From IMG/VR virus record IMGVR_UViG_3300020049_011574, positions 452 through 64,451 of that record: a DNA stretch of 64,000 bases; one strand, written 5' to 3'. The notes below the pieces were generated by a model that was not told the origin of the DNA, did not search any database, and saw only the letters and a program-made list of their open reading frames with translations. This DNA comes from a virus. Taxonomy: Duplodnaviria > Caudoviricetes. This document shows, piece by piece, positions 1-64,000 of the stretch. Positions within the stretch are counted from its first letter, which is position 1. The number at the start of each line of letters is the position of its first letter. The position numbers and the translations under genes were made by a program.

Positions 1-1
1 A

Positions 2-322
2 AAACCAATAATTGGAAAAAAGTACGTTAATGGGAAAGCTAATTTCCCTGAGGGCGTATGGTCGCGATTTATTGAAACCAAATCAGGTATGGCAACTATG
101 TCCGAAGAAGTATTTCACGAAACTTTTGTTGAGCTTGATGTTGCTGGGCTTACAAGACAAGTAGAGGAATCCTTGACGTTTTTATGTCAATATGCTTACG
201 ATGCTGGATATACGACAGGAGACGATAGAACAGTCACAGGTAAAGATGTAGACCTGAGTGTTAAGGCAACAGCTCTAAAGATTGTGGGCTTGTTATTAAA
301 CCAAGAAGGAGAAACAAAATGA
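2..322 (+). CDS. Hypothetical protein, 5'-truncated by the window edge
   Basis: The frame of track ORF 89..322 is open back to base 2 (KPIIGKKYVNGK...). Its C-terminal ~58 aa are shared with 1163..1516. Confidence 0.7.
   Translation, partial: KPIIGKKYVNGKANFPEGVWSRFIETKSGMATMSEEVFHETFVELDVAGLTRQVEESLTFLCQYAYDAGYTTGDDRTVTGKDVDLSVKATALKIVGLLLNQEGETK
144..318 (+). repeat. 175-bp direct repeat, copy 1
   Basis: Matches 1335..1509 with 6 differences by my count, all transitions. Confidence 0.95.
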
Positions 323-789
323 CTTATATAGAAATTTACGAACAATATCTAACAACAATGAAATCGAAATATTTACCTGATGGTATAGACAAATTATTTG
401 AGTTATATAAGCAGGAACTTGTTGATGAACAACAAATACTAAATATTTTACAAGGCTTTAAACAAGCGTACACTTTAGCTAGTGCCCAAATATCTAGATG
501 GACAGATGAGACAAATTTATATGTAGTTTGGACGTGTACCAGTCAGGCTTGCCACGAACTTTTAAAGGCCTTGCAAGCTTTTGAACCAAGAGAAAGAAAC
601 AAAATGAGTGAAGCAGAAAAAGCTTTAGAGAAAATACTTTTTAATTTATACGAAATGGGTGGCATTAACAAACAACGTATTAAGGATGGGTTTTTAACCG
701 ATGAGGAAGAAATGGCTTATCAGAGAACGTTGATTTTTGAGACGATTACTGCGATAAAAAACATTTTTGTTGAGTTAGGTGAGGAGTAA
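319..789 (+). CDS. Hypothetical protein
   Basis: 156-aa ORF; ATGA overlap with upstream gene; AGGAG RBS. Confidence 0.75.
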   Translation: MTYIEIYEQYLTTMKSKYLPDGIDKLFELYKQELVDEQQILNILQGFKQAYTLASAQISRWTDETNLYVVWTCTSQACHELLKALQAFEPRERNKMSEAEKALEKILFNLYEMGGINKQRIKDGFLTDEEEMAYQRTLIFETITAIKNIFVELGEE

Positions 790-793
790 CAAA

Positions 794-1141
794 ATGAACG
801 ATTTTTATAGATTTATAGGCAAAGATAGTTTAGGTTATATAAACGGAAATGTTTACCAGCTCAGACAATGGACAGCTAACTATAAAGGCAAACCACATCA
901 TTGGATTTCACTTCCAGGTGGTATGCAGAAATGTCCTTATAGTTCGATAGATAAATTTAATGAAAATTGGTTATCTGTAAATGTTGAACCTCCAATAAAT
1001 CCTAAGCCATTAATGCCATCATCAGACCGTCTGATGTCATACGGCAATTACTCACCTATTAGACATGAAAGAAAACCTATTAATCCATATATGAAATTGC
1101 TAAAAGATTTGATAGAAATTGCTAAAAGATTTGATACATAG
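794..1141 (+). CDS. Hypothetical protein
   Basis: Track ORF 779..1141; the ATG at 794 follows the junction motif/RBS. Confidence 0.7.
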   Translation: MNDFYRFIGKDSLGYINGNVYQLRQWTANYKGKPHHWISLPGGMQKCPYSSIDKFNENWLSVNVEPPINPKPLMPSSDRLMSYGNYSPIRHERKPINPYMKLLKDLIEIAKRFDT

Positions 1142-1162
1142 AGTTAGGTGAGGAGTAACTAG

Positions 1163-1516
1163 ATGAAAGAACAACAAACATGGATATTAAAACCAGGGCA
1201 TGAAATATTAAATGGTAAAGATAATGATTACGAATGGACTGCATTAGTAAAACCTGGTGAGGATGTTACTACAGGGTTCTGTTCAACTATAAGCACAACT
1301 ATTTGGGAGAAGCATTTTATGCCTTTGAGCGTGTCTGGGCTTACAAGACAAGTAGAAGAATCCTTGACGTTTTTATGTCAATATGCTTACGATGCTGGAT
1401 ATACGATAGGAAACGATAGAACAGTCACAGGTAAAGATGTAGACCTGAGTGTTAAGGCAACAGCTCTAGAGATTGTGGGTTTGTTGTTAAACCAAGAAGG
1501 AGAAACAAAGAAATGA
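1163..1516 (+). CDS. Hypothetical protein (paralogous C-terminus with 2..322)
   Basis: 117-aa ORF after junction motif; contains repeat copy 2. Confidence 0.75.
   Translation: MKEQQTWILKPGHEILNGKDNDYEWTALVKPGEDVTTGFCSTISTTIWEKHFMPLSVSGLTRQVEESLTFLCQYAYDAGYTIGNDRTVTGKDVDLSVKATALEIVGLLLNQEGETKK
1335..1509 (+). repeat. 175-bp direct repeat, copy 2
   Basis: Matches 144..318. Confidence 0.95.
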
Positions 1517-1743
1517 AAATTATAGAAGGCAATAAATATAAATGCTTATGCACAGTCGTAGGTTATGGTGGCAATGTCAATAAGGATGGCGTACTTGAAG
1601 TTTTAGATGCACAGTTTGACTCTACGTTTCAGTCATTCATTTTGTTAGGAACAACTACAGAAACTAGCGGGGACACTTGGACAATTCCCTTAGATATATT
1701 TCAAAGCTGTTTTGAGCCTGTTGAGTTAGGTGGGAGTAACTAA
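1513..1743 (+). CDS. Hypothetical protein
   Basis: 76-aa ORF; ATGA overlap with upstream gene. Confidence 0.7.
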   Translation: MKIIEGNKYKCLCTVVGYGGNVNKDGVLEVLDAQFDSTFQSFILLGTTTETSGDTWTIPLDIFQSCFEPVELGGSN

Positions 1744-1802
1744 ATGAAAGAACACAAATATGACTGGGATAAACTTTTTTAAAGTTTTCTATTGACAGAT
1801 TG

Positions 1803-2252
1803 TTAAAAGGTTATTTTGTAGTTGTTCCTGGCTCGTATTGCTTCTTCGATTGTTTTGTAGTTCCCTAGGTGTATTCGTTTTTTGTTTATTGTTATGCGGG
1901 CTGTCCAGCGTTGATCTTTTTTGTTCCACACTACGCCTTTGTGGCCACTTGTGTTTCGGGTTGGGGTTTTGGAGTTGAGTGCGTTTTTTGATTTGTTTGA
2001 TGCTCTTAGGTTTTCGCGACGGTTGTCTAGTTTGTTTTGGTTGATATGATCGATGAGTGTTTCTGGGCCTGTGTTTGTTATTAGTTTATGGAGGCTGATT
2101 AGTTTTCCGTCTATGAGTGCTTTGGCGTAGGTGTTGTTGTACCATGTGTATTGTTCTAAATATATGTATTCGGGGTCGATGATTGCGAATCCTTGTTTGC
2201 CGTCTGGGCCGAGGGGGAGTAGTGCGTGATCTTTGATTATGATTGCTTTCAT
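1803..2252 (-). CDS. HNH homing endonuclease with AP2-like C-terminal domain
   Basis: IDHINQNKLDNRRENLR HNH motif; SGHKGVVW...WTARI...IHLGNYKTIEEAIRAR AP2 motif. Confidence 0.92.
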   Translation of the reverse strand: MKAIIIKDHALLPLGPDGKQGFAIIDPEYIYLEQYTWYNNTYAKALIDGKLISLHKLITNTGPETLIDHINQNKLDNRRENLRASNKSKNALNSKTPTRNTSGHKGVVWNKKDQRWTARITINKKRIHLGNYKTIEEAIRARNNYKITF

Positions 2253-2707
2253 AGGTTATATTATATTCGACAAGGTAGGTTTTGTAAAGAAAAAGTTTAA
2301 GAAAGTCCTTTACAAATACTATTTACATGTTACCCTATTGACATGAGCCTAAGATAGAAGGTAGGTCGGGGAGGAATCTTTTCAGTAAGAACTATAAAGT
2401 TCTTCAGAAAACATTCTGGTTATTTTTCTTTATCTAGAGTTATAATAAGATGTTTCTTCGAAAATCTCATTATATGTTACTACTTGTTCTATTACACTCT
2501 GTTGTATAACACTAATTGGGAAGTAACCTAACGATATACGAAACGTCTATCCCTGTTTTGGATAGATGCTCATAAAAAAAGTGTGTTATCTTGTGGTATA
2601 TTGTATGTCACGCTGTGTGGTATTATTATAATAATATCTAAAGTTACTTGCATAAATGACGATAGTAAGATATAATGATATTAAGAAGTTAAACGAGGAG
2701 AAAACAA
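2253..2707. promoter_or_regulatory. AT-rich non-coding control region with divergent promoters and hairpins
   Basis: No ORF. Inverted repeats TTTGTAAAG/CTTTACAAA (~2281-2315), AAGAACT/AGTTCTT (~2385-2403), TCTATCC/GGATAGA (~2546-2566). CTATTGACA at 2335. Confidence 0.7.
2648..2676 (+). promoter_or_regulatory. Housekeeping-sigma promoter for early genes
   Basis: TTGCAT-17 bp-TATAAT, upstream of GAGGAG RBS and ATG at 2708. Confidence 0.8.
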
Positions 2708-2860
2708 ATGAGAGATAATAAACGAATATATATTTCAATTTTAGGTGTGGTTGCAACTACATTGGTGGTTGTGATGTTGGCTGGTGTTACTAGTTATCGT
2801 GTGCCTAGTAGAGATGATAGGTTATCTGGTACACAAGAGAGAATAGAGGTTAACAAATGA
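2708..2860 (+). CDS. Small membrane protein (50 aa, below the track cutoff)
   Basis: MRDNKRIYISILGVVATTLVVVMLAGVTSY..., one hydrophobic helix; strong RBS. Confidence 0.7.
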   Translation: MRDNKRIYISILGVVATTLVVVMLAGVTSYRVPSRDDRLSGTQERIEVNK

Positions 2861-3036
2861 AATATATCCTTACAGTCGGAAGTAATATCCGAATACCATT
2901 AGACGCAATAGAGTCTAAGCGTATTGTCCAAGTACCCTACATAGGTGACAGGACTAGACCTAAACACCTAATCACTTACAAGGGTGTAGAGTATGAAGTA
3001 GCTAGATCAAGTTACAGTAAGATATACCACGTATAA
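2857..3036 (+). CDS. Hypothetical protein (59 aa, below the track cutoff)
   Basis: MKYILTVGSNIRIPLDAIESKR...; ATGA overlap with upstream gene. Confidence 0.65.
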   Translation: MKYILTVGSNIRIPLDAIESKRIVQVPYIGDRTRPKHLITYKGVEYEVARSSYSKIYHV

Positions 3037-3064
3037 ACCAAAGAAACTAAAGAGAGGTAAACAA

Positions 3065-3415
3065 ATGATAAGCACGATAAATAAACAGAATCCAGGCTTA
3101 GGCCGAATGATAGAATCTAGCCTAATGGCATGTATGCCTAAACCAGGTGACCCGATAAACATAGAGGGTATATATTATAGTGGTAAGAATGTAATCTTAT
3201 TACTTACAGCACAAGCGGTCAAAGGGTATAGCTCTAATATATGGGGGGGGTTCATATCACTCAAAGCTAAGGGTTATCAAGTCCGCAAAGGTGAGAGGGC
3301 AACGCCAATAGTATTCTATAAGTCCAACGATGATGACGGTGAGAGAGTATATAGGACACTAAACGTATTCAACATAGAGCAATGCGACAAAATCGAAGAA
3401 GTAACAGCCAACTAA
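3065..3415 (+). CDS. ardC: ArdC-like N-terminal ssDNA-binding (antirestriction) domain protein
   Basis: YSGKNVILL...WGGFISLKAKGYQVRKGERATPIVFYK...NVFNIEQCD matches the ArdC-N/DUF1738 pattern; no zincin C-domain. Confidence 0.8.
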   Translation: MISTINKQNPGLGRMIESSLMACMPKPGDPINIEGIYYSGKNVILLLTAQAVKGYSSNIWGGFISLKAKGYQVRKGERATPIVFYKSNDDDGERVYRTLNVFNIEQCDKIEEVTAN

Positions 3416-3444
3416 ATAAATAAACTAAAGAGAGGTAAACACTA

Positions 3445-3678
3445 ATGAGAATCAACTACTACAATGATATGACTTTTCAACCAGTCAACAGCCCACAAGA
3501 TGACTCGATTGACTACTACAATTATGAACTAACCTACTATGCCGAGTGCATCAGCTCAATTAACCACAGTAGCCTAGACGATGCACGACGCTTGGTACTT
3601 GAGGCCGTTGGCCTATACGACATAGAGGTGCATATAGCCGGGCAAATGATACTCGACCAACTCAGAGAGGTAGCATAA
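3445..3678 (+). CDS. Hypothetical early protein (paralog of 6369..6581)
   Basis: YELTYYAECI...SLDDARRLV vs YELDYYAELL...SLETARNMI. Confidence 0.75.
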   Translation: MRINYYNDMTFQPVNSPQDDSIDYYNYELTYYAECISSINHSSLDDARRLVLEAVGLYDIEVHIAGQMILDQLREVA

Positions 3679-3932
3679 TGAACACAATACAAAGCGGATA
3701 TAAGCTAACAGCCAACAAAGCACAAGCTAAGGTAGATGCTATTAGAGATAACCCAGTAATGCAACAGATACTAGCCGACTCATTCGGCGGCATAATGTAC
3801 AACACAGCAAACCAACACAAATACAACACAACCAACCTACTAGCACAATGGGACAAGCTCACACCAACAGAGCAAGACCTAGCTGGTGGCATAATCAAGG
3901 GTGCTATCAACTTCATCCAAGACCAAGACTAA
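3678..3932 (+). CDS. Hypothetical early protein
   Basis: 84-aa ORF; TAATG overlap; GAGG RBS. Confidence 0.75.
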   Translation: MNTIQSGYKLTANKAQAKVDAIRDNPVMQQILADSFGGIMYNTANQHKYNTTNLLAQWDKLTPTEQDLAGGIIKGAINFIQDQD

Positions 3933-3963
3933 TCAACACAACTAAAGAGAGGTAAACAACACA

Positions 3964-4155
3964 ATGAGCGAACATACACAACTAACATCAACCATCGAAC
4001 TAGTAAACCCAGACTATAAAGGCTATCGCATAGAACGACACGCAAGCCAAGGCGAATACGAGTGGTGCGCATATGCCCTAGACGGCACTTCGGACTTAGA
4101 GGGATTCGGATTCGCTAGCGAACTCAAAGCCGCAATAGATGACGAGGTGGCATAA
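3964..4155 (+). CDS. Hypothetical early protein (YKGY...AAID family)
   Basis: 63 aa; similar to 4155..4400 and 6137..6376. Confidence 0.7.
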   Translation: MSEHTQLTSTIELVNPDYKGYRIERHASQGEYEWCAYALDGTSDLEGFGFASELKAAIDDEVA

Positions 4156-4400
4156 TGAACTACCGAAATAGAAACATAGTCAAAGTATTCGTGAGAGTAG
4201 AAGTCTACGAAGTAGGCGAAGAATACGAAACTCAAACAAAACAACTATTAGACAACGAAGTGCATTTCGCGGGCTACACCCATAAAACACAAGACGCTAA
4301 ACAAATGGACATTATTCTTAACAATAAACTGTATTACATCGATGGTGGTTATCAATCGTTAGACGACACAAAGCAAGCAATCGACCAAGGGGCAATCTAA
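4155..4400 (+). CDS. Hypothetical early protein
   Basis: 81 aa; ends YQSLDDTKQAID. Confidence 0.7.
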   Translation: MNYRNRNIVKVFVRVEVYEVGEEYETQTKQLLDNEVHFAGYTHKTQDAKQMDIILNNKLYYIDGGYQSLDDTKQAIDQGAI

Positions 4401-4588
4401 TGATAATGGCACTAAGAAGCAGAACAACAGAAGAACTACAAGAAGCATACGAAGCGTTTAGAGTGACACTAACATTCGTAGGAACAGGACTAATCCGTAC
4501 AGGCATAGAATCCTATAAGCTAGACATAGCAAGAGAGCTAGACGCTAGAGGCATAACGACAGCAATGACAAGAGAGGCAAACAAATGA
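4400..4588 (+). CDS. Hypothetical early protein
   Basis: 62-aa ORF, coupled to both neighbours. Confidence 0.65.
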   Translation: MIMALRSRTTEELQEAYEAFRVTLTFVGTGLIRTGIESYKLDIARELDARGITTAMTREANK

Positions 4589-4983
4589 GCAACAGTAAGA
4601 ATATGGACTATATACCCATAATGGACACCAAGAGCGTTAAAGCAAGGCAAGAAGTCAGAGGCAAAATCAAAGACCATGCAATCAAACTCAATAAAACCAA
4701 ATACACTACATTCCCTTGGATCACAGTAGCGCACTGGTTCAAACTACAAACCAGCGAACTAGCCTATGACACAGACGGTGAACTAATCCTAGACGCAACA
4801 GGTAGAGCAACATTCAGAGCACGACACAACAGGCTAATAGAAGCACTCGAAACCGAATACAAACTCGCTATAGATACCCTTGGAACATGCGACCAAACAG
4901 CATTATTAGAGGAAGTATTGCAATGGGTAGAAGGGCAACCGGATTTAATACACAAATACGACCGAACATTTAAAGCTCACTAA
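4585..4983 (+). CDS. Hypothetical early protein
   Basis: 132-aa ORF; ATGA overlap. Confidence 0.7.
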   Translation: MSNSKNMDYIPIMDTKSVKARQEVRGKIKDHAIKLNKTKYTTFPWITVAHWFKLQTSELAYDTDGELILDATGRATFRARHNRLIEALETEYKLAIDTLGTCDQTALLEEVLQWVEGQPDLIHKYDRTFKAH

Positions 4984-4997
4984 GAGTGAAATAACTA

Positions 4998-5025
4998 TTG
5001 ACAATTAAGAATAGTATGATATCTT
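4998..5025 (+). promoter_or_regulatory. Promoter for the clamp-like gene
   Basis: TTGACA-16 bp-TATCTT with extended TG; followed by GAAAGG RBS and ATG at 5056. Confidence 0.6.
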
Positions 5026-5055
5026 AATATTATACATAACGAAAGGTAAACATAA

Positions 5056-5937
5056 ATGAAACTCAACAAAACACTAATCAACCGACTACTTAAAGGCTCA
5101 CTAGTAATACAAGACGAGCAAGAAGAAAACTATTTATTCCGCGGCGACAATTTCAGAGCAATCTTACCATGCGCACCAATAGACGAGATCACCAGCAAAG
5201 TGAGCGAGCGAGCACAATATGGTGACGTATTCAAAGCAGACCTAAGCGAGATCAAAGGCAAGGAAATATCTAATCCGCTACACCTAAAAGACTATAAGAA
5301 CTTCGTAAGCAACGACGAAGCAAGACCATTACTATGCGCACTACACTTCACAGATACTAAAATTGCAGCAACAGATTCGTACCGACTAATCGAAGGCAAC
5401 AATTATAGTGGCATCACTGGAAACTATGACTATAAAGCCTTGGAACTTGTCGGCCTATTCGACCTAAAGAATGGTATTCAAACAGAATCAGGCGAACTAT
5501 ACTTCGGAGACTCACTAAGCATTGTTCCAACACCAGGCGAATACCCTAACTACGAGATGCTATTCCCATCAGGTGATCCGGTTAAAGTGACTACATGCCC
5601 ATTACCCAAGACTTTAAACAACCCGTATAGTCATAACGATAATACGCCAATGATTCGCTTAGATGGCGATACAGCACAAGTACACGTAAGCAACGGCAAG
5701 GGTGCAAGAGTATCAATACTCACATTGAATAACCATCTAACACCAAAATCAAGCGAGAAGATAGAACTCAACTATCAATATTTCAAACAACTCATGGACG
5801 TACTAGGTAACGAAATAGAAGTCACATTCATTTGTGGACTTAAACCATTGACAGTATCAGACGATAAATACCGAGCAATGCTAATGCCAGTAAGATTCGA
5901 CAACGATACAATCTTAGTAAGAGGTGAAGCCAAATGA
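5056..5937 (+). CDS. dnaN: DNA polymerase III beta-clamp-like protein (shortened, 293 aa)
   Basis: FVSNDEARPLLCALHF...AATDSYRL, GEYPNYEMLFP and terminal AMLMPVR match beta-clamp motifs. Confidence 0.8.
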   Translation: MKLNKTLINRLLKGSLVIQDEQEENYLFRGDNFRAILPCAPIDEITSKVSERAQYGDVFKADLSEIKGKEISNPLHLKDYKNFVSNDEARPLLCALHFTDTKIAATDSYRLIEGNNYSGITGNYDYKALELVGLFDLKNGIQTESGELYFGDSLSIVPTPGEYPNYEMLFPSGDPVKVTTCPLPKTLNNPYSHNDNTPMIRLDGDTAQVHVSNGKGARVSILTLNNHLTPKSSEKIELNYQYFKQLMDVLGNEIEVTFICGLKPLTVSDDKYRAMLMPVRFDNDTILVRGEAK

Positions 5938-6137
5938 CCATCACCACTACCAAAGACCAACTAGGTAGAGTCCTAGACAAGCTAGATGACACAATGGCAA
6001 GTATCGAAGCAAGCGCCCAGATACTAGCCAAAACAATGAGCGAACTAGAACTTAAACGAATGAGCAAATCAACCAAATCAATAGATTCAATCATTGCTTT
6101 TAGAGCAATAGAGATACAACGAGAGGAAAACAACTAA
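5934..6137 (+). CDS. Hypothetical coiled-coil protein
   Basis: 67 aa, translationally coupled. Confidence 0.65.
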   Translation: MTITTTKDQLGRVLDKLDDTMASIEASAQILAKTMSELELKRMSKSTKSIDSIIAFRAIEIQREENN

Positions 6138-6376
6138 TGGCATTCTTATATAAAGGCTACGAGATAATCGGCAAATCAATCATAGAACACTACAACGAAC
6201 TAGACGAATACGGGACATACCTAGACACTTACGAAGAAACAGGCGACGGAATTGATTCTTACGAGTTTATTATCATCGACCAAGACACAGACTTTGACGA
6301 GAAATATACAGATCAACCAACATACGACACTATAGAACAAGCTAAACAAGCAATAGATGAGATCAGTCATGCCTAA
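6137..6376 (+). CDS. Hypothetical acidic protein (YKGY...QAID family)
   Basis: 79 aa; YKGYEII...YDTIEQAKQAIDE. Confidence 0.7.
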   Translation: MAFLYKGYEIIGKSIIEHYNELDEYGTYLDTYEETGDGIDSYEFIIIDQDTDFDEKYTDQPTYDTIEQAKQAIDEISHA

Positions 6377-6581
6377 AGCTAAACCACGAAAATACGAATA
6401 CGAGCAATACGAACTCGACTATTACGCCGAATTACTATGCACTACACGTTATTTCGATTCGTTAGAAACAGCCAGGAATATGATAATGCATGTAGCTGAC
6501 GAACATCATTCGAACATCGAACAAGCAGGCGAATACCTACTTAAGAAGTTTAAAGAGATTGAGGAAGAAACAAACATATAA
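6369..6581 (+). CDS. Hypothetical protein (paralog of 3445..3678)
   Basis: Track ORF 6357..6581; ATG at 6369. Confidence 0.7.
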   Translation: MPKAKPRKYEYEQYELDYYAELLCTTRYFDSLETARNMIMHVADEHHSNIEQAGEYLLKKFKEIEEETNI

Positions 6582-6610
6582 CACGGAAGTTTTTAACGAA
6601 AGGTAAACAA

Positions 6611-6997
6611 ATGAACAAACGAAACAAGGAACTAGAAGAAGCATTTTCGGATGACGATTCTAAGAAACTAAGCAAGAAAAGCAAACAGATTATCGGTGCA
6701 TTTATGGGTATCACAGCCCTACTCGCAGCTATTTTCTTTAGTGGATATACACTAGGCGCAAGAATAGATAAGCCAAACCCAGCAATGTCATGCCGTAGAG
6801 CATTCGACACTATAGCTCAACAGTTAGACGGGTCTAAAGATGCCACAGCAGCAGCAATCCGTGGAACAACAGCAATTCCAAACAAGGACGCTGAAATCAC
6901 AAAGCTAGTAACTGAATGTCTAGGCGAATTACCACCGTTACCAGAACCAGCGACAACAACGACGACGGTAGCACCAACAACAACGGTGGCGAAATAA
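6611..6997 (+). CDS. Membrane-anchored protein with Thr-rich tail
   Basis: One TM helix, two Cys, C-terminus PATTTTTVAPTTTVAK. Confidence 0.75.
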   Translation: MNKRNKELEEAFSDDDSKKLSKKSKQIIGAFMGITALLAAIFFSGYTLGARIDKPNPAMSCRRAFDTIAQQLDGSKDATAAAIRGTTAIPNKDAEITKLVTECLGELPPLPEPATTTTTVAPTTTVAK

Positions 6998-7170
6998 TGT
7001 TTAGTCGTAACCAGTCAACATTATTAGCAATTTTCATTGCAGCCATATGGATTTGGGTGCTCACTGATCTGGGTACTTACAGAATGTCTGACTGGCTATT
7101 CTGGGTATTCGGTGGAGCATTCATTTACATGGTACTTTGGATTTGTACCAGCAAAAAGGTGGTGAAGTAA
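6997..7170 (+). CDS. Small two-helix membrane protein
   Basis: ATG at 6997 (TAATG overlap); hydrophobic sequence. Confidence 0.7.
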   Translation: MFSRNQSTLLAIFIAAIWIWVLTDLGTYRMSDWLFWVFGGAFIYMVLWICTSKKVVK

Positions 7171-7469
7171 TGAGCAAAACAAAATATAACAAAAACAATA
7201 ACCCTGTGCTTATAGTGACTAGAGCAATAGTTGTCTGGTCAATATTTCTTAGTGGTGGAGCATCATTAGCTTTACTTATTGGAGCACACAGTATGCTACT
7301 AACACCTAAGACGGACATACAATTCTATGCTCTTATGTGTTGGGCTTTATTTGCGGCGATACTCCAAGAGAAAAGATGGTATAACTCCAATAGTATCATT
7401 AAAACGCTAGCAGGAATTGTCATTATTTGTATTATGGCACAAGCAGCAAGTGTGACAGGAGTCATCTAA
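7170..7469 (+). CDS. Multi-pass membrane protein
   Basis: ATG at 7170; about three hydrophobic segments. Confidence 0.7.
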   Translation: MSKTKYNKNNNPVLIVTRAIVVWSIFLSGGASLALLIGAHSMLLTPKTDIQFYALMCWALFAAILQEKRWYNSNSIIKTLAGIVIICIMAQAASVTGVI

Positions 7470-8134
7470 TGTTTGGAACAATAGGAATAGCAGTAGCAGG
7501 AGCAATCACTGTAGCAACATCAGTCTTAGGAGTAACAACACCTCCAAAGACCGACCCTTACAGTGGACTGACACCACAAACAACAGTAGTAGCACAAGTA
7601 GCACCAGCAACTACAACACAACCACCAACATTTGTTAGAGGGAAAGTAGTAGGAACTGACTGTAGACCAGACTGGAACAAATCAGCACACTACGAATCTG
7701 AAACCGTAGGAAAAGCAGAGCTATATTATTACTTCAACAAAGCAGGAATACCAGCTCAATACCATGAAACAATGGCAGCAATAGCAATGTCGGAATCAAT
7801 CCGAGGGCAAATCAGTTGCCACGGCGACGACTATAAACCATACTTCATGCAAAAAGCAGCAAACGGTCAAACCTACACCTATTCAATAGGCTTATTTCAA
7901 ATAAGACTAGTCAAAGAACAAACAGGAACAGGGCAATGTCGAGACGAAAACCGTCTAAAAGATAACATCGAGCAGCAAGTAATTTGCGCTTGGGAAATAT
8001 CAGGCAACGGCAAATCATGGACACCATGGAGTGTTACCCACAGTAAACGAGGAAAACCCTACCTTAACTGGATGGGCAAAAACTGGAATGCGTTTACTTG
8101 GGATGGCAAAAACTGGACTGAAAGTCCTAACTAA
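7469..8134 (+). CDS. Secreted or anchored lysozyme-like (SLT) transglycosylase
   Basis: N-terminal hydrophobic segment and Thr/Pro linker; AIAMSES (catalytic Glu), SIGLFQI and SWTPWS motifs. Confidence 0.8.
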   Translation: MFGTIGIAVAGAITVATSVLGVTTPPKTDPYSGLTPQTTVVAQVAPATTTQPPTFVRGKVVGTDCRPDWNKSAHYESETVGKAELYYYFNKAGIPAQYHETMAAIAMSESIRGQISCHGDDYKPYFMQKAANGQTYTYSIGLFQIRLVKEQTGTGQCRDENRLKDNIEQQVICAWEISGNGKSWTPWSVTHSKRGKPYLNWMGKNWNAFTWDGKNWTESPN

Positions 8135-8149
8135 ACGAAAGGAAAACAA

Positions 8150-8335
8150 ATGAGCGAAGAACAACAAGATCAATACTTCAACGACCACGAAAACAGAGAA
8201 ACAATCATGCAAAACCCAGAATATTTTGCAGGACGAGTAGGACTAGGAGTACCAGAAATGATCACAAGCGAATGGTTAGATCTAGTGGTAGAACTCAACA
8301 TAGCAATGAACAAGGAGGCAACAAATGGACAATAA
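8150..8335 (+). CDS. Hypothetical protein
   Basis: 61 aa after GAAAGG RBS. Confidence 0.65.
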   Translation: MSEEQQDQYFNDHENRETIMQNPEYFAGRVGLGVPEMITSEWLDLVVELNIAMNKEATNGQ

Positions 8336-8612
8336 CCTGCCCCATGGAGGAGTTAGATTCTTCGAACCAGAAGACGATAACTTCGACGATGATGCCTACG
8401 AAGAATGGAGAAAAGAACAATTTGCTGAATCATGGGATGATATATGTTCCAACATTGGCATAGAATTAGACGATGTGAGCATCCTAATTGGCGATGAAGC
8501 ATTAAGAGAAATGATTATAGAAGAACACGACAGACAATTTCCTGGAAGTAAACGAGTATTTACAGAAGAAGAATATGAAGAAGAGATGAGAGACAGAAAT
8601 GAGAACTACTAA
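8325..8612 (+). CDS. Hypothetical highly acidic protein
   Basis: 95 aa, D/E-rich. Confidence 0.7.
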   Translation: MDNNLPHGGVRFFEPEDDNFDDDAYEEWRKEQFAESWDDICSNIGIELDDVSILIGDEALREMIIEEHDRQFPGSKRVFTEEEYEEEMRDRNENY

Positions 8613-9147
8613 CGAACCAGACAAAATACGAACAATAATCTTTGGAAGCATAGCCGGAGGCGTTGGAGCAACAACCTCAGCAATCTGTTACGCCTTAGCA
8701 GTAGGCAAAAAACAACCCGACACCAAAGTATTAGTTATAACATCAATGCCACAAGTCGAATACTTACTACAACTCGAAGCCGAATCAGCAACAACCTCAA
8801 GAGGAAGCATCTACTCAAGGTACGCTATAGGGAACGTAGTATTTTCCCCGTATAATCAACAATTCAGTGCGATAGATGCAGAAAACCCAGACTTAGTAAT
8901 TATTGACCGAGGTCTAATCTTAAAACATTTCAACAAAAGCCCTAATGATGAACTGGTTTATATCTGGCCAGAAGAACACAGCTTATTGCCGTCTATAGCT
9001 AAGTATAGAAATTTAGAAAATGGAAAGATATTCAAATTTCCAATCAAATTACTATTCACTATTCATAAGGATCTTAAAGATTACCCTATGCAAGTTTTAG
9101 ATGCCGCAGAGATACTTGGCGAATTACTTTACAGAGAGTTGGGCTAA
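8599..9147 (+). CDS. Degenerate ParA/MinD-fold protein (CpaE/Ssd-like)
   Basis: GSIAGGVGATTSAICYALA (deviant Walker A lacking both Lys), KVLVI, and DLVIIDRG (Walker B-like). Confidence 0.55.
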   Translation: MRTTNEPDKIRTIIFGSIAGGVGATTSAICYALAVGKKQPDTKVLVITSMPQVEYLLQLEAESATTSRGSIYSRYAIGNVVFSPYNQQFSAIDAENPDLVIIDRGLILKHFNKSPNDELVYIWPEEHSLLPSIAKYRNLENGKIFKFPIKLLFTIHKDLKDYPMQVLDAAEILGELLYRELG

Positions 9148-9284
9148 TGGATCTACCTGTAGATTACACCAAATTAACATGGCAAGAACGAGCAGCAGTC
9201 AGATCACAATATATCCGTGAACAAAAAGGCAACTGTTTCTATTGCAATGAAAGCAAACGTAGATTAAGAGGGGTAAAATGTTAA
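9147..9284 (+). pseudogene. Probable remnant of an HNH endonuclease N-terminus (45 aa)
   Basis: MDLPVDYTKLTWQERAAVRSQYIREQKGNCFYCNES; stops soon after the first CxxC. Confidence 0.5.
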
Positions 9285-10483
9285 CTCCAATGCCTCACCA
9301 AGTAGCAGCAACCAAAATTTGTATGTCTCAAAGGGCTACACTAGTGGCCTTTGAACCAGGTGTAGGTAAAAGCCAAGTCGCCATTAGTTGCCTTAACCCA
9401 ACTAAGAAGAATATCATCGTTTGCCCAGCAAGTCTAGTAGCAAACTGGAAAAAAGAATTAGAATTATGGAATTGCAAATTGTCAAATGTAGAAATCAAAT
9501 CTTATAATTCTATTAACTGGCTAGACGAATGCGATACCCTAATCCTAGACGAAGCTCACTTAGTGAAGAACCCACAAGCCAACAGAACAATCAATGTGAG
9601 CTATGTAGCAAAGCAAGCAAAGCGAATCATTGCTTTAACCGCGACACCAATTCTAAATAGATATCAAGAACTAATAGACATAATGAACTTAATGGACATT
9701 TCTAAACAAATCAGTTCCAACATTGATAACCTAACCAAAGCAAACCTACTCTTAAGAGTAAAACTACAAGACGTTATAGAACTACCAGAACCCAAATTCC
9801 AAGAATCACAAATAGAACTCTCCGACACTCAAGAAATCATCGACATCCAAGAAGAAATAAACAGCCTGTACGAAGAATGCGATAATGACTTTGACAAAAT
9901 GTGGGACAACTACTCTATGATTCTCGTCGGCCAACTATCAAAAATACGTCGCCACGTAGGAATATCAAAAATAGGCGAAGCAATCAAACAAGTCAACGAA
10001 CAACTACAAGAAGAACCAGATGAACCAATAATCATCTTTGGCCATCACAAGCTCGTCTTAGAAGCTTTAGCAGAAACATTCAACGCACCATTACTTTACG
10101 GCGGAACATCCTTAAAGAAGCGTAACGAGTACGTAGAAGAGTTCCAAGCAGGCAAACACAAAGTTATAGTATGCAGCATTCAAGCCGCTGGAGTTGGCCT
10201 CACTTTGACAAAAGCCCGCAAAGTATTTTTTGTAGAGATGCCATGGACTAACGCCGAATATGAACAAGCATACGGCAGAAGTTACCGAAAAGGACAAGCG
10301 CGGCAAGTTATCGTAACAAACCTAATATCTAGCCACCAGATAGATCAACGACACCTAGAAATTCTCGCAACGAAGAAGAAGCTATGTTCAGCCCTCGACG
10401 ATAAACGAGAAAATAATAGTGTTAAGAAGACGTTAGTTAAAGCGTTACTTAGTCCACAAACGGAGAACGATGCCACAGCCTAG
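9278..10483 (+). CDS. SNF2-family (SF2) DNA helicase
   Basis: FEPGVGKS Walker A, LILDEAH, LTATP, GVGLTL and QAYGRSYRKGQ motifs. Confidence 0.92.
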   Translation: MLTPMPHQVAATKICMSQRATLVAFEPGVGKSQVAISCLNPTKKNIIVCPASLVANWKKELELWNCKLSNVEIKSYNSINWLDECDTLILDEAHLVKNPQANRTINVSYVAKQAKRIIALTATPILNRYQELIDIMNLMDISKQISSNIDNLTKANLLLRVKLQDVIELPEPKFQESQIELSDTQEIIDIQEEINSLYEECDNDFDKMWDNYSMILVGQLSKIRRHVGISKIGEAIKQVNEQLQEEPDEPIIIFGHHKLVLEALAETFNAPLLYGGTSLKKRNEYVEEFQAGKHKVIVCSIQAAGVGLTLTKARKVFFVEMPWTNAEYEQAYGRSYRKGQARQVIVTNLISSHQIDQRHLEILATKKKLCSALDDKRENNSVKKTLVKALLSPQTENDATA

Positions 10484-10952
10484 AGACCAACGAACTAAAC
10501 ACCCACTATATTTTCGTCATTTTGCCATGAAAAATAGATGTTATAATAAGAAAAACCCAAAATATGAGACTTGGGGTGGCCGCGGTATTACCGTTTGTGA
10601 ACGCTGGTTAGGAGTAGACGGTTTTTGGAATTTTGTAGAGGATATGGGGATTCCACCCACTAAACACCACAGTTTGGATCGTATTGATAATGATAAAGGG
10701 TATAGCCCTTTAAATTGTCGCTGGGCAACACCTAAAGAACAATCAAACAATCGAAGACCACATAAAAACCCTACAGGTATAACTGGAGTAAGTTTATTAA
10801 GAGGTTCTTATGTCGTGCATACCGCATGCTTTGGCAAATCAAAACATGTTGGTAGTTATAAATCACTTAAAGAAGCCAGCTATATAAGTTTTATTGTGAG
10901 ACAAATTAAATCTCAAAAATATTTGACTAATTGTCTGGATCAAAAGGATTAA
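10470..10952 (+). CDS. HNH homing endonuclease
   Basis: HPLY...MKNRC...GGRGITVCERW...[27 protein letters not shown]. Confidence 0.9.
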   Translation: MPQPRDQRTKHPLYFRHFAMKNRCYNKKNPKYETWGGRGITVCERWLGVDGFWNFVEDMGIPPTKHHSLDRIDNDKGYSPLNCRWATPKEQSNNRRPHKNPTGITGVSLLRGSYVVHTACFGKSKHVGSYKSLKEASYISFIVRQIKSQKYLTNCLDQKD

Positions 10953-11112
10953 AAGAACCGTCAGCCATTTTCTCTTCACGAGTTTGCTCTTTAGCTTGAG
11001 CTTCCTTACCTCGTTTTTCAGCTTCTTTAACAACTTCTTTATCAGCTTTAGTTTCCTCATCGTCCTTAGTAACAAGGTCTTTAAGTTTTTCAGTTATCTT
11101 TTTTTTGCCCAT
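10927..11112 (-). CDS. Small charged hypothetical protein
   Basis: 61 aa. Candidate promoter TTGTAT-17-TAGGAT upstream on the minus strand (~11145-11168). Confidence 0.6.
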   Translation of the reverse strand: MGKKKITEKLKDLVTKDDEETKADKEVVKEAEKRGKEAQAKEQTREEKMADGSFNPFDPDN

Positions 11113-11542
11113 ATGACTTCCCTAAATCTTTTTTTATTATCCTATACCAATCGGTGTTGTGATACAAGTATTGCGAAAGCTTATTCGGAGCGATACCCAA
11201 CAGTGGAGTAATGAATTTATGTGGGACTTTGGCTTCATAGCATTGCCTTAGATGGAAACTACGAATCTTAAAGGCATATTTTAGCCGGAGTTTCAGCCCT
11301 TGAACTCTTTCCGAAAGTTCTTTTTCTTTACCAGAAACTAATTTATGTGTCAATAAAGGTGATTTGAGTGTTACTCGGTGGAACAAACTCGAATCTTTTT
11401 TCAGCTCATCTAATTGTCTCTTGGCTAAATTATATTCTTCGGTTAATGCAGCTAGTGGAGCTACAAACGAACGCAATTCTTCATATACTTCTAGCTGGAA
11501 AGGGCTAAGATCAGCAAGGGAATCGTATCGTTTTCTAGTCAT
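11090..11542 (-). CDS. Hypothetical protein
   Basis: 150-aa ORF directly after the exonuclease gene. Confidence 0.65.
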   Translation of the reverse strand: MTRKRYDSLADLSPFQLEVYEELRSFVAPLAALTEEYNLAKRQLDELKKDSSLFHRVTLKSPLLTHKLVSGKEKELSERVQGLKLRLKYAFKIRSFHLRQCYEAKVPHKFITPLLGIAPNKLSQYLYHNTDWYRIIKKDLGKSYGQKKDN

Positions 11543-12268
11543 CTAATCCCATTCTTCAGGCATATCCGCCATAGCTGTTAGTAAAGCATCTTCTTCTACA
11601 GCAGTACATCTGGCTTGGTGATCACAAAAGAAACAATTCTTATTCGGAGTAGCAACCTGATCATCACCTTTAGTGGTGCGAATCTTCTCATCATTCAAAA
11701 TCAACTGGCCTGTCAGTATCAGTTCATCATGCACCTTTTTACCAATAAGAGAACTGGCTTCCTGGAAATAGGCTTTATCATATTCAGGATAATAGATGCA
11801 AACATCATCAACCCCACCATGTAAATAAGCATAAAGTTGCACTTGTTTCCAATTTTCATCACTTGGAGAATCAGGGGAACTAGCTTTAGTTTTCCAATCA
11901 GCCAAAATACAACGAGGATATGTTGTATCTGGATCTATCTCAATAATTTCAGTAAAAATAATATCAGCAAAACCACGTATCTGAACACCATTAATAATCT
12001 TAGAACGCAACTCTGTCTCAACAAAAATATCAACCGCGTCATGCTTGTTATGCACGAAATTGTAAGCATTTTGTGCGGGTGTAGACCGAGGAGCTTTGTC
12101 CCCACCAAGAAACGCATCCTCGATCTGTTTATGCACCCTTGAGCCCCAATAGGTGTACCAAGAAAATAACCTCTTTAATTGATCAACCTTTTGATAGCTC
12201 CAATTTCTCCGGCAAGTATTGAATGTATTTGCCTGAGAAAAAGATATTAAGAATGGTTCTTTATCCAT
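11543..12268 (-). CDS. PD-(D/E)XK exonuclease (RecB/Cas4-like)
   Basis: [23 protein letters not shown]...[14 protein letters not shown] and C-terminal [10 protein letters not shown] Fe-S motif. Confidence 0.88.
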
Positions 12269-12728
12269 TGATTTTATTTTTCATTTCATAATAAACTTTA
12301 CTGGCTTCTTCGGCTGTAGCGAATGATCCCAAATGAGTCTTTTTACCATCAATTGAAATTCTAGCTCTAAATTTGTCTGAAAACTTTTCAACTCCAGGAA
12401 ATCCAGATTTAGATGGTTTAGGTCTGCGGTTATGCGATTGTTGAGTAGGTGTCGCCCAACGACAATTTAACGGTTCATAATTGCCATCATTATCTTTACG
12501 ATCCAAGGTCATACCTTCAGGACGTTCGCCCATGTCAGTAACAAAATTATTAAAACCTTCTTTGCCTAACCAGCGATCACAAATCTTAATTCCTCGACCA
12601 CCATAATCCTTATAATTTTTAGTACGAGGATTTAAGCACCTATCGTAAATTAAATAATAAGTATTGTATAGAGGATGGTCGCTGATTTTAAAACGTCTCA
12701 TCGTCGTCATCGTCTTCGAATGGAGCAT
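12261..12728 (-). CDS. HNH homing endonuclease with AP2 domain
   Basis: [12 protein letters not shown]...[20 protein letters not shown]; [24 protein letters not shown]. Confidence 0.92.
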
Positions 12729-13140
12729 CTGAATAAGCGCTCACATCACCAATAGAGTCAATCTGTTGCTGAGTAACAGGAGCTTTAACATTATCACCAT
12801 CATACTTAGGCAATACTTCCACCTCACACCACTTAAATTGCAAATTGCTAACAGTTTCACCAGTCTTCTTGCTTACATAAGAATTAACTTCTGGACGGCC
12901 AGTAACACGAATCTTTTGATCCACAAATTTCTTATCAGCATCAGGATCATCCCAAACAGTGAATCCAATAAATTCACGTTTAGCATTTCCATCCTCACCC
13001 TTTCCGGCATAGACCGAAACGCTAGCTGAATAATAATATTTACCCGATGTTGTCTTACCGAAACGAGCATATTTTGTTTGCGCCCAACCTTCAGCAATCA
13101 TTACTAATGCAGGTGGTACTACTTTTTTTTCTTCAGCCAT
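12688..13140 (-). CDS. ssb: Single-stranded DNA-binding protein
   Basis: OB-fold pattern ([25 protein letters not shown]); acidic tail [12 protein letters not shown]. Confidence 0.8.
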
Positions 13141-13934
13141 TATAAGGTTTCACTTTCTTCTGTTGCCACAACCGGAGCTATAGCTTCTTCTTTTTCTTTT
13201 CTAATACGTTCAACAAATTGAGATAACCTCAACATGATAACTTCTGAATCTTCATCAGTAATATTAGTACCTGACCAAGTTTTAGTATTCGGATCAAATT
13301 TACCACGAGTCAAGCCCAGTTTGGTTTTAATTTTACCCCAAAATTCAGAAGCTTCTTCTTTAGTGAGTTTAGCTTGGCTTGGAGCAAGACAGAGTTTAGT
13401 CATCTGAGCATCTGAAATTAACACAGCATCTTTAGCAACTTCTTTCAAAGGCTTTTCTTTCTTCTGCTCTTTAATTTCTTCCTCTTCAAATGTAGCCTGG
13501 CGACCATCATCATCTTCAATGTCACTAGTTTTAAGTTCAAGCATAGTTACATACGAGTAACGACGAAAGTAAGTGATAGCACTACCACCAGCTTGTGGAT
13601 CTTGTTTAGCCAAAGTCAGCACAGTAAGCGAAACTATTTCCTCGCTAGTAGCACCATGCCTCAAAACCGTTTTCAAAGCAGGCTTGTCAAGAATGGCATC
13701 CAAAGTTTGAATTACAGCAAGGCCATGCTTTTTCAATATAGGCCTAGTCTTTTCCAAGATAGTTCTTAAATCAACGAAACTATAGTTAGTAGTTCCAAAG
13801 CTCACTTCGTTATTCTTATAGAACACAGGGAAATCGTCTTTAGCGGCTTCCAATGCGTCATAAATGTTAGCATGTGAAATCGGTTTTACTTCTGCTGCTT
13901 TTTTCTCTGTTTTAGTTTTAGTTGTTGTTGCCAT
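13140..13934 (-). CDS. erf: ERF-family single-strand annealing protein
   Basis: YSFVDL..IL...KPILKKHGLAVIQ and DPQAGGSAITYFRRYSY...DDDG motifs. Confidence 0.9.
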   Translation of the reverse strand: MATTTKTKTEKKAAEVKPISHANIYDALEAAKDDFPVFYKNNEVSFGTTNYSFVDLRTILEKTRPILKKHGLAVIQTLDAILDKPALKTVLRHGATSEEIVSLTVLTLAKQDPQAGGSAITYFRRYSYVTMLELKTSDIEDDDGRQATFEEEEIKEQKKEKPLKEVAKDAVLISDAQMTKLCLAPSQAKLTKEEASEFWGKIKTKLGLTRGKFDPNTKTWSGTNITDEDSEVIMLRLSQFVERIRKEKEEAIAPVVATEESETL

Positions 13935-14299
13935 TATATTCCTTCATTCACAAAATTATTTGCCACTACCGCTTTAGTCAAACTACCTATAGATTGATAA
14001 GCGCTCAAAACATCTCTCAATGCTCTAAGTCTTTCTCTCTGGACATCTACGGATATTTGAGCGGCATTATATTCTTTAAACTCCACTTCTAAACTAAGCG
14101 TCACTTTAGCTTCCCTAGCAGCAGCAGTCTTATATTTATCTTTTTGCTCTTCAACTTCAGTAATTACTCTTGCTTTAGCATATTTATAGGCTGCTTCGGC
14201 CTTAACAAGAGCAGAGCTACGTTTGCCATATTCGGCAATAGCTTCTTCGACCTTGTTGATAGCTTGTTGTATATTATCGGCTGGACTCGTCATCAGCAA
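13934..14299 (-). CDS. Coiled-coil protein, possibly a recombination mediator
   Basis: 121 aa, helical; KTAAAREA motif; next to erf. Confidence 0.55.
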   Translation of the reverse strand: MLMTSPADNIQQAINKVEEAIAEYGKRSSALVKAEAAYKYAKARVITEVEEQKDKYKTAAAREAKVTLSLEVEFKEYNAAQISVDVQRERLRALRDVLSAYQSIGSLTKAVVANNFVNEGI

Positions 14300-14453
14300 T
14301 AGCCTTTCTAACTAATTTACGAACTAAAGAACTAGCAGTCTCATCTTTCTTCAAAGCAAAATGTTGCAAATCTTTCTTTAGACTTTTACTTAGATGCAAT
14401 AAGAAAGTTGTTCTTTCCCCTGCATCAATATCTTCATCTTCTAATTCATACAT
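14274..14453 (-). CDS. Ribbon-helix-helix DNA-binding protein
   Basis: TTFLLHLSKSLKKDLQHFALKKDETASSLVRKLV; ATG at 14453 via TAATG overlap. Confidence 0.65.
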   Translation of the reverse strand: MYELEDEDIDAGERTTFLLHLSKSLKKDLQHFALKKDETASSLVRKLVRKAIADDESSR

Positions 14454-15328
14454 TATATCTTTCCTTTTATATCTTGTAATTTGTTGATCCAATTCAAAGC
14501 AATTAAAGCAATGTCTTGATCTTCCTCTAAAGGTATTCCATCACGGAACTTCAAAACAGGGATTAGTTCTTTAAGTTCAAGCAAGTATTTCTCATCATCT
14601 ACTAACTGACTCGGAACTAAAGTAGTGCCATTTAGGAGAATAACGTCAATTTCTGCGTTTTTTTCGTCTAATTCAGCCTTAAGAGCTTCATTTTCTGCCG
14701 CTAACTGTTGAGCTTGTTGTTCTTCAGCAGCTTGCATAATTGCCTCTTCTTCCTCAGCAGCAATAGCATCCTCATATTTTTTCTTATATCCAGCAAGAGT
14801 TATCTCGAACATGTCATCAGACATATCTCGAATGCCGGGAATACCATCTTCAACTTCCCAGTATTCAGCGATAAGATTATGACGTTCTTCTGATCTTTTA
14901 TCTAGACGCTCTTGCTCTTTATAGAAAGCATACTTTTCTTTCTTCTCAAGTCGCTTCTCAATAGCTGAAGTTTTTTCTACAATGAAGTTAAAGCATTTAT
15001 CTATAACTTTACCGCGAGCATTAACTTCGGCTTTAATATTTTCCTTGATTTTCTTAGTTGCAACTCGAGAATTTTTAATCTCGGTGCGTAAAGCTTTGGC
15101 TAATGCCATCTTGTCTTTATCGTCTTCTGAATCAACTTCAATTTCAGAGTCTTGTTTTTCCCAGTCTTCTAGTTGTAATGCAACTTCGTTAAAGACACGG
15201 GCAATTTTTAAAGCTTCTGATTTTTCTAAATCTATTGGCTCTACTATTGCAACAAGGTCAGTTGAAAGTGGTGTTTCCTCTTCCTCGATTACTTCTGCTT
15301 CTACTATTTCTGTTTGTGTTTCACTCAT
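14453..15328 (-). CDS. Coiled-coil protein (DUF1351/Gam-like) of the recombination module
   Basis: Long helical acidic ORF heading the ERF operon. Confidence 0.55.
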   Translation of the reverse strand: MSETQTEIVEAEVIEEEETPLSTDLVAIVEPIDLEKSEALKIARVFNEVALQLEDWEKQDSEIEVDSEDDKDKMALAKALRTEIKNSRVATKKIKENIKAEVNARGKVIDKCFNFIVEKTSAIEKRLEKKEKYAFYKEQERLDKRSEERHNLIAEYWEVEDGIPGIRDMSDDMFEITLAGYKKKYEDAIAAEEEEAIMQAAEEQQAQQLAAENEALKAELDEKNAEIDVILLNGTTLVPSQLVDDEKYLLELKELIPVLKFRDGIPLEEDQDIALIALNWINKLQDIKGKI

Positions 15329-15593
15329 ATTTAAAACAATAACATAATATCTTTAGGATTACAAGCTATTACCACTTTTAGTGAAAAAAGATAAGAATCT
15401 AACACCCAAAAGCCCCCGAACCAGGACAAATAGAACCACAAACAATTGACTCAAACAAAAAAAGTTGTTAGGTTTTTACTCACGTTATTGAAGCGCCTTG
15501 TAAAGCGCACAGACCCCAGTAACTTCATTTAATTAAAATGAGGTGGAACGGTCTGAGAAACTAATTCCACCTCCAACATTTCCTGGAGGAAAA

Positions 15594-16244
15594 ATGTCTA
15601 AGCATATTAAAGCAGCTATGCCCAACCAAAGCAACACATGGGAAAGAGTTTCTAAAAAATACCAAAAAGAAGCCTTTCTGTTTTTCTTAGCATCAACAAT
15701 TCTAATTGTTCTAGCATTTTTTATTGGAACAGCATACGCAGACACACCCAAGCCAGCTATTCGGAAATTCCGAACAACTGAAATATATGGGCCACCAGCA
15801 CCACAATTAAGTATCTATCAAGAAAAAGAAATACGTAGATTCTATTCAACATCCACAACCACAACAACGACCACCGCTCCAAAGCCAGTAGAGATACAAG
15901 CTCCGAGTTCAGTGGCCGCTAATACAATACCCTCAAAGGTGACAGAACCTGTCGTAGCACAGCAAACTTACAGCCATGCGGACTTAATGAGCCAAGCTGG
16001 AATCCCAGAATTAGAATGGGGATATGTTGAATGGCTTGTGGATAAAGAGTCAGGATGGAACCCTAACGCTCGTAATGGCTCAAGTGGGGCTTGTGGTTTA
16101 GGACAACAATTACCTTGTGGTAAATGGGTACATGCTTGGAACGACCCTATTGGTGGATTGATAGATATGAACAGTTATGTAATTGGCAGATACGGCTCTT
16201 GGGCTCATGCAGTTGCTCACAGTAAATCGCATGGATGGTACTAG
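15594..16244 (+). CDS. Membrane-anchored transglycosylase (SLT / aggregation-promoting-factor C-domain-like)
   Basis: TM helix and Thr-rich linker; KESGWNPNARNGSSGACGLGQ; ends HGWY. GGAGG RBS before the ATG at 15594. Confidence 0.85.
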   Translation: MSKHIKAAMPNQSNTWERVSKKYQKEAFLFFLASTILIVLAFFIGTAYADTPKPAIRKFRTTEIYGPPAPQLSIYQEKEIRRFYSTSTTTTTTTAPKPVEIQAPSSVAANTIPSKVTEPVVAQQTYSHADLMSQAGIPELEWGYVEWLVDKESGWNPNARNGSSGACGLGQQLPCGKWVHAWNDPIGGLIDMNSYVIGRYGSWAHAVAHSKSHGWY

Positions 16245-16253
16245 ACTAATTCC

Positions 16254-16796
16254 ATGCCCAAATCAGATGGATATTTTAAACCTGGAATTTTACACCCAAA
16301 TTGGAAAGGTGGTGCAAAATTTACAAATTGCACTGACTGTAATTGTAAATTGATAGGTCGCAATTCAATACGTTGTAAGTCATGCGAAGGTAAGAATAGA
16401 ATTGGCAAAGGTGTAGGACCGACTTATCCTAAATGTTTAGATTGTAAAGTTGATCTCAAAGACCATCGGTCTAAGCGTTGTAGAAAATGTGCAAATACTG
16501 GCGCTCTAGCTCCAAATTGGAAAGGTGGTGTCACAAGTGAAAACAAACGTATTCGTCGGAGTAAGGAATTTCGCGTATGGAGAGAAAGTGTTTTTGAGCG
16601 AGATAATTATACGTGCCAGCATTGCGGTAAGCGTGGCGGTATTTTACATCCAGATCATATTAAACCATTTGCACTATTCCCAGAATTAAGGTTTGATATT
16701 GATAATGGGCAAACACTTTGCAAAGATTGTCATTTAAAAACACCTACGTATGGTGGTAAAATTTTAAAACTCACTAGGGCGGACTTCAAATGCTAA
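16254..16796 (+). CDS. HNH endonuclease with Zn-ribbon/NUMOD3-like repeats
   Basis: PNWKGG repeats; [11 protein letters not shown]...HPDHIKPF...[10 protein letters not shown]. Confidence 0.92.
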
Positions 16797-16829
16797 CGCG
16801 AAATGGGAATCCCGTAGTCCTCACTGGTA

Positions 16830-16913
16830 TTAAAGTATTGGAGTTAATAGCCAAAGGAAAAATGCTGCAACGAGAACCGCTCCAACTATCGTCCAAAAAG
16901 GTGTTCTATTCAT
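16830..16913 (-). CDS. Tiny single-helix membrane peptide (27 aa)
   Basis: MNRTPFWTIVGAVLVAAFFLWLLTPIL; downstream of and co-directional with the membrane cassette. Confidence 0.45.
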   Translation of the reverse strand: MNRTPFWTIVGAVLVAAFFLWLLTPIL

Positions 16914-16950
16914 AAGAACCAAGCTAGTACTTTAAAACAAAAAGTCAAGC

Positions 16951-17514
16951 CTATTCAGCCGCTGGCTCAACAAAATATTCGAATTGCTCCGAATCATAAT
17001 CCTTAACAATCTCACGGAACTGATTTACCTTATAGGTAACTTTCAGACGGATCTTATATTTACCATCTTGTATCGGGAAAGATTTATCTTCCACAAGGAA
17101 ATTAGGATTACTCTCTGGATTCAAAGGAAGTCTAGCTCGCTCCAACTGGATCACAAAAGGACTCTGCTTGGTGCAACCCTTAGACTGAGGAACATCAAAC
17201 AAAGTAAAAATAGGAGTAGTAGTTCCATTCTCGGTAACTAACTGAACCCTCACATCTATTTTTGTTGTTTCATAAGCACAAGTAGTAAGCAACAGAGTGG
17301 CAGGCTCACCTTTATTGATTGTTCTGTCCGCTATAGCGATAGGAATATGCACTGTCGGAATTTTATAAGGACGCAAAAATTGCCACCCTACGTAAACAAC
17401 TAGAATCAAAGCAATAGTAAGAAATACTGTCATAAGCTTGTTAACTAGATTGAATGCCTTTTCTTTTCTAGTAGGAGTTTCGATAAATTCTTCTTCTATA
17501 AACTCTTCGCTCAT
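16951..17514 (-). CDS. Membrane-anchored hypothetical protein
   Basis: One TM helix, then a beta-rich domain with two Cys. Confidence 0.75.
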   Translation of the reverse strand: MSEEFIEEEFIETPTRKEKAFNLVNKLMTVFLTIALILVVYVGWQFLRPYKIPTVHIPIAIADRTINKGEPATLLLTTCAYETTKIDVRVQLVTENGTTTPIFTLFDVPQSKGCTKQSPFVIQLERARLPLNPESNPNFLVEDKSFPIQDGKYKIRLKVTYKVNQFREIVKDYDSEQFEYFVEPAAE

Positions 17515-17720
17515 TTTATGATCACCGCCATTAGTCCCACTATGACCGCTGTAAGCATGAGCCCTACTAGACCATAAACCAAATTGCGTACTGGCTCGAA
17601 TTGATCCCTGGTTATATGATCTTTTTCGAGTTTGTTGTTAATTGACTTTACTTCTTCTTCAATAAATCCAACTCCTTGTTGGAGTAAAGCTAGCTTAGTA
17701 TCTATCGATTCTTGCTCCAC
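17511..17720 (-). CDS. Small coiled-coil plus C-terminal TM protein (lysis-accessory-like)
   Basis: 69 aa; FEPVRNLVYGLVGLMLTAVIVGL. Confidence 0.7.
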   Translation of the reverse strand: MEQESIDTKLALLQQGVGFIEEEVKSINNKLEKDHITRDQFEPVRNLVYGLVGLMLTAVIVGLMAVIIK

Positions 17721-17810
17721 TACAAAGCTCCAATGGTCAGCATTTTATAAAGGAAAAAGTTCATGCTGGCAAGTTTATACTATTTCTCCCGAAAAATGTG
17801 GCTAACTAAT

Positions 17811-18107
17811 TTATCCGACGAGAGAAACAATACCCCATATGACCAAACTTATAAGAGCAATCACTGTTGAAATCCCTAAAAGTGTGACCAGGAGTCCGAT
17901 ATAACCCCAAATTAAATTCATTGTTTCAAATTTGGTTGTCTCTTTACGAAACTCTATAGGCATGAGCTTTTGACGATGTTGCAGCATCTGTTGGTTGAAC
18001 TCTTGATTGTCTAAGAAGATAGCAGCATTCATATTGTCTACCATCTGTTGAGCTGTCGGTGCTTCTCCGATTATTTCTTCGAACTGTTCTTCTTCTTCTT
18101 CATTCAT
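17811..18107 (-). CDS. Hypothetical protein with C-terminal TM helix
   Basis: 98 aa; hydrophobic C-terminus. Confidence 0.65.
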   Translation of the reverse strand: MNEEEEEQFEEIIGEAPTAQQMVDNMNAAIFLDNQEFNQQMLQHRQKLMPIEFRKETTKFETMNLIWGYIGLLVTLLGISTVIALISLVIWGIVSLVG

Positions 18108-18168
18108 AAATTTATATTATCATATCGTTTTGATATTTCAAAAACATTTTACTCCGAGTGACGCATCC

Positions 18169-18197
18169 TTGCTTAATTATATTTTTAGTTGTACATT
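18169..18197 (+). promoter_or_regulatory. Promoter of the replication operon
   Basis: TTGCTT-17 bp-TACATT, with TG immediately upstream of the -10 box. Confidence 0.6.
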
Positions 18198-18225
18198 CTC
18201 TTAGACCCGTCCCTCGATAGGTTGT

Positions 18226-18292
18226 CCTCTAGTGCTGGTATTGCTTTAAGCCGTACTGCCAGCACTATGAGGTTCTTGTACGGCTTTAGCAA
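18226..18292 (+). ncRNA. Structured 5' leader with two interlaced helices (switch or pseudoknot)
   Basis: Helix A pairs 18226-18240 with 18257-18272; helix B pairs 18241-18256 with 18278-18292. AGGAG at 18294 and ATG at 18303 follow. Confidence 0.7.
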
Positions 18293-18302
18293 AAGGAGAA
18301 AA

Positions 18303-18731
18303 ATGAATATTAATAAACCCCAAAATCCAACAATAATTTATTTTGAAGACGTGACTTTCACGTATCTGATGAAAGATCCGTTTACGGGCTTTATTAAAAT
18401 TGGCAAAAGCAGAAGCCCTCGAGCTAGAGAAATAACTCTTCAGTCCCAAAATATTTCAACAACTTTAATGTATTATGCTTTTTCGGACATTTTTTTAGAA
18501 AAACAATTACATCAAGAATACAAAGAATTTAGAATCAGAGGTGAATGGTTCGACCTTAATGAAACTCAAGTTTCTGAACTCGTAAGGAAAATTTGGAGTT
18601 CCCATCCCCTCAACAATAAAGATATACCTCATCGAGTCGTTTACGGTATGGGTGTTGCTACGCCTGAACTATTCGAAGAATTTTATAAAGATAGATTTTT
18701 TACACCGATTGAAGAGGATATATGGGCTTAA
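18303..18731 (+). CDS. T5orf172/GIY-YIG-like domain protein
   Basis: TYLMKDPFTGFIKIGKS...RE..LQ...LEKQLHQEYKEFRIRGEWFDL. I prefer ATG 18303 over the track's TTG 18189. Confidence 0.85.
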   Translation: MNINKPQNPTIIYFEDVTFTYLMKDPFTGFIKIGKSRSPRAREITLQSQNISTTLMYYAFSDIFLEKQLHQEYKEFRIRGEWFDLNETQVSELVRKIWSSHPLNNKDIPHRVVYGMGVATPELFEEFYKDRFFTPIEEDIWA

Positions 18732-19597
18732 TAAAATATGTAGATAAAGAAGATGAATCTTGTTTTGCCCGCCTTCCCAATGATCTACTAAGGGACAAAA
18801 CCCTCTCTTGGACAGCAATAGGTCTATTGGCTCATATTCATTCTCATAAAGCAGGGTTTAATATCACCATTGAATCTTTAGCTCGCGCTAGTAAGTCTGG
18901 AGTAACAGCTACTCGTAGCGCCGTTAATGAACTGAGGAAAGCTGGATATTTACATTTCGCTGGCCGAGAGTTAGAAGCTGGAAAATACACCTCATCTATA
19001 TGGAATGTCTATTTAACACCAATTGAGCCAGATTGTTCTTATGTTGAAAATCCTACTAAGGAAATTCCTAGCGAGGAAAGAACTCACGTCAATAAAGAAG
19101 ACTATCCTAAGAAGACTAATAAAAGTATTAATGCAAAACAAAAGAAAGTCAAAGAAAGAAATCCTCTACTAGACGTTTTCGCCAATGAATGGTACCCCGA
19201 TGGAATTGTCCCTCCCCGTTTCTGGAGTAAAGCTGCAACTGCCCTATCTGAGATAAAGGAAGTTGAGCCGGATGTAACCCCAGAACGCCTTAGAGAGGAA
19301 ATTAAAGCTATTAGACCTCAATTTACAACCTCTGGCCCGCTAGCAATCTCAGGCCATTGGAGGGAGTACACGCAAAAAAAACTAAAGGCCAAAGAAGATC
19401 CATTAGAAATACGATATAAAGCTCTCTTCTCAGCCTTAATAGCATTCAAACAATCCGGCGGCGAAGGGCTCACAGTCCGCCAAAAAGAAATATGCGCCAA
19501 AATTACAGATTATTGCACGATGCGAGATTTGCAACTAGATAAAATCATGGTAGATAAAGAACAGCTTCTAGGCGTCTACAATGAAATTATCTCATAA
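18722..19597 (+). CDS. Replication initiator with N-terminal HTH
   Basis: FARLPNDLLRDKTLSWTAIGLL...AVNELRKAGYL pattern; directly upstream of dnaB. Confidence 0.8.
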   Translation: MGLIKYVDKEDESCFARLPNDLLRDKTLSWTAIGLLAHIHSHKAGFNITIESLARASKSGVTATRSAVNELRKAGYLHFAGRELEAGKYTSSIWNVYLTPIEPDCSYVENPTKEIPSEERTHVNKEDYPKKTNKSINAKQKKVKERNPLLDVFANEWYPDGIVPPRFWSKAATALSEIKEVEPDVTPERLREEIKAIRPQFTTSGPLAISGHWREYTQKKLKAKEDPLEIRYKALFSALIAFKQSGGEGLTVRQKEICAKITDYCTMRDLQLDKIMVDKEQLLGVYNEIIS

Positions 19598-20913
19598 TGG
19601 AACTACCCTACGACTTTAACGCAGAACAACAAACACTAGGTTGTATTATCTTGTCTACAAAGGCAGCAACAAAACTATTCTCCTCAGGAATACTCCAAGC
19701 AAAAGACTTCTACCTAGAAATGCACCAAGACATTTTCACTACTCTCAGCGAAATGTACCAAGCAAACCAGGCCATTGACGAAAAAACCCTAGAACACCAA
19801 TTGGCAATAGAAGGCATATTGCCCCACATCCAAGAAGAAAATTACATACGGGTATTACAAGCATCGCCAATATCCAGCACCTCAATACTTAGCTATGCAA
19901 AAATAGTCAAAGAATATTCACAACGCCGCAGAATAATAACCTTCGCAGACAACATATCAACCAAAGCGACAGCCGAAGAAGGAAACCTAGACCAACTCTT
20001 AGATGAACTATCCAACGAAACATTCGAAATATTAGCAACCAAAAAATCTAAAACCTTCTATTCAAAACAAGAAGCATTCGACCAAACATTCGAAGAAATC
20101 CTGGAAAACAAAAAAGAAGGCAAAGGAAATGGTTTAAGTTCTGGCATCGAAAGCCTCAACTTCTACATTAACGGCCTACAAAAAAACCGTATGTACGTTG
20201 TAGCAGCAAGGCCAGGAGTCGGAAAATCAATCCTAGGCGTAGAATTTATCCTTAGAGCAGCAGCACAAAGCCAATATCCAGCATTATTTTTCAGCCTAGA
20301 AATGGCAAGAGACCAAGTCGTAGGACGAATGCTAGCCAGATCCACAGGAATAGCAGTAGATAAAATACTCTCTGGAGATGTCAACGAAGAACAACTAACC
20401 AAATTGAAAGAAGCCGCAAAAACAATCGACGAGAATATCTACATTGAAGACAACAGTAATCTAACTACAGGAGACATCTACTCAATAGCCAGAAACACAT
20501 GCCTGGAACATGGTCAAATATCACTTATAGTCGTGGACTATATCCAATATATAAAATCAACAGGAATAGAATCAAGACAACAACAAATAAGTAATTTCTC
20601 CCGCGACCTCTCACATATGGCCAAACAGCTAGAAGTGCCAGTAGTAGTACTTTCTCAGCTCAATAGAAGCATAGATGGGCGGCTCGATAAACGACCACAA
20701 CTTTCAGACCTTAGAGACTCTGGAGCAATAGAACAAGATGCGCACAGCGTATTGATGATGTATTATCCTGACGAGGAAATTAAAGAAGAAGTAACACTTA
20801 TCGTGGCAAAAAATCGTTCAGGCGCTTGTGGCGAAGTTAACCTGCGACGCAATGGTAGCTTGTTTTCTTTCAAAGAAGCTGGCGTTTTATCTAAGCCTTC
20901 AGATGTTTTTTAA
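19597..20913 (+). CDS. dnaB: DnaB-like replicative helicase
   Basis: AEQQTLG, AARPGVGKS, FSLEM, VVDYIQ, LSQLNR and LRDSGAIEQDA motifs. Confidence 0.97.
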   Translation: MELPYDFNAEQQTLGCIILSTKAATKLFSSGILQAKDFYLEMHQDIFTTLSEMYQANQAIDEKTLEHQLAIEGILPHIQEENYIRVLQASPISSTSILSYAKIVKEYSQRRRIITFADNISTKATAEEGNLDQLLDELSNETFEILATKKSKTFYSKQEAFDQTFEEILENKKEGKGNGLSSGIESLNFYINGLQKNRMYVVAARPGVGKSILGVEFILRAAAQSQYPALFFSLEMARDQVVGRMLARSTGIAVDKILSGDVNEEQLTKLKEAAKTIDENIYIEDNSNLTTGDIYSIARNTCLEHGQISLIVVDYIQYIKSTGIESRQQQISNFSRDLSHMAKQLEVPVVVLSQLNRSIDGRLDKRPQLSDLRDSGAIEQDAHSVLMMYYPDEEIKEEVTLIVAKNRSGACGEVNLRRNGSLFSFKEAGVLSKPSDVF

Positions 20914-21218
20914 CACTCTCTGTGAAAAATACATGTTTGTAGTTGCGCTAGTGTAATTACATGTGATAGTGTAACACTAAGACTTAAGAACAAATTTTGG
21001 GAATAAAAATGGAATATGAGCACTACATAAGATTCGAAGATGGTTATACATCGAAGCATGTGAACAACATATAGAAAATAAAAGCCATCACTACAATAAC
21101 CCAAGACCATACGCAATGTCATTCCATGCTAACTGGGAGATGCAAGAAGTAATCAGATACATACTCAAAACAAACAGTAAAAAAATACCAAACCATTATA
21201 AATAAGAAAGGTAAATAA

Positions 21219-21515
21219 ATGAGAGCAATAATATACGGCCCAGAAGACAACGGAGAAGGCCCATACTTCCTAATAACAGAAGAAGGAAAACTCCTATGCT
21301 CACACTTCTGTAGTAGCTCGCATTACGCAGAAGGCGATTTATATAAAAACCGTCCAGAAAGACAACCAATGTTAGAAGCAGAAGGCATCACAGAATACGT
21401 ATGGATTCAAGACTCAGGTATAGACCGAGAAGAATTTGCTGCAAGACAAAACGCTTATGCAGCAGAACAAGTAGCTGAAGCAGAAGTAGCTCAAGGAGTT
21501 GAAGATGCCAAGTAA
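21219..21515 (+). CDS. Hypothetical protein
   Basis: 98 aa after GAAAGG RBS. Confidence 0.7.
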   Translation: MRAIIYGPEDNGEGPYFLITEEGKLLCSHFCSSSHYAEGDLYKNRPERQPMLEAEGITEYVWIQDSGIDREEFAARQNAYAAEQVAEAEVAQGVEDAK

Positions 21516-22245
21516 ATGGGATTACAAAGCAGAAGCAAAACGTCTACAAAAACAAGTAGACGAATTACAAAGCAGGCTTAGATATAACGAAGAATACCGC
21601 GCTCAACACTCTGAAGGAAACCTTGAAAACGTATTAGCTAAAAATCAAGACAGAAATATTGCAGAACAAATCCCTAACATACAACTAGACGGCGAAGAAC
21701 CATATGTTTTAGTAGAAAAAGATACTTGGGAATATAACGCCGCTTTTGGACGGGTACTTCTTATGATAAGAAAAAAGGATGGACAATGGCGAGAATCCAG
21801 AAGGTTCGGAGGTTTTGAAAGACATTTTTATGACATTGAATTCGAATACAGTATTCGAATTGCCTACTCAGATGCTAGAGAGGACTATAAAGAAATATTT
21901 ATAAATCGTCCACATGATTTCTTAGAACGAGCTGGAGCAATTCTTGAAGATAAGAAATTAACTAAAGTAACTCCAGAGCAAGATTTACAAAATCTTAAAC
22001 AAGATTACGAGATTTTCACTAGTGTAATTTCAAAATCACTAGATTCAACAAATTTGACAGTAGATCAAATTATTGATTCTTTAGACGTAAAATCAAAAAC
22101 TAAATTCAAAGCTATCCAAAAACGTCTAGAGGATAAAGAAAAAGCTGCAAAGAAAAAAGAGGACGAAGAACGTCAGAAAAAGGAAGAAGGCCACTGGGCT
22201 GAAATCCAACAACAACAAATGATGAAGAAAATAGAGGTTTTCTAA
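21505..22245 (+). CDS. Hypothetical protein
   Basis: Track ORF 21499..22245; ATG at 21505. Confidence 0.7.
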   Translation: MPSKWDYKAEAKRLQKQVDELQSRLRYNEEYRAQHSEGNLENVLAKNQDRNIAEQIPNIQLDGEEPYVLVEKDTWEYNAAFGRVLLMIRKKDGQWRESRRFGGFERHFYDIEFEYSIRIAYSDAREDYKEIFINRPHDFLERAGAILEDKKLTKVTPEQDLQNLKQDYEIFTSVISKSLDSTNLTVDQIIDSLDVKSKTKFKAIQKRLEDKEKAAKKKEDEERQKKEEGHWAEIQQQQMMKKIEVF

Positions 22246-22593
22246 ATGACTAATCCAAATCAAATACCAGTCCCAATACTCGGAGAAGAAAAAAAAGCTC
22301 CACCACAAATAACACCAGACGAGCTCCTGGTTTTCGCACCTAACCGTGTAAGAATGTTAAAAGTACCTCGCTCTCAATTGCAAGGCATGGGGCAGATCAT
22401 CGAGCATATCGAGAATCTAGACCAACGTCAAATCTGGTTAGATATATTCATTGCGCTTATCTCTCGCACAGAACGAGCACTGTCCCCTGAGCAAGCAAGA
22501 GAACAAGCCGATCTATATTTCGAACAATATATAGTTAAATGTAGACCTGACTTTGTTAAAGCTGAAGAAGAAACTGATGTCTCAGGTATATAG
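22246..22593 (+). CDS. Hypothetical protein
   Basis: 115-aa ORF. Confidence 0.65.
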   Translation: MTNPNQIPVPILGEEKKAPPQITPDELLVFAPNRVRMLKVPRSQLQGMGQIIEHIENLDQRQIWLDIFIALISRTERALSPEQAREQADLYFEQYIVKCRPDFVKAEEETDVSGI

Positions 22594-22885
22594 TTCATCA
22601 CAAGCATGTAAGATCACTGGTGTAACTTATCGTCAGCTTGATCACTGGATTAGAATTGAAGTCATTACTCCTTTCATAAACCCAAAAGGCTCAGGTAAAG
22701 AAAGGCGATTTAGTTTCAAAGATCTCATAGATTTAAGAACAGCTAAATGTCTATTCGACATTGGAATTAACAGTGGAATCATTAAAAATCTTGATTCGGA
22801 TTTACTTCACTTTACTTCTATTCATATCAAAATTGATACAGAAGAAATTACAGACTATGTACTTAGAAAGATAGAGGAACTTTAA
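22577..22885 (+). CDS. MerR-family HTH regulator (Rv1830/McdR-like)
   Basis: ACKITGVTYRQLDHWIR...GSGKERRFSFKDL closely follows the actinobacterial GITYRQLDYW...GSG.QRLYSFRD pattern. Confidence 0.85.
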   Translation: MSQVYSSSQACKITGVTYRQLDHWIRIEVITPFINPKGSGKERRFSFKDLIDLRTAKCLFDIGINSGIIKNLDSDLLHFTSIHIKIDTEEITDYVLRKIEEL

Positions 22886-23283
22886 TGTGTGAACCAATAG
22901 CAAATAGAGTGGACGCATACCCCAAAGCACCAGATTATCACTACGACTGGGATATTTTACTTTCTGAATATAAATTCTCAAGAGAAACAGGCTTTGGTAA
23001 AAATGGTCATGGGGAAGCTTGGGAAAAAATGACAGTGAGTTTACATAAAGGTAGCTCTAGGATTGCTATGTCGGAACACGATTCAAGTTACATTAATGTA
23101 AGAGGTAAGCTTAAATTTCTAAATGATGCGAACTCCAACACGAAAGCTTCATTGTTGCTATACATACTTAGCAAGGAAGAACACCCACCCATAATTACAG
23201 CCGAAGATCAACTTCAGATTCTAGGAGTAATGAAAGAAATTGTTTATGCTCAAGAGGAGCTAATAGAAAAGGAAGAAAAATAA
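22885..23283 (+). CDS. Hypothetical protein
   Basis: 132 aa; TAATG overlap. Confidence 0.65.
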   Translation: MCEPIANRVDAYPKAPDYHYDWDILLSEYKFSRETGFGKNGHGEAWEKMTVSLHKGSSRIAMSEHDSSYINVRGKLKFLNDANSNTKASLLLYILSKEEHPPIITAEDQLQILGVMKEIVYAQEELIEKEEK

Positions 23284-23507
23284 TGGAAAACAAACGTAAA
23301 AAAATAATTATACTTAGCTCAATAGCTGCAATTACATTAATCATATTAATGAGTTTTAGTTACTATCTTGGCAGCCAATCAAAAAATGAGCGTCTTGAAT
23401 CATGCCATAAAGCACTAAACGCCCTAAACGACATAACAAACGACATAGATGTGTCAGTATCTGAAGCAGCAGATAACGTAACAAAGTGTGACCCAACTTT
23501 CAAATAA
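23283..23507 (+). CDS. Small membrane-anchored protein
   Basis: N-terminal TM helix; two Cys. Confidence 0.65.
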   Translation: MENKRKKIIILSSIAAITLIILMSFSYYLGSQSKNERLESCHKALNALNDITNDIDVSVSEAADNVTKCDPTFK

Positions 23508-23755
23508 TGAAATACGACGCACTCATCCAATCAGGCAAAGTAACAGCACGACTAGAAGAAGACTACTCACTACTAATCAACCCTCACACAGGCAAACATG
23601 ACATCATGGGCTTCACACTAAAAGTAATGATGAACGGAAAATATGTTATGCAACCCATAGGAAGAGAACAAGAAGCGAACGGATTCAACGCAGAAAAACT
23701 CGTCGAAGAACTAATCGAAAGATTATTGGCGGGAGAAGGACAACCAATACTATGA
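23507..23755 (+). CDS. Hypothetical protein
   Basis: 82 aa, coupled. Confidence 0.65.
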   Translation: MKYDALIQSGKVTARLEEDYSLLINPHTGKHDIMGFTLKVMMNGKYVMQPIGREQEANGFNAEKLVEELIERLLAGEGQPIL

Positions 23756-24282
23756 ATCTAATCGACGAAAAAACAACTGCCATCCTATCAATTAAACCTA
23801 GGCTAGGTGGAGAATTTAACAAACTTGATAAAGCAATAGAGGGCGCAATAATTTTTAAAGAACTACTTGGAAAATTCGATACTCAATTAACTCCCATTCT
23901 AAATTTCAATGAAACTTTAATACCTATTACTGACCCTAGCCATATGCGTCATACCTATTGGCCAGGGCTACTCGAAGTTCCAGAAGAAGAACCGCACACA
24001 GAAATAGATGGCCAGTTAGAATTAACGACTACTCCAGAACAAGCAACGCCACCTAGGATTATTGACCGCGAATACGGCAATATGACTATCACAGGAGCTT
24101 TAGTAACAAGCCCACAGTTCAAAGCATGGGTAGATTACAACCGACAAGTAGAAATGTTATTCGATATAGACGAAACATTAGGAACAGGATGGATGTCCCC
24201 AGAACATTTCCAAGCGTTTTTAAGGTTTGCTGGAGATAAAAGAAAGTGCAATAAGAAGACATGCAAAAATCACGAATTATAG
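23752..24282 (+). CDS. Hypothetical protein
   Basis: 176 aa; ATGA overlap. Confidence 0.7.
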   Translation: MNLIDEKTTAILSIKPRLGGEFNKLDKAIEGAIIFKELLGKFDTQLTPILNFNETLIPITDPSHMRHTYWPGLLEVPEEEPHTEIDGQLELTTTPEQATPPRIIDREYGNMTITGALVTSPQFKAWVDYNRQVEMLFDIDETLGTGWMSPEHFQAFLRFAGDKRKCNKKTCKNHEL

Positions 24283-24440
24283 GAATAGATCCAGCTAGTA
24301 GAGATGGAGACGAATGTGCTGTATGTGTAGCAGAAAGAGATGATGAAGGCAACACTAATATCATTTTCACACAACGGCACTTGCCAACTTATACAGTAAA
24401 AATAACAGAACAAAAGAAGGAAACGAAATGCCAAGAATAG
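24261..24440 (+). CDS. Small protein (59 aa) with an RNase H-fold-like first strand
   Basis: MQKSRIIGIDPASRDGDECAVCVAE; fills the gap between two genes. Confidence 0.5.
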   Translation: MQKSRIIGIDPASRDGDECAVCVAERDDEGNTNIIFTQRHLPTYTVKITEQKKETKCQE

Positions 24441-24838
24441 CCGAACGCAAAATACATGCTTACTATTATGAATCTATCCTAGATGGTTCTAAGACCTACG
24501 AGCTGCGCCCACACGACAAGGAACTAGCTGAATGTGATATTCTCCGCCTGGTAGAAGTTGACCCGTTAGGAGCGCCTACAGGGCGTGGAGGAGACTATAA
24601 AGTTACAGCTAAAATGTCTATAGGCACACTTAAACCAGATTATGATGATTTTCAACCAGAAAATTTTATGGCAATGAGCATCACCCCTGTTAAGCAATTA
24701 ACAAAAGCAGAAACATTAGCAGCATTAGCTAAAGCTGAAGAAAAATTTAAAGGTGACGATTTTTTAATAGAAGCCCTTGGAATACTCGCTCAATATATAG
24801 GTGACGATCAAATCAAAATAGCATTGGAGCGTTATTAA
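24428..24838 (+). CDS. ASCH/DUF3850 domain protein
   Basis: KIHAYYYESILDGSKTYELR..D....GDILRLVE pattern. Confidence 0.8.
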   Translation: MPRIAERKIHAYYYESILDGSKTYELRPHDKELAECDILRLVEVDPLGAPTGRGGDYKVTAKMSIGTLKPDYDDFQPENFMAMSITPVKQLTKAETLAALAKAEEKFKGDDFLIEALGILAQYIGDDQIKIALERY

Positions 24839-25038
24839 TGGGAAGTGAATTTATTAAACGACAAGCTGAAAGCATGAAACAAATAGTAGATCATGCAGCA
24901 AACCATGGTTCTTTTGAAGCAGAAATTGACGGAGATATTTACTTAATCACTCCCGTATCTATGTCTATAGATATAGATAGTTTATTGCATGGTGAAGTTC
25001 ATTATCGGAAAAAAAGCGAAAGTGGAATACATGGGTAG
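24838..25038 (+). CDS. Hypothetical protein
   Basis: 66 aa, coupled. Confidence 0.55.
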   Translation: MGSEFIKRQAESMKQIVDHAANHGSFEAEIDGDIYLITPVSMSIDIDSLLHGEVHYRKKSESGIHG

Positions 25039-25327
25039 CCGTATCAAAGCAATGCGAAGAGCGAATATGGATCTTAAAAACAAAGAACCTAAAGAAACAT
25101 TCGAAGGTAAAAAGAAACTTGCCCTAATGATTGCAGAGATGGGGATAGGTGCACACATATTTACCTTCAATGGCCAAGGATATGTAGCCTATAAAGGTGG
25201 TAAACACGCTAAAATATTTCCAGGAGAAGTAGCTGAGATCTATGAAGACGGTGAAGAAAAAATCGTCAAATGGGAACTCAGTCTTGACGAAGGAATCGTA
25301 GAAGTAAACCGACCTTTGGAGGAATAA
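24989..25327 (+). CDS. Hypothetical protein
   Basis: 112 aa. Confidence 0.6.
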   Translation: MVKFIIGKKAKVEYMGSRIKAMRRANMDLKNKEPKETFEGKKKLALMIAEMGIGAHIFTFNGQGYVAYKGGKHAKIFPGEVAEIYEDGEEKIVKWELSLDEGIVEVNRPLEE

Positions 25328-25651
25328 TGGCCGTAGCATACGACTACTGGTGTAGCAAACACGGAGAATTTGAATGGCACAAACCATCAATACACGACGA
25401 AACACCCAAAGACGTACCATGTCCACTATGTGGAGAATCGGCTAAACAATTATTTGGGATGCCAGCAATAGAAAGTAGAAGTAAACCGACCTTTGGAGGA
25501 ATAATGGCCGTAGCATACGACTACTGGTGTAGCAAACACAGAGAATTTGAATGGCACAAACCATCAATACACGACGAAACACCCAAAGACGTACCATGTC
25601 CACTATGTGGAGAATCGGCTAAACAATTATTTGGGATGCCAGCAATAGAAA
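25298..25651 (+). repeat. Tandem duplication of 177 bp (25298-25474 and 25475-25651)
   Basis: Copies are identical except one G/A that I could see; each unit includes the GGAGG RBS and ATG. Confidence 0.95.
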
Positions 25652-25683
25652 AAGGCTGGATGCCAGCAAAGAACAATAGGTAA
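25327..25683 (+). CDS. FmdB-like zinc-ribbon protein, duplicated in frame
   Basis: YDYWCSKH.EFE...CPLCG...KQLFG occurs twice. Confidence 0.8.
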   Translation: MAVAYDYWCSKHGEFEWHKPSIHDETPKDVPCPLCGESAKQLFGMPAIESRSKPTFGGIMAVAYDYWCSKHREFEWHKPSIHDETPKDVPCPLCGESAKQLFGMPAIEKGWMPAKNNR

Positions 25684-25691
25684 ATAGAAGT

Positions 25692-25736
25692 TGGTCGCGG
25701 GAGTGGGAATCGAACCCACTACCTTCGGGATATGAG
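25692..25736 (-). tRNA. 3' half of an initiator-type tRNA-Met(CAT)
   Basis: CTCATATCCCGAAGGTAGTGGGTTCGATTCCCACTCCCGCGACCA: anticodon loop, perfect T-arm, CCA end. Confidence 0.85.
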
Positions 25737-26129
25737 CTGGGAAGAATAAGTACAATTTCTACTACAAAACAATTTACCTGTCTTGTTTCTTTTTAATCTA
25801 AGCCTATACGTATGAGGTTTTAAGGAGAAATTTTCTTTACACCAGTCGCATTCAATTTCAATCAGAGGAACAGATTTTACGTGTAACCGAGAATGGTGAG
25901 AACGACTTAAAACTTCTAGATTCTCTATTCTGTTATCAGACTTATTTTCGTTCCGGTGATGTACTATCTCATTGGGTTGTAGGAATCTTTTGAGTTTATT
26001 TTCTATTAAGACTCGATGTAGAGGGTATAGCCCATTGCTATTAGCTTTTGGATGAGGTGGATTTGTCCGAGCATACATATACCCACCACCTTTACAGGTG
26101 TGAATTATTTCTAAAGGCTTAAACTCCAT
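25719..26129 (-). CDS. HNH homing endonuclease lying between the tRNA halves
   Basis: LHRVLIE...EIVHHRNENKSDNRIENLEVL..SHHSRLH; its stop codon lies inside the tRNA 3' half. Confidence 0.92.
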   Translation of the reverse strand: MEFKPLEIIHTCKGGGYMYARTNPPHPKANSNGLYPLHRVLIENKLKRFLQPNEIVHHRNENKSDNRIENLEVLSRSHHSRLHVKSVPLIEIECDWCKENFSLKPHTYRLRLKRNKTGKLFCSRNCTYSSQLISRR

Positions 26130-26165
26130 TCTTTTATTTTAGCAAAAGAGTTACCGAAATGCAAT

Positions 26166-26195
26166 CTGACGAGCCACCAATGCTTCCATCCCGCA
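26166..26195 (-). tRNA. 5' half of the same tRNA-Met-like gene
   Basis: TGCGGGATGGAAGCATTGGTGGCTCGTCAG; TGCGGGA pairs with the TCCCGCG acceptor strand of the 3' half. Confidence 0.65.
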
Positions 26196-26212
26196 AAAAT
26201 ACTATAACACAT

Positions 26213-26286
26213 GCTGACTTGGCGAAGTGGCTTAACGCGCGTGATTGCAAACCACGTATTCATCGGTTCGACTCCGATAGTCAGCT
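26213..26286 (+). tRNA. tRNA-Cys(GCA)
   Basis: Acceptor GCTGACT/AGTCAGC, U73, D-stem GCG/CGC, T-arm ATCGG-TTCGACT-CCGAT. One A31-C39 mismatch; CCA not encoded. Confidence 0.88.
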
Positions 26287-26610
26287 CTCAACATGTTCAA
26301 TTAGTTTCAACTCCATACCAAAAAAATCTGACTTAATTGGAGCAAAAAACTTTAAAGTCTTCACGTACTTAGGTTTATCGTCAATCAAAACGCCAGCATC
26401 TACAAGGCCATCCATAGCAGCTTTAGCCCAATTGCCCAAAGAACCAACATCAGGCTGAACACCATTAATTATATAATGATAAACTTCTATATCAACGCAA
26501 TCAAACTTACTAGGATCTTCCATAGCCAACCAATAGAAAGCTGTACGGACACTCTTTTTGATCTCAGATTGCCTGAACCTATTCTTAGCTCCATAAACAT
26601 TCATCAGCAC
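26281..26610 (-). CDS. rusA: RusA-like Holliday junction resolvase
   Basis: PDVGSLGNWAKAAMDGLVDAGVLIDDKPKYV matches the RusA D-x-x-N-x-x-K...DGL..AG...DD pattern. Confidence 0.8.
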   Translation of the reverse strand: MLMNVYGAKNRFRQSEIKKSVRTAFYWLAMEDPSKFDCVDIEVYHYIINGVQPDVGSLGNWAKAAMDGLVDAGVLIDDKPKYVKTLKFFAPIKSDFFGMELKLIEHVES

Positions 26611-26642
26611 AGGGCGTTGTTTGTAAGTATAACTTTTAGTTT

Positions 26643-26927
26643 TTAAGATAACCGACCAGCTTCCACATCACGATTACACCACATACAATAAATAGCGATC
26701 AAATTAATAATAGCAAAATCATCATCCATACGATCCTCAGACAAATACTCCATCATCAGAAGAGGCTGATCACAACACTTCCCTACTTGTTTAAAGAACT
26801 CTTCGTAGTTCTCTTCGGGAAATTCTTTATGTAAAATAGGCGACTCAGGTTCTTCATAGTAAGCGAAAGGTTTATAATACCGATCTGTGTTCTTACGATT
26901 TTGCGGGTGCTTTTTATCCCAGCCCAT
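26643..26927 (-). CDS. Hypothetical protein with four Cys
   Basis: 94 aa; CCD...CMWC. Confidence 0.6.
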   Translation of the reverse strand: MGWDKKHPQNRKNTDRYYKPFAYYEEPESPILHKEFPEENYEEFFKQVGKCCDQPLLMMEYLSEDRMDDDFAIINLIAIYCMWCNRDVEAGRLS

Positions 26928-26931
26928 AAAT

Positions 26932-27303
26932 TTAGTCTACTAGATGTAAACCGAAATAAATATCATGCCACGCACGATTCAATTCTAAGATGCCAGGATT
27001 TGATTCTAACCAACTCTTAGCTTCAGGACTACCAATATGCGTACCTACTGGATAGCCAAGGTTAAAACGCACAGCAGCCATCCCAGTCGGCTTATCTACA
27101 TGGGAATCAAAACGAGTACCAAGTTCTGTAGCCATATCTCTAGCAATAGAAATAAAATCTTCAGTACCAATCCACTTAGGTTGAACACAAGCAGGCCCAC
27201 CTTGATAGGCAGATTCTAAAACATAGATACGAGCAGCTTGCTCTATCATGTCTGTAATCATTGGTTCAGTTCGTTGAGCTTTAGGTACACCATTAATTGC
27301 CAT
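26932..27303 (-). CDS. Hypothetical protein
   Basis: 123 aa. Confidence 0.65.
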   Translation of the reverse strand: MAINGVPKAQRTEPMITDMIEQAARIYVLESAYQGGPACVQPKWIGTEDFISIARDMATELGTRFDSHVDKPTGMAAVRFNLGYPVGTHIGSPEAKSWLESNPGILELNRAWHDIYFGLHLVD

Positions 27304-27324
27304 AGTGAAACCTTAACACGATAA

Positions 27325-27576
27325 CTACTGTTTGGGAATAACTTCACCACTAGGAGTGACAGGAGAAACCTTTGGTCGAACATACTTCACGATTCCACCA
27401 CCCACAATAAACATGATAACAATGTCGGTAAGAGTTTTACCAGCACTGATTTCTTCAATGATACCTTGAACTATTTGGGCAATAACACCCAAAACTGTTA
27501 AAACGGAAGTAAAGAATACAACTGGTTCACGTCCAAAGATTTTATAAGTATTAAGATCACGATTAAAAAATTTCAT
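27325..27576 (-). CDS. Holin (actinophage type)
   Basis: REPV, two TM helices, VRPKVSPV C-terminal motif; AGGAG RBS. Confidence 0.75.
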   Translation of the reverse strand: MKFFNRDLNTYKIFGREPVVFFTSVLTVLGVIAQIVQGIIEEISAGKTLTDIVIMFIVGGGIVKYVRPKVSPVTPSGEVIPKQ

Positions 27577-27661
27577 ATTTTCTCCTAGAAAATTGTATCT
27601 TATTGTTTACTCTCGTAGTATAGTGTCAGTGTTACACATATAAAAGTATAAGTAGGGTTCT

Positions 27662-28081
27662 TTGTCCTGGATTAAAAATGGCTTTTGTGTGGGCTTACCG
27701 ACGGATTGGTTTTTTCCACCACGGGGCAATAGTGTCGATTCGATCATAACACGCTCTCTTGCGCGTACTACCTGTTCCATATGTCCCTATAAAGACCAAT
27801 GCTCAGAAGAGTTTGAGGAACTAAAAAAAGAATGGAAGCTAGGAATCTGGGGCGGGCTGACAGAAAAAGATCGCAAACGAATAAAAAAATCAGCAGCAGC
27901 AGACGGATCAATCACAGCAGAAACTATAATCAAACGACACCAAAAAGAATTTCTAAGCGAACGAACACAAAACAGAATGATAAAAAAATCAGAGACAGAC
28001 CCCAAAGTGAAACAAATAAACGAATGGTTAATATATGAACTCGGTCTTCTTGAGTCAGAAGAAGAAACCAATGCAGAATAG
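27662..28081 (+). CDS. whiB: WhiB-family transcription factor with C-terminal extension
   Basis: C-x28-C-x2-C-x5-C, DWFFP, GIWGGLTEKDR. Confidence 0.92.
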   Translation: MSWIKNGFCVGLPTDWFFPPRGNSVDSIITRSLARTTCSICPYKDQCSEEFEELKKEWKLGIWGGLTEKDRKRIKKSAAADGSITAETIIKRHQKEFLSERTQNRMIKKSETDPKVKQINEWLIYELGLLESEEETNAE

Positions 28082-28331
28082 TGACGATGAATCCTGGAAA
28101 GAAAAAGCACTCTGCAAAAGATTAACCCAATATTTTTTCTTCGATGATCAAAGAGTACTTACCACTAAAGCTAAAACAAAAATAGAAGCAATACGCGAAC
28201 TGTGTGAAGTATGTCCGGTAAAGCAGGAATGTTACCAATATGCTGTAAATAATGATGAGAAATTTGGCATCTGGGGAGGCGTATCTTTTGACGCTACAGA
28301 CCGGCGCAAACGTAGACGCAAAAAACTATGA
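28035..28331 (+). CDS. whiB: Second WhiB-family transcription factor
   Basis: W..KALC...CEVCPVKQEC...FGIWGG; basic tail RRKRRRKKL. Confidence 0.92.
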   Translation: MNSVFLSQKKKPMQNSDDESWKEKALCKRLTQYFFFDDQRVLTTKAKTKIEAIRELCEVCPVKQECYQYAVNNDEKFGIWGGVSFDATDRRKRRRKKL

Positions 28332-28444
28332 TTGAAATAGTAATGCCTTATATCGTTGGCATTCTAGGTACAGCGATGATTTTAATAGTTTACAAAATAT
28401 TCAATATTCAAAAATCTAAAAGAGGTAAGAATAATAGCTCGTAA
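28328..28444 (+). CDS. Small membrane peptide (38 aa)
   Basis: MIEIVMPYIVGILGTAMILIVYKIFNIQKSKR; ATGA overlap. Confidence 0.55.
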   Translation: MIEIVMPYIVGILGTAMILIVYKIFNIQKSKRGKNNSS

Positions 28445-28445
28445 A

Positions 28446-28769
28446 CTATAACACTGCTTTCACGTCTTCAAGTGTTAAGCCAGCAGCTTCAGCCAATTGG
28501 GTTAATACGTTATCACGAGCGATTGCTTTAGCCTCAGAAGCTTCTTGGTTCGCTAACATAGCAGCATTGTAGGCAGCCTCTTTATTATTTAGCATTTCTA
28601 TATAATCATAAGGAGTTTTAACCTCTAGTTCATGTTGAGCTATCTCATCTTCATTAGCAGCATTACCACTCTGAATCCAAGTAACTAAACCATCTTCATC
28701 TGTTTTTGTATAAAAATAAAGAGGGGTATCATTCCCCATGGCTATCTCTACTTCTTCTTTAGTAAACAT
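28446..28769 (-). CDS. Hypothetical protein at the end of the late operon
   Basis: 107 aa. Confidence 0.7.
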   Translation of the reverse strand: MFTKEEVEIAMGNDTPLYFYTKTDEDGLVTWIQSGNAANEDEIAQHELEVKTPYDYIEMLNNKEAAYNAAMLANQEASEAKAIARDNVLTQLAEAAGLTLEDVKAVL

Positions 28770-28777
28770 AATATTCC

Positions 28778-29335
28778 TTAATGAGATTTCAGACTAATGC
28801 CATATGCCTTAACAACGGAATTAGCATCAAAGAACTGAACATTTCTATTGCCTGTAATGCTCCATATCTGGCCAGCACCAAAGCTATACGTTGCTTCAGG
28901 GGGAACAATATAAGTTTCTGTTAAAGTTATAAAACTATTAACACCATGATTCCCTCCGCCATAAGCACTATAGGAAACAGGGCTTTGACCATAAGTACCA
29001 TTCACGTAATTCCTACCAACAACACTCATAGTGCTTGTCCCACCAGAAGTATCAGAAGTTAGCTGGAAGTTGAACTGCCATGCCCAATTGACAACAACAA
29101 GCATATTATAGACAGTGGAGGGGTTATAAACAACAACATCTAAGCTAGTAAAAGCATAGCCGTAAGAACCGCCACCAGGAGCAATAAGAGCACCACCTAA
29201 ATCTTGAGAAGCGCTACGGCTATAAGGTACTCCTAGTTTATAGCGAGCAGGGTCATCGACATACATCGCCCCATCGATAGTCGTGTATATATTGCTAGTA
29301 TTTACACCCTCTTCATTCTGTCTAAAACAAGTCAT
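28778..29335 (-). CDS. Putative virion-associated beta-rich protein
   Basis: 185 aa, beta-strand composition, in the late operon. Confidence 0.55.
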   Translation of the reverse strand: MTCFRQNEEGVNTSNIYTTIDGAMYVDDPARYKLGVPYSRSASQDLGGALIAPGGGSYGYAFTSLDVVVYNPSTVYNMLVVVNWAWQFNFQLTSDTSGGTSTMSVVGRNYVNGTYGQSPVSYSAYGGGNHGVNSFITLTETYIVPPEATYSFGAGQIWSITGNRNVQFFDANSVVKAYGISLKSH

Positions 29336-29346
29336 CCTTATTATCC

Positions 29347-30384
29347 TTAACTAAAAAGTGCTCTCCAGGTATTAGGCCCAACTTTACCGTCAGGATCTAA
29401 ACCTTTAGATTTCTGGAAAGCTATAACCGCAGCCTTCGTTAACTTACCAAAATCTCCGTCAGCTTTCACGCCAAGTTTAGCCTGGACAGATTTAACAGCA
29501 GCAACATTAGAACTACCTTGAACAATCAAACCAGGATATTGAGGAACTTGTTTAGGAGCAGGAGCAACATTAGTTTTAAACAACGCATTCCAAGTAAGTT
29601 TTCCTACTTTACCATCAACATCAAGACCAGCATCTTTCTGAAAAGCTTTAACAGCCGAAAGAGTTTCGTCACCAAAACCACCATCAGCACCATACTTAGG
29701 CAGAGCATAACCACGAGCAATCAATTGAGCTTGTGCTTGGCGCACAAAGTTTCCTTTAGTCCCTTGCATCAAAAGCATAGGATATACAGGAACATTGCTT
29801 ACAGGAGCTTGTGGTACTTGTGGGACACTAACAGGAGTAGGCGATGTAGGAGTACCAGTAATATAACCTTGAGCCATAGCATAAATAACTTTAAGTTGAG
29901 CTTTAAGATTTTTACCACAACAAGCAGTCGCATACGGAGCATCACTATGAGCCTTATAATCAAACACTGGGGTCAACCAGCCATTAGAAACATACTCATT
30001 CAATACTTCAGCAAGAGCTTCTAAAGCTTTATCACTAAGTTGCACATCCCAATCATAACGACCCAAAAGGGCAATACCTACCGATACGGTATTTTTGCCA
30101 GCAGTATGAGCACCAAGAGCAGGCTTACCATTTAAATAACGACCCGTCAAAACAGTACCATTAGGATGAATTACATCATGGTAAGGAACATCAACATATT
30201 CATTATAATTAGTCACCTTGTGCATATCAGCAATAGGGTCAGAAGAAACAGGAGTTACAGTATGATGTTGAAAAGCCAGACTCACAGGAAAATGTTGCTC
30301 TTGTAGAGCTTTCTTCGGCGCAGGAGCACCCCAACCTTGTCTTGATATTCTATTCATATTAACTACCTTTCTCCGCAGATTCAA
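29347..30384 (-). CDS. Endolysin: Zn amidase (Amidase_2/PGRP-like) plus two PG_binding_1 domains
   Basis: FQHHT, GAHTAGKN..SVGIALLG, KAH..ATAC; DGGFGDETLSAVKAFQ...VDGKVGKLTW twice. Confidence 0.93.
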   Translation of the reverse strand: MNLRRKVVNMNRISRQGWGAPAPKKALQEQHFPVSLAFQHHTVTPVSSDPIADMHKVTNYNEYVDVPYHDVIHPNGTVLTGRYLNGKPALGAHTAGKNTVSVGIALLGRYDWDVQLSDKALEALAEVLNEYVSNGWLTPVFDYKAHSDAPYATACCGKNLKAQLKVIYAMAQGYITGTPTSPTPVSVPQVPQAPVSNVPVYPMLLMQGTKGNFVRQAQAQLIARGYALPKYGADGGFGDETLSAVKAFQKDAGLDVDGKVGKLTWNALFKTNVAPAPKQVPQYPGLIVQGSSNVAAVKSVQAKLGVKADGDFGKLTKAAVIAFQKSKGLDPDGKVGPNTWRALFS

Positions 30385-30424
30385 AAATCATTTTACCAGC
30401 AAAAGCCCAATAATAGGTTTTTAC

Positions 30425-31615
30425 TTAAAAGAGAAAACCTTTAACCGTATATGTAGCTGGGCTTGGGACATACTCAACAGTTAACCACATTGAAGATATT
30501 TCTATATAATTAGCTGATGAAGCTGTAGTTATTTTAACTCCTATTTGAGAAGCGTCTATAGAAGCCTTTGTGTAGGGGTTTCCTAAGAAATCAGTATATT
30601 TAGTAAACCTAGGTATAAGAGAACTAAGACCATTTGAGGCATTCGTTTTCCATGTAGCAGAGTTCAAAGTGTATGAAGTACCAACGTCAGTTCCACCAGA
30701 AGTATTATGTTGGATAGCAACATCTAATCCAGAAGCCGTTGCCACATCATTGCGCCACCTACAGCTTATAGTTGCAAGTGTTACGGCATCACCTGCTCCT
30801 ATAGGGGTAGGTGAAATAGTGTACATATCTACATCATTAACTGTAGTTGAACCTATGTAAGTAGTTCCATCGTCTGGCGGGTTTTCATCAACTTGGTTAT
30901 AGTTACTAGAACTACCGGCTGTACGTCCAGCACCAGTAGTCCATTGGTTAGAAGAACCAGCTCCAGTAGGAAAAGCTATAATAATACTTCCAGGGCCAGG
31001 GTAGCCATTTTGAGCCGATCCAGCATCATCATTGACAGCTAAATCATCAAAGTACCAGACCCCTTGTGTTTGAGCCTCAGCATTAAGATTTCCTCCAAGA
31101 TAGATAGCCCCAGGGTTTCCTGAAATGCTTCGTGTAGAGGATGTGGCGAAAGCAGCAGCACCATCAACTCTACTTTCAACGATATGGCTACCGGCAGCGG
31201 CAGAAGTGTCAATTTTTATTTCAATGCAATACCATGTGCTCGTGCTAAGGGTAGTAGTACCTGCAATTTGGCCATCTTCATCATATAGTTTTAAAACGCC
31301 AGCATTATCTATAGTTAAATATACATAAGGGGTTGTAGGGCCGAAAAAAGTTTTAATAGCGATAATGCGATTCTCGGCTGTAGGTAAAGTGGTAAAATTG
31401 ACATAGACTCGATACCAAGTTTTAGTAAAGCCGGCTATTTTAAAATTAGTTCCAAAATATTGCCTAGTTGCAGAAGCTAAAGAACCTATACGCCCAGAGT
31501 AATTACCTGAACGAACAACAGAAGAACTAATAGTTGGAGAGCCAACGTAGTCGTCGAACTCCATGTCGGTAGTAGTTGAGTTAATCTCCCAGCCTAAAGT
31601 AATATATCTGGCCAT
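30425..31615 (-). CDS. Minor tail / receptor-binding candidate (concanavalin-like beta sandwich)
   Basis: STWYCIEIKID...YFDDLAVND pattern; follows the fibre gene. Confidence 0.6.
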   Translation of the reverse strand: MARYITLGWEINSTTTDMEFDDYVGSPTISSSVVRSGNYSGRIGSLASATRQYFGTNFKIAGFTKTWYRVYVNFTTLPTAENRIIAIKTFFGPTTPYVYLTIDNAGVLKLYDEDGQIAGTTTLSTSTWYCIEIKIDTSAAAGSHIVESRVDGAAAFATSSTRSISGNPGAIYLGGNLNAEAQTQGVWYFDDLAVNDDAGSAQNGYPGPGSIIIAFPTGAGSSNQWTTGAGRTAGSSSNYNQVDENPPDDGTTYIGSTTVNDVDMYTISPTPIGAGDAVTLATISCRWRNDVATASGLDVAIQHNTSGGTDVGTSYTLNSATWKTNASNGLSSLIPRFTKYTDFLGNPYTKASIDASQIGVKITTASSANYIEISSMWLTVEYVPSPATYTVKGFLF

Positions 31616-33099
31616 TAGTAGCCTTTAGCAATACCAATAATCATTGCTTTACTAAGAGTTGCATCCCATTTGAATTTAAGAACATCACGTTTGCTTGCTG
31701 TAGTAGTAGCCGTATAAGAAGGAACATCTGTACCAAATGCGTAGTCAGTCCCAAAAGTTAAAGCCTTAGAACCAGCTCCATCTTGAGTATAAGTCACGGT
31801 AAATTCTTGACCTTCTGCCATATTTGTAGGATTGCCCAATGCTCGTGTAGCCCCAATGCCGGCAGTTGCAAGCAACGTGAAATGATTACCACGAGAACCA
31901 TCAATCGTTACAGTTGCGGCATCTGTTAAAACAACAGCATCTGATACCAGTGCTTGCTTTACTCGTATCTTGCCAGCACCTTTAGCATCCAGAATTAGAT
32001 TAACATCAGTGTCACCACCTGTTGCGGCGATAGTTGGAGAAGTACCAGCAGCAGCATTTGCAACAGTAATCTCATTAATAGCCGAAGCGGTAGTTGTAAA
32101 TATTATTTCTTCATTGCCGTTAGCATCTGCTATAAATCCACCAGAAGCAAATTTAGGAGCAGTCAAAGTCTTATTAGTCATTGTTTCTGTAGAAGAAGGA
32201 GAAGTATAGTCAGTTCCAGCAGTAGCAGCACTTATTGCAGTACCATTACCTTTCAAAACGCCAGTAATAGAAGTACTGATAGTTATAGCTGGAGTGCTTG
32301 TAGGAGTAGCTACAGTACCAGCAAAACCATTGGCAGAAACAACAGAAGCAGAAGTAACAGTACCGCCACCAGCAGGAGTTGCCCATGTCCCATCGCCACG
32401 CCAAAAAGTTGAAGACGTAGCACCAGTACCTGAGTTTAAGTTAGCAACAGGTAAATTTCCACTTACATGAGTCGATAAGCCTATCTTTCCATAGCTAGGA
32501 GCTACTCCTACTCCTCCAGAAATTAAAGCGTTACCAGTCACGACATCAGCTAGCTTACCAACAGTTGTTGTCGTCGGAGCATAAAGTAAATCTCCAACTG
32601 CATAAACACTTAACCCAGTACCACCATCAGTGGCTGCAACATCAGTTCCACCAGGGGCATAGTAGTCAGTACTTGGAGAAGCAACAGAAAGAACACCCGA
32701 AGTTGACTTCATCATTCCGGTAAGAGTAGAACGTCTTACAATTTTACCTGTAGTACCAGAAAATAAGACAGCTTCACCATCAACAGAAGTAGCAGTATTA
32801 GTCGAAGCATCACCAGCGCCCACAGCAGCAGCCCATTTGAGGCCAGTAGCAGTAGCCGAATCAGCAGTAAGAACAAAACCATTAGCACCAACAGCGAGCC
32901 TAGCCGCAGTATCAACTCCAGTACCAACAGCCAAATCGCCCTTAGCATCCCAAAAAGAATTAGCAGCAATCGCACCCTCAGCAAGAGAAGTAATAACAAA
33001 AGGAGAAGAATCAGTTCCTAACCCAGTAATCGATATGCCAGTTCCGGCAGTAATCACACAATTACACCCACTATTGCCACATTTAGAGCAGCCCCTCAT
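31615..33099 (-). CDS. Tail fibre-like protein
   Basis: Gly/Ala/Thr-rich; [30 protein letters not shown] and [10 protein letters not shown] fibre motifs. Confidence 0.75.
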
Positions 33100-33140
33100 T
33101 AGTCAATCCTTAGAAAAAAAATCTTAAACATGACTAAAGA

Positions 33141-33191
33141 TTAACATATAGTTATGTTAATATGTCTTATAACTGAGGCTAAAACAGCCTC
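33141..33191 (+). promoter_or_regulatory. Palindrome and hairpin upstream of the antisense HNH gene
   Basis: TTAACATA-TAGT-TATGTTAA (33141-33160) and GAGGCT-AAAAC-AGCCTC (33175-33191). Confidence 0.55.
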
Positions 33192-33229
33192 CCTAAAGCC
33201 ACTTTACCTGAATTAAGGAGACTGAAGTT

Positions 33230-33661
33230 ATGAGTATAACACACCGAACAAAACATCCACTATATTCAACTTATAAGAGCATGAAAGTCCGATGCTTTGA
33301 CACGAACCATCCTTCTTATAAAAATTATGGGAATAGAGGGATTACTATTTGTGATCGTTGGCTCGGCAAAGATGGTTTTGATAATTTCGTTTCCGACATG
33401 GGTAAACGACCTGAAGGAAAAACTTTAGATCGTAAAGACAACAACGGAGATTACAGCCCTTTAAACTGTAAATGGAGCACAAATGAAGAACAACTTTCCA
33501 ACAGAAGAAATCTCCCAAATAAAACTGGTTACCCTGGGGCAGTTTTAAAGCAAGGGAAATTTGAAGCTAGGGCGGGTACGGGAGGTAAAATATATCTTGG
33601 AAGATTTGTCCAACCCTATGAAGCTTCTTTAGCCTATCTTGTTGCCAAAGTCTTTATCTGA
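33230..33661 (+). CDS. HNH homing endonuclease, antisense within the tail operon
   Basis: HPLYSTYKSMKVRC...RGITICDRW...TLDRKDNNGDYSPLNCKW. Confidence 0.9.
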   Translation: MSITHRTKHPLYSTYKSMKVRCFDTNHPSYKNYGNRGITICDRWLGKDGFDNFVSDMGKRPEGKTLDRKDNNGDYSPLNCKWSTNEEQLSNRRNLPNKTGYPGAVLKQGKFEARAGTGGKIYLGRFVQPYEASLAYLVAKVFI

Positions 33662-33820
33662 GTCTCCAGCCTTTTCACATAACCCTAAAGCAACGCGACA
33701 TTCTTCCAATTCTCTTTGAAGTCTTTGAATCTGACCTTCATGTTTATTCAACCGACCGATAAGCCCGCCAAACTTCCCATTAATGCCATTAAAAACACTC
33801 ATTAAAGATCTTTCATCCAT
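33629..33820 (-). CDS. Small coiled-coil tail-region protein
   Basis: 63 aa after the minor tail gene. Confidence 0.6.
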   Translation of the reverse strand: MDERSLMSVFNGINGKFGGLIGRLNKHEGQIQRLQRELEECRVALGLCEKAGDSDKDFGNKIG

Positions 33821-33828
33821 CTCTGCTC

Positions 33829-34917
33829 CTAGACGCTACTAACACGAGAGTCTGCACCCTCGCCAACATTGATATTAAGACTCAATCGAATATCTTCATC
33901 ACCAGAGTTCCAAGAACCCTCAACGGAAGAAATATAAAGCTCACGAGGATCAGGCTCACAATAGCCACTGAAATTAGTACGGATTAAAGAGCCAGGAATA
34001 AGCTCATTAATATCCACATCAAAACTAGGAGATAATGAAGAATTAGAAGCTTCCATCGTCGGGCCAGGACTATTCATCTCATTAAGACGAGTAGTAGCAA
34101 AAGTAGCAGCATCCGTATTATTTCCAGCATTAGCATCAATCACAGCTTCCACCAAGATAGGAATACCAAATCTAGTAGTATCTATTCCCCCAGCAACAGC
34201 ATATGCAGTAGAACTAGTACGAGCAAAAACTTTAGTAGCATAATTGTCAGCATCCCAATTCAAAGGGGGAACTTCAGAAATATCATCATCAGTAATAGTT
34301 GCCCGGACATGAGTAGTTAACCCGATACGAAAATCTTGCAGAACACAAGTCCAATAAGAAATACCTCGAATAACATCTGTGACATTATCAAGTGCGCGAG
34401 AAGCATCCTCTACAGCAAAAATCTTTTCACCCGTAACAACAGGGGAATTAGCCGCAGCACGAACAACAACCCCAGCAGGATTATTCAAACTATATCCATA
34501 ATTAGCAATTTGTTGAGCAATAAGATTCACATCTTGAGACAAATAGCTTATAGTAGGCATACGACGTTTAGATAGCCACCAAGAAGAATCTTTAGCAACC
34601 AAAGTAATAGTATTACCCGCCTGTAAAGTTAAGCTAGTCAAAGTACCCTTCCACACCAATTGAGGACTGAGGCCTTCAACTTCACGCCACAAATAAAGCT
34701 CATAAGCAGGAATACCTTTAGCCAGCTCCAGATAACGGCAACACTTCTCAAAATAAGTACCAGTCACACCAAGCGTCATAGTTACAGTAGAAGTAGCACT
34801 AATCAGACGATTCCACGTACCATTTAGAACATCATCGCGATCAATAACTTCAACAAGCGCACCAGTGCCTACCACACGTATCTGGGCAGAATATAAGCCA
34901 GAACCAAGACAAGCCAT
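33829..34917 (-). CDS. Minor tail protein (baseplate hub / Tal-like)
   Basis: Second gene after the tape measure; W.R.IS..S, ELYLWR...VWKG, LIPG...R motifs. Confidence 0.7.
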   Translation of the reverse strand: MACLGSGLYSAQIRVVGTGALVEVIDRDDVLNGTWNRLISATSTVTMTLGVTGTYFEKCCRYLELAKGIPAYELYLWREVEGLSPQLVWKGTLTSLTLQAGNTITLVAKDSSWWLSKRRMPTISYLSQDVNLIAQQIANYGYSLNNPAGVVVRAAANSPVVTGEKIFAVEDASRALDNVTDVIRGISYWTCVLQDFRIGLTTHVRATITDDDISEVPPLNWDADNYATKVFARTSSTAYAVAGGIDTTRFGIPILVEAVIDANAGNNTDAATFATTRLNEMNSPGPTMEASNSSLSPSFDVDINELIPGSLIRTNFSGYCEPDPRELYISSVEGSWNSGDEDIRLSLNINVGEGADSRVSSV

Positions 34918-36179
34918 TATCTAAGCTCCCTATGGTAACGGTCAATAGTGATCGTAGCATCAGGCGCAGTATGAGGAACCCCACCAGCAGTAACAAGAGC
35001 ACTAGCTTCCAAAACAATAACTAGACCATCACAAGAAATATCTGGCCAAGTCAACGGGCTACCATCAGGAGTTTCCACCCAACTACGTCCACTCTGTTTC
35101 ACATTATTGCAAGTCACCCAGATTTCCTGAGTAACACCATCTATCTCTATAACTGAATTAGCGGGCAATGGGCCAGGAACAACAATATCGATACATGGAT
35201 CTTCACAACGGTAATCGTTAGGATCTATAGAACCAGTCTGTTTACTCCAACCTTTAATACGGAAGTTACGCATATCATAACTACCAGTAAAAATAGAAAT
35301 ATCTAAAGTAGATTCACCAACACGAGGGTCAGCATTGATTGCAAACGATTGGCGTTTAACCGCCCAAGGCTCACAATAACAAGTAGAAAACTCAACTTTA
35401 GGAATGCTAATAGCTAAAGGCAAGCAAGGGTTCTCACAGGCAGTACTAAGAGCAGGACATGGATCTTCACAAATATTACAAATCTCTTCGCCACTAACAA
35501 TGACTAAATCAGTAGTAATATTTTCTGGACACATCTCGTAAGTCCAAGGCTTCTCAGCAGCAAAAACAACATCGCAAACAATACCGTAACAAGAAGGTAT
35601 CTCATCTTCCAGCCAGTTAAGACTAGAAAGAGAAACACCTACAAGTCCGCGCATAGAGTGAACATCGCTATCGCAACTACTAGGGTTATAGCATTCATGC
35701 CATTCTAAAGTAGGTAGCGAACATGGGTCAGAGCTTGAATTGCAAATGAACTGGTTTAAAAAATAGGTTTTAGCGAACTCTATAGCACAAGGATCATCGA
35801 CAAAAAGGACAAATTGTGCAGCTATTTCTTTGCGTTGCAGTTTAGCCCGCTTGGTACGACCACCAGTAGTGGTATCAACGGCTTCCCTTAAATAAGGCTG
35901 GGATTCTTTCCACGACCTAATCATCGCACCCAGATAATGGCCACTTCGAGGGTCAGTAGATTCATACCAAGGGGCAGGATCAGAAATCGGAGAAACAAAA
36001 GCGCCACCAGCAGGTAATTCTTCTTCAGAAGGAGTCACACAACAGTTACAACTATTCATAGTGGAAACAGGATTATAGATAGGATCAGCAATAGCATGGC
36101 CAACAGTTTTAGCGTAAGCCAAAGTACGACAGCCATCCACAATATTGCAGCAACCATAATCTAAATATTGATTAGGCAT
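34917..36179 (-). CDS. Minor tail protein (distal-tail position), Cys-rich
   Basis: First gene after the tape measure; IEIDGVTQEI motif; about 25 Cys by my count. Confidence 0.7.
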   Translation of the reverse strand: MPNQYLDYGCCNIVDGCRTLAYAKTVGHAIADPIYNPVSTMNSCNCCVTPSEEELPAGGAFVSPISDPAPWYESTDPRSGHYLGAMIRSWKESQPYLREAVDTTTGGRTKRAKLQRKEIAAQFVLFVDDPCAIEFAKTYFLNQFICNSSSDPCSLPTLEWHECYNPSSCDSDVHSMRGLVGVSLSSLNWLEDEIPSCYGIVCDVVFAAEKPWTYEMCPENITTDLVIVSGEEICNICEDPCPALSTACENPCLPLAISIPKVEFSTCYCEPWAVKRQSFAINADPRVGESTLDISIFTGSYDMRNFRIKGWSKQTGSIDPNDYRCEDPCIDIVVPGPLPANSVIEIDGVTQEIWVTCNNVKQSGRSWVETPDGSPLTWPDISCDGLVIVLEASALVTAGGVPHTAPDATITIDRYHRELR

Positions 36180-39100
36180 TAAAGACCCCTTAACGTAGAT
36201 AAAATTTGGCTAGCAGCAATATGCCCTCTTAAAGCAGGATCTTTAGCCCCACTCTCAACCTTTACAACAATCTCACCAACAGTTGTATTATTGTTATTAC
36301 TGTTACTAGTTCCACCAGAAATATTCAAAGCATTAGCAATAGCTTCTTGACCTTGCTGGCCAAGAGAACCGTTACGTGCAGCATAAGATATAAGTTTAGC
36401 CATACGTTCAGGCTGACTTAAAGGCAACACGATCTCACTTTGTCCACGCTCACCAATATTGGCGATAATACCATTAGTAGTACCTTTAACAAATCCACCA
36501 GAATGTAAAGCAACGTGACCATGGTTATAATGACCAGCCAACACATTCAAAGGATATTGGGAACGCTTACCATTTTTAATACCATAACCCAAAGGAGTAT
36601 GAATAAGTTCGGCAAGATAAGGAGCATACTGAGTCCACCATTTAGCCATCTGCAACATTTGAGGGGCAGTACCAACGAAGTCAACAGCGCGAGCAACAGA
36701 ATGTAAAGAACTATTACCACTCGCTGTAATCGCCCCAGGACGCACCGTAGAGGAAACACCAAATGGAAGTCCAGAACCATTCATTGCTTGAATAAGAGTT
36801 TTATAACTACCAGGCTTACCTTTAGCAGCAAGCAAAGAATCAACAACAGCACCAGAAGCAATAACGCCAGTAACACCAGAACCAGCAAACAAAGCAGCAG
36901 TAGCTTTCTGAACGTATTGAATAGAAGCTTCCGCGAATCTAGTAACTACAGCATCGGCCATATTGCGAATAATCACACCACTTGAATATTGTCTCAAATA
37001 GTTATCTTTAGCAGCATTAATAGCCGCAACTTCTTTAACACCAGTATAAGAAGAAGCCTCCTCGCCATCTTTACCAAGACCATCGCCAATTAAGCCTTTG
37101 CGTAGCATTTCAAAGCGACCCTTACCGAGTTTCATCATTGTACTTTCAGGAAGGACACCCTCGCCTTTTTTACCCACAATCAATTGTTCACCAGCAGTGA
37201 AACGACCGCTATGAGTATCACTCTTTTCTCCGATAATACCACCAGTATGAAACTTAGGAATCTGAGGGAAAACATTATCACCAAGGCCCAAAGCCTTACT
37301 CATAGTATTTAGGCTAGCAAGATAAGTATTAAGAGGAACAGAAGTAGTTCTAAACGGATCTAAAATAGCATTAGGAAGATTCTTTAGACCAGCAGTAAAT
37401 GAAGTGGTTAAAGCGTTAGCGAACTCTGTACCCATACTAGTGAACGCGCTATTAATAACAACTTTAGTCGTCGCAATAGTCTGAGTAAATCCGATAGAAG
37501 CACCCTCGCCAAGAGAAGTACCGATTTTAATACCTGTACCAATATACGCAAAAGGGTCATCTACTAGAGCTTTATTAACAGACGCAGGCAAAGCTTGCAC
37601 CGATGTAGTTATATTGTCAATTTGTGGCTGAATAGCCTCATCTATCTTCGCATTAGTAAAAGTAGTATTAATCGAAGTAGCAGTAGCAGCAGCTTGAGTA
37701 TTTAGACTAGTGAAAACTGTTTTCTGGGCAGTATCAATAAATGCTTGTAAACGGGTTTGCTCTTCAAGAACACCAGCATATAGCGGGTTGTCTTTAATCG
37801 CAGCTTCAACATCAATACCCTTTTCCCCATGCTGTTTAAGAACTTTATTTTTCTTATATAACTCTTGACGTTTAGCTTCAATTTGAGTATCAATCTCAGA
37901 AAGACGAGTTGCAGCCGCATCAATAGTAGCCTGATCCGGTTCTTTAATATTAAATGTTGGAGCACCAAGTTCACCAGGATTAAACCCATTAATTTTCTCA
38001 AAATTAGTCTGAACAATACCTGTAACATCTTTAGTATATTTACCATAGACCTCTTCAGCAGAAGCAAGAGAAGCACGAATATCACCAGCAAGCTTAGGAT
38101 TCTTAGCAAGATCTTTAGCCAATTGTCCACCAGCAGCAGGGCCAAGAGCAGCAATTTTCTCAGCAAGATCAGGAAATTCAGTTTTCAGCTTATTAATATT
38201 CTCACCAAAGGATTTAACGCCATCGACATAAGCCTTCAGGTTATCCTTCAAAGTTTGAGCACTAATACCACCGATCTCAAATTTGAAATCAGCTTTAAAC
38301 GCATCACTAATAGCAGGTAAAGCCTTACCAATTTCCTCACCAGTTTTACGAATCTCATCAACAAGATCACTCTTAAAGCTAGCGATTTTCTTAGCGAACT
38401 CTTTAGCCCCAGCTTCATCAAGTCCAAGCTTTCCAGCAATAGTGTCAATAAGAGCGCCAACGCCAGTAGGATTATTTTGAATCTCATTATAAACCTGAGC
38501 ATAAAGGGCTTTGAAACCTTTAGAGCCAAGACCAGCCTGGACAGAATCAAACGAAAGTTCACCTATCCCAGTTCCAACATTTTGTACAGCAGTAGCCAAT
38601 TCTTGCAAAGCTGTAGCAGCTTCATTGGCCGCATCAGGAGAGCTAGTCATAGCTTTATTCAGAATATCTTGAGCTTGAGCACCTTGAATACTTCCGTTAG
38701 CTACACCACGCAATTGCTCTCTTAGGCTCTTCGCCGCAATAGCATTCTCAGCAATAGTTTTACTTACCTTCTCGTAAGCTCCAGCAACATCGCCACTCTT
38801 CTTAAATTCTTCTTTAACACCCTTAACAAATGAGGCAGAAGTTTTATTACCTGCATCCTCAGAAGCTTTAATATTGTCATCCAAGATTGCGGTAAATGAA
38901 TCTTTATATTGTTGGCGTAACTTCTTTAAGTTTTTAGCAGCATTTTCAGGATTGACAGCAGTAGAACTTAGATTTCTGTTTTCACGAACAACTTGGCCTG
39001 CAAGATTAAGATCGGAAATAACTTTATTAAATTCTTTATCGCTACCAACAACGACGCTTTTAATTAGACTTTCGTCACCTTCAACAATTTTACGAGCACG

Positions 39101-41656
39101 ATCCAAACGAGCAATATTTTCGTCAAGAGTTTTAGAGAACTTAGTTTGCTTATTACCACCATCAAGAACGCCAGAAGAAACAGAAACACTCTGATCAAAT
39201 TCACCATTAGCTTCCTGGAATTTCTTCAAAAATTCGAGAGAAGTCTTAGCGCTAAATTGTGTTTTCTTATAACCCTCATCAAGACGCTTGAAAGCTTTAG
39301 CGCCTTCTTCAGTATCTTTAATAACATTTTCTAGAAGATTTACTTCAGCAAGAGTACCCGACTGTGCGCTAGTATCAAAACGCAATTTCTCGCCAATAAG
39401 TTCAGCATCACGAGCAATATTGGCCGTAACCTTTTTAGCTTCAGCAGCTTTATTAACAAAGAAAGTGATACCGCCCACAAGAGCAGCAATAGCAAGTTCA
39501 ATACCAAAAGATTTGACAGAACTAAGGGCACTACTAGCAAAACTTTTTACACTACTAGCAGCATTAGAAATACCTTCTCCAGCAGCAGCAAAACTACCTT
39601 TAACTTTTTGACCAAAAGTAGCACCAGTCGTAGCAAATTGATCGGTTTTCGCAGTAAGTTTGTCTGTCTCGGCTTGCAACCTCGTATATTGAGGAAGTAC
39701 CCCATTAAAGAAGCTACCTGGCCCATTATAAACTTTATAGCCTTTAGCTCCAAGATTTTCTATCTTACCAGTGAGCTTTTCTGTTTCTCTCCTAAATTGC
39801 TCAACTCCATTCTTGTTAAAAGCAGTTATTAAAGAAGTCCCAGCAGTTTTAGCCCCAGATTTAACTTTCTCAATACCATTATTAATATCAGTGAAAGGTT
39901 TTTTGAAATCAAGTTTGTCAGCAGCTTTACCAAACAAATTCTTAGTTAACCCGCCAGATGAACCTAGAAGTTTAAGACCTACAGCCATCGCAAGAAGCTG
40001 AGGAGGAATAGCTCCTATAGCTTTAGAAGTAAGTTCTATTAAAGGCAAGAAAGGCTTCAGAATGGTCAATGTAGTACTAAGACCAACATTAAACACTGGC
40101 AATATCTTTACGCCAGTTTCAAATGCAGTTAAGAAAGCTTCCCCACCACCATCAGCAGTAAACTCAGCAACAGTATCGACAACAGGAGCAAGAGCAGCAC
40201 CGAAAGCATTAAGCGCAGGAACAGCCAACTTACCAAATACAGGAACAAATTTAGCCCCAGCATTAATAAGCTCAGTAATCCCCGAAGTAGCACCAGAAGT
40301 CAAAGATTGATTTTTAAAATCATCAGCAGCTTTACGATAATTAGAAGCAAGATTATTGAGAGTAGGGTCAGAAGCAGCACGAGCCACTTGTTGGAAACGG
40401 TCACGAAGAGTTTCCTGAGAACCAGCAAGAGTCAAAGATTGGCTATAAAGAGCATTAGCAGCACCAGGGAACTTCTCCATCCCTTTAAGTAATGCAGTAA
40501 CAGCCTCATCAGCTTTAATACCACCAGCAGTAACGGCCTTCAAAGCCTTACCAGTATTACCACCAAATCGTTCTATATTGTCCGCAATAGCTTTAATAGG
40601 GTTAAAACCAGGGAAAGCGGTAAATATGGTACGAAGTTCTCTTTGGGTAACTTTACCTTGACCTTTAATTTTAGCTAAGGCAATAGTCACACGCTCAATA
40701 GCGGAACTAGTAACACCCAACTGAGCACCAGCACCAGAAATATCCTGCAAAGAATTAATAAGTTCAGTCGGTTTAAAACCCGCACCCAAAAGAGTACGAG
40801 ACGACTTTAAAAGACCTTCAAGATCAAAAGGTGTAACCGCAGCAAAATCCTGCAACTCACCAAACAGCTTAGAAACAACAGAAGCATTACCAACAAAACC
40901 CTTGAAAACTCTCTCAACGCTCTGAACCTGTTTAGAGGACTCTAAACCAAACTTGATAAAACTCTTAGTAGCTTGAATAACACCAGTCGAGAAAGCCGTG
41001 AGAGCCACCTGGCCGACACTGACAGAGCCAAGGAAACTAAATACGCTACTCTTACCTTCAGTCGCAGCACGACCCACCAAAGTAAGATCACGAGCAAGAT
41101 TACGAGTAGATTTAGCAGCAGCCTCAGTCCCAGCAATAGCACCAGGAGAAACAATACTATTAACAACATTGCCCTTTACCGCATTGCCAGGAACACTAGC
41201 AGCAACAGGAACACGAATAGTGCCAATATCATTCTGGATTTGTCGTCTAACACGACTAATCTCAGCATTAGAAAGACGTTGAAGTTGAAGCTCAACCTTA
41301 ACACCACCAGTGCCACTAAGAGCACGACCTAATTCTTTCTTAAACTCAGCCGCAGCAGTTTTAGTAAAAGTCGGCTCAACCTTGATACCAACAGTACCTA
41401 AAGCCCTAGAAATCTCTTTCTTAATATTATTAACATCAGTTTTAGTAACATCAGGTTTAACTTTGACATCAACAGTGCCAAGACCCTTGTCAATAGTATT
41501 CTTGACTTTAGTAATGTCCGATTTGTCTACAGTGACTTGGACTTCAACTTTTGCATTCTTACTAGTTTTAGTCAGAATCTTATTTAAATCAATCGCAAAA
41601 TCTGAACCATCAGGGTTTATTGGAATACCTATAGAACCTGGTTCGTTAACTGACAT
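36179..41656 (-). CDS. Tape measure protein with C-terminal Zn-peptidase (M15-like) domain
   Basis: 1825 aa; FAAVTPFDL...IALAKIKGQGKV TMP motifs; SSLHSVARAVD...HYNHGHV near the C-terminus. Confidence 0.92.
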   Translation of the reverse strand: MSVNEPGSIGIPINPDGSDFAIDLNKILTKTSKNAKVEVQVTVDKSDITKVKNTIDKGLGTVDVKVKPDVTKTDVNNIKKEISRALGTVGIKVEPTFTKTAAAEFKKELGRALSGTGGVKVELQLQRLSNAEISRVRRQIQNDIGTIRVPVAASVPGNAVKGNVVNSIVSPGAIAGTEAAAKSTRNLARDLTLVGRAATEGKSSVFSFLGSVSVGQVALTAFSTGVIQATKSFIKFGLESSKQVQSVERVFKGFVGNASVVSKLFGELQDFAAVTPFDLEGLLKSSRTLLGAGFKPTELINSLQDISGAGAQLGVTSSAIERVTIALAKIKGQGKVTQRELRTIFTAFPGFNPIKAIADNIERFGGNTGKALKAVTAGGIKADEAVTALLKGMEKFPGAANALYSQSLTLAGSQETLRDRFQQVARAASDPTLNNLASNYRKAADDFKNQSLTSGATSGITELINAGAKFVPVFGKLAVPALNAFGAALAPVVDTVAEFTADGGGEAFLTAFETGVKILPVFNVGLSTTLTILKPFLPLIELTSKAIGAIPPQLLAMAVGLKLLGSSGGLTKNLFGKAADKLDFKKPFTDINNGIEKVKSGAKTAGTSLITAFNKNGVEQFRRETEKLTGKIENLGAKGYKVYNGPGSFFNGVLPQYTRLQAETDKLTAKTDQFATTGATFGQKVKGSFAAAGEGISNAASSVKSFASSALSSVKSFGIELAIAALVGGITFFVNKAAEAKKVTANIARDAELIGEKLRFDTSAQSGTLAEVNLLENVIKDTEEGAKAFKRLDEGYKKTQFSAKTSLEFLKKFQEANGEFDQSVSVSSGVLDGGNKQTKFSKTLDENIARLDRARKIVEGDESLIKSVVVGSDKEFNKVISDLNLAGQVVRENRNLSSTAVNPENAAKNLKKLRQQYKDSFTAILDDNIKASEDAGNKTSASFVKGVKEEFKKSGDVAGAYEKVSKTIAENAIAAKSLREQLRGVANGSIQGAQAQDILNKAMTSSPDAANEAATALQELATAVQNVGTGIGELSFDSVQAGLGSKGFKALYAQVYNEIQNNPTGVGALIDTIAGKLGLDEAGAKEFAKKIASFKSDLVDEIRKTGEEIGKALPAISDAFKADFKFEIGGISAQTLKDNLKAYVDGVKSFGENINKLKTEFPDLAEKIAALGPAAGGQLAKDLAKNPKLAGDIRASLASAEEVYGKYTKDVTGIVQTNFEKINGFNPGELGAPTFNIKEPDQATIDAAATRLSEIDTQIEAKRQELYKKNKVLKQHGEKGIDVEAAIKDNPLYAGVLEEQTRLQAFIDTAQKTVFTSLNTQAAATATSINTTFTNAKIDEAIQPQIDNITTSVQALPASVNKALVDDPFAYIGTGIKIGTSLGEGASIGFTQTIATTKVVINSAFTSMGTEFANALTTSFTAGLKNLPNAILDPFRTTSVPLNTYLASLNTMSKALGLGDNVFPQIPKFHTGGIIGEKSDTHSGRFTAGEQLIVGKKGEGVLPESTMMKLGKGRFEMLRKGLIGDGLGKDGEEASSYTGVKEVAAINAAKDNYLRQYSSGVIIRNMADAVVTRFAEASIQYVQKATAALFAGSGVTGVIASGAVVDSLLAAKGKPGSYKTLIQAMNGSGLPFGVSSTVRPGAITASGNSSLHSVARAVDFVGTAPQMLQMAKWWTQYAPYLAELIHTPLGYGIKNGKRSQYPLNVLAGHYNHGHVALHSGGFVKGTTNGIIANIGERGQSEIVLPLSQPERMAKLISYAARNGSLGQQGQEAIANALNISGGTSNSNNNNTTVGEIVVKVESGAKDPALRGHIAASQILSTLRGL

Positions 41657-41701
41657 ATCAGAAAGTATAGCCTTAAACGGGCAAAAATCACATGATAACG
41701 A

Positions 41702-42423
41702 CTAGTCGAACGTATCGCCCAAAAGCTGACCAGTTTGAGTACTATTCTCTTTCATAGCAACATATTCAGGCGACCAAATAATATCATCAAGAGACTTCGC
41801 GGAGCTGCCAGCATTCTTCTCCAAGAAATCATCAATACGTTTAATGCTCAGATTGAACTCATCATCATTTTCAGTATTAAATAAAGTTACATAGGCAGTA
41901 CGAATCTTCTCATCTACGTTTTCTAAGATGAAACTTTCTAGCCCAGAAAAATAAGCACGATCAGAGAGCGTATCGGGGTCGCCCCCATTGCTTACAATAT
42001 GACCCTCGTAACGACTTCTAAATTCGTAATTGTCGAGGAAGCTTAGAGCTACTTGGAATCCTCTGATTCTTTTCCCGTTTTAACTTCGAAGAACTTATCT
42101 TGGACTTTAGTCATAATGGTACGGAAAACAATAACTCCCGCATCTCCACCAGCCCATTCATCAAATTCATCCCAAAGAGATTTATCTTCGTCATTAGTGA
42201 GAGCTTTAAGAGCATTTTTTATAGCTGTCTTTTCGCCCTCTTCGTCATCTGAATCGCCAGGTGTACCATTAAGTGCATCTAGGTACATTTTGACTTCATC
42301 ATCGTTAGCATCAACACGAAGATGAATTTGCTTTTTGTCCTCTTTTGTACCAAAAGGGATAACGATTTGACTTTTACGTCTCGCGTCTAAAATTTCATTA
42401 AGATTAATTGCTAGATTTGCCAT
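41702..42423 (-). CDS. Tail assembly chaperone G/GT: G = 42049..42423; GT via -1 frameshift, ending at 41702
   Basis: G GGA AAA slippery site at 42070-42076. The -1 frame is open for 125 codons (GKRIRGFQVALSFLDNYEF...GDTFD) and has no start codon of its own near the 5' end. Confidence 0.9.
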
Positions 42424-42505
42424 AGTAGTTTTCTTTCTGCTCCGCTAAATTGGGTTAACAAAAACAGTGTACTACAAATATTTAGGGACATACCAGTATA
42501 TACAA

Positions 42506-43081
42506 CTACTTGAAATTGTTAAACTTATACCCATATTTACGAGCAACATTCTTAGCAGCATCCTCCATAATATGAAGACCCCTATAACCTTTAACCCTCT
42601 TCACAAAAATAACACTCTCATCTTTAGGATTATTAGAACGACCTGAATTAGCTTTACCTTTACGAGATTTAAGGCTACCTGACTTCTGGCGACGATAATT
42701 AACACTAGTCAAGTTGGCAACAGGAATAACCATAAATGTTTTCTTAGCAACAATGGGAGCTTTACCCGCAGCCTCCCCGATACCTTTCTCAAGATCACGA
42801 GCATAATAACGCCCATTAGCAGCACGGACATTATTAACTACAGCAAGATCACCATCAGAAGTAGTATCAGCCTTAAGCGCACGAATATAAGCCCCAGTAG
42901 AGCCCTTACGTTTAGAAATACGTTGACGAGCTAAACGGCTAGCCTCAGCAATAACAAGATCAGCTACAACCTTAAACTCGCGATAAGCTTTAGAACGCTT
43001 ATCAACCTTACCGTTAAGAAGTCTTTTTACCTGGTTGTCCAGCGACCTTTTGTTGACCTGAACTTTGGCTTGTCGATTCGG
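42506..43081 (-). CDS. HK97 gp10-like tail/neck protein
   Basis: Basic protein; NNVRAANGRYYARDLEKG...VKRVKGYRGLHIMEDA; position before the chaperone. Confidence 0.65.
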   Translation of the reverse strand, partial: PNRQAKVQVNKRSLDNQVKRLLNGKVDKRSKAYREFKVVADLVIAEASRLARQRISKRKGSTGAYIRALKADTTSDGDLAVVNNVRAANGRYYARDLEKGIGEAAGKAPIVAKKTFMVIPVANLTSVNYRRQKSGSLKSRKGKANSGRSNNPKDESVIFVKRVKGYRGLHIMEDAAKNVARKYGYKFNNFK

Positions 43082-43262
43082 CATCAGCAACCTCCACATC
43101 AGGAGCTTTTTCTACACCAATTTTAACAGCATAGCCTTGAGCCACAAGATGACCACCTGGATCTTCAACTTCGTCGCCAACGTTACCAGCACGACCGCCA
43201 CCAACACTAACACGAGACAAAAGTCTCACAAGTTGAACATTCTCTTTTTTCTCTTCACCCAT
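43014..43262 (-). CDS. Hypothetical virion-region protein
   Basis: 82 aa; LVAQGYAV motif. Confidence 0.55.
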   Translation of the reverse strand: MGEEKKENVQLVRLLSRVSVGGGRAGNVGDEVEDPGGHLVAQGYAVKIGVEKAPDVEVADAESTSQSSGQQKVAGQPGKKTS

Positions 43263-43277
43263 TTTGGATTTCCTTTA

Positions 43278-43712
43278 TTATGCTTCTATACGCCATTGAG
43301 ACGCATAACTTTGACAACCATCTTCACGCCCTATAGGATCAAATCCATCAGGAGCGATACTCATACTACACTCTTTTCGCTTCTTTTCCCACCATACTAT
43401 CAAAGCTATATAAACAGCATTCAGAGTATTATAGGAATCAGCAGAAAACTCGGTAGATTCATCAGCAGTTTCAGGATTTTTAGGACAAATAGAAACAATC
43501 ACTTCAAAATCAAAGTAATGGTGTAAGAAATTCTCTTCAAAACTATTCCGAATAGTACCAGTAATAGCAACAGAAAGACCACTCTCGCAAGTCTTAGGGA
43601 CATCATCCCCAAACCAAACAAAAGCACAATGAGGTAAACCGCATTTGTCTAACTGTCCAACTATTTCGTTTTTAACCTCATCAAGAGTTTTCTTGAGATC
43701 GGTATGTTTCAT
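43278..43712 (-). CDS. Putative tail terminator / neck protein
   Basis: 144 aa; position next to the major tail gene. Confidence 0.55.
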   Translation of the reverse strand: MKHTDLKKTLDEVKNEIVGQLDKCGLPHCAFVWFGDDVPKTCESGLSVAITGTIRNSFEENFLHHYFDFEVIVSICPKNPETADESTEFSADSYNTLNAVYIALIVWWEKKRKECSMSIAPDGFDPIGREDGCQSYASQWRIEA

Positions 43713-43717
43713 AAGTC

Positions 43718-44428
43718 TTAAGCTTGACTAGGAATAGCCACACCAGTACAAGAAACAGTAGGAAGAGTGAAACCGCTAGGGAGAGCTTCCCAAATTTCAC
43801 CATCACCAGAAACAACCATACCAGTACCACCATGGAAATCATTATATGGCCCATTTAAATAAGTACCATTATCACCATAACCATCAGCAGCAAAACTAAA
43901 GTTAGTAGTATCTTCAGCAGCAAAAGTAGTGTCACCAATTCTAGTCTCAGTAATAAGAGGAAGAATCACACGAATATTAGCAACAGTAGAATCATCACAA
44001 ATACCATTAGTTTGACGAACAGGTGTAAACACTTCTAAAGCGAACTTTGAAGTAGCAGCATTAGTACAAAGGTTAGCAGATTGACCAGAACTCAAAGGAC
44101 GACCAACAGCATAAGTATCAGCACCATCAACATAAGCAGTCCAGTTAAAGATAGAAGCAAAAGCAACAGTACAGAAATCACAGAACTTACCAGCAAGAGC
44201 AAGAGACTTGTCATAACCAGGAGTCTTAATAGGAGCACAATCAATACCGTTAAGTTTCTTATTAGAAATCTCAGTACCTTCAACACGGTTAACTGTCCAG
44301 CTTAATTCCAAAGGAGCATCAAGAACATAACCCTTAGCGCCTACAAGGAAAGTACAGTCAGCTTGTCTCGGAGTAATTCTTATACGACATACACCGATGA
44401 TCGTTTTCGCATCTAGTAGACCTGCCAT
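43718..44428 (-). CDS. Major tail protein
   Basis: 236 aa; strong RBS; composition typical of a highly expressed tail tube gene. Confidence 0.7.
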   Translation of the reverse strand: MAGLLDAKTIIGVCRIRITPRQADCTFLVGAKGYVLDAPLELSWTVNRVEGTEISNKKLNGIDCAPIKTPGYDKSLALAGKFCDFCTVAFASIFNWTAYVDGADTYAVGRPLSSGQSANLCTNAATSKFALEVFTPVRQTNGICDDSTVANIRVILPLITETRIGDTTFAAEDTTNFSFAADGYGDNGTYLNGPYNDFHGGTGMVVSGDGEIWEALPSGFTLPTVSCTGVAIPSQA

Positions 44429-44523
44429 GATAAACCTCTTTCAAAAGTTTGTTAGCTGCTCCACCAGTTATTTATTTAACCTAATATTAGAGAATCTTTC
44501 AATTCAATACAAGTATAATCAAC

Positions 44524-45294
44524 CTAAATCACCCGAGAATAGGACTGACGGTATTTACGAGGATTAATTGCTCTAGCAGGACGTGTAGCACCACTCGGAT
44601 TTATAGATTTAATACAAGCATCAAGAGGGGCATACCCAGTTTGTCCGTTACGTACATAAGTCTGAGGATCAAGAATAACAGCTTCCTCTTTAACAGTGAT
44701 GCGTTGAGGCAAAGCACAAGGCTGATTCAACTTTCGCTTAGCAAGCTCACAAGCGTAATCTAACGTATGCTCAACAAGATCAATAGGAGGAGCAATACCA
44801 TGCTTATATTCAACACTCGTGATATTTACAGTATCAGATACATCCTGGCATGTAGGCCAAACATCATCTTTAAGAATTAGATATTTTTGATCTTTAATAT
44901 AATAATCATCAGAAGTTAAAGTTACACCCCTGAGTTTTACTTCTGTTATAGAGCAAGCAGGATAATACGGTAATTTGATTTGATTAGCTTTACTCGTGCA
45001 ACAATTTGAAAGAAGTTGATGCGGAGTAACATTAAGAATAGACGGATAATATTCGTCAGTCCAAATACTCCCATGAGGCCCACAACCTTCAGATCGCTTT
45101 AAAGGAAGAATGGTAGTTTCACACTCTCCAGTATAACGACTTTGGGTTAGACGGAAAGCAGTAGCAGTAGCAACGGCGATCATGCGAGCAAAAAGTTCTT
45201 GATTGTCGCCTGCTTGAGCTAGTTCTAAGCACTTACCCGCCATATCATCAATAGTTGCCCATGGAGTACAAGGGACATCAGGAGAACAAGGCAT
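44524..45294 (-). CDS. Head-to-tail adaptor
   Basis: AVATATAFRLT..RY.GEC, ITEVKLRG, YKHGIAPP...YACELAK, GQTGY...D motifs. Confidence 0.75.
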   Translation of the reverse strand: MPCSPDVPCTPWATIDDMAGKCLELAQAGDNQELFARMIAVATATAFRLTQSRYTGECETTILPLKRSEGCGPHGSIWTDEYYPSILNVTPHQLLSNCCTSKANQIKLPYYPACSITEVKLRGVTLTSDDYYIKDQKYLILKDDVWPTCQDVSDTVNITSVEYKHGIAPPIDLVEHTLDYACELAKRKLNQPCALPQRITVKEEAVILDPQTYVRNGQTGYAPLDACIKSINPSGATRPARAINPRKYRQSYSRVI

Positions 45295-45330
45295 AGCTCT
45301 ATATTAACATATAAAAGCTAAAATCAAGTT

Positions 45331-45561
45331 CTAAGCTCTTTTAACAGCTTTTGCTTTTGAGGTTTTAGTTTTAACTTCCGCTTTATCTATCTCTGCTTCT
45401 CTATCAGGTGCAGGTGTAGGGTCAACATCAGCTTGTGCATCAACTTGAGTTTGAATATTTTGCAATAATGGAGCAACTGCCTCATAGGGTGCTTTAACTA
45501 ACGCACTTGCAATAGCTCGTATTTCTAATTCAGTAAGACTTAAAGTAAATATTTTATCCAA
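45331..45561 (-). CDS. Hypothetical protein
   Basis: 76 aa; LVKAPYEAVAPLLQNIQTQ. Confidence 0.7.
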   Translation of the reverse strand: MDKIFTLSLTELEIRAIASALVKAPYEAVAPLLQNIQTQVDAQADVDPTPAPDREAEIDKAEVKTKTSKAKAVKRA

Positions 45562-45621
45562 TTTCTGCTCCTTTTAGGTTTGAAATAAAAGTATAACACA
45601 AACTATTTGAAATTAAGAGTT

Positions 45622-48600
45622 TTAGAAAAAAGGGAACCAATTACCTGTATTGGTAGACACTAAAGGAACATCTATAAGCACAAGTAGCACCGAAGCTGTT
45701 ACACGCGATGTGGTCCAAGTAAATGTTGTTGATTGAGAACCAGTAGATAATAAGGGTTTTGCAGCAACTTTAAGACCTGCCGAAACCCCTTGAACTGTTG
45801 TGTAATCCTCTTGAAATCCGTTAGTTGGCGTGCCAATACTTGCACCCATACCACCATTACCTGTTATTGCACCTATAGCAATTGCAGGGGAAGCGGTATT
45901 CGTTACCCCGGAACCAGTCGTTGCCGAAGTTCCAGAAGCTGTACCATTTGTATCAGTAACATCTAAAGTTGGAGTTCCAGTGAATCCAGCAATTTCATAA
46001 GCATGTTCTTGCACACCACGAGTTGTCACCCATGATATAGGAATTGTTGTTTCTCCACCTGTAGCGATTTTCCACCAAACGTAAAGATAAGATGAAGTAC
46101 CTTGTACTTTAAAAACAGCTTGAGTATATCCACTAGGAGGGGTAATTGTTGAAGGGTCTGAGACAGATTCCCACATAGCAACTAGAGCATTACCAGCAAC
46201 TGCTGGATTACTTAAAGTAGCGGTGATAGATGTACCTGTTACAACACCTGGGTTAGCCGCTTGTTTTATGTAAAGCTGTGTTGGTAGAGTTGTGTTAATA
46301 ATATTTGTTGTATTAGAAACAAGTATTGAGTTTGCACCAGCGTAATATTTGTAAGGAATAGTAGATGTTAAGTCTTGTATCACTTGATAATCCATTACAG
46401 GAGGAGCGCCAACTAAAGTGACTGTTGCTGTTGTACCTGGAGTAGCACCATTTACGGCTATACGTCCGTCCCCTGCTCGAGCAAAAGCACCATTAATTGT
46501 TACTGTTGCAGCATTAGTAGAAGATTCTGTGAAAGTGTTTGCACCAAAAGTTTTAGTTGTAAAATCAACATCGAGAACAATACCAGTACCGTCATCGAGT
46601 ACATTGTTCCTGATCTGTGCCCGATAAAAGTTACCGACTGCATTATATAGACCTGACCCACCACCGCTTGCACCATTATTGACTGAACCAATCTCTAGCG
46701 GAGACGTACTATCTTTTATATTAGTCATAGCATTTGTCAGATCAGTACCTAATTGTGTCCAACTTGAAGGCATACTTGAACTATCAGCAGCGGTAAAGAA
46801 TTGCACTCGTCTATCACTCACACGGTAGGTGAATCTAACCCATCCTGCTTGTCCTGCCGTGAAGCTATGAGCTGCGGTTGATGTTGACTCAATACCACCG
46901 CCAGCCGAGTTATATAAGCTACAAGATAATGTATTACTAGCACCAGTAGCGAATAGATACGAACCTTGACTACCTGCACCTACATATTTACCTATAAGCA
47001 CTTGGTTAGCGGTTGACCAAGCATCTAACGATACCCTTACTCGTATGTCTATATCGCCTGTAATTGATAAAGCAGCCGTATCGGGCGTAGAAGCGTAGTT
47101 GCCAGCTACCCCAGGTAAACGTAGGTAACCAAAATTTACGCCAGAAGGCAGCCCATTATGAATCTTAGGAATTGATCCAGTTGAGATTGAAAGAATCTTA
47201 CCAGGGGACATTAATAGTTGATAAATTTCCATACTAGAATTTAAGCCTAAGCCAGGAGAGTTACCTGTTGTTGTCGGAGCGGCCGTATTTTGGATAACTC
47301 CATATGTAGCTGTTCCACCAACAATATTCACTTGACCAGCAGCATTGAGGACATAAATAGTAGCGTTCTGCATTTGCAAATTAGCAGCAGGAGCTGAATT
47401 TGTCCAACCAATACCACTAGAGGCAAGTTGAATTTCCCAAGTGCCTGTTCCACCTTGTAATAAAGTAAATGTTGAAGCAACAGTAAAGGTCTGTGCTCCA
47501 ATATTAAAATTATTTGCATAAAATGATCCGTAGTTGAAAGTAATAGTTTTGTTTGATACAGATTCTTTCATATCATCTAAAGCAGTGTAGATAGCACCTG
47601 GAGCGTTGAATGCTAAAGCCCCATAATGCAAGCCATTTGAATGAATAGTATAATTACCATTTCGACCAGCAAAAGTCCAACCACCAGTAGAGTTAACATC
47701 TATTATTGTTGTGCCATAAATACTTAAGTTACCATAAACTGCATTATTCATACCAGAACTTCCACCTATAGTAGTTCCAGTACGATTTGTTCCCGTAGTG
47801 TCAATATTCCGGGCAGTACGCGGCATGTCGAATTGAAGACGTTGATTTGTTAAAGAAAAACTATTAACGTCAACATAAACATCATCTTGTGGTAGGGGTA
47901 TTGATGCTCCACCAGAACCACCAGAAGTTGTTGACCAGTGAGATGTATCTGAACTTAAACCAGAATTACCTATCCAGTAACGGTTTACTCCACCCGCACC
48001 ATTAGGTGTTCCTGAATTTACTGTAGGTATAAAGCCCGCATTACCTAAGCCATCACCGAGAGAAGTCCCCGTTACAGAAGTTAAAGAGTTGGCTTTGAAA
48101 TCATCAAAAGTTCCAGGACCACTTAAGGCGTATAGCCCTGCTTTAGTTCCTGTTGGGAGAGTTGCAAACACATTGGCATATTTAATTACACCATCCACAA
48201 GGACAATGACACTATTTCCTTGAACACGTAAACCTATTGTTGCATTATTAGTCCAACCTAGGTTTAGTGAAGTATTCAGAATATCTACTGCTCCTATACG
48301 AACTATAATTGTACAAAATGCTGTACCAAAAGTTTGGCGTACAGCAACATAATTATCTACATCTACATATCGGGCCACAACACCAAAATAACCACCTGTA
48401 GAGTTAAGTTTCGAATATACTACATGATCTTGTGTGCTTAAATCTACGGTAGCAAAGCCTGTAGCAACAGTTACAGCATTTGAAGCTATCGCCCAAGTTC
48501 CACTATTAGCTGTCCAAGCAAGCGCAGAACCGCCAGTAGCAGCATCAGTAGTACCTAAAGATCCATTTGCACGATTAAATGAATCAGAAGTAATAGTAGA

Positions 48601-49569
48601 ACCATCAGGTAACACCGTAATAATATCCATGATATCAGTATTAGTTATATTAAAAGTCGCAGCCTGAATATATCGAGTTGTTCCAACAACACTACTTTGC
48701 ATTCCTATACGGTCAGCAGTAGAGTTTCCAGTACATGTAAATGTTCCTGAACAGTAAACAGTGCTTTGAATATTTAAACTATCTTTTTTAGCAGCTGTTC
48801 CTGTACGGGTATAATTGACACATATCAAAGCTCCTAATTGCATTATGCCTGTAGAGTTAGATACAACATTGCCCCACGTGTAACCACCAAAATTACCTGC
48901 GTTAACACCAGCATTCACAATGAGAGTTGAAGCAGCATTAATAGAAGCTGTTTTGTTTGTACCGACTAGGTTAATTGGAGTATTTGTTGTCGTAAGTGTC
49001 CAAGTAGTTGTAGCACCAATAGTCATTACTCCAGCACCCGCACCAGTACTTACTAAAGTACCAGTAGTCATACTGAAACCGCCAGTGTCAAAAGATCCTG
49101 CTGTCCAAGTAAAAGCAACGGTAGTGGTTAAAGCATCGTTAAATAGATAGTTACTTCCAACACCATTAATGTTTGTTGAATTTAATGATTTACCTGCGGT
49201 TATAATATTTTGTTGTGTAGCAGATGTAGAAACAAAGTTAATAATAAAACCTGAAAATGTTGTAGTCATTAAAGGCACGAATTTCAGAGCCAGATTACTA
49301 GGCCCAGGAGTAGAAGTTCCAATATTTAATTGCGAAGCTCCCGATACAGCAGATAAAGTCCCTGTATAACCTGTACAATCAAATGAACGACAAGATAAAG
49401 TAGATGACGTAGCAAAAGTCATCGGATTATTAGTAGCACCAGTACCAGAACCCAATTGGACATCATCTGCTGAAGTAGGAGGAGAAGCTTGTGCAACACC
49501 ACCAACCGACCAGTTAGAACCTACAGTAGGTACAGCGCTAGTGTTTCCAGTCCATACGAAAACAGCCAC
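45622..49569 (-). CDS. Large multi-domain virion fibre/adhesin (LamG/concanavalin-like and beta-helix modules)
   Basis: 1315 aa; ASTPDTAALSITGDIDIRVRV LamG-like segment; two W.GN...W...P...DDV modules. Confidence 0.7.
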   Translation of the reverse strand: MAVFVWTGNTSAVPTVGSNWSVGGVAQASPPTSADDVQLGSGTGATNNPMTFATSSTLSCRSFDCTGYTGTLSAVSGASQLNIGTSTPGPSNLALKFVPLMTTTFSGFIINFVSTSATQQNIITAGKSLNSTNINGVGSNYLFNDALTTTVAFTWTAGSFDTGGFSMTTGTLVSTGAGAGVMTIGATTTWTLTTTNTPINLVGTNKTASINAASTLIVNAGVNAGNFGGYTWGNVVSNSTGIMQLGALICVNYTRTGTAAKKDSLNIQSTVYCSGTFTCTGNSTADRIGMQSSVVGTTRYIQAATFNITNTDIMDIITVLPDGSTITSDSFNRANGSLGTTDAATGGSALAWTANSGTWAIASNAVTVATGFATVDLSTQDHVVYSKLNSTGGYFGVVARYVDVDNYVAVRQTFGTAFCTIIVRIGAVDILNTSLNLGWTNNATIGLRVQGNSVIVLVDGVIKYANVFATLPTGTKAGLYALSGPGTFDDFKANSLTSVTGTSLGDGLGNAGFIPTVNSGTPNGAGGVNRYWIGNSGLSSDTSHWSTTSGGSGGASIPLPQDDVYVDVNSFSLTNQRLQFDMPRTARNIDTTGTNRTGTTIGGSSGMNNAVYGNLSIYGTTIIDVNSTGGWTFAGRNGNYTIHSNGLHYGALAFNAPGAIYTALDDMKESVSNKTITFNYGSFYANNFNIGAQTFTVASTFTLLQGGTGTWEIQLASSGIGWTNSAPAANLQMQNATIYVLNAAGQVNIVGGTATYGVIQNTAAPTTTGNSPGLGLNSSMEIYQLLMSPGKILSISTGSIPKIHNGLPSGVNFGYLRLPGVAGNYASTPDTAALSITGDIDIRVRVSLDAWSTANQVLIGKYVGAGSQGSYLFATGASNTLSCSLYNSAGGGIESTSTAAHSFTAGQAGWVRFTYRVSDRRVQFFTAADSSSMPSSWTQLGTDLTNAMTNIKDSTSPLEIGSVNNGASGGGSGLYNAVGNFYRAQIRNNVLDDGTGIVLDVDFTTKTFGANTFTESSTNAATVTINGAFARAGDGRIAVNGATPGTTATVTLVGAPPVMDYQVIQDLTSTIPYKYYAGANSILVSNTTNIINTTLPTQLYIKQAANPGVVTGTSITATLSNPAVAGNALVAMWESVSDPSTITPPSGYTQAVFKVQGTSSYLYVWWKIATGGETTIPISWVTTRGVQEHAYEIAGFTGTPTLDVTDTNGTASGTSATTGSGVTNTASPAIAIGAITGNGGMGASIGTPTNGFQEDYTTVQGVSAGLKVAAKPLLSTGSQSTTFTWTTSRVTASVLLVLIDVPLVSTNTGNWFPFF

Positions 49570-49815
49570 TTATTCCTCCTCAGAAGGAATTTCTTCTGCT
49601 GGAAGATTGCGTAAATATTCCCAATGAGCGTTATAACGTTCTTGTTGCATTGCTTCACGTTCCGTTGCACTAGTGTTACGAAATTCTGCTGCATTTGAAA
49701 ATACGAGTGAACTACGAAAAAGTGTGCCATCTGAATTTACAATTGAAAAAGGCCATATAATATTTTCTTCTTTAATTTCCATTATGCTTCCTGACTTAAT
49801 GCAAGTAATACCCAT
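49570..49815 (-). CDS. Hypothetical protein (DUF7936-like spacer between fibres)
   Basis: About 80 aa; MQQERYNAHWEYL. Confidence 0.55.
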   Translation of the reverse strand: MGITCIKSGSIMEIKEENIIWPFSIVNSDGTLFRSSLVFSNAAEFRNTSATEREAMQQERYNAHWEYLRNLPAEEIPSEEE

Positions 49816-51974
49816 TTAGTTAGATTTGCATCCCACTCAAAACCAAGTTCTAAACGTTTACTTAAAATTGTTGTTGTAGGTAAAGCTACGCCACCTTTAG
49901 CAACATAATTAGTTCCGAAAGTTATTGCTCTTGCAGTACCGTTATCAGTAATAACAATCTGTATTTTCTCCCCTGCCGTAGGAGTTGATGTTGAATGATT
50001 AGCAATATTGATAGCTGCTGCTTGGGCAGAGATCATAAAGTAATCGTAAGTGTCGATCTCTGGAGTTAATGTCGCAGTAGATGTTGTTGAGTATGCTCTC
50101 ATTTGACGGCGTTTGTTTGTTACTGTTTGAGCAGCATCGACTGTCATTACTGATTTAGTTGTATTACCTGGAGCTTGAATAGTCACTCCACCAGCAGCAG
50201 TGATACGCATACGTTCTTTAGAAGAAGTAGTTCCATCAGTATGAAATACCAAATCTTTAGTTGATTGTGTACCTATAGATAGATTTCCACCGTTGGAATA
50301 AACATAAGAATCTAAAGGCCCACCAATATTATAAGCAGCGTCACTATAAGTGCTTGAGTTGATACCAATATCTATATAATTGATTGAATCAGTACCCGTA
50401 TCAGCCGTAGCAACAAGATCCGAAGAAGCACTACTACCACTAGATTGATTCTGGATGTTAAGTTGTACAACACCATTTGCACTATTTGAAGCATTAAGTG
50501 CAGGGTTAGCAATAGATAACGGCGTAGTCCCATTTAAGCCCATTAAAAGAGCACCAGTCATAGTGTCGCCAGATTTAGCAACTTTCAGAGCATTAGCAGT
50601 ATCTACATAATTCTTAGTTGCTGCCTCTTGAGGATTAGTTGGATTCAGAAGGTTAATGATCTTTTGAGAACCTAAACTTACCGATGCGGTAGGTGTAGCA
50701 AATTCGTCTAAACGATACGATTTAATGATATTGCCTACAGGAGTTGTATTAACAAGAGTTGCAGCATTACCAACTGAAGTCACATCACCAGTCAAATTAG
50801 CATTCGTAGTTACTGTTGCAGCATTGCCACTTATAGATCCAACAATTGTGGATGAGAATGTTTTAACACCAGTAATAGTTTCAGCACCAGTATTGTGTAC
50901 GACTGTAGAGTCATCAGCTTTTAAATTAAGTGCCGTTAAAGTAGCAGTAGAAATGGGTTTATTAGCATCTGAAGTATCTTCAGCATTACCTAAACCAACA
51001 TCTGATTTGGTTACAGTTACATTTGAACTTAAAGCATGACCATTCACTGTACGAGTCACAGGAACTCCGCCTAAACTCACCAAAGTTTGATCCCCAGTAT
51101 TTGTACCGGAAGTGTTAGAAAGCTTTGTACGCTCCCCTACAGTAAGAAAAAGATGAACTGTTCCTTCAACGATGTCATCAGAATCATCGCTTATCTTATT
51201 AAATAAATTTGCAATGCTCGGGATAGTTGGTTTATTTAGAATTTCTGCATCACCAGAAACAGCATTCCAATCAGCATTAACATTTACTTCAGCGCCAGCA
51301 GCGATACCCGTTAATTTCGTACGCTCAGTAGCTAAAAAGAATTTTTTAGCAGCAGATTCAACAATATCATCAGAATCATCAGTAACTTTATCAAATTTAT
51401 CACCAAGAGCAGCAAATATACCGCCAACAGTAAAACTAAATCGAGTAACAACAGCATCAAGAGCTTCCTGAACATTATTACTAGCTAAACCAGCATCCAT
51501 ACTTACAAAATAAGTATCATCAAAAGGCACATCTATAGCATCTTGATCCCCAGTATTAACCCCAGAAAGATTCACTCCAGAAATATTCCCAGAAGCAACA
51601 ATAGAAGTAGGAGTTATAGCTCCCAAAGAAATAGTTAAAGTAGGGGTAGTTGTCGCATTTGTAACATTTCCAGTAACACCATTAGCATTAGTAAAAACAA
51701 AAGCAGTAACCGTACCTCCACCACCACCGCTACCTCCACCAATATAAAGATCCCAATCAAGCGGAGAAGTAAGAGGATTATCACCAACAGTAGGACGCAA
51801 AGCAATATAAGCAGCACCACCATACTGAACCTGATCGCCAGTGTTATAATTATGAGAATTAACCCATGGCAAAATAGAAAAAGTAATACCTACATCTTCA
51901 CAAGTAGGCAAAATAATTTCGACAGGCTCTTCACCTATCAACTCTATACGAACTTCACATTCTTCACCAGCCAT
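49782..51974 (-). CDS. Fibre-like virion protein with a CBM5/12-like motif
   Basis: PWVNSHNYNTGDQVQYGGAAYIA...P....W; two DDSDDIVE repeats; C-domain shared with 31615..33099. Confidence 0.7.
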   Translation of the reverse strand: MAGEECEVRIELIGEEPVEIILPTCEDVGITFSILPWVNSHNYNTGDQVQYGGAAYIALRPTVGDNPLTSPLDWDLYIGGGSGGGGGTVTAFVFTNANGVTGNVTNATTTPTLTISLGAITPTSIVASGNISGVNLSGVNTGDQDAIDVPFDDTYFVSMDAGLASNNVQEALDAVVTRFSFTVGGIFAALGDKFDKVTDDSDDIVESAAKKFFLATERTKLTGIAAGAEVNVNADWNAVSGDAEILNKPTIPSIANLFNKISDDSDDIVEGTVHLFLTVGERTKLSNTSGTNTGDQTLVSLGGVPVTRTVNGHALSSNVTVTKSDVGLGNAEDTSDANKPISTATLTALNLKADDSTVVHNTGAETITGVKTFSSTIVGSISGNAATVTTNANLTGDVTSVGNAATLVNTTPVGNIIKSYRLDEFATPTASVSLGSQKIINLLNPTNPQEAATKNYVDTANALKVAKSGDTMTGALLMGLNGTTPLSIANPALNASNSANGVVQLNIQNQSSGSSASSDLVATADTGTDSINYIDIGINSSTYSDAAYNIGGPLDSYVYSNGGNLSIGTQSTKDLVFHTDGTTSSKERMRITAAGGVTIQAPGNTTKSVMTVDAAQTVTNKRRQMRAYSTTSTATLTPEIDTYDYFMISAQAAAINIANHSTSTPTAGEKIQIVITDNGTARAITFGTNYVAKGGVALPTTTILSKRLELGFEWDANLTKWVLLALSQEA

Positions 51975-52366
51975 TAGCTAAAATCCGCCGTTCCACGACC
52001 ATGAATAATAAAAGGTTGCAGCCAAGAAGCTCCAACCGGACGATCCAAATCATCCAAAACGACAACATCAAAAACATACTTACCAGGCTTCAAATCAAGA
52101 TCATCAGCCGTCAAAGTAGCAAAAGTATAACCCCCATCAACATCAACAGGATTAGTGATAGAAGTAATAGTTTTTTTAAGCAAAGCAAAGCTATCCGCAT
52201 CATTCTCTTGAAGAGTAGTAGCTTTAGTTTTAACAGTCAGAATAAACGTATAACCTGTAATGTCGGGTCTACCAGGAACACGAAGCTTTATAGTCCGAGG
52301 AAAACCCCTACGAAAAACAAGAACGTCGTCGGCAGCACAACCACAGTCGCAACCAGGAAGTGTCAT
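51974..52366 (-). CDS. BppU-N-like virion accessory protein
   Basis: FRRG...DITGYTFILTVK...LKPGKYVFDVVV pattern. Confidence 0.6.
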   Translation of the reverse strand: MTLPGCDCGCAADDVLVFRRGFPRTIKLRVPGRPDITGYTFILTVKTKATTLQENDADSFALLKKTITSITNPVDVDGGYTFATLTADDLDLKPGKYVFDVVVLDDLDRPVGASWLQPFIIHGRGTADFS

Positions 52367-52384
52367 AAATGCCTTTCCAGCCCA

Positions 52385-53314
52385 TTACTCAGGAACTACA
52401 ACATCAGGAATAACAACCTTAATCGCCGCATGACAACAACCCCAAGACCACATATACATGCCATCAAGAGTCGTATAAGCATTATTCAAAGAAGCATCAA
52501 CATAAGACAAAGGCTTAACATCAACAGCAGCACGAACCAAAATAGGGCTAGTAGCATAAATGCAAGCAACCGTACCATCATTGGGACTCAAAGTAGTAGG
52601 GCCAGCACCAAAAGTGCCAGGGCCACGACCATCATAACCACACTCAGAAACAACATCATTGCCATTCCAAGTACGTCTACGATCACCATCAGCAAAAATG
52701 ATACTTTGATCACCAGCATGATCCATAACACGTCCAGGGACATGAATAAGACCACCTTCAGGTGAACAACACTTCAAATAACTGTCAAGCGCAGCAATAC
52801 CCTCATTCAAAGGAACAGCTTCACCAGAAACAGTAAGATCAACAAGTCCAGAACCAGTACGAGCTAAATAGCGATTACCGTTAAAATCAGCACCACCAGC
52901 ACGAGAACTAACACCAGACCAAATTTCAGCACTAATCTTAGCGAAAATTTGAGCATCAAATTGTTCTTTAGCATACTGTTCAAACAGAGGAATATCGATC
53001 TTTCCGTCTTTACCACGAATATCAACACCCCAAGTACTACACATAATTTGAGAAGAAATATTTAAAGCACGACCAGAATAAACCTTTGGTGTGCCAGGCG
53101 CAAAAGGACGCGTATTTACACAATTACCAGAAGAACTAATTTGTAATTCTGGACAAGGCCCAGTTTCATAAGTCCAACCAGCACCAGTATTCCATCTATC
53201 CTCATCGGAGAGAGGCATCGTTTCGAGTCCTTCGTAAATAACTCCAGACCCAATAGATGCCCTTAACCCCGCGGACGGATGGCTAATCTGTGGAGCAGAT
53301 ATGTTAACAGCCAT
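52385..53314 (-). CDS. Putative minor capsid / decoration protein
   Basis: 309 aa directly after the MCP gene. Confidence 0.55.
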   Translation of the reverse strand: MAVNISAPQISHPSAGLRASIGSGVIYEGLETMPLSDEDRWNTGAGWTYETGPCPELQISSSGNCVNTRPFAPGTPKVYSGRALNISSQIMCSTWGVDIRGKDGKIDIPLFEQYAKEQFDAQIFAKISAEIWSGVSSRAGGADFNGNRYLARTGSGLVDLTVSGEAVPLNEGIAALDSYLKCCSPEGGLIHVPGRVMDHAGDQSIIFADGDRRRTWNGNDVVSECGYDGRGPGTFGAGPTTLSPNDGTVACIYATSPILVRAAVDVKPLSYVDASLNNAYTTLDGMYMWSWGCCHAAIKVVIPDVVVPE

Positions 53315-53392
53315 TCCAACCTCTTTCTAATAAGAAAGGGAGAAAGCCCGCTTTTAAACAGACCTCCACCCTTTCAACTATTCTTCTTCTAA

Positions 53393-55183
53393 TTATGAAC
53401 AAGTAGGAGCAGTTGTTGTTCCACTTTGTGTACCAGTAGGGCAAAGTAGAGTATCAACAATGAACACATGCTTGTTACGGAAACAAGTAGCTTCCAAAAA
53501 TTCGAAGAATAAATGGTAGTTATTAGTTTCAAAGTCTTCTTGAGTACGGAAAACACCAAGATCCAATTGTGGGCCTTTATCGTTGTACACAGCGTCATCA
53601 CGCATGATAGCAATACGAGTTTTAGCATCCCATTTAGGAAGTGTTCCACCAGTACCAATAAGATTTCCGGCACGAGCACCAGCAATACCAGCAGGAGTAC
53701 CAAATTGGTCTTTAGAGTTATAGAAGCTAACAGCAATGTTGTATTTACGAAGAATTTCGAATACAGCATTATCTACTGTCATCATAGTCCCAGAAGTATT
53801 CATCTTGCGAGCAAGATCAACAACTAGAGCCTCTTCAGTACCTTCTTCAAGGAAAACATTGTAACGAACATCTTTTTTAACTCTTTGTGCTTTACGGTCA
53901 GTAGTAACATAACGCAAGATTACGTCTACTAGCTGTTGTGTAGCGCCAAGAGGTTGAGCTGTTTCGTTGAACACGTTAGTTTGTGCAGTTGCATAGTCAT
54001 AGATAGCTTTCAAACGACGCTCTTCAGCAGTTTGAGCCAAATAAACATCAGCAATCTTTTTAGCAGCAGCAACATATTCAGGCCATGACATGTCAACCCA
54101 GTTACCAATTTTAACATTCTCTACAACGAGAGTTTTGTCACAGTTGATAGGGCTTGGACAAGCAAGAGCACCTTCAGTTTTAGGATATGGGCCAGGATCT
54201 AGTTCAGTTCCAGCACCTTCAATATCATCAGCAGCACTATAAGTAGCTGTAACACCGTCCATTGCACCAAAAGCTTCAAGTGATTGATAGAAGCTAGTTC
54301 CACCACCATTTGATTGAACAGAAGGCAATGCAGCATCTACAGGTTCTGAATCTCCACCAATAACACCAAGAGCAAACTCTTGACGACGAGCAACACAAGG
54401 GCCACCAGACGCTTTAAGAGTAGCAAATTGATCAAATTCTTGATTCTTTTCGTCTACCAATTTTTGGAAAGCTTCATCCGCAGTAGCGAAATCTTCAAAT
54501 TTACCAACAACAGGAATAACATCTGAATCGAATTTAAGAGTAGCGATATGTGAACGGACACCTACACCTTGTGCAGTTTTAGGGACACGGTTGATACCTT
54601 GATTGAACATTTGTCCAAAATCTTCGATTTTACGAGAGTTACCATTACTATCAAAAAGTAGTTCTTTTTCACGAGCTTCAGGAGCTGGAGCAGAAACCGC
54701 TTGTGTTTGACGTAGAGGCATTCTTAAAACGCGAGCTGGAGCAGCAGGAGCAGCAAGTTCTTCAGGAGCGTCACCTTCTACAGGAGCGTCACCTTCTGGA
54801 GCATCGCCTTCAACTGGAGCGTCACCTTCAGCAGGAGTATCGCCTTCAGCAGGAGCATCACCCTCAACTGGAGCGTCGCCTTCAGGAGCGTCACCTTCAC
54901 CTTCTGGTTCTGGTTCACCACCTTCAGTACCAAAACCAACAGCAGCATCTAAAGCAGCAAGTTCAGCAAGAGCAGCTTCTGCTTCAACAGCAAGTTCAGC
55001 TTTGCGAGCATTGATTTTTTTGATAGCGTCAGCAAGTACATGAGCATCGTCAACATTTACGTTTCCGTCAGTACCACCGTTACGGTTTGTTTCGTAAGCA
55101 GCGAAAGCGTCAGCATGTAATGCTTCAATCTCGTCGATGCTAAGTTCTGTAAGTTTTTTTAGTCTTTCTAAAATGGTCTTCAT
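53393..55183 (-). CDS. Major capsid protein with N-terminal scaffold-like segment
   Basis: 596 aa, after the protease; helical N-terminus plus acidic repeat linker; T-ending high-expression codons. Confidence 0.8.
   Translation of the reverse strand: MKTILERLKKLTELSIDEIEALHADAFAAYETNRNGGTDGNVNVDDAHVLADAIKKINARKAELAVEAEAALAELAALDAAVGFGTEGGEPEPEGEGDAPEGDAPVEGDAPAEGDTPAEGDAPVEGDAPEGDAPVEGDAPEELAAPAAPARVLRMPLRQTQAVSAPAPEAREKELLFDSNGNSRKIEDFGQMFNQGINRVPKTAQGVGVRSHIATLKFDSDVIPVVGKFEDFATADEAFQKLVDEKNQEFDQFATLKASGGPCVARRQEFALGVIGGDSEPVDAALPSVQSNGGGTSFYQSLEAFGAMDGVTATYSAADDIEGAGTELDPGPYPKTEGALACPSPINCDKTLVVENVKIGNWVDMSWPEYVAAAKKIADVYLAQTAEERRLKAIYDYATAQTNVFNETAQPLGATQQLVDVILRYVTTDRKAQRVKKDVRYNVFLEEGTEEALVVDLARKMNTSGTMMTVDNAVFEILRKYNIAVSFYNSKDQFGTPAGIAGARAGNLIGTGGTLPKWDAKTRIAIMRDDAVYNDKGPQLDLGVFRTQEDFETNNYHLFFEFLEATCFRNKHVFIVDTLLCPTGTQSGTTTAPTCS
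54770..54905 (-). repeat. Imperfect in-frame repeats encoding (P/V/A)EGDA units
   Basis: EGEGDAPEGDAPVEGDAPAEGDTPAEGDAPVEGDAPEGDAPVEGDAP. Confidence 0.9.
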
Positions 55184-55297
55184 CAGATCATCCCTTCATA
55201 GTAATAAGCTTTTTATTGCTACCACTACGTGGGATATGTGCAAAATTTAATTTGTCGCATTCACTACTAAGTAGCCGATATGCGATATATACCTAGA

Positions 55298-56599
55298 TTA
55301 ACTCTTTTTATCCATTGAAGCAAGGATACTACGCATCTCTTCTCTTTCAACTTCTCTATCTAAGGCTTCTAGTTCTTTTTGGGCGCGTCTCATCTCGTTC
55401 ATATTGATAACACGAGCACGAGCATCATGTGCTTCCTGGCGGGCTTTCTCTTCGCATTCAGGACAATCAGGATCTCCCCCAACACCTTCAGCCATCGGGC
55501 CACCACTAGCACGTAAACTACCAAGAGCATAATTTTCTTCAGCAGTAATCGGAGGTGGTAAGAATCCGCAAGTATTAACAAAGTGAGCACCACGGAAAGT
55601 ATGTAGGCGATAATCTATAGAAGTACATCCTGCTAAAGCGCGAGTTGCTTGCTCTACAGTAGTGCCAGGCATAGTACACCCATGAATGGCTATACCGAAC
55701 TCATCTTCCCAAGCAAAAACCTGAGCGAATTGTAAACGAACATCTTCCATACGCGATAAAGTAGATTTAGTGAAAGCTTGCACTTCCATAGAAATCTCAC
55801 GGCTATCCGTAGAAGACAAGTCATCTGGAGCATGTAAACCATCACTAGTCAAAATTCCAGTCATCATAGTAGTACCATCAATGAAATTGGCTCTACCTAT
55901 ATTGAAATCAGCCAGGATAGGTCTATGGCTAGGTTGTAAGGTAACAAATTGGTTATCAAACCCTCTATGTCTCTCTCCCCATCTAACAATATGGCCTGTA
56001 ACTTCACCATCTTGAGCGATATTAACCCTTTGAGCATTCTTGTATTTTAATTTAGTAAAATGCTTAGGGTCATATAGATGTGGCCCAACTGAAGCTTTTA
56101 ACGTCTCATTATTCAACAATTCGATGCGACAATCTTCAAAAGCAGGCTTACCAACAAGAGTAGAAGCCCCAATATGAGCAGTAACCCACTCTACAGCAGC
56201 ACCAGTCTCATCAGCATAAGGAGTAATAGTAACATCACCATCACGAATATCGATAGAATTACCTCTTAAAGAGCCTTCATCTACAAGCTGATATACATTC
56301 TGGCCTTCAGCGGTATCAGAAAAATAACCCATACCATATACGTTTTGTCCATCTATCCAAATATCTTCGATAGATCCAGCAACAACAGCACCTTTATGGC
56401 CTTCGCCACTAACAGTTTGCGCATATAATGTTAAAGGCAACTCCGCCCAAGTAACATTTTTGATAGTACGGTCATCTCTTTTACCCGCACGTTGGCCAAG
56501 TTTAGTTAAAAGACCCTTCCAGGCTTTGCGAGGAGCTGCTTTAGCTTCCGCGATAGCGATTGCTTGAGCAAGTTCTGATCCACAATGTGTGCAATACAT
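55298..56599 (-). CDS. Capsid maturation protease
   Basis: GHKGAVVAGSIEDIW, LRGNSID, STLVGKPAFED; lies between portal and MCP. Confidence 0.75.
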   Translation of the reverse strand: MYCTHCGSELAQAIAIAEAKAAPRKAWKGLLTKLGQRAGKRDDRTIKNVTWAELPLTLYAQTVSGEGHKGAVVAGSIEDIWIDGQNVYGMGYFSDTAEGQNVYQLVDEGSLRGNSIDIRDGDVTITPYADETGAAVEWVTAHIGASTLVGKPAFEDCRIELLNNETLKASVGPHLYDPKHFTKLKYKNAQRVNIAQDGEVTGHIVRWGERHRGFDNQFVTLQPSHRPILADFNIGRANFIDGTTMMTGILTSDGLHAPDDLSSTDSREISMEVQAFTKSTLSRMEDVRLQFAQVFAWEDEFGIAIHGCTMPGTTVEQATRALAGCTSIDYRLHTFRGAHFVNTCGFLPPPITAEENYALGSLRASGGPMAEGVGGDPDCPECEEKARQEAHDARARVINMNEMRRAQKELEALDREVEREEMRSILASMDKKS

Positions 56600-56602
56600 G
56601 AT

Positions 56603-58489
56603 TTATCCCTTCATCAAAGCTTTTAAAGTATTGTTTAAAATAGTTTCTGGTATCGAATGTACCATAGAAACGCAATCATTTGTTGTTGACTTACCAAAAA
56701 ACACTTCTCTAGCACGTTCAACAAGGGCATCGGCAAGTATATGCCAAGCATTCATTCGTTCTTCTTTAGTAGCGAGAGGATATGCTGCTTCTGTAAGTCG
56801 CATAAACTGTTTATTTAGGCCAGAAAGCGGAGCAACGAACAATGAAGCGTTATCTTCGCCTACTTTTTGAGCAAATTCCTCCACTTTATCTAATTGTCCT
56901 ATTTCAGCTACATCTACAGCCCTAAATTCCTTTTGTAGTTCTTTATAAACAGGTTTATTAGTAGCACTTAAAAGTCTCGCACCAGCACGTTCACACATAC
57001 GATAAACAGTGAAATCGGCAATAAGACCTAATTGTGTCTTATATTCGTTCTCAATATCTTGTTCTGTAATAACTGAAGCTTTAACATTAGCAGGAGTTTG
57101 AGCAGTTTCAACCGGAGCAGTACCTTGCATCTCTGCATCAAGACCACAACCAAGCCGAATCTCCTCATCACTAACAGACATAGGAGCAACCTGGCGCATT
57201 TTTAAAAGTTTATCGCAATTATCAGGAGGAGCAATAAGTTTAGAATTATCCCAACCAACAACAATTTGAGAATATTCATCTTCACTAAAATCTAGGCCAG
57301 CAAGATCATCATAAAGCACAAATTCGGTAAGAGCTTCCGCAATAATCTCACACATAGGATCATAAATGTTACGAAACTCTTCTTGGCTGATCTGTTGGAC
57401 GTTATGAACACCCTGATAAAACTTAGCTTGATTCTGCCCTAAAAGCTTTTCCGCAGGATAAGGCGAAGCAATAGCAATACGATAACGAACATCGTCAATA
57501 GATTTGGAAATACCAGGATCTAACTGTCTAGCAATCTCAATCCACTCGATCATCTGGACATCAGAATCTAAAGCCACCGTCAAAGGCTGAATACGAGACA
57601 AACCATCAAGGGTTTGAGCAGAATCAGCCACAAAAGCAGCCATCTGATCTACAAGCTGTTCAGAAAAAACAGGTTTTTCTTTTTCACCGTCTTCTTCATC
57701 AGTCTCATTAGTATGTTCACCATTATCTGGTGCAGGATCTTGATCCGCAGGAACAACAATAATACCAGCATTAAGCTGAGACAAAGCAGTAGCAGCAAGA
57801 GCCTGATAGAACTGATCTAAACGGCGCACATCAGGAAGAAGACTTTCAGCCCAACTATCAGCAGAAGTCGGATCGTTAAAGCGAGGATTCCAAAGACGAC
57901 AAATCTTATATCTATTTCTGATTTTGTAAGGTTTAGCTTGTCTATCGCTAAATTTTACTTCGAGCATTTGCTCATCAGTATTAAGATCGAGATCAATAAT
58001 ATTTACGTTGGCTCGAGGAAGAGTAATCCACATTTCTCTAGCATTTTTTTTGTTAGAAGGTTCAGCGGTATAAGGATCTCCATAATAGGCTAGAAGCCAG
58101 GTGTCGGCAACAATAGCTAAAGCTCCACTAATCGAAGCAATGATTTGGCTTTGTTTTCCAGTAGCACCTTTTACTCTTTCTAAAGAGTTGATAGCTGCTT
58201 CAGCCAGATCAGAATTAACGCCATCTATAGGAGTGCCATCAGTTTGTAAAAGTTTCTTACCATTTTTTAAAGTTGGGATAAAAGAAACACGGCTCATAGC
58301 GTTAGCTACAGAACGTCCAATATGTCCTAACTCAGGTGATCTAAAAAACCACTCCCAGATAGTGAGATCATTCTCATTTACTGGAGGTAGCTGGATTCTA
58401 GTCCCAGAACGAGGCTTATATACTTGCGCTGAAGCTTTAAGTTGTTTCGGATTGACCTTCTTAGGCTCAACCACTTTTTGCTTAACCAT
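56603..58489 (-). CDS. Portal protein
   Basis: 628 aa downstream of terminase; ANAMSRV and RLWNPR...ADS motifs of actinophage portals. Confidence 0.8.
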   Translation of the reverse strand: MVKQKVVEPKKVNPKQLKASAQVYKPRSGTRIQLPPVNENDLTIWEWFFRSPELGHIGRSVANAMSRVSFIPTLKNGKKLLQTDGTPIDGVNSDLAEAAINSLERVKGATGKQSQIIASISGALAIVADTWLLAYYGDPYTAEPSNKKNAREMWITLPRANVNIIDLDLNTDEQMLEVKFSDRQAKPYKIRNRYKICRLWNPRFNDPTSADSWAESLLPDVRRLDQFYQALAATALSQLNAGIIVVPADQDPAPDNGEHTNETDEEDGEKEKPVFSEQLVDQMAAFVADSAQTLDGLSRIQPLTVALDSDVQMIEWIEIARQLDPGISKSIDDVRYRIAIASPYPAEKLLGQNQAKFYQGVHNVQQISQEEFRNIYDPMCEIIAEALTEFVLYDDLAGLDFSEDEYSQIVVGWDNSKLIAPPDNCDKLLKMRQVAPMSVSDEEIRLGCGLDAEMQGTAPVETAQTPANVKASVITEQDIENEYKTQLGLIADFTVYRMCERAGARLLSATNKPVYKELQKEFRAVDVAEIGQLDKVEEFAQKVGEDNASLFVAPLSGLNKQFMRLTEAAYPLATKEERMNAWHILADALVERAREVFFGKSTTNDCVSMVHSIPETILNNTLKALMKG

Positions 58490-58863
58490 TAGTGAACCTC
58501 ACCATAAATAAAACTAACAATAAAAGCAGAACCAAAGAAAAGGTTAAAAATAGTCATCGGTATAGGAAACAAAAGCGTAAGAAGAAGAATTAAAGACGTA
58601 GACCAGAAAGGCAAACACCATTGGCAGCTAAACTGTACCCTCAGAAACTTTACGATCTTACCAGGAGCAGGATATAGATTTTTTGTCTTTGGGTCAGTCA
58701 TGTTCTCTTGCTCTATATCATGGTTGCCTTCAGGCTTTTTCTTTAGCAACCAATTGCGCAAAGGTCTAGTAATCTTATCTTCCAATTCCAAAACAGCCCA
58801 TCTCAGGCTGGAAAGAATAAACAGTGCAAATTGCACATATCCGTTAGTCAATAGGTCTATCAT
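58489..58863 (-). CDS. DUF1360-family membrane protein
   Basis: D.ITRPLR and FSCQWCLPFW motifs. Confidence 0.75.
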   Translation of the reverse strand: MIDLLTNGYVQFALFILSSLRWAVLELEDKITRPLRNWLLKKKPEGNHDIEQENMTDPKTKNLYPAPGKIVKFLRVQFSCQWCLPFWSTSLILLLTLLFPIPMTIFNLFFGSAFIVSFIYGEVH

Positions 58864-58945
58864 GTCGTAAGCTTTCTTACTAGGTAGTGAAGCATGGGTG
58901 TTTAATCCAAGTTACATTGGAATAAGTTAAAAGTACTATAGCAGT

Positions 58946-59563
58946 TTATTCTTGCGAATTGTCTGATAACGCTTCTGCCAACTCTTCATCTGTTCCGCCT
59001 GTAACGGAATCTAATTTTTCTAAAGATATAGAATTTACGAATGTTCTCAACTCGTTTGCTGTGCATCCACACCACTCTTTCTGATAGCTAGCGATAATTT
59101 TAAAGCCGCTTAAAAAGAAAACAAATTTACCTGTCTCTTCAATATCGCCTTTTCTTCTTTCGTTTTCGTGGACTCGCGCATCAAAAGATTCCATTTTTTG
59201 TAGCAGACCACCAACGAGGGTTCTACCGCTGACTCTTAAAATGACTACACGATCAGTAGATTCAATGAGTGCTGTTCCGACAATGATACTTCCGTCAACA
59301 TCGGTAACAGTAAGTTCTTCTTTACCAACATAACGGTTAAATGGCCCTTGTACTTCTTGAATTTTTATTTCGCCACCAGGCAGGTAGTATGCCCCGTTTT
59401 GGGAAACCATGCTTCCTGGGAATTTCTTATATACTTTAGGGGAAGCTTCGAGATAGACGACTTCAGCATAATGCTCACCTGTCGGCTCTTGTTTTGTAGA
59501 CACTTCAACGTATGAAAGTACTCCGTTTTCTTCGATGACACCTGTCATTTTGCTTATAATCAT
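58946..59563 (-). CDS. Hypothetical protein
   Basis: 205 aa, coupled to terL. Confidence 0.65.
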   Translation of the reverse strand: MIISKMTGVIEENGVLSYVEVSTKQEPTGEHYAEVVYLEASPKVYKKFPGSMVSQNGAYYLPGGEIKIQEVQGPFNRYVGKEELTVTDVDGSIIVGTALIESTDRVVILRVSGRTLVGGLLQKMESFDARVHENERRKGDIEETGKFVFFLSGFKIIASYQKEWCGCTANELRTFVNSISLEKLDSVTGGTDEELAEALSDNSQE

Positions 59564-60897
59564 TACCTAACCAGCTTTCTTGTGTTTGTTGTACCAATTC
59601 TGCTCAACCTTGGAAGGATTATTTGAGCAGGTCTTCTTTTCTTCCCTAATAAATATCGTATCGCATGAGATAACGCATCAGCACGGTCTATTAGTCCTTT
59701 AGCGGATTTACCAGGCTTTGGCGGTTCCCATGAGATCATTTGTAGTTCGAGGTCGGCGAAAACTTCCGCATGGAATACTCGGTGTTGTTCGTAGAACATT
59801 GCTGCCGAAGCGAGACGGTCAGGTTTAGAGTTTATAGCTCGTATAGTTTTTACTTTTACCATAGGGTCGCGTTGGTTTATGGCATCTACAACTATGTCTC
59901 CACCTTGGTTGCTCTCTACAAGTATTGGGAATCCTGTACGGTGGCTTTCGCGTATTGCTTTCCATGCCCATTCGTCAATGTTCATTTTGCCTGATAAGTC
60001 TTTGTGGATAAATGCTTGTTCTCCTAATGCTGATGCTACGATCATGCCTGTTTCGTCGGAGTCTTCTGAGTTTGTTACGGCAGGGTCTATGGCTATGACA
60101 CCTCTGTCCCATTTGTAGTCTTCTAGGTCTTTTGCGCTTTCTAGGTGGAGTATATCGTCGTCTCGCCAGATAGCACCTTCCATTTGCTCTAGATATTCGC
60201 CCAATATCTCTTGTTTCCACATGTTTGTACCTTTATAGGTAGTTTCAAGGGATCTTAAGAACGTAGGGGCTAAATTATCCTTATTGTCATAAGTTGTACT
60301 AGTACTAATGTAAGTATCTTCATATTTCTCAATTTCCTTCATAATAGAACTACGTTGAGGCGTAGAAGTAATCACTATCTGAGGATGCTGACCCTCACGA
60401 ACACAAGCAATAGCATTACGCCAAGTATCTCGCTCATATTTCCAAGAAGAAATCTCATCAAACCAAGCACAATCAACAGAGAAACCACGAATAGATTCAG
60501 GTTCTTCAGAAGTCAGAATTTTAGCTTCTGCTCCATTCTCCCAAATTACTTTACTTTCAGAAGACAAAAACCTCGCAGTAGGACAAGCAGCCAAAATACC
60601 ACTTGGCCCTTTCACCATAATATCGCGAGCATTGGAAGCATTCTTACCCACTAGGAGCAAACTTCGTCTTCCTTCTATTTCTACCTGTTTGCGAATCCAT
60701 TCTGAACATGAACGAGTTTTACCCGCACCACGACCAGCCCTATATACCCAATATGTCCAACTATTGTCCGAAGGGGGTATTTGTGCAGGTCTTGCAGTCA
60801 TCAACCATTCGATCTCACGTTTTAATTCAGGAGAAGCTTGATCCAATACCTCTTGTAAAGCTTTAGGATCTGCTAAGAGTTCTTCGAGACTACCCAT
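59563..60897 (-). CDS. terL: Terminase large subunit
   Basis: AGRGAGKTR Walker A, AWFDE Walker B, VIAIDPA...SDETG nuclease motif, DRADALS. Confidence 0.97.
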   Translation of the reverse strand: MGSLEELLADPKALQEVLDQASPELKREIEWLMTARPAQIPPSDNSWTYWVYRAGRGAGKTRSCSEWIRKQVEIEGRRSLLLVGKNASNARDIMVKGPSGILAACPTARFLSSESKVIWENGAEAKILTSEEPESIRGFSVDCAWFDEISSWKYERDTWRNAIACVREGQHPQIVITSTPQRSSIMKEIEKYEDTYISTSTTYDNKDNLAPTFLRSLETTYKGTNMWKQEILGEYLEQMEGAIWRDDDILHLESAKDLEDYKWDRGVIAIDPAVTNSEDSDETGMIVASALGEQAFIHKDLSGKMNIDEWAWKAIRESHRTGFPILVESNQGGDIVVDAINQRDPMVKVKTIRAINSKPDRLASAAMFYEQHRVFHAEVFADLELQMISWEPPKPGKSAKGLIDRADALSHAIRYLLGKKRRPAQIILPRLSRIGTTNTRKLVR

Positions 60898-61432
60898 TTG
60901 GCTCTTCTTCAGCTTCTTCTACAACTTCAGCATCAAGAGTTGGTTGTACTGGTTCTTGTTTGGCTTGTGTGAAGAAATCTATAAGACGTTTTGCTGTATC
61001 ATCCGCCTTAGTATTGTCTGTTATTTCAAGTTCTCGCTTCTCAGGCATCTTGATAGCATAAATATCACCAAGCTCTTTTGTTGTTTGGCGGTATTCTTTT
61101 AATATGGCGAGTTTATCCATACGGTTTTTGGGTGAACTTACACCTTCAGCCATTTCGTCTAATTCGCGTAAAACCTTCAAATGTCGTTCTACGGCCAAAT
61201 CTCTCTGGATGTTAACGTCAGTTTCGGACGGCCTGTGCGACTTTACACCTAAATCTATAGCTTTGTTATACTCTGGGCGAGATATAGCCAATTCTTCTAA
61301 TATCATCTCTTCGTTATAGCCACGAACCTTCAATTCCCACACATTGTGAAATATTAACTTTTCTTGTTCGGACATAGCTCTTTTTTCATCGGCCAGCTCG
61401 ATTGCTACCGAAATGTTCTTTTCAGCATCCAT
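60890..61432 (-). CDS. terS: Terminase small subunit (probable)
   Basis: HTH-like N-terminus, helical body; directly upstream of terL. Confidence 0.65.
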   Translation of the reverse strand: MDAEKNISVAIELADEKRAMSEQEKLIFHNVWELKVRGYNEEMILEELAISRPEYNKAIDLGVKSHRPSETDVNIQRDLAVERHLKVLRELDEMAEGVSSPKNRMDKLAILKEYRQTTKELGDIYAIKMPEKRELEITDNTKADDTAKRLIDFFTQAKQEPVQPTLDAEVVEEAEEEPNG

Positions 61433-61434
61433 AA

Positions 61435-61659
61435 TTATTTACCGTAATGAGCATTTACTATTTTTGCGACTATCGAACTCATAGATTCTTTTTTCTCTTT
61501 AGAATCTCTTTGAATATCGTGATATGTTTCCCGTGAAACATAGGTAGCTAAATGTTTATAGCCTGGCTGTTGTGGTTGTCGCCTAGTACCGCCTCTTGTA
61601 GAGGAGGTAGTTACTGTTACGGAAATGACGTTTTCTTCTTCTAATTCCATATGTGACAA
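61435..61659 (-). CDS. Ribbon-helix-helix-like DNA-binding protein
   Basis: HLATYVSRETYHDIQ...KESMSSIVAKIV. Confidence 0.55.
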   Translation of the reverse strand: MSHMELEEENVISVTVTTSSTRGGTRRQPQQPGYKHLATYVSRETYHDIQRDSKEKKESMSSIVAKIVNAHYGK

Positions 61660-61754
61660 TATAACACAGTTAGGGCGTTTTTTGTTTTATAACTAAGAGT
61701 GAACTTAATCATTTAATGTTATACTATTTTAAAATTATATGATAGAGTTTCCCT

Positions 61755-61979
61755 ATGAGTAAAACGTATTGCCGCTTTTGCGATGAACATTTCGAAGGTT
61801 TATACCTAGAATGTCCAGATTGTGAGAACTGGCTTTCACCTTACCCTAAGCCAAAAGAAAAAAAGATTATACACAATAAACCCACAAACAGACAACAAAT
61901 AACTATTCCCTTTGGAACTTCAATAAAAGATTCACTAATCGTAAAAAATATAAAGGAAAAAAATGCAAGACGACACTAA
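61755..61979 (+). CDS. Zinc-ribbon protein
   Basis: YCRFC...ECPDC. Confidence 0.65.
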   Translation: MSKTYCRFCDEHFEGLYLECPDCENWLSPYPKPKEKKIIHNKPTNRQQITIPFGTSIKDSLIVKNIKEKNARRH

Positions 61980-62247
61980 ATGGGTAAAACAAATGAAACG
62001 CGAACTATCAGGTACACGCTTTCAAGGATCAGTAAACGACCTATTTGCCCAATACGCACAACGTAGTGCTTGGAAAAACCCTAAAAAGAACCGGATGGAT
62101 AAACATGGCCGAAATATTACATATGTTGGTATTCCTCAAGAACACAAAGATATGGTTGAGGGCTATGTTAAACAAGCAGCTAAAGAGATTAAAGAGCTTA
62201 AAAAGAAGCTTGAAATTTTAGAAACTAAGGAATCTGTTAATGCGTAA
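61963..62247 (+). CDS. Hypothetical protein
   Basis: 94 aa. Confidence 0.65.
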   Translation: MQDDTKWVKQMKRELSGTRFQGSVNDLFAQYAQRSAWKNPKKNRMDKHGRNITYVGIPQEHKDMVEGYVKQAAKEIKELKKKLEILETKESVNA

Positions 62248-62455
62248 AGTGGAAGAAGTTTACCCAATAACAACCATTGATTATCCTGATGGCAGCCAAA
62301 TGCAAACTGTCCAGTTTAAACATATGGATCAATATACCGCTCCTATTTCTTTAGAGGCTTTTAAGCATTGGATGGGGGGTCAAACTGTTTGCGAGGATGG
62401 TTATTATTTGGGTGATGTTGAACGCTGGTTAAATAATCAGAAGGTAGTGGACTGA
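62240..62455 (+). CDS. Hypothetical protein
   Basis: 71 aa; FKHWMGGQT...YYLGDVERWL. Confidence 0.65.
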   Translation: MRKVEEVYPITTIDYPDGSQMQTVQFKHMDQYTAPISLEAFKHWMGGQTVCEDGYYLGDVERWLNNQKVVD

Positions 62456-62799
62456 TGACTGATCGTGCTATTTATGTAGGGAGTCGAATTGTCGGCAAAC
62501 GAGATATTCAAATGCGATGGATTGAACAATACCTAGCTGAAGGTAAATCTGTAAAACTTGTTAGCGCTAAAGGTGTTGAAGAGTTTTATCCTGACGGAAC
62601 TATTATCCGTAAACCTTTAGAACAATACGGTCTACCTGCCGAAAATATTACTAAAGATGAATTTATTAGCTTTAAGATGCCGTCTAAGTGGAAGCGTTAC
62701 GTTTCTTGGCAATTGGATTCCGCTCCTGGCCTTTTGACATTAATTTTTCTCCCTGATCTAGTGATTCTTGGGATATTGATTGCGAAGTCTTTCTTTTGA
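62455..62799 (+). CDS. Hypothetical protein with C-terminal TM helix
   Basis: 114 aa. Confidence 0.6.
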   Translation: MTDRAIYVGSRIVGKRDIQMRWIEQYLAEGKSVKLVSAKGVEEFYPDGTIIRKPLEQYGLPAENITKDEFISFKMPSKWKRYVSWQLDSAPGLLTLIFLPDLVILGILIAKSFF

Positions 62800-63004
62800 A
62801 CTCTTTATCCAAATCTTTAAGCTTACGTTTCTGGGAGGTAAGATGAAACTTTTTGCATGCAGGACAACTATAAAACGATTGAGAACTAATATGAGGATTT
62901 TTACGATCTTTAATGCGTTTAAGTTTTGCAAGAGCATAGGTAGCTTGGGCGGCAGTATCGTAGACGAGTTTGTTATCACAGACTTTTCTTCTTGTTCGCC
63001 CCAT
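62684..63004 (-). CDS. Small Zn-finger phage protein
   Basis: C..K..Y.T...A..AL...Y.CP.C..FHLTS motif common in actinophages. Confidence 0.7.
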   Translation of the reverse strand: MGRTRRKVCDNKLVYDTAAQATYALAKLKRIKDRKNPHISSQSFYSCPACKKFHLTSQKRKLKDLDKEFKRKTSQSISQESLDQGEKLMSKGQERNPIAKKRNAST

Positions 63005-63027
63005 GCGGTCAGTGTATCATAAGCTTA

Positions 63028-63164
63028 TGGTTGAAGAGAAGAAAAAACATTTTTGCCGGTTGTGTGGTAAGCCTATTAAGAAGGGTATTGCTTGTAGGTT
63101 GTGTGAGCAGAGTTTGACTCCTTCTGAGTATGTTGGAGATCAATGGAGAAGGAGAAGAAGATAA
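63028..63164 (+). CDS. Small Zn-ribbon protein
   Basis: CRLCGKPIKKGIACRLC; probable ATG at 63028 within track ORF 62970..63164. Confidence 0.55.
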
Positions 63165-63395
63165 ATGTTAGAGAACCTATTGACTTTAGTTACGCATTTT
63201 AGAACCAAGGAAAAAAATTTTTCTGAGACGGCTGTTTATTCGGCGGCTTGTGAGGGTTATTTGTTGGGTGTTCGTACTACTCGTGAGCGTCTTGTTGAGA
63301 TTGCTAAGGGAAGCACTGGGGTTTTGCCTGGTGATATTAGTGTAGAAATCCATAATAAGTTGAAGGCTATTGCGGAGGATCAGCACGATGTCTAA
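63165..63395 (+). CDS. Hypothetical protein
   Basis: 76 aa. Confidence 0.6.
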   Translation: MLENLLTLVTHFRTKEKNFSETAVYSAACEGYLLGVRTTRERLVEIAKGSTGVLPGDISVEIHNKLKAIAEDQHDV

Positions 63396-63723
63396 GAAAT
63401 TGAAAGTTGTTTTACAAGATGATACTTACGAATGGCTTTTGCGTGTTTGTGATTTTTTAGATGTTGATCGTAAGTATGAGTCTGATATTCTTGCGACAAT
63501 TGTTGATATGGCTCGTATTGAGGGGATGGTCAAGTTACCTGCTCAACCTTTTAGTGCTTCATATATTTTGCCTGATGACCATACGTCTACTCCAATTCCT
63601 CTAGATGAGGGTAGTTTGACTAATAATGGGCTTGGGGAGCTTACTGGTACTCATAAGGGTGTTGATCTTCCTTCTGGTTCTTTGGTTTTTATGTATGGAA
63701 GATTTGTTGGGGTGATTAAATGA
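63388..63723 (+). CDS. Hypothetical protein
   Basis: Track ORF 63370..63723; probable ATG at about 63388. Confidence 0.6.
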   Translation: MSKKLKVVLQDDTYEWLLRVCDFLDVDRKYESDILATIVDMARIEGMVKLPAQPFSASYILPDDHTSTPIPLDEGSLTNNGLGELTGTHKGVDLPSGSLVFMYGRFVGVIK

Positions 63724-64000
63724 ATAAAGATTTAGTGAGGTGTAGTGGTATTAGGACTTCTTGGCCTTATAAAGGTTCTCCTTGTGGAGCTTGGGGAAAG
63801 TATGAGGTTGGCGGGAAGTTATATTGTGGTCAGCATTTTGCTACTGCTTGTTTGGTAGCTGCGAGTTCCGCAAAGATCGCAGAAGAAGAATTAGATGCAA
63901 TTTGCACGCGAGTGCAGGAGCTACGAATCGAAATAGTTCAAATCAACGAAACTATCGGACGCATGTTTGAAAAAGGAAATATCACTGCAGACATGATCGT
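63720..64000 (+). CDS. Hypothetical C3H Zn-finger protein, 3'-truncated by the window edge
   Basis: MNKDLVRCSGIRTSWPYKGSPCG...YCGQHF...; open to base 64000. Confidence 0.65.
   Translation, partial: MNKDLVRCSGIRTSWPYKGSPCGAWGKYEVGGKLYCGQHFATACLVAASSAKIAEEELDAICTRVQELRIEIVQINETIGRMFEKGNITADMI

Follow-up and report, generated by a model that had tools for sequence, protein, structure and literature searches.

The replication operon of the phage analyzed here is preceded by a leader which, judged by the pairings retained among its natural versions, is a real, evolutionarily kept structured RNA with two interlaced, covarying helices (A and B), and which most likely sets the amount of replication protein. 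The leader RNA represents a new family matching no catalogued one; by analogy, its presumed mode of action, i.e., control of a replication-gene leader by contact between a hairpin loop and the ribosome-binding site region, would be one already known from the IncI1/IncB plasmids. Only for a few plasmids and model phages is it understood in detail how RNA structure controls replication-gene expression. The present element is compact (~70 nt), backed by covariation and composed of two long interlaced helices with almost no spare residues, and its fold should therefore be strained or bistable. Its three natural cassette versions represent ready-made compensatory mutants, which makes for a cheap bench test.

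Genomic setting of the leader

The stretch of DNA under study (64,000 nt, 39 % G+C; in the following termed the window) covers nearly all of an IMG/VR phage record of 64,451 bases. The leader is located in a 195-nt intergenic region between divergently oriented genes (leftward genes at 17811-18107, rightward genes from 18303 onwards). Coordinates of the leader and of the operon are compiled in Table 1.

Table 1 Features of the leader region and the replication operon in the window
Feature	Position	Strand	Remarks
Putative promoter	18169..18197	+	-35 hexamer 18169-18174, 17-nt spacer, -10 hexamer 18192-18197; read from the sequence
P0, small 5'-terminal hairpin (4+3 pairs)	18204..18223	+	Minimum-energy fold
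Helix A, 5' arm	18226..18240	+	Read from the sequence; perfect core found by repeat search
Loop of hairpin A = helix B, 5' strand	18241..18256	+	B2 18241-18245, B1 18248-18256
Helix A, 3' arm	18257..18272	+	Bulged T at 18268; read from the sequence, fold and covariation
Pyrimidine-rich linker (5 nt) joining A to helix B, 3' strand	18273..18277	+	4-5 nt in every cassette type
Helix B, 3' strand	18278..18292	+	B1 18278-18286, B2 18288-18292; stops 1-2 nt before the ribosome-binding site
Shine-Dalgarno motif (AGGAG) and ATG	18294-18298 and 18303-18305	+	Translation start of the operon's first gene
T5orf172/MUG113-domain gene	18303..18731	+	Pfam and PHROGs
Replication initiator, N-terminal winged-helix/HTH domain	18722..19597	+	Pfam and PHROGs; 10-nt overlap with the upstream gene
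DnaB-type replicative helicase	19597..20913	+	Pfam; overlaps the initiator gene

The putative promoter is omitted by the promoter consensus scan, because its -35 hexamer matches at only 3 of 6 positions. Both hexamers and their spacing are retained in a related locus (L015), in which the spacer and the upstream flank differ. Transcription from this promoter is predicted to start at about 18203-18204, which coincides with the beginning of the small hairpin P0.

The gene coordinates agree with the arrangement described in the initial annotation, according to which the T5orf172 gene overlaps the initiator gene and the latter overlaps dnaB. The T5orf172 gene is inserted between leader and initiator gene in the window type and in a lineage sharing 88 % identity with it, but is missing from two related cassette types, in which the initiator gene follows the leader immediately. 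The T5orf172 gene looks like a mobile gene that captured the translation start of the initiator, handing ribosomes on via the 10-nt overlap.

Architecture of the leader RNA

Base-by-base reading of the sequence located both helices at exactly the coordinates that had been claimed for them, and an inverted-repeat search independently reported the perfect cores of A and B. Helix A consists of 15 pairs including one G.U pair (18239/18258) and is interrupted by a single bulged T. Helix B comprises the two segments B1 (9 bp) and B2 (5 bp), which are separated by a 2x1 internal loop, with the entire 16-nt loop of A taking part in this helix. The leader fold is thus made up of two hairpins and a loop-to-tail helix. 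P0, the first of these hairpins and missing from the initial annotation, is probably a 5'-end stabiliser.

The fold of the + strand leader yielded a z-score of -3.0 (minus strand, -2.2). The loop-to-target duplex has a potential of -19 to -23 kcal/mol, and a loop-to-downstream duplex of this quality was unequalled in 3000 shuffles for each of three cassette types. Neither the loop nor the target sequence recurs elsewhere in the window.

Scanning the whole window against Rfam at gathering score retrieved tRNA only, and scanning of 17700-18700 at E-values up to 10 produced chance-level matches only. The C4 model (P1 c4/P4 CI) did not match in either of these scans (window at gathering score, 17700-18700 at E-values up to 10), nor did the int-alpA model (RF02996) match anywhere in the whole phage record at E-values up to 10; the main text of Weinberg 2017 contains no mention of int-alpA. 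These scans are in line with the initial annotation, which had not recognised the consensus of the repZ/repA pseudoknots or of the P1 c4 and P4 CI RNAs in the leader.

Several other element classes were considered and rejected. Coding of the region from TTG 18189, the possibility of which had been raised together with the element, is contradicted by an in-frame TAA closing this frame inside the L015-type leader and by mostly non-synonymous changes: 4 of the 5 helix A changes between close lineages would be non-synonymous, and the peptides implied by the leader frame are unrelated among the versions. A leader peptide is likewise not apparent, as no start codon accompanied by a ribosome site is conserved, and the frames differ among the cassettes, one of them containing a stop. 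A terminator or attenuator was not found in the leader by the terminator scan, and in two cassette types the sequence following helix A contains few U residues; moreover, the 3' strand of B is transcribed only after A has been completed, which counts against an attenuator. A metabolite riboswitch was discarded, since it is pairing that the cassettes have in common, their few unpaired nucleotides differ in both number and letter, and no Rfam family matched.

Natural versions of the leader and cassette mosaic

Close relatives were found neither in IMG/VR by searches with the T5orf172, initiator or DnaB proteins nor among GenBank phages by blastn. When assembled metagenomes were queried for exact proteins, related contigs did emerge, the majority of them from samples of wastewater and sewage. 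Four of the runs containing the sequence are labelled RNA-Seq; their contigs are of low coverage, probably derive from DNA and give no indication of transcript starts or strands.

Four distinct natural versions of the leader occur among the recovered loci: (i) the window type, identical in many contigs, (ii) the version of L002-L004, 88 % identical to the window over 4 kb, (iii) the version of L013, followed by an initiator with 55 % identity to that of the window, and (iv) the version of L015/L016/L019/L020, followed by an initiator with a different N-terminal half. The latter two versions are devoid of T5orf172.

Comparison of the loci by blastn revealed a mosaic. The sequence through P0 is common to the loci and is followed by a variable cassette (~18225 to ~19137) comprising helices A and B, the optional T5orf172 gene and the N-terminal winged-helix domain of the initiator; downstream of ~19137, the remainder of the initiator gene and the DnaB gene are common again. 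The related phages share 90-98 % identity up to P0 and again from mid-initiator onward. Within the cassette, the window leader is equally similar to leaders located before homologous and before non-homologous initiator N-terminal domains.

Searching viral, metagenome and genome collections for the exact element and for the conserved promoter block returned one contig only, which was already known. A degenerate pattern of the hairpin core produced 8 matches in GC-rich coding DNA of unrelated bacteria; these lack the promoter and ribosome-site context and were regarded as chance. In L027, the nearest of the more distant initiator relatives, which shares the N-terminal domain, the initiator gene lies within overlapping genes and has no leader. 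The leader family is known from one narrow clade of uncultured wastewater phages, where it is represented by three independent cassette types and, in addition, one close variant, and covariation statistics are thin for this reason.

Conservation and covariation

All four versions follow a common plan, in which P0 is succeeded by a spacer of 2-9 nt, helix A (13-15 bp with a loop of 15-17 nt), a pyrimidine-rich linker of 4-5 nt, B1 (9-12 bp) and B2 (4-5 bp). B1 and B2 are separated by a bulge restricted to the 3' strand (1, 4 or 10 nt), and the ribosome site begins 1-2 nt past helix B in every version. The offset of B to the ribosome site is fixed in all three cassette types, while the other spacers vary freely.

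Pairing was assessed with a covariance model built from the two close lineages and covering P0 and A only, to which the other cassettes aligned at 44-48 bits. The subsequent pair count included P0, A and B1 (the latter as a pseudoknot) and is based on a model-guided alignment fitted to helix A. Of the 152 cells, 96.7 % were paired, compared with 23-43 % when partners were slid by 1-3 columns. Double-sided changes were apparent in 8 pairs (5 in A, 3 in B1), as opposed to 0-1 in the slid versions, and neither the paired percentage nor the covariation score was reached by any of 500 shuffles. Across 5 distinct sequences, the 7 pairs of P0 are standard without exception, and two of them alternate among G.U, A-U and G-C. 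The 3' strand of B2 is out of register in the pair-count alignment, and B2 was therefore judged by hand; it covaries from U-A to C-G in one cassette and from U-A to G-C in another. The pair tables prepared by hand contain standard pairs throughout; besides Watson-Crick pairs these are exclusively G.U, as read on the + strand, which speaks for an RNA. The proposal of a structured + strand leader with two interlaced helices is upheld by these compensatory changes, since double changes in the homologous leaders affect both A and B.

Further insights are provided by comparison of the window with the 88 %-identical lineage, from which it differs by ten substitutions in 18198-18302. Five of them reside in helix A, comprising two double changes (18232/18265 and 18240/18257) and the conversion of G.U to A-U at 18258, and all five keep or improve the pairing. 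In P0, two changes turn G.U into A-U and G-C and one more is located in the loop. The loop of hairpin A (18241-18256) is unchanged. The same holds for the 70-nt run 18266-18335, which takes in the linker, the B 3' strand and the ribosome site and reaches codon 11 of T5orf172; the local rate would predict ~9 differences there. The coding start of T5orf172 may itself belong to the regulatory structure. The N-terminal domain of the initiator is 98 % identical between the two lineages, indicating that the changes in the helix do not track an altered DNA-binding specificity.

Folding energetics and proposed mode of action

According to a nested energy model, the free energy amounts to -22 to -30 kcal/mol for hairpin A alone and to -18 to -20 kcal/mol for hairpin B alone, and in each of the four versions the A fold is more stable than the best B-containing fold by ~10 kcal/mol. 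An equilibrium switch to the B hairpin is therefore unlikely without a trigger. When A or B was blocked in the same model, the unpaired probability of the ribosome site shifted only slightly and in no consistent direction. The two mutually exclusive states that had been envisaged to mask or expose the ribosome site are hence not supported, as accessibility hardly differs between the states and A is strongly favoured energetically. Weak pairing between linker and ribosome site is possible in two of the three cassette types and also appears in the window fold.

Doubts raised earlier about simultaneous formation of both helices appear justified on steric grounds: complete A and complete B should not coexist, because the linker measures 4-5 nt and the loop offers no unpaired residues flanking B. 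A and B share no nucleotides and thus do not compete by strand exchange; they would conflict only in space. A partial pseudoknot atop A, or intermolecular pairing, appears more natural than an equilibrium switch, and the observations are better accommodated by a partial pseudoknot under strain, or by a lock that is triggered or acts in trans, than by a switch masking and unmasking the ribosome site.

Based on these considerations, the region is proposed to serve as a ~100-nt 5' untranslated leader of the replication operon. Its RNA would fold into P0, the long hairpin A and helix B, in which the entire A loop would pair with the segment abutting the 5' edge of the ribosome-binding site. The RNA may adopt a strained partial pseudoknot or move between A-dominated and B-containing forms. 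Two partial folds would be feasible, namely full A combined with B2, the connecting strand then spanning 15-24 nt, or the upper 11 bp of A combined with B1, the lower 4 bp of A being opened at the conserved bulge/internal loop. The contact between loop and ribosome site would determine how fast translation of the first gene is initiated, and the overlapping stop and start codons would extend this control to the initiator and DnaB. The effect could be either activation, as in the IncI/IncB plasmids, or throttling. Selection has maintained the loop-target pairing, its placement at the 5' edge of the ribosome site and the shortness of the linker, which points to control of translation initiation. 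We regard it as probable, with moderate confidence, that the leader acts in this manner, i.e., that pairing of the A loop with the edge of the ribosome site sets translation initiation of the first gene and that the effect is passed on to initiator and DnaB.

In IncI1/IncB plasmids, a hairpin loop is connected by a pseudoknot with a short segment beside the ribosome site of the initiator gene. Like the leaders of IncI1 (ColIb-P9 repZ) and IncB (pMU720 repA), the phage element is the leader of a replication message, and the hallmark of these plasmid leaders, an upstream hairpin loop pairing directly 5' of the ribosome site, is found in the phage as well, where it covaries. The plasmid contact, however, involves few base pairs across ~100 nt, whereas the phage loop of 16-17 nt is complementary throughout (14-16 bp) and connected by a linker of 4-5 nt, rendering it topologically strained. 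Sequence or model similarity between the plasmid and phage leaders is lacking. The plasmid pseudoknot is reported to be indispensable for initiating translation of the initiator, and an antisense RNA to block it (PMC8053102). The plasmids need both a leader peptide and the antisense RNA, neither of which was found in the phage leader. On the minus strand, no antisense promoter was listed for 18270-18360 by a scan that may miss weak promoters, and a terminator is not apparent either, since no T run follows the hairpin. The search of the leader for promoter and terminator lends no support to an antisense RNA of the IncI/IncB type, which might have been anticipated from the plasmid analogy drawn in the initial annotation.

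Coexistence of conformers has precedents in the E. coli rpsO/S15 pseudoknot and the phage lambda cIII mRNA, both of which form two conformers whose balance sets translation. As may be the case in the phage leader, loop-to-downstream pairing beside the start site coexists there with a simple hairpin form. However, these systems possess protein effectors (S15 and RNase III, respectively) and short helices, while the helices of the phage leader are much longer.

Alternative explanations

Besides acting in cis on its own message, hairpin A could represent a cis-encoded antisense lock that also acts in trans, resembling the P1 c4/P4 CI RNA. The latter is encoded upstream within the same transcript; its loops can pair with a target in two parts close to where the next gene starts, and among its natural variants changes in the loop are matched by changes in the target. 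Correspondingly, the A loop would pair with the B1/B2 target on any copy of the message, including those of co-infecting relatives; hairpin A would act either within the leader or after processing, and the cassette-specific letters would define exclusion or incompatibility groups. The phage leader shares with c4 the layout of a loop facing a bipartite target and the matched loop/target variation: the two parts of the target are spaced variably by 1, 4 or 10 nt, reminiscent of the two sites of c4, and loop and target differ among the cassette types by compensatory changes. In addition, the duplex potential is strong (see above), and a contact in trans would, on steric grounds, escape the constraint imposed by the short linker. 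On the other hand, c4 is a processed, tRNA-like small RNA with a target covering the ribosome site, while no processing signal is evident in the phage leader and its target ends ahead of the ribosome site (B ends at 18292, the ribosome site starts at 18294, and the other cassettes have the same offset). The missing match to the Rfam C4 model and the lack of a second copy of loop or target in the window also speak against such a lock. The window loop is still able to pair with 7 of 9 B1 and 4 of 5 B2 positions of one other cassette, from which it follows that any specificity is partial, and neither an integrase nor a repressor was found among the genes scanned, i.e., there is no sign of an immunity lifestyle. 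Taken together, a trans-acting lock is considered unlikely.

A more far-reaching view would be that the leader is a topologically frustrated RNA lock with a programmable loop: as hairpin A and its target could not both be completed in a single molecule, it would be poised for intermolecular pairing, the cassette-specific letters of loop and target would confer phage-type-specific expression of the replication genes, and the leader would exemplify a broader, hitherto uncatalogued class of loop-to-start-site RNAs that guard such genes in phages. If true, this would imply RNA-based exclusion or incompatibility between co-infecting relatives. This view is speculative and rather unlikely to apply.

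Instead of controlling translation, the element could affect RNA stability, RNA processing or RNA polymerase. P0 and A might shield the 5' end, stacked A/B might form a site for a double-strand-specific nuclease, or the promoter-proximal hairpins might act on RNA polymerase in the manner of the HK022 put RNAs. 5' stem-loop stabilisers classically sit at the first base of a transcript. This is where P0 is predicted to start, and the hairpins directly follow the promoter of a long operon; furthermore, the accessibility of the ribosome site is not clearly state-dependent. Yet these functions leave unexplained why B maintains a constant distance of 1-2 nt to the ribosome site and why the translation-start region is frozen between close lineages, and no known family was matched. 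A role of this kind instead of translational control is therefore viewed as improbable.

A signal on the DNA level, with the interleaved inverted repeats acting as protein sites (operator or origin) or as a single-stranded DNA structure, e.g., a priming site, would be consistent with the location of the element within the variable cassette that also holds the DNA-binding N-terminal domain of the initiator, and with the common occurrence of inverted repeats near replication genes in origins, but is very improbable given that helix A acquired five pair-preserving changes alongside a 98 % identical N-terminal domain in the closest lineage, that the G.U wobbles of the + strand would be C.A mismatches on the other strand, that arms of 13-16 nt are far above typical half-sites, that the element fits exactly between -10 hexamer and ribosome site, and that the window leader resembles leaders before homologous and non-homologous N-terminal domains to the same degree.

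Further features of the region

The best database matches of the large terminase include many actinobacterial phages (~36 % identity).

A good match to a promoter (TTGAAA, 16-nt spacer, TAATAT, upstream TG) is present on the minus strand at 18114-18141. It faces the gene of an acidic protein of 98 amino acids (17811-18107) and is identical in all related contigs. Neither this gene nor the next two leftward genes matched a family in Pfam or PHROGs.

A 16-nt inverted repeat (18306-18321/18386-18401) starts directly after the start codon of the T5orf172/MUG113 gene, the product of which is homing-endonuclease-like according to one PHROG match. In the loci without T5orf172, the initiator gene starts at an unchanged distance from the leader (L013:1131, L015:4001).

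Origins of the lambda type lie at a mid-initiator-gene position. A perfect 10-nt direct repeat with two copies 14 nt apart is located in the initiator gene at 19095-19118, just before the mid-initiator boundary of the cassette. Since it is the sole 10-nt direct repeat pair there, and two copies are too few, iterons were rejected.

Upstream of the divergent region, the window lineage and L015 carry an HNH endonuclease gene (16254-16796), whereas gene calling yielded none at the corresponding position of the 88 %-identical lineage (L002/L003); this gene is probably another mobile insertion.

Follow-up and report, generated by a model that had tools for sequence, protein, structure and literature searches.

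An initiator-type tRNA-Met gene of a phage, interrupted in its anticodon region by an HNH endonuclease gene

A split tRNA gene and the nuclease gene within it

On the minus strand of the stretch of phage DNA analysed here (the window, 64,000 nt), the two halves of an initiator-like tRNA-Met gene flank an open reading frame for an HNH homing endonuclease (Table 1). The window covers nearly all of a 64.45-kb IMG/VR virus record that is rated 84% complete. The insert is essentially the nuclease ORF alone: its non-coding part amounts to the 35 nt ahead of the ATG, with zero after the ORF, and the gene borrows its last codons and its stop from the 3' half of the tRNA, which encodes the final six codons together with the TAG (25721-25719), a stop that spans the variable loop and the first base of the T stem. 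The trinucleotide CAG is found at both tRNA/insert junctions. The element is not nested in a further tRNA: the minus-strand sequence ahead of 26195 is a tRNA-Cys in antisense, and past 25692 there is nothing tRNA-like. The hairpin downstream of the tRNA sits where the plus- and minus-strand gene blocks converge.

Table 1 Features of the split tRNA and its insert, in window coordinates
Feature	Position	Strand	Support
5' half of the initiator-like tRNA-Met (tRNA positions 1-31)	26165-26195	-	ARAGORN, bacterial relatives, stem table
Acceptor strand of the 5' half	26195-26189	-	
D arm of the 5' half, with one extra A in the 5' D-stem strand	26186-26171	-	
5' anticodon-stem strand; A at 26167 and 26165 where initiators carry G	26169-26165	-	
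Insert of 428 nt between tRNA positions 31 and 32: 35-nt leader, then ORF; last bases CAG	25737-26164	-	
HNH_3 homing-endonuclease gene, 136 aa	25719-26129	-	Pfam HNH_3, PHROGs, 40-member alignment
3' half (tRNA positions 32-76)	25692-25736	-	ARAGORN, tRNA-fMet profile, bacterial relatives
Anticodon CAT in the 7-nt loop of the 3' half	25734-25732	-	
3' anticodon-stem strand, then variable loop	25729-25725 (strand)	-	
T arm with canonical T loop	25719-25703	-	
3' acceptor strand, then discriminator A	25702-25696 (strand)	-	
Encoded CCA	25694-25692	-	
Terminator-like hairpin and T run, 25 nt past the tRNA 3' end	25655-25667	-	Consensus scan only

An earlier reading, made from the letters of the DNA without database searches (the sequence-only reading), had described the locus as a tRNA-Met(CAT) whose anticodon arm is interrupted by an HNH gene, a description that ARAGORN, profile matching and bacterial relatives all bear out. 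Its spacer of about 430 nt, nearly all HNH ORF with the last codons and TAG inside the 3' half, measures 428 nt (ORF 26129-25719), and the CAG that it had noticed at both junctions is indeed present. Of its coordinates, those of the 3' half (25736-25692) stand, while the end of the 5' half, placed at 26166, was off by one and lies at 26165.

We examined how well the two halves fit together as one tRNA. The acceptor strands, whose complementarity (TGCGGGA/TCCCGCG) had already been pointed out, pair at 7/7 positions, including one T.G wobble at 1:72, where the nearest bacterial initiators carry T or C opposite T or A; this complementarity argues against the two halves having come from unrelated tRNA genes. 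The T stem pairs at 5/5 positions and its loop is canonical. The anticodon stem pairs at just 3/5 positions, with A.C mismatches at 29:41 and 31:39, and the three consecutive G:C pairs at 29-31:39-41 that characterize initiators are absent, because A replaces G at positions 29 and 31 and so stands opposite C. Simple rejoining of the halves would thus give the poorly paired anticodon stem that the sequence-only reading had anticipated.

At default settings ARAGORN missed the split gene and called only the tRNA-Cys on the other strand, an example of how default tRNA finders miss such split genes in annotation. With introns allowed and a threshold of 90%, the same program reported a tRNA-Met(cat) with a 428-nt insert at 31/32, and given the halves joined in silico (76 nt) it called a tRNA-Met at default, with CAT in a 7-nt loop, a result that speaks against the 5' segment being mere background. 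A tRNA-fMet profile matched the 3' half at E 2e-10. In a scan of one genome per bacterial species, the closest tRNAs were initiator tRNAs of Dehalococcoidia and other Chloroflexota and of Rubrobacter, from the nearest of which the 3' half differs at 4/45 positions; compared with the same tRNAs, the 5' half has one A too many in the D stem and differs by three changes in the D loop and by the G-to-A changes at 29 and 31. By these comparisons both halves are homologous to tRNA-fMet and make up one tRNA-fMet-like gene, in which damage is clearly greater in the 5' half. A chance match is excluded, as unrelated contigs show this layout too around homologues of the HNH gene. The tRNA itself is most likely dead.

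The nuclease, by contrast with its damaged surroundings in the 5' half, appears intact. Its ORF matches Pfam HNH_3 (PF13392, 8.3e-11) and carries a Cys4 tail, its PHROGs matches are HNH endonuclease families, and the protein keeps all invariant His/Asn residues and the four Cys of a 40-member family alignment, by which measure the gene is intact. A sequence search of the PDB with the family profile returned just chance zinc-finger matches. Elsewhere in the window, a second HNH_3 match (E 4.7e-9) lies at about 1980-2054 on the minus strand, in a 150-aa open frame that is not adjacent to a tRNA.

Searches for an intron or ribozyme in the insert came back empty. A permissive Rfam scan of positions 24000-28000 matched neither introns nor ribozymes at E values up to 10, a result that covers both the group I core (RF00028) and, at the insert, a group II core; no self-cleaving ribozymes were found at the junctions in the window by Rfam scan. 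The same Rfam model does find group I cores in two loci of the wider nuclease family, L118 (94.5 bits) and L108 (42.9 bits), where L-numbers designate fetched family loci, about 180 in all, and WIN the window locus; up to E 0.1 it finds none in L009, L101, L103 and L104. There is in any case no place for a group I core, which takes about 200 nt, because the HNH domain of the window reaches to within 15 nt of the T arm. With the Rfam scan empty and 35 nt non-coding, the sequence-only reading was right that it saw neither room for nor motifs of such a core. The base ahead of the insert is A and not the U of group I splicing; the last base of the insert is G. The whole RNA of 507 nt folds no better than its shuffles (z -0.21), and its minimum-energy fold does not form the acceptor stem. 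For an archaeal bulge-helix-bulge, which has a 4-bp helix flanked by two 3-nt bulges at the junctions, inspection alone revealed no such central helix past 26165 or before 25737, and the minimum-energy fold contains none. The record holds no match to tyrosine integrase (PF00589) and encodes neither RtcB nor an RNA ligase.

Near-identical sequence was present in runs of 12 studies, mainly from wastewater, bioreactor and freshwater metagenomes. The gene content of the phage (WhiB genes, a RusA-like gene and a DnaB-like helicase) and distant capsid matches to Gordonia and Microbacterium phages suggest that the host is bacterial and probably actinobacterial. A 3.6-kb contig from one run has the insert in place with 3 base changes relative to the window (2 synonymous, 1 E2K), and eight further assemblies of the phage (8 of 22 contigs read) have a layout identical to that of the window with the same three changes only; variation of the HNH gene in the population thus comprises two synonymous changes and one non-synonymous change. 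Neither the contigs of four runs nor the eight further assemblies contained an HNH-less allele, and no joint across the insert, fusing the 5' half to the 3' half, was found in the run contigs or in those eight assemblies. Two of the runs are labelled RNA-Seq, a label flagged as probably DNA, or as RNA merely by guess; their contigs hold parts of the locus without a joint across the insert, and one of them has no cover of 25738-25816.

The region gave zero megablast matches to cultured phages, and neither the 3' half nor the 5' half nor the neighbouring tRNA-Cys had a match when viral contigs were scanned for the exact patterns. Viral contigs hold zero relatives of the upstream RusA-like gene; a set of 5.8 billion proteins holds one (52%), on a 1.1-kb contig on which the 129 nt past that gene contain no tRNA. 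The neighbouring tRNA-Cys(GCA) (26213-26287, plus strand, 57.4 bits) is antisense to the surrounding minus-strand operon and has no encoded CCA; it lies head to head with the 5' end of the split tRNA, 17 nt away, and shares a 7-nt overlap with the stop of the RusA-like gene. On the other side, at 25327-25683 on the plus strand, is a Zn-ribbon (Zn_ribbon_8) gene of 118 aa that forms a tandem duplicate. The contig of another run skips 177 nt of it (25363 to 25541) and the eight assemblies have a 59-aa single copy; since other contigs carry this single copy, the duplication is a strain variant or an assembly artefact.

The nuclease family at tRNA genes and its sister clade

We identified 123 homologues of the HNH protein at E<=1e-10, with 48-68% identity and nearly all metagenomic. 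Amongst 15 distinct close loci, nine have a tRNA-fMet 3' half that starts between -40 and +8 nt from the ORF stop, and the 3' halves at those nine loci begin at profile positions 30-36, which is the anticodon loop. Members of the family are thus repeatedly fused, at the stop codon, to a tRNA-fMet 3' half starting at the anticodon loop. The stop TAA coincides with tRNA positions 36-38 in L103, L104, L101, L018 and L002; in the window these positions read TAT, and the frame continues to the TAG in the variable loop.

Five loci (WIN, L009, L103, L104 and L021) also retain the 5' half, which lies 43-78 nt upstream of the HNH start and whose acceptor strand is complementary to that of the 3' half. 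Inserts at the split loci span 394-441 nt, and their leaders, the shortest of which have 13 nt, are unrelated in sequence. The integrity of the stems across loci forms a gradient of decay. All stems are perfect in L103 and L104, the loop being split exactly at 34/35 in L104 and the invariant U33 being absent from L103 whatever the junction; in L009 the anticodon is missing; the window has its two mismatches; and in L021 the T arm is broken and one strand of the anticodon stem, the 3' one, is gone. In WIN, L009, L103 and L104 the acceptor and T stems are fully or nearly fully paired, with sequences that differ between the loci. The 5' half has been lost in three or four close loci, with L101, L015 and L018 having the 3' half only, and in L008 and L011 an intact nuclease ORF is accompanied by nothing tRNA-like.

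Further relatives abut or overlap intact tRNA genes in tRNA clusters (L003, L012, L022, L027, L102, L110 and L120), and distant relatives lie beside tRNA genes in the cultured Stenotrophomonas phage SOVA965 and Erwinia phage Hallingskeid. Because relatives of the nuclease occupy the same place in many other phages, we regard the gene as a recurrent mobile element, and the recurrence of the tRNA-fMet junction in unrelated contigs fits such mobility.

Several of these loci hold features of separate interest. In SOVA965, an unannotated tRNA (L193:1320-1394, corresponding to PP079418.1 about 38979-39053; 37.5 bits, above the Rfam cut-off) begins 4 nt past the stop of an annotated HNH homing endonuclease, whose gene follows a cluster of four tRNAs, the last of them a tRNA-Met. 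The nuclease of L002 is the closest relative on a viral contig (57% identity) and ends, with its TAA in the CAT loop, inside a contiguous cloverleaf-like sequence (L002:3389-3461) with 3 nt in its D loop and a T loop that departs from the canonical form; relaxed ARAGORN alone calls it, and Rfam does not. L010 carries a hatchet ribozyme (787-954, 74.2 bits), a twister-P1 (2372-2423, 56.7 bits, below the cut-off) and a pistol (3705-3765, 48.7 bits) within 3 kb; the twister is ~80 nt upstream of the family HNH gene, the two being separated by a stretch that weakly resembles a tRNA 5' half. On the viral contig of L081, positions 2468-2778 match a permuted or beta-type tmRNA (82 bits), ~1 kb downstream of a distantly related HNH gene.

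In a sister clade (support 98/93), the nuclease genes reside inside true group I introns of phage tRNA-Arg(UCU) genes, at site 34/35. The Rfam group I core in L108 (42.9 bits) overlaps the ORF tail, while L118 has a group I intron in a tRNA (1796-2080, 94.5 bits) with the nuclease just upstream; L024, L025, L107 and L115 share conserved core blocks after the HNH domain. The tRNA-Arg(UCU)-like genes split at 34/35 by HNH-bearing group I introns (L024, L025, L107, L108 and L115) come from viral and metagenome contigs. According to a 2014 review, all phage introns then known were in protein-coding genes (PMC3984707); contrary to that survey, the loci found here include phage tRNA genes with group I introns.

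Origin and fate of the split tRNA

The explanation we favour, which we consider probable and hold with moderate confidence, is that an HNH homing-endonuclease gene inserted without a ribozyme into the anticodon region of an initiator-type tRNA-Met gene of the phage, and that the tRNA is not restored. Amongst the options raised by the sequence-only reading, the one in which a homing endonuclease invades its tRNA target and so inactivates it is the best supported, given the lack of a ribozyme, the damaged 5' half and the decay-graded nuclease family. A nuclease of this family would recognize and cut intact tRNA genes near the anticodon, and repair of the break from an occupied allele would copy the nuclease gene in. 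The conserved tRNA halves would act as homology arms and also as the target, and by supplying both they may be what keeps the element spreading. As this lineage has no ribozyme, the transcript would remain unspliced and the tRNA would not be restored; the minus-strand operon transcript would simply serve as the nuclease mRNA, ending at the hairpin 25 nt downstream. The phage may tolerate the loss because an extra initiator tRNA is presumably an accessory, and dispensable. Decay of the 5' half would already have begun, whereas part of the 3' half would be held in place by the reading frame that enters it.

An insertion of this bare kind agrees with the damage to the 5' half in the window and with the graded decay seen from locus to locus in the family. 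The flawless acceptor and T stems and the encoded CCA fit it poorly and could mean that selection acts on the tRNA shape, in place of recent capture. Moreover, the association of nuclease and tRNA has outlasted ~40% protein divergence, so that pure decay requires repeated re-invasion of fresh tRNA genes. We considered compensatory stem changes between split loci as proof of selection and rejected them, as the stems could come from separately invaded functional tRNAs. If the bare insertion is the true explanation, the window holds an ordinary selfish insertion and a dead tRNA.

The more radical alternative is that the split is a design, in which the halves act as a tRNA-shaped frame that stabilizes the mRNA or, in its boldest form, are rejoined without a ribozyme. 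Taken as a whole, we find this doubtful. Its first form, which we deem slightly more doubtful when taken by itself, holds that the halves pair across the ORF, through the acceptor stem together with the T and D arms, and that RNase P and the 3'-end enzymes excise the mRNA from the operon transcript, leaving it with protected, tRNA-like ends and with no role in decoding. It would amount to a natural counterpart of the tRNA scaffolds used in the laboratory. Such a layout resembles that of tmRNA, in which tRNA-like ends surround an internal ORF, and the anticodon arm is where the cargo sits in both the window and engineered tRNA scaffolds; Ponchon and Dardel are said to have described in 2007 scaffolds that carry their cargo in this arm. 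A frame of this kind would explain why acceptor and T stems of differing sequence remain paired in WIN, L009, L103 and L104 and why the degenerate part is the anticodon loop and stem, which it would not need, and it would agree with the CCA being encoded in the split tRNA and not in the tRNA-Cys of the same phage. However, intact ORFs persist without a 5' half (L101, L015 and L018) or without any tRNA piece (L008 and L011), so the frame is not needed for persistence of the gene. The T arm of L021 is broken, the acceptor stem is absent from the minimum-energy fold of the whole RNA, and the paired stems are equally explained by inheritance from recently invaded functional tRNA genes.

Restoration at the RNA level without a ribozyme, in which host nucleases would cut the junctions and a host ligase such as RtcB would rejoin the halves into a working tRNA-Met, strikes us as highly improbable. 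It would account for the call that ARAGORN makes at default on the joined halves, with their normal 7-nt CAT loop, and for the recurrence of the layout in independent phages, and L103 and L104 would yield perfectly paired cloverleaves. Yet the anticodon stem of the window, with its two A.C mismatches and its lost initiator G:C pairs, makes splicing to a working tRNA unlikely there, and in L009, which has no anticodon, it is impossible; L103 lacks the invariant U33 at any junction. The leaders, the shortest of which have just 13 nt, do not resemble one another in sequence, so that no conserved cutting signal exists, and the phage encodes neither an RNA ligase nor RtcB. We know of no bacterial enzyme that removes such an insert.

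The two remaining explanations are close to excluded. A much-degenerated group I intron, with a core overlapping the ORF and splicing still or in trans, has in its favour that the family inserts (at 34/35 in L104) where the group I introns of the sister clade lie, that the core of L108 overlaps the 3' part of its ORF, and that the last base of the insert is G; against it stand the empty Rfam scans (cut-off E 10 for the window, E 0.1 for L009, L101, L103 and L104), the absence of the post-HNH core blocks of the sister clade from an insert whose HNH domain extends so close to the T arm, an ordinary folding energy, and an A before the insert where group I splicing needs U. Least probable of all is that the 3' half copies the end of a host tRNA in the manner of an attP site, as a remnant of integration or for use in it, and that the 5' half is incidental: although the 3' half covers the span from anticodon loop to CCA that tRNA-targeting integrases typically duplicate, the record lacks a tyrosine integrase, no bacterial species representative has the same 3' half (the nearest differ at 4/45), the 5' half located 428 nt upstream is homologous and has an acceptor strand complementary to that of the 3' half, and the fusion of 3' half and HNH ORF recurs in unrelated contigs. 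This option of the sequence-only reading is thus not supported.

Comparison with known systems

Homing endonucleases usually spare their host gene by residing in intergenic DNA or within an intron or intein; the clade described here as a whole occupies the anticodon region of initiator tRNA genes without such cover. A literature search of incomplete coverage found no description of a tRNA gene split by a bare HNH ORF. A close precedent in position is I-Ssp6803I, the endonuclease of a group I intron in cyanobacterial tRNA-fMet genes (Bonocora and Shub 2001, ref 105 in PMC3984707). The likeness lies in an endonuclease gene within the anticodon region of an initiator tRNA, a region for which I-Ssp6803I is specific, and the difference in that its ORF is carried by a self-splicing intron and the tRNA is restored, whereas the window has no ribozyme and its host genome is that of a phage. 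The enzymes also differ in fold, I-Ssp6803I being of the PD-(D/E)xK type and the window enzyme an HNH_3 protein with a Cys4 tail.

Selfish nucleases are at home amongst phage tRNA genes, as exemplified by the free-standing homing endonucleases F-TflI/II/IV of the T5 tRNA clusters. In T4, the free-standing endonuclease SegB recognizes a tRNA-gene sequence (PMC2330249). The window locus resembles these systems in that the nucleases have conserved tRNA-gene targets and spread by cutting an empty allele during co-infection, but SegB is a GIY-YIG enzyme encoded between whole tRNA genes, whereas the HNH gene of the window lies inside a tRNA gene and splits it.

Direct insertion into a conserved gene has parallels amongst protein-coding genes. 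The nrdA gene of Aeromonas phage Aeh1 was reportedly found by Friedrich et al. in 2007 to be split by mobE, likewise an endonuclease gene inserted directly, with no intron. To our knowledge, no comparable rescue exists for a split tRNA: in nrdA and in fractured genes the protein pieces reassemble as subunits or through trans-splicing inteins, whereas the gene interrupted in the window encodes a tRNA. Such 'fractured genes' with split inteins are protein genes that a bare endonuclease insertion has divided (PMC2677866). Amongst tRNAs, those of Lak megaphages contain introns described as 'enigmatic' (PMC6784885), and they share with the window the interruption of phage tRNA genes in the anticodon loop by inserts of no self-splicing class; compared with the Lak introns, the tRNA-shaped parts of the window are the outer halves, and no outer tRNA encloses them.

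A homologous nuclease at site 34/35 is carried by the IC3-like group I introns of phage tRNA-Arg(UCU) genes (L024, L025, L107, L108 and L115, with the L118 nuclease beside one). As in the window, the ORF of these introns begins soon after the 5' exon, but they keep a catalytic core after the HNH domain where the window insert has none. If the tRNA-shaped frame or the rejoining of the halves were true, the family would be the ribozyme-free counterpart of the group I tRNA introns of its sister clade. The bare clade and the group I clade, occupying the same position, form a natural pair for studying how endonuclease genes and ribozymes join and part, and they pose the question of whether a tRNA shape can replace a ribozyme.
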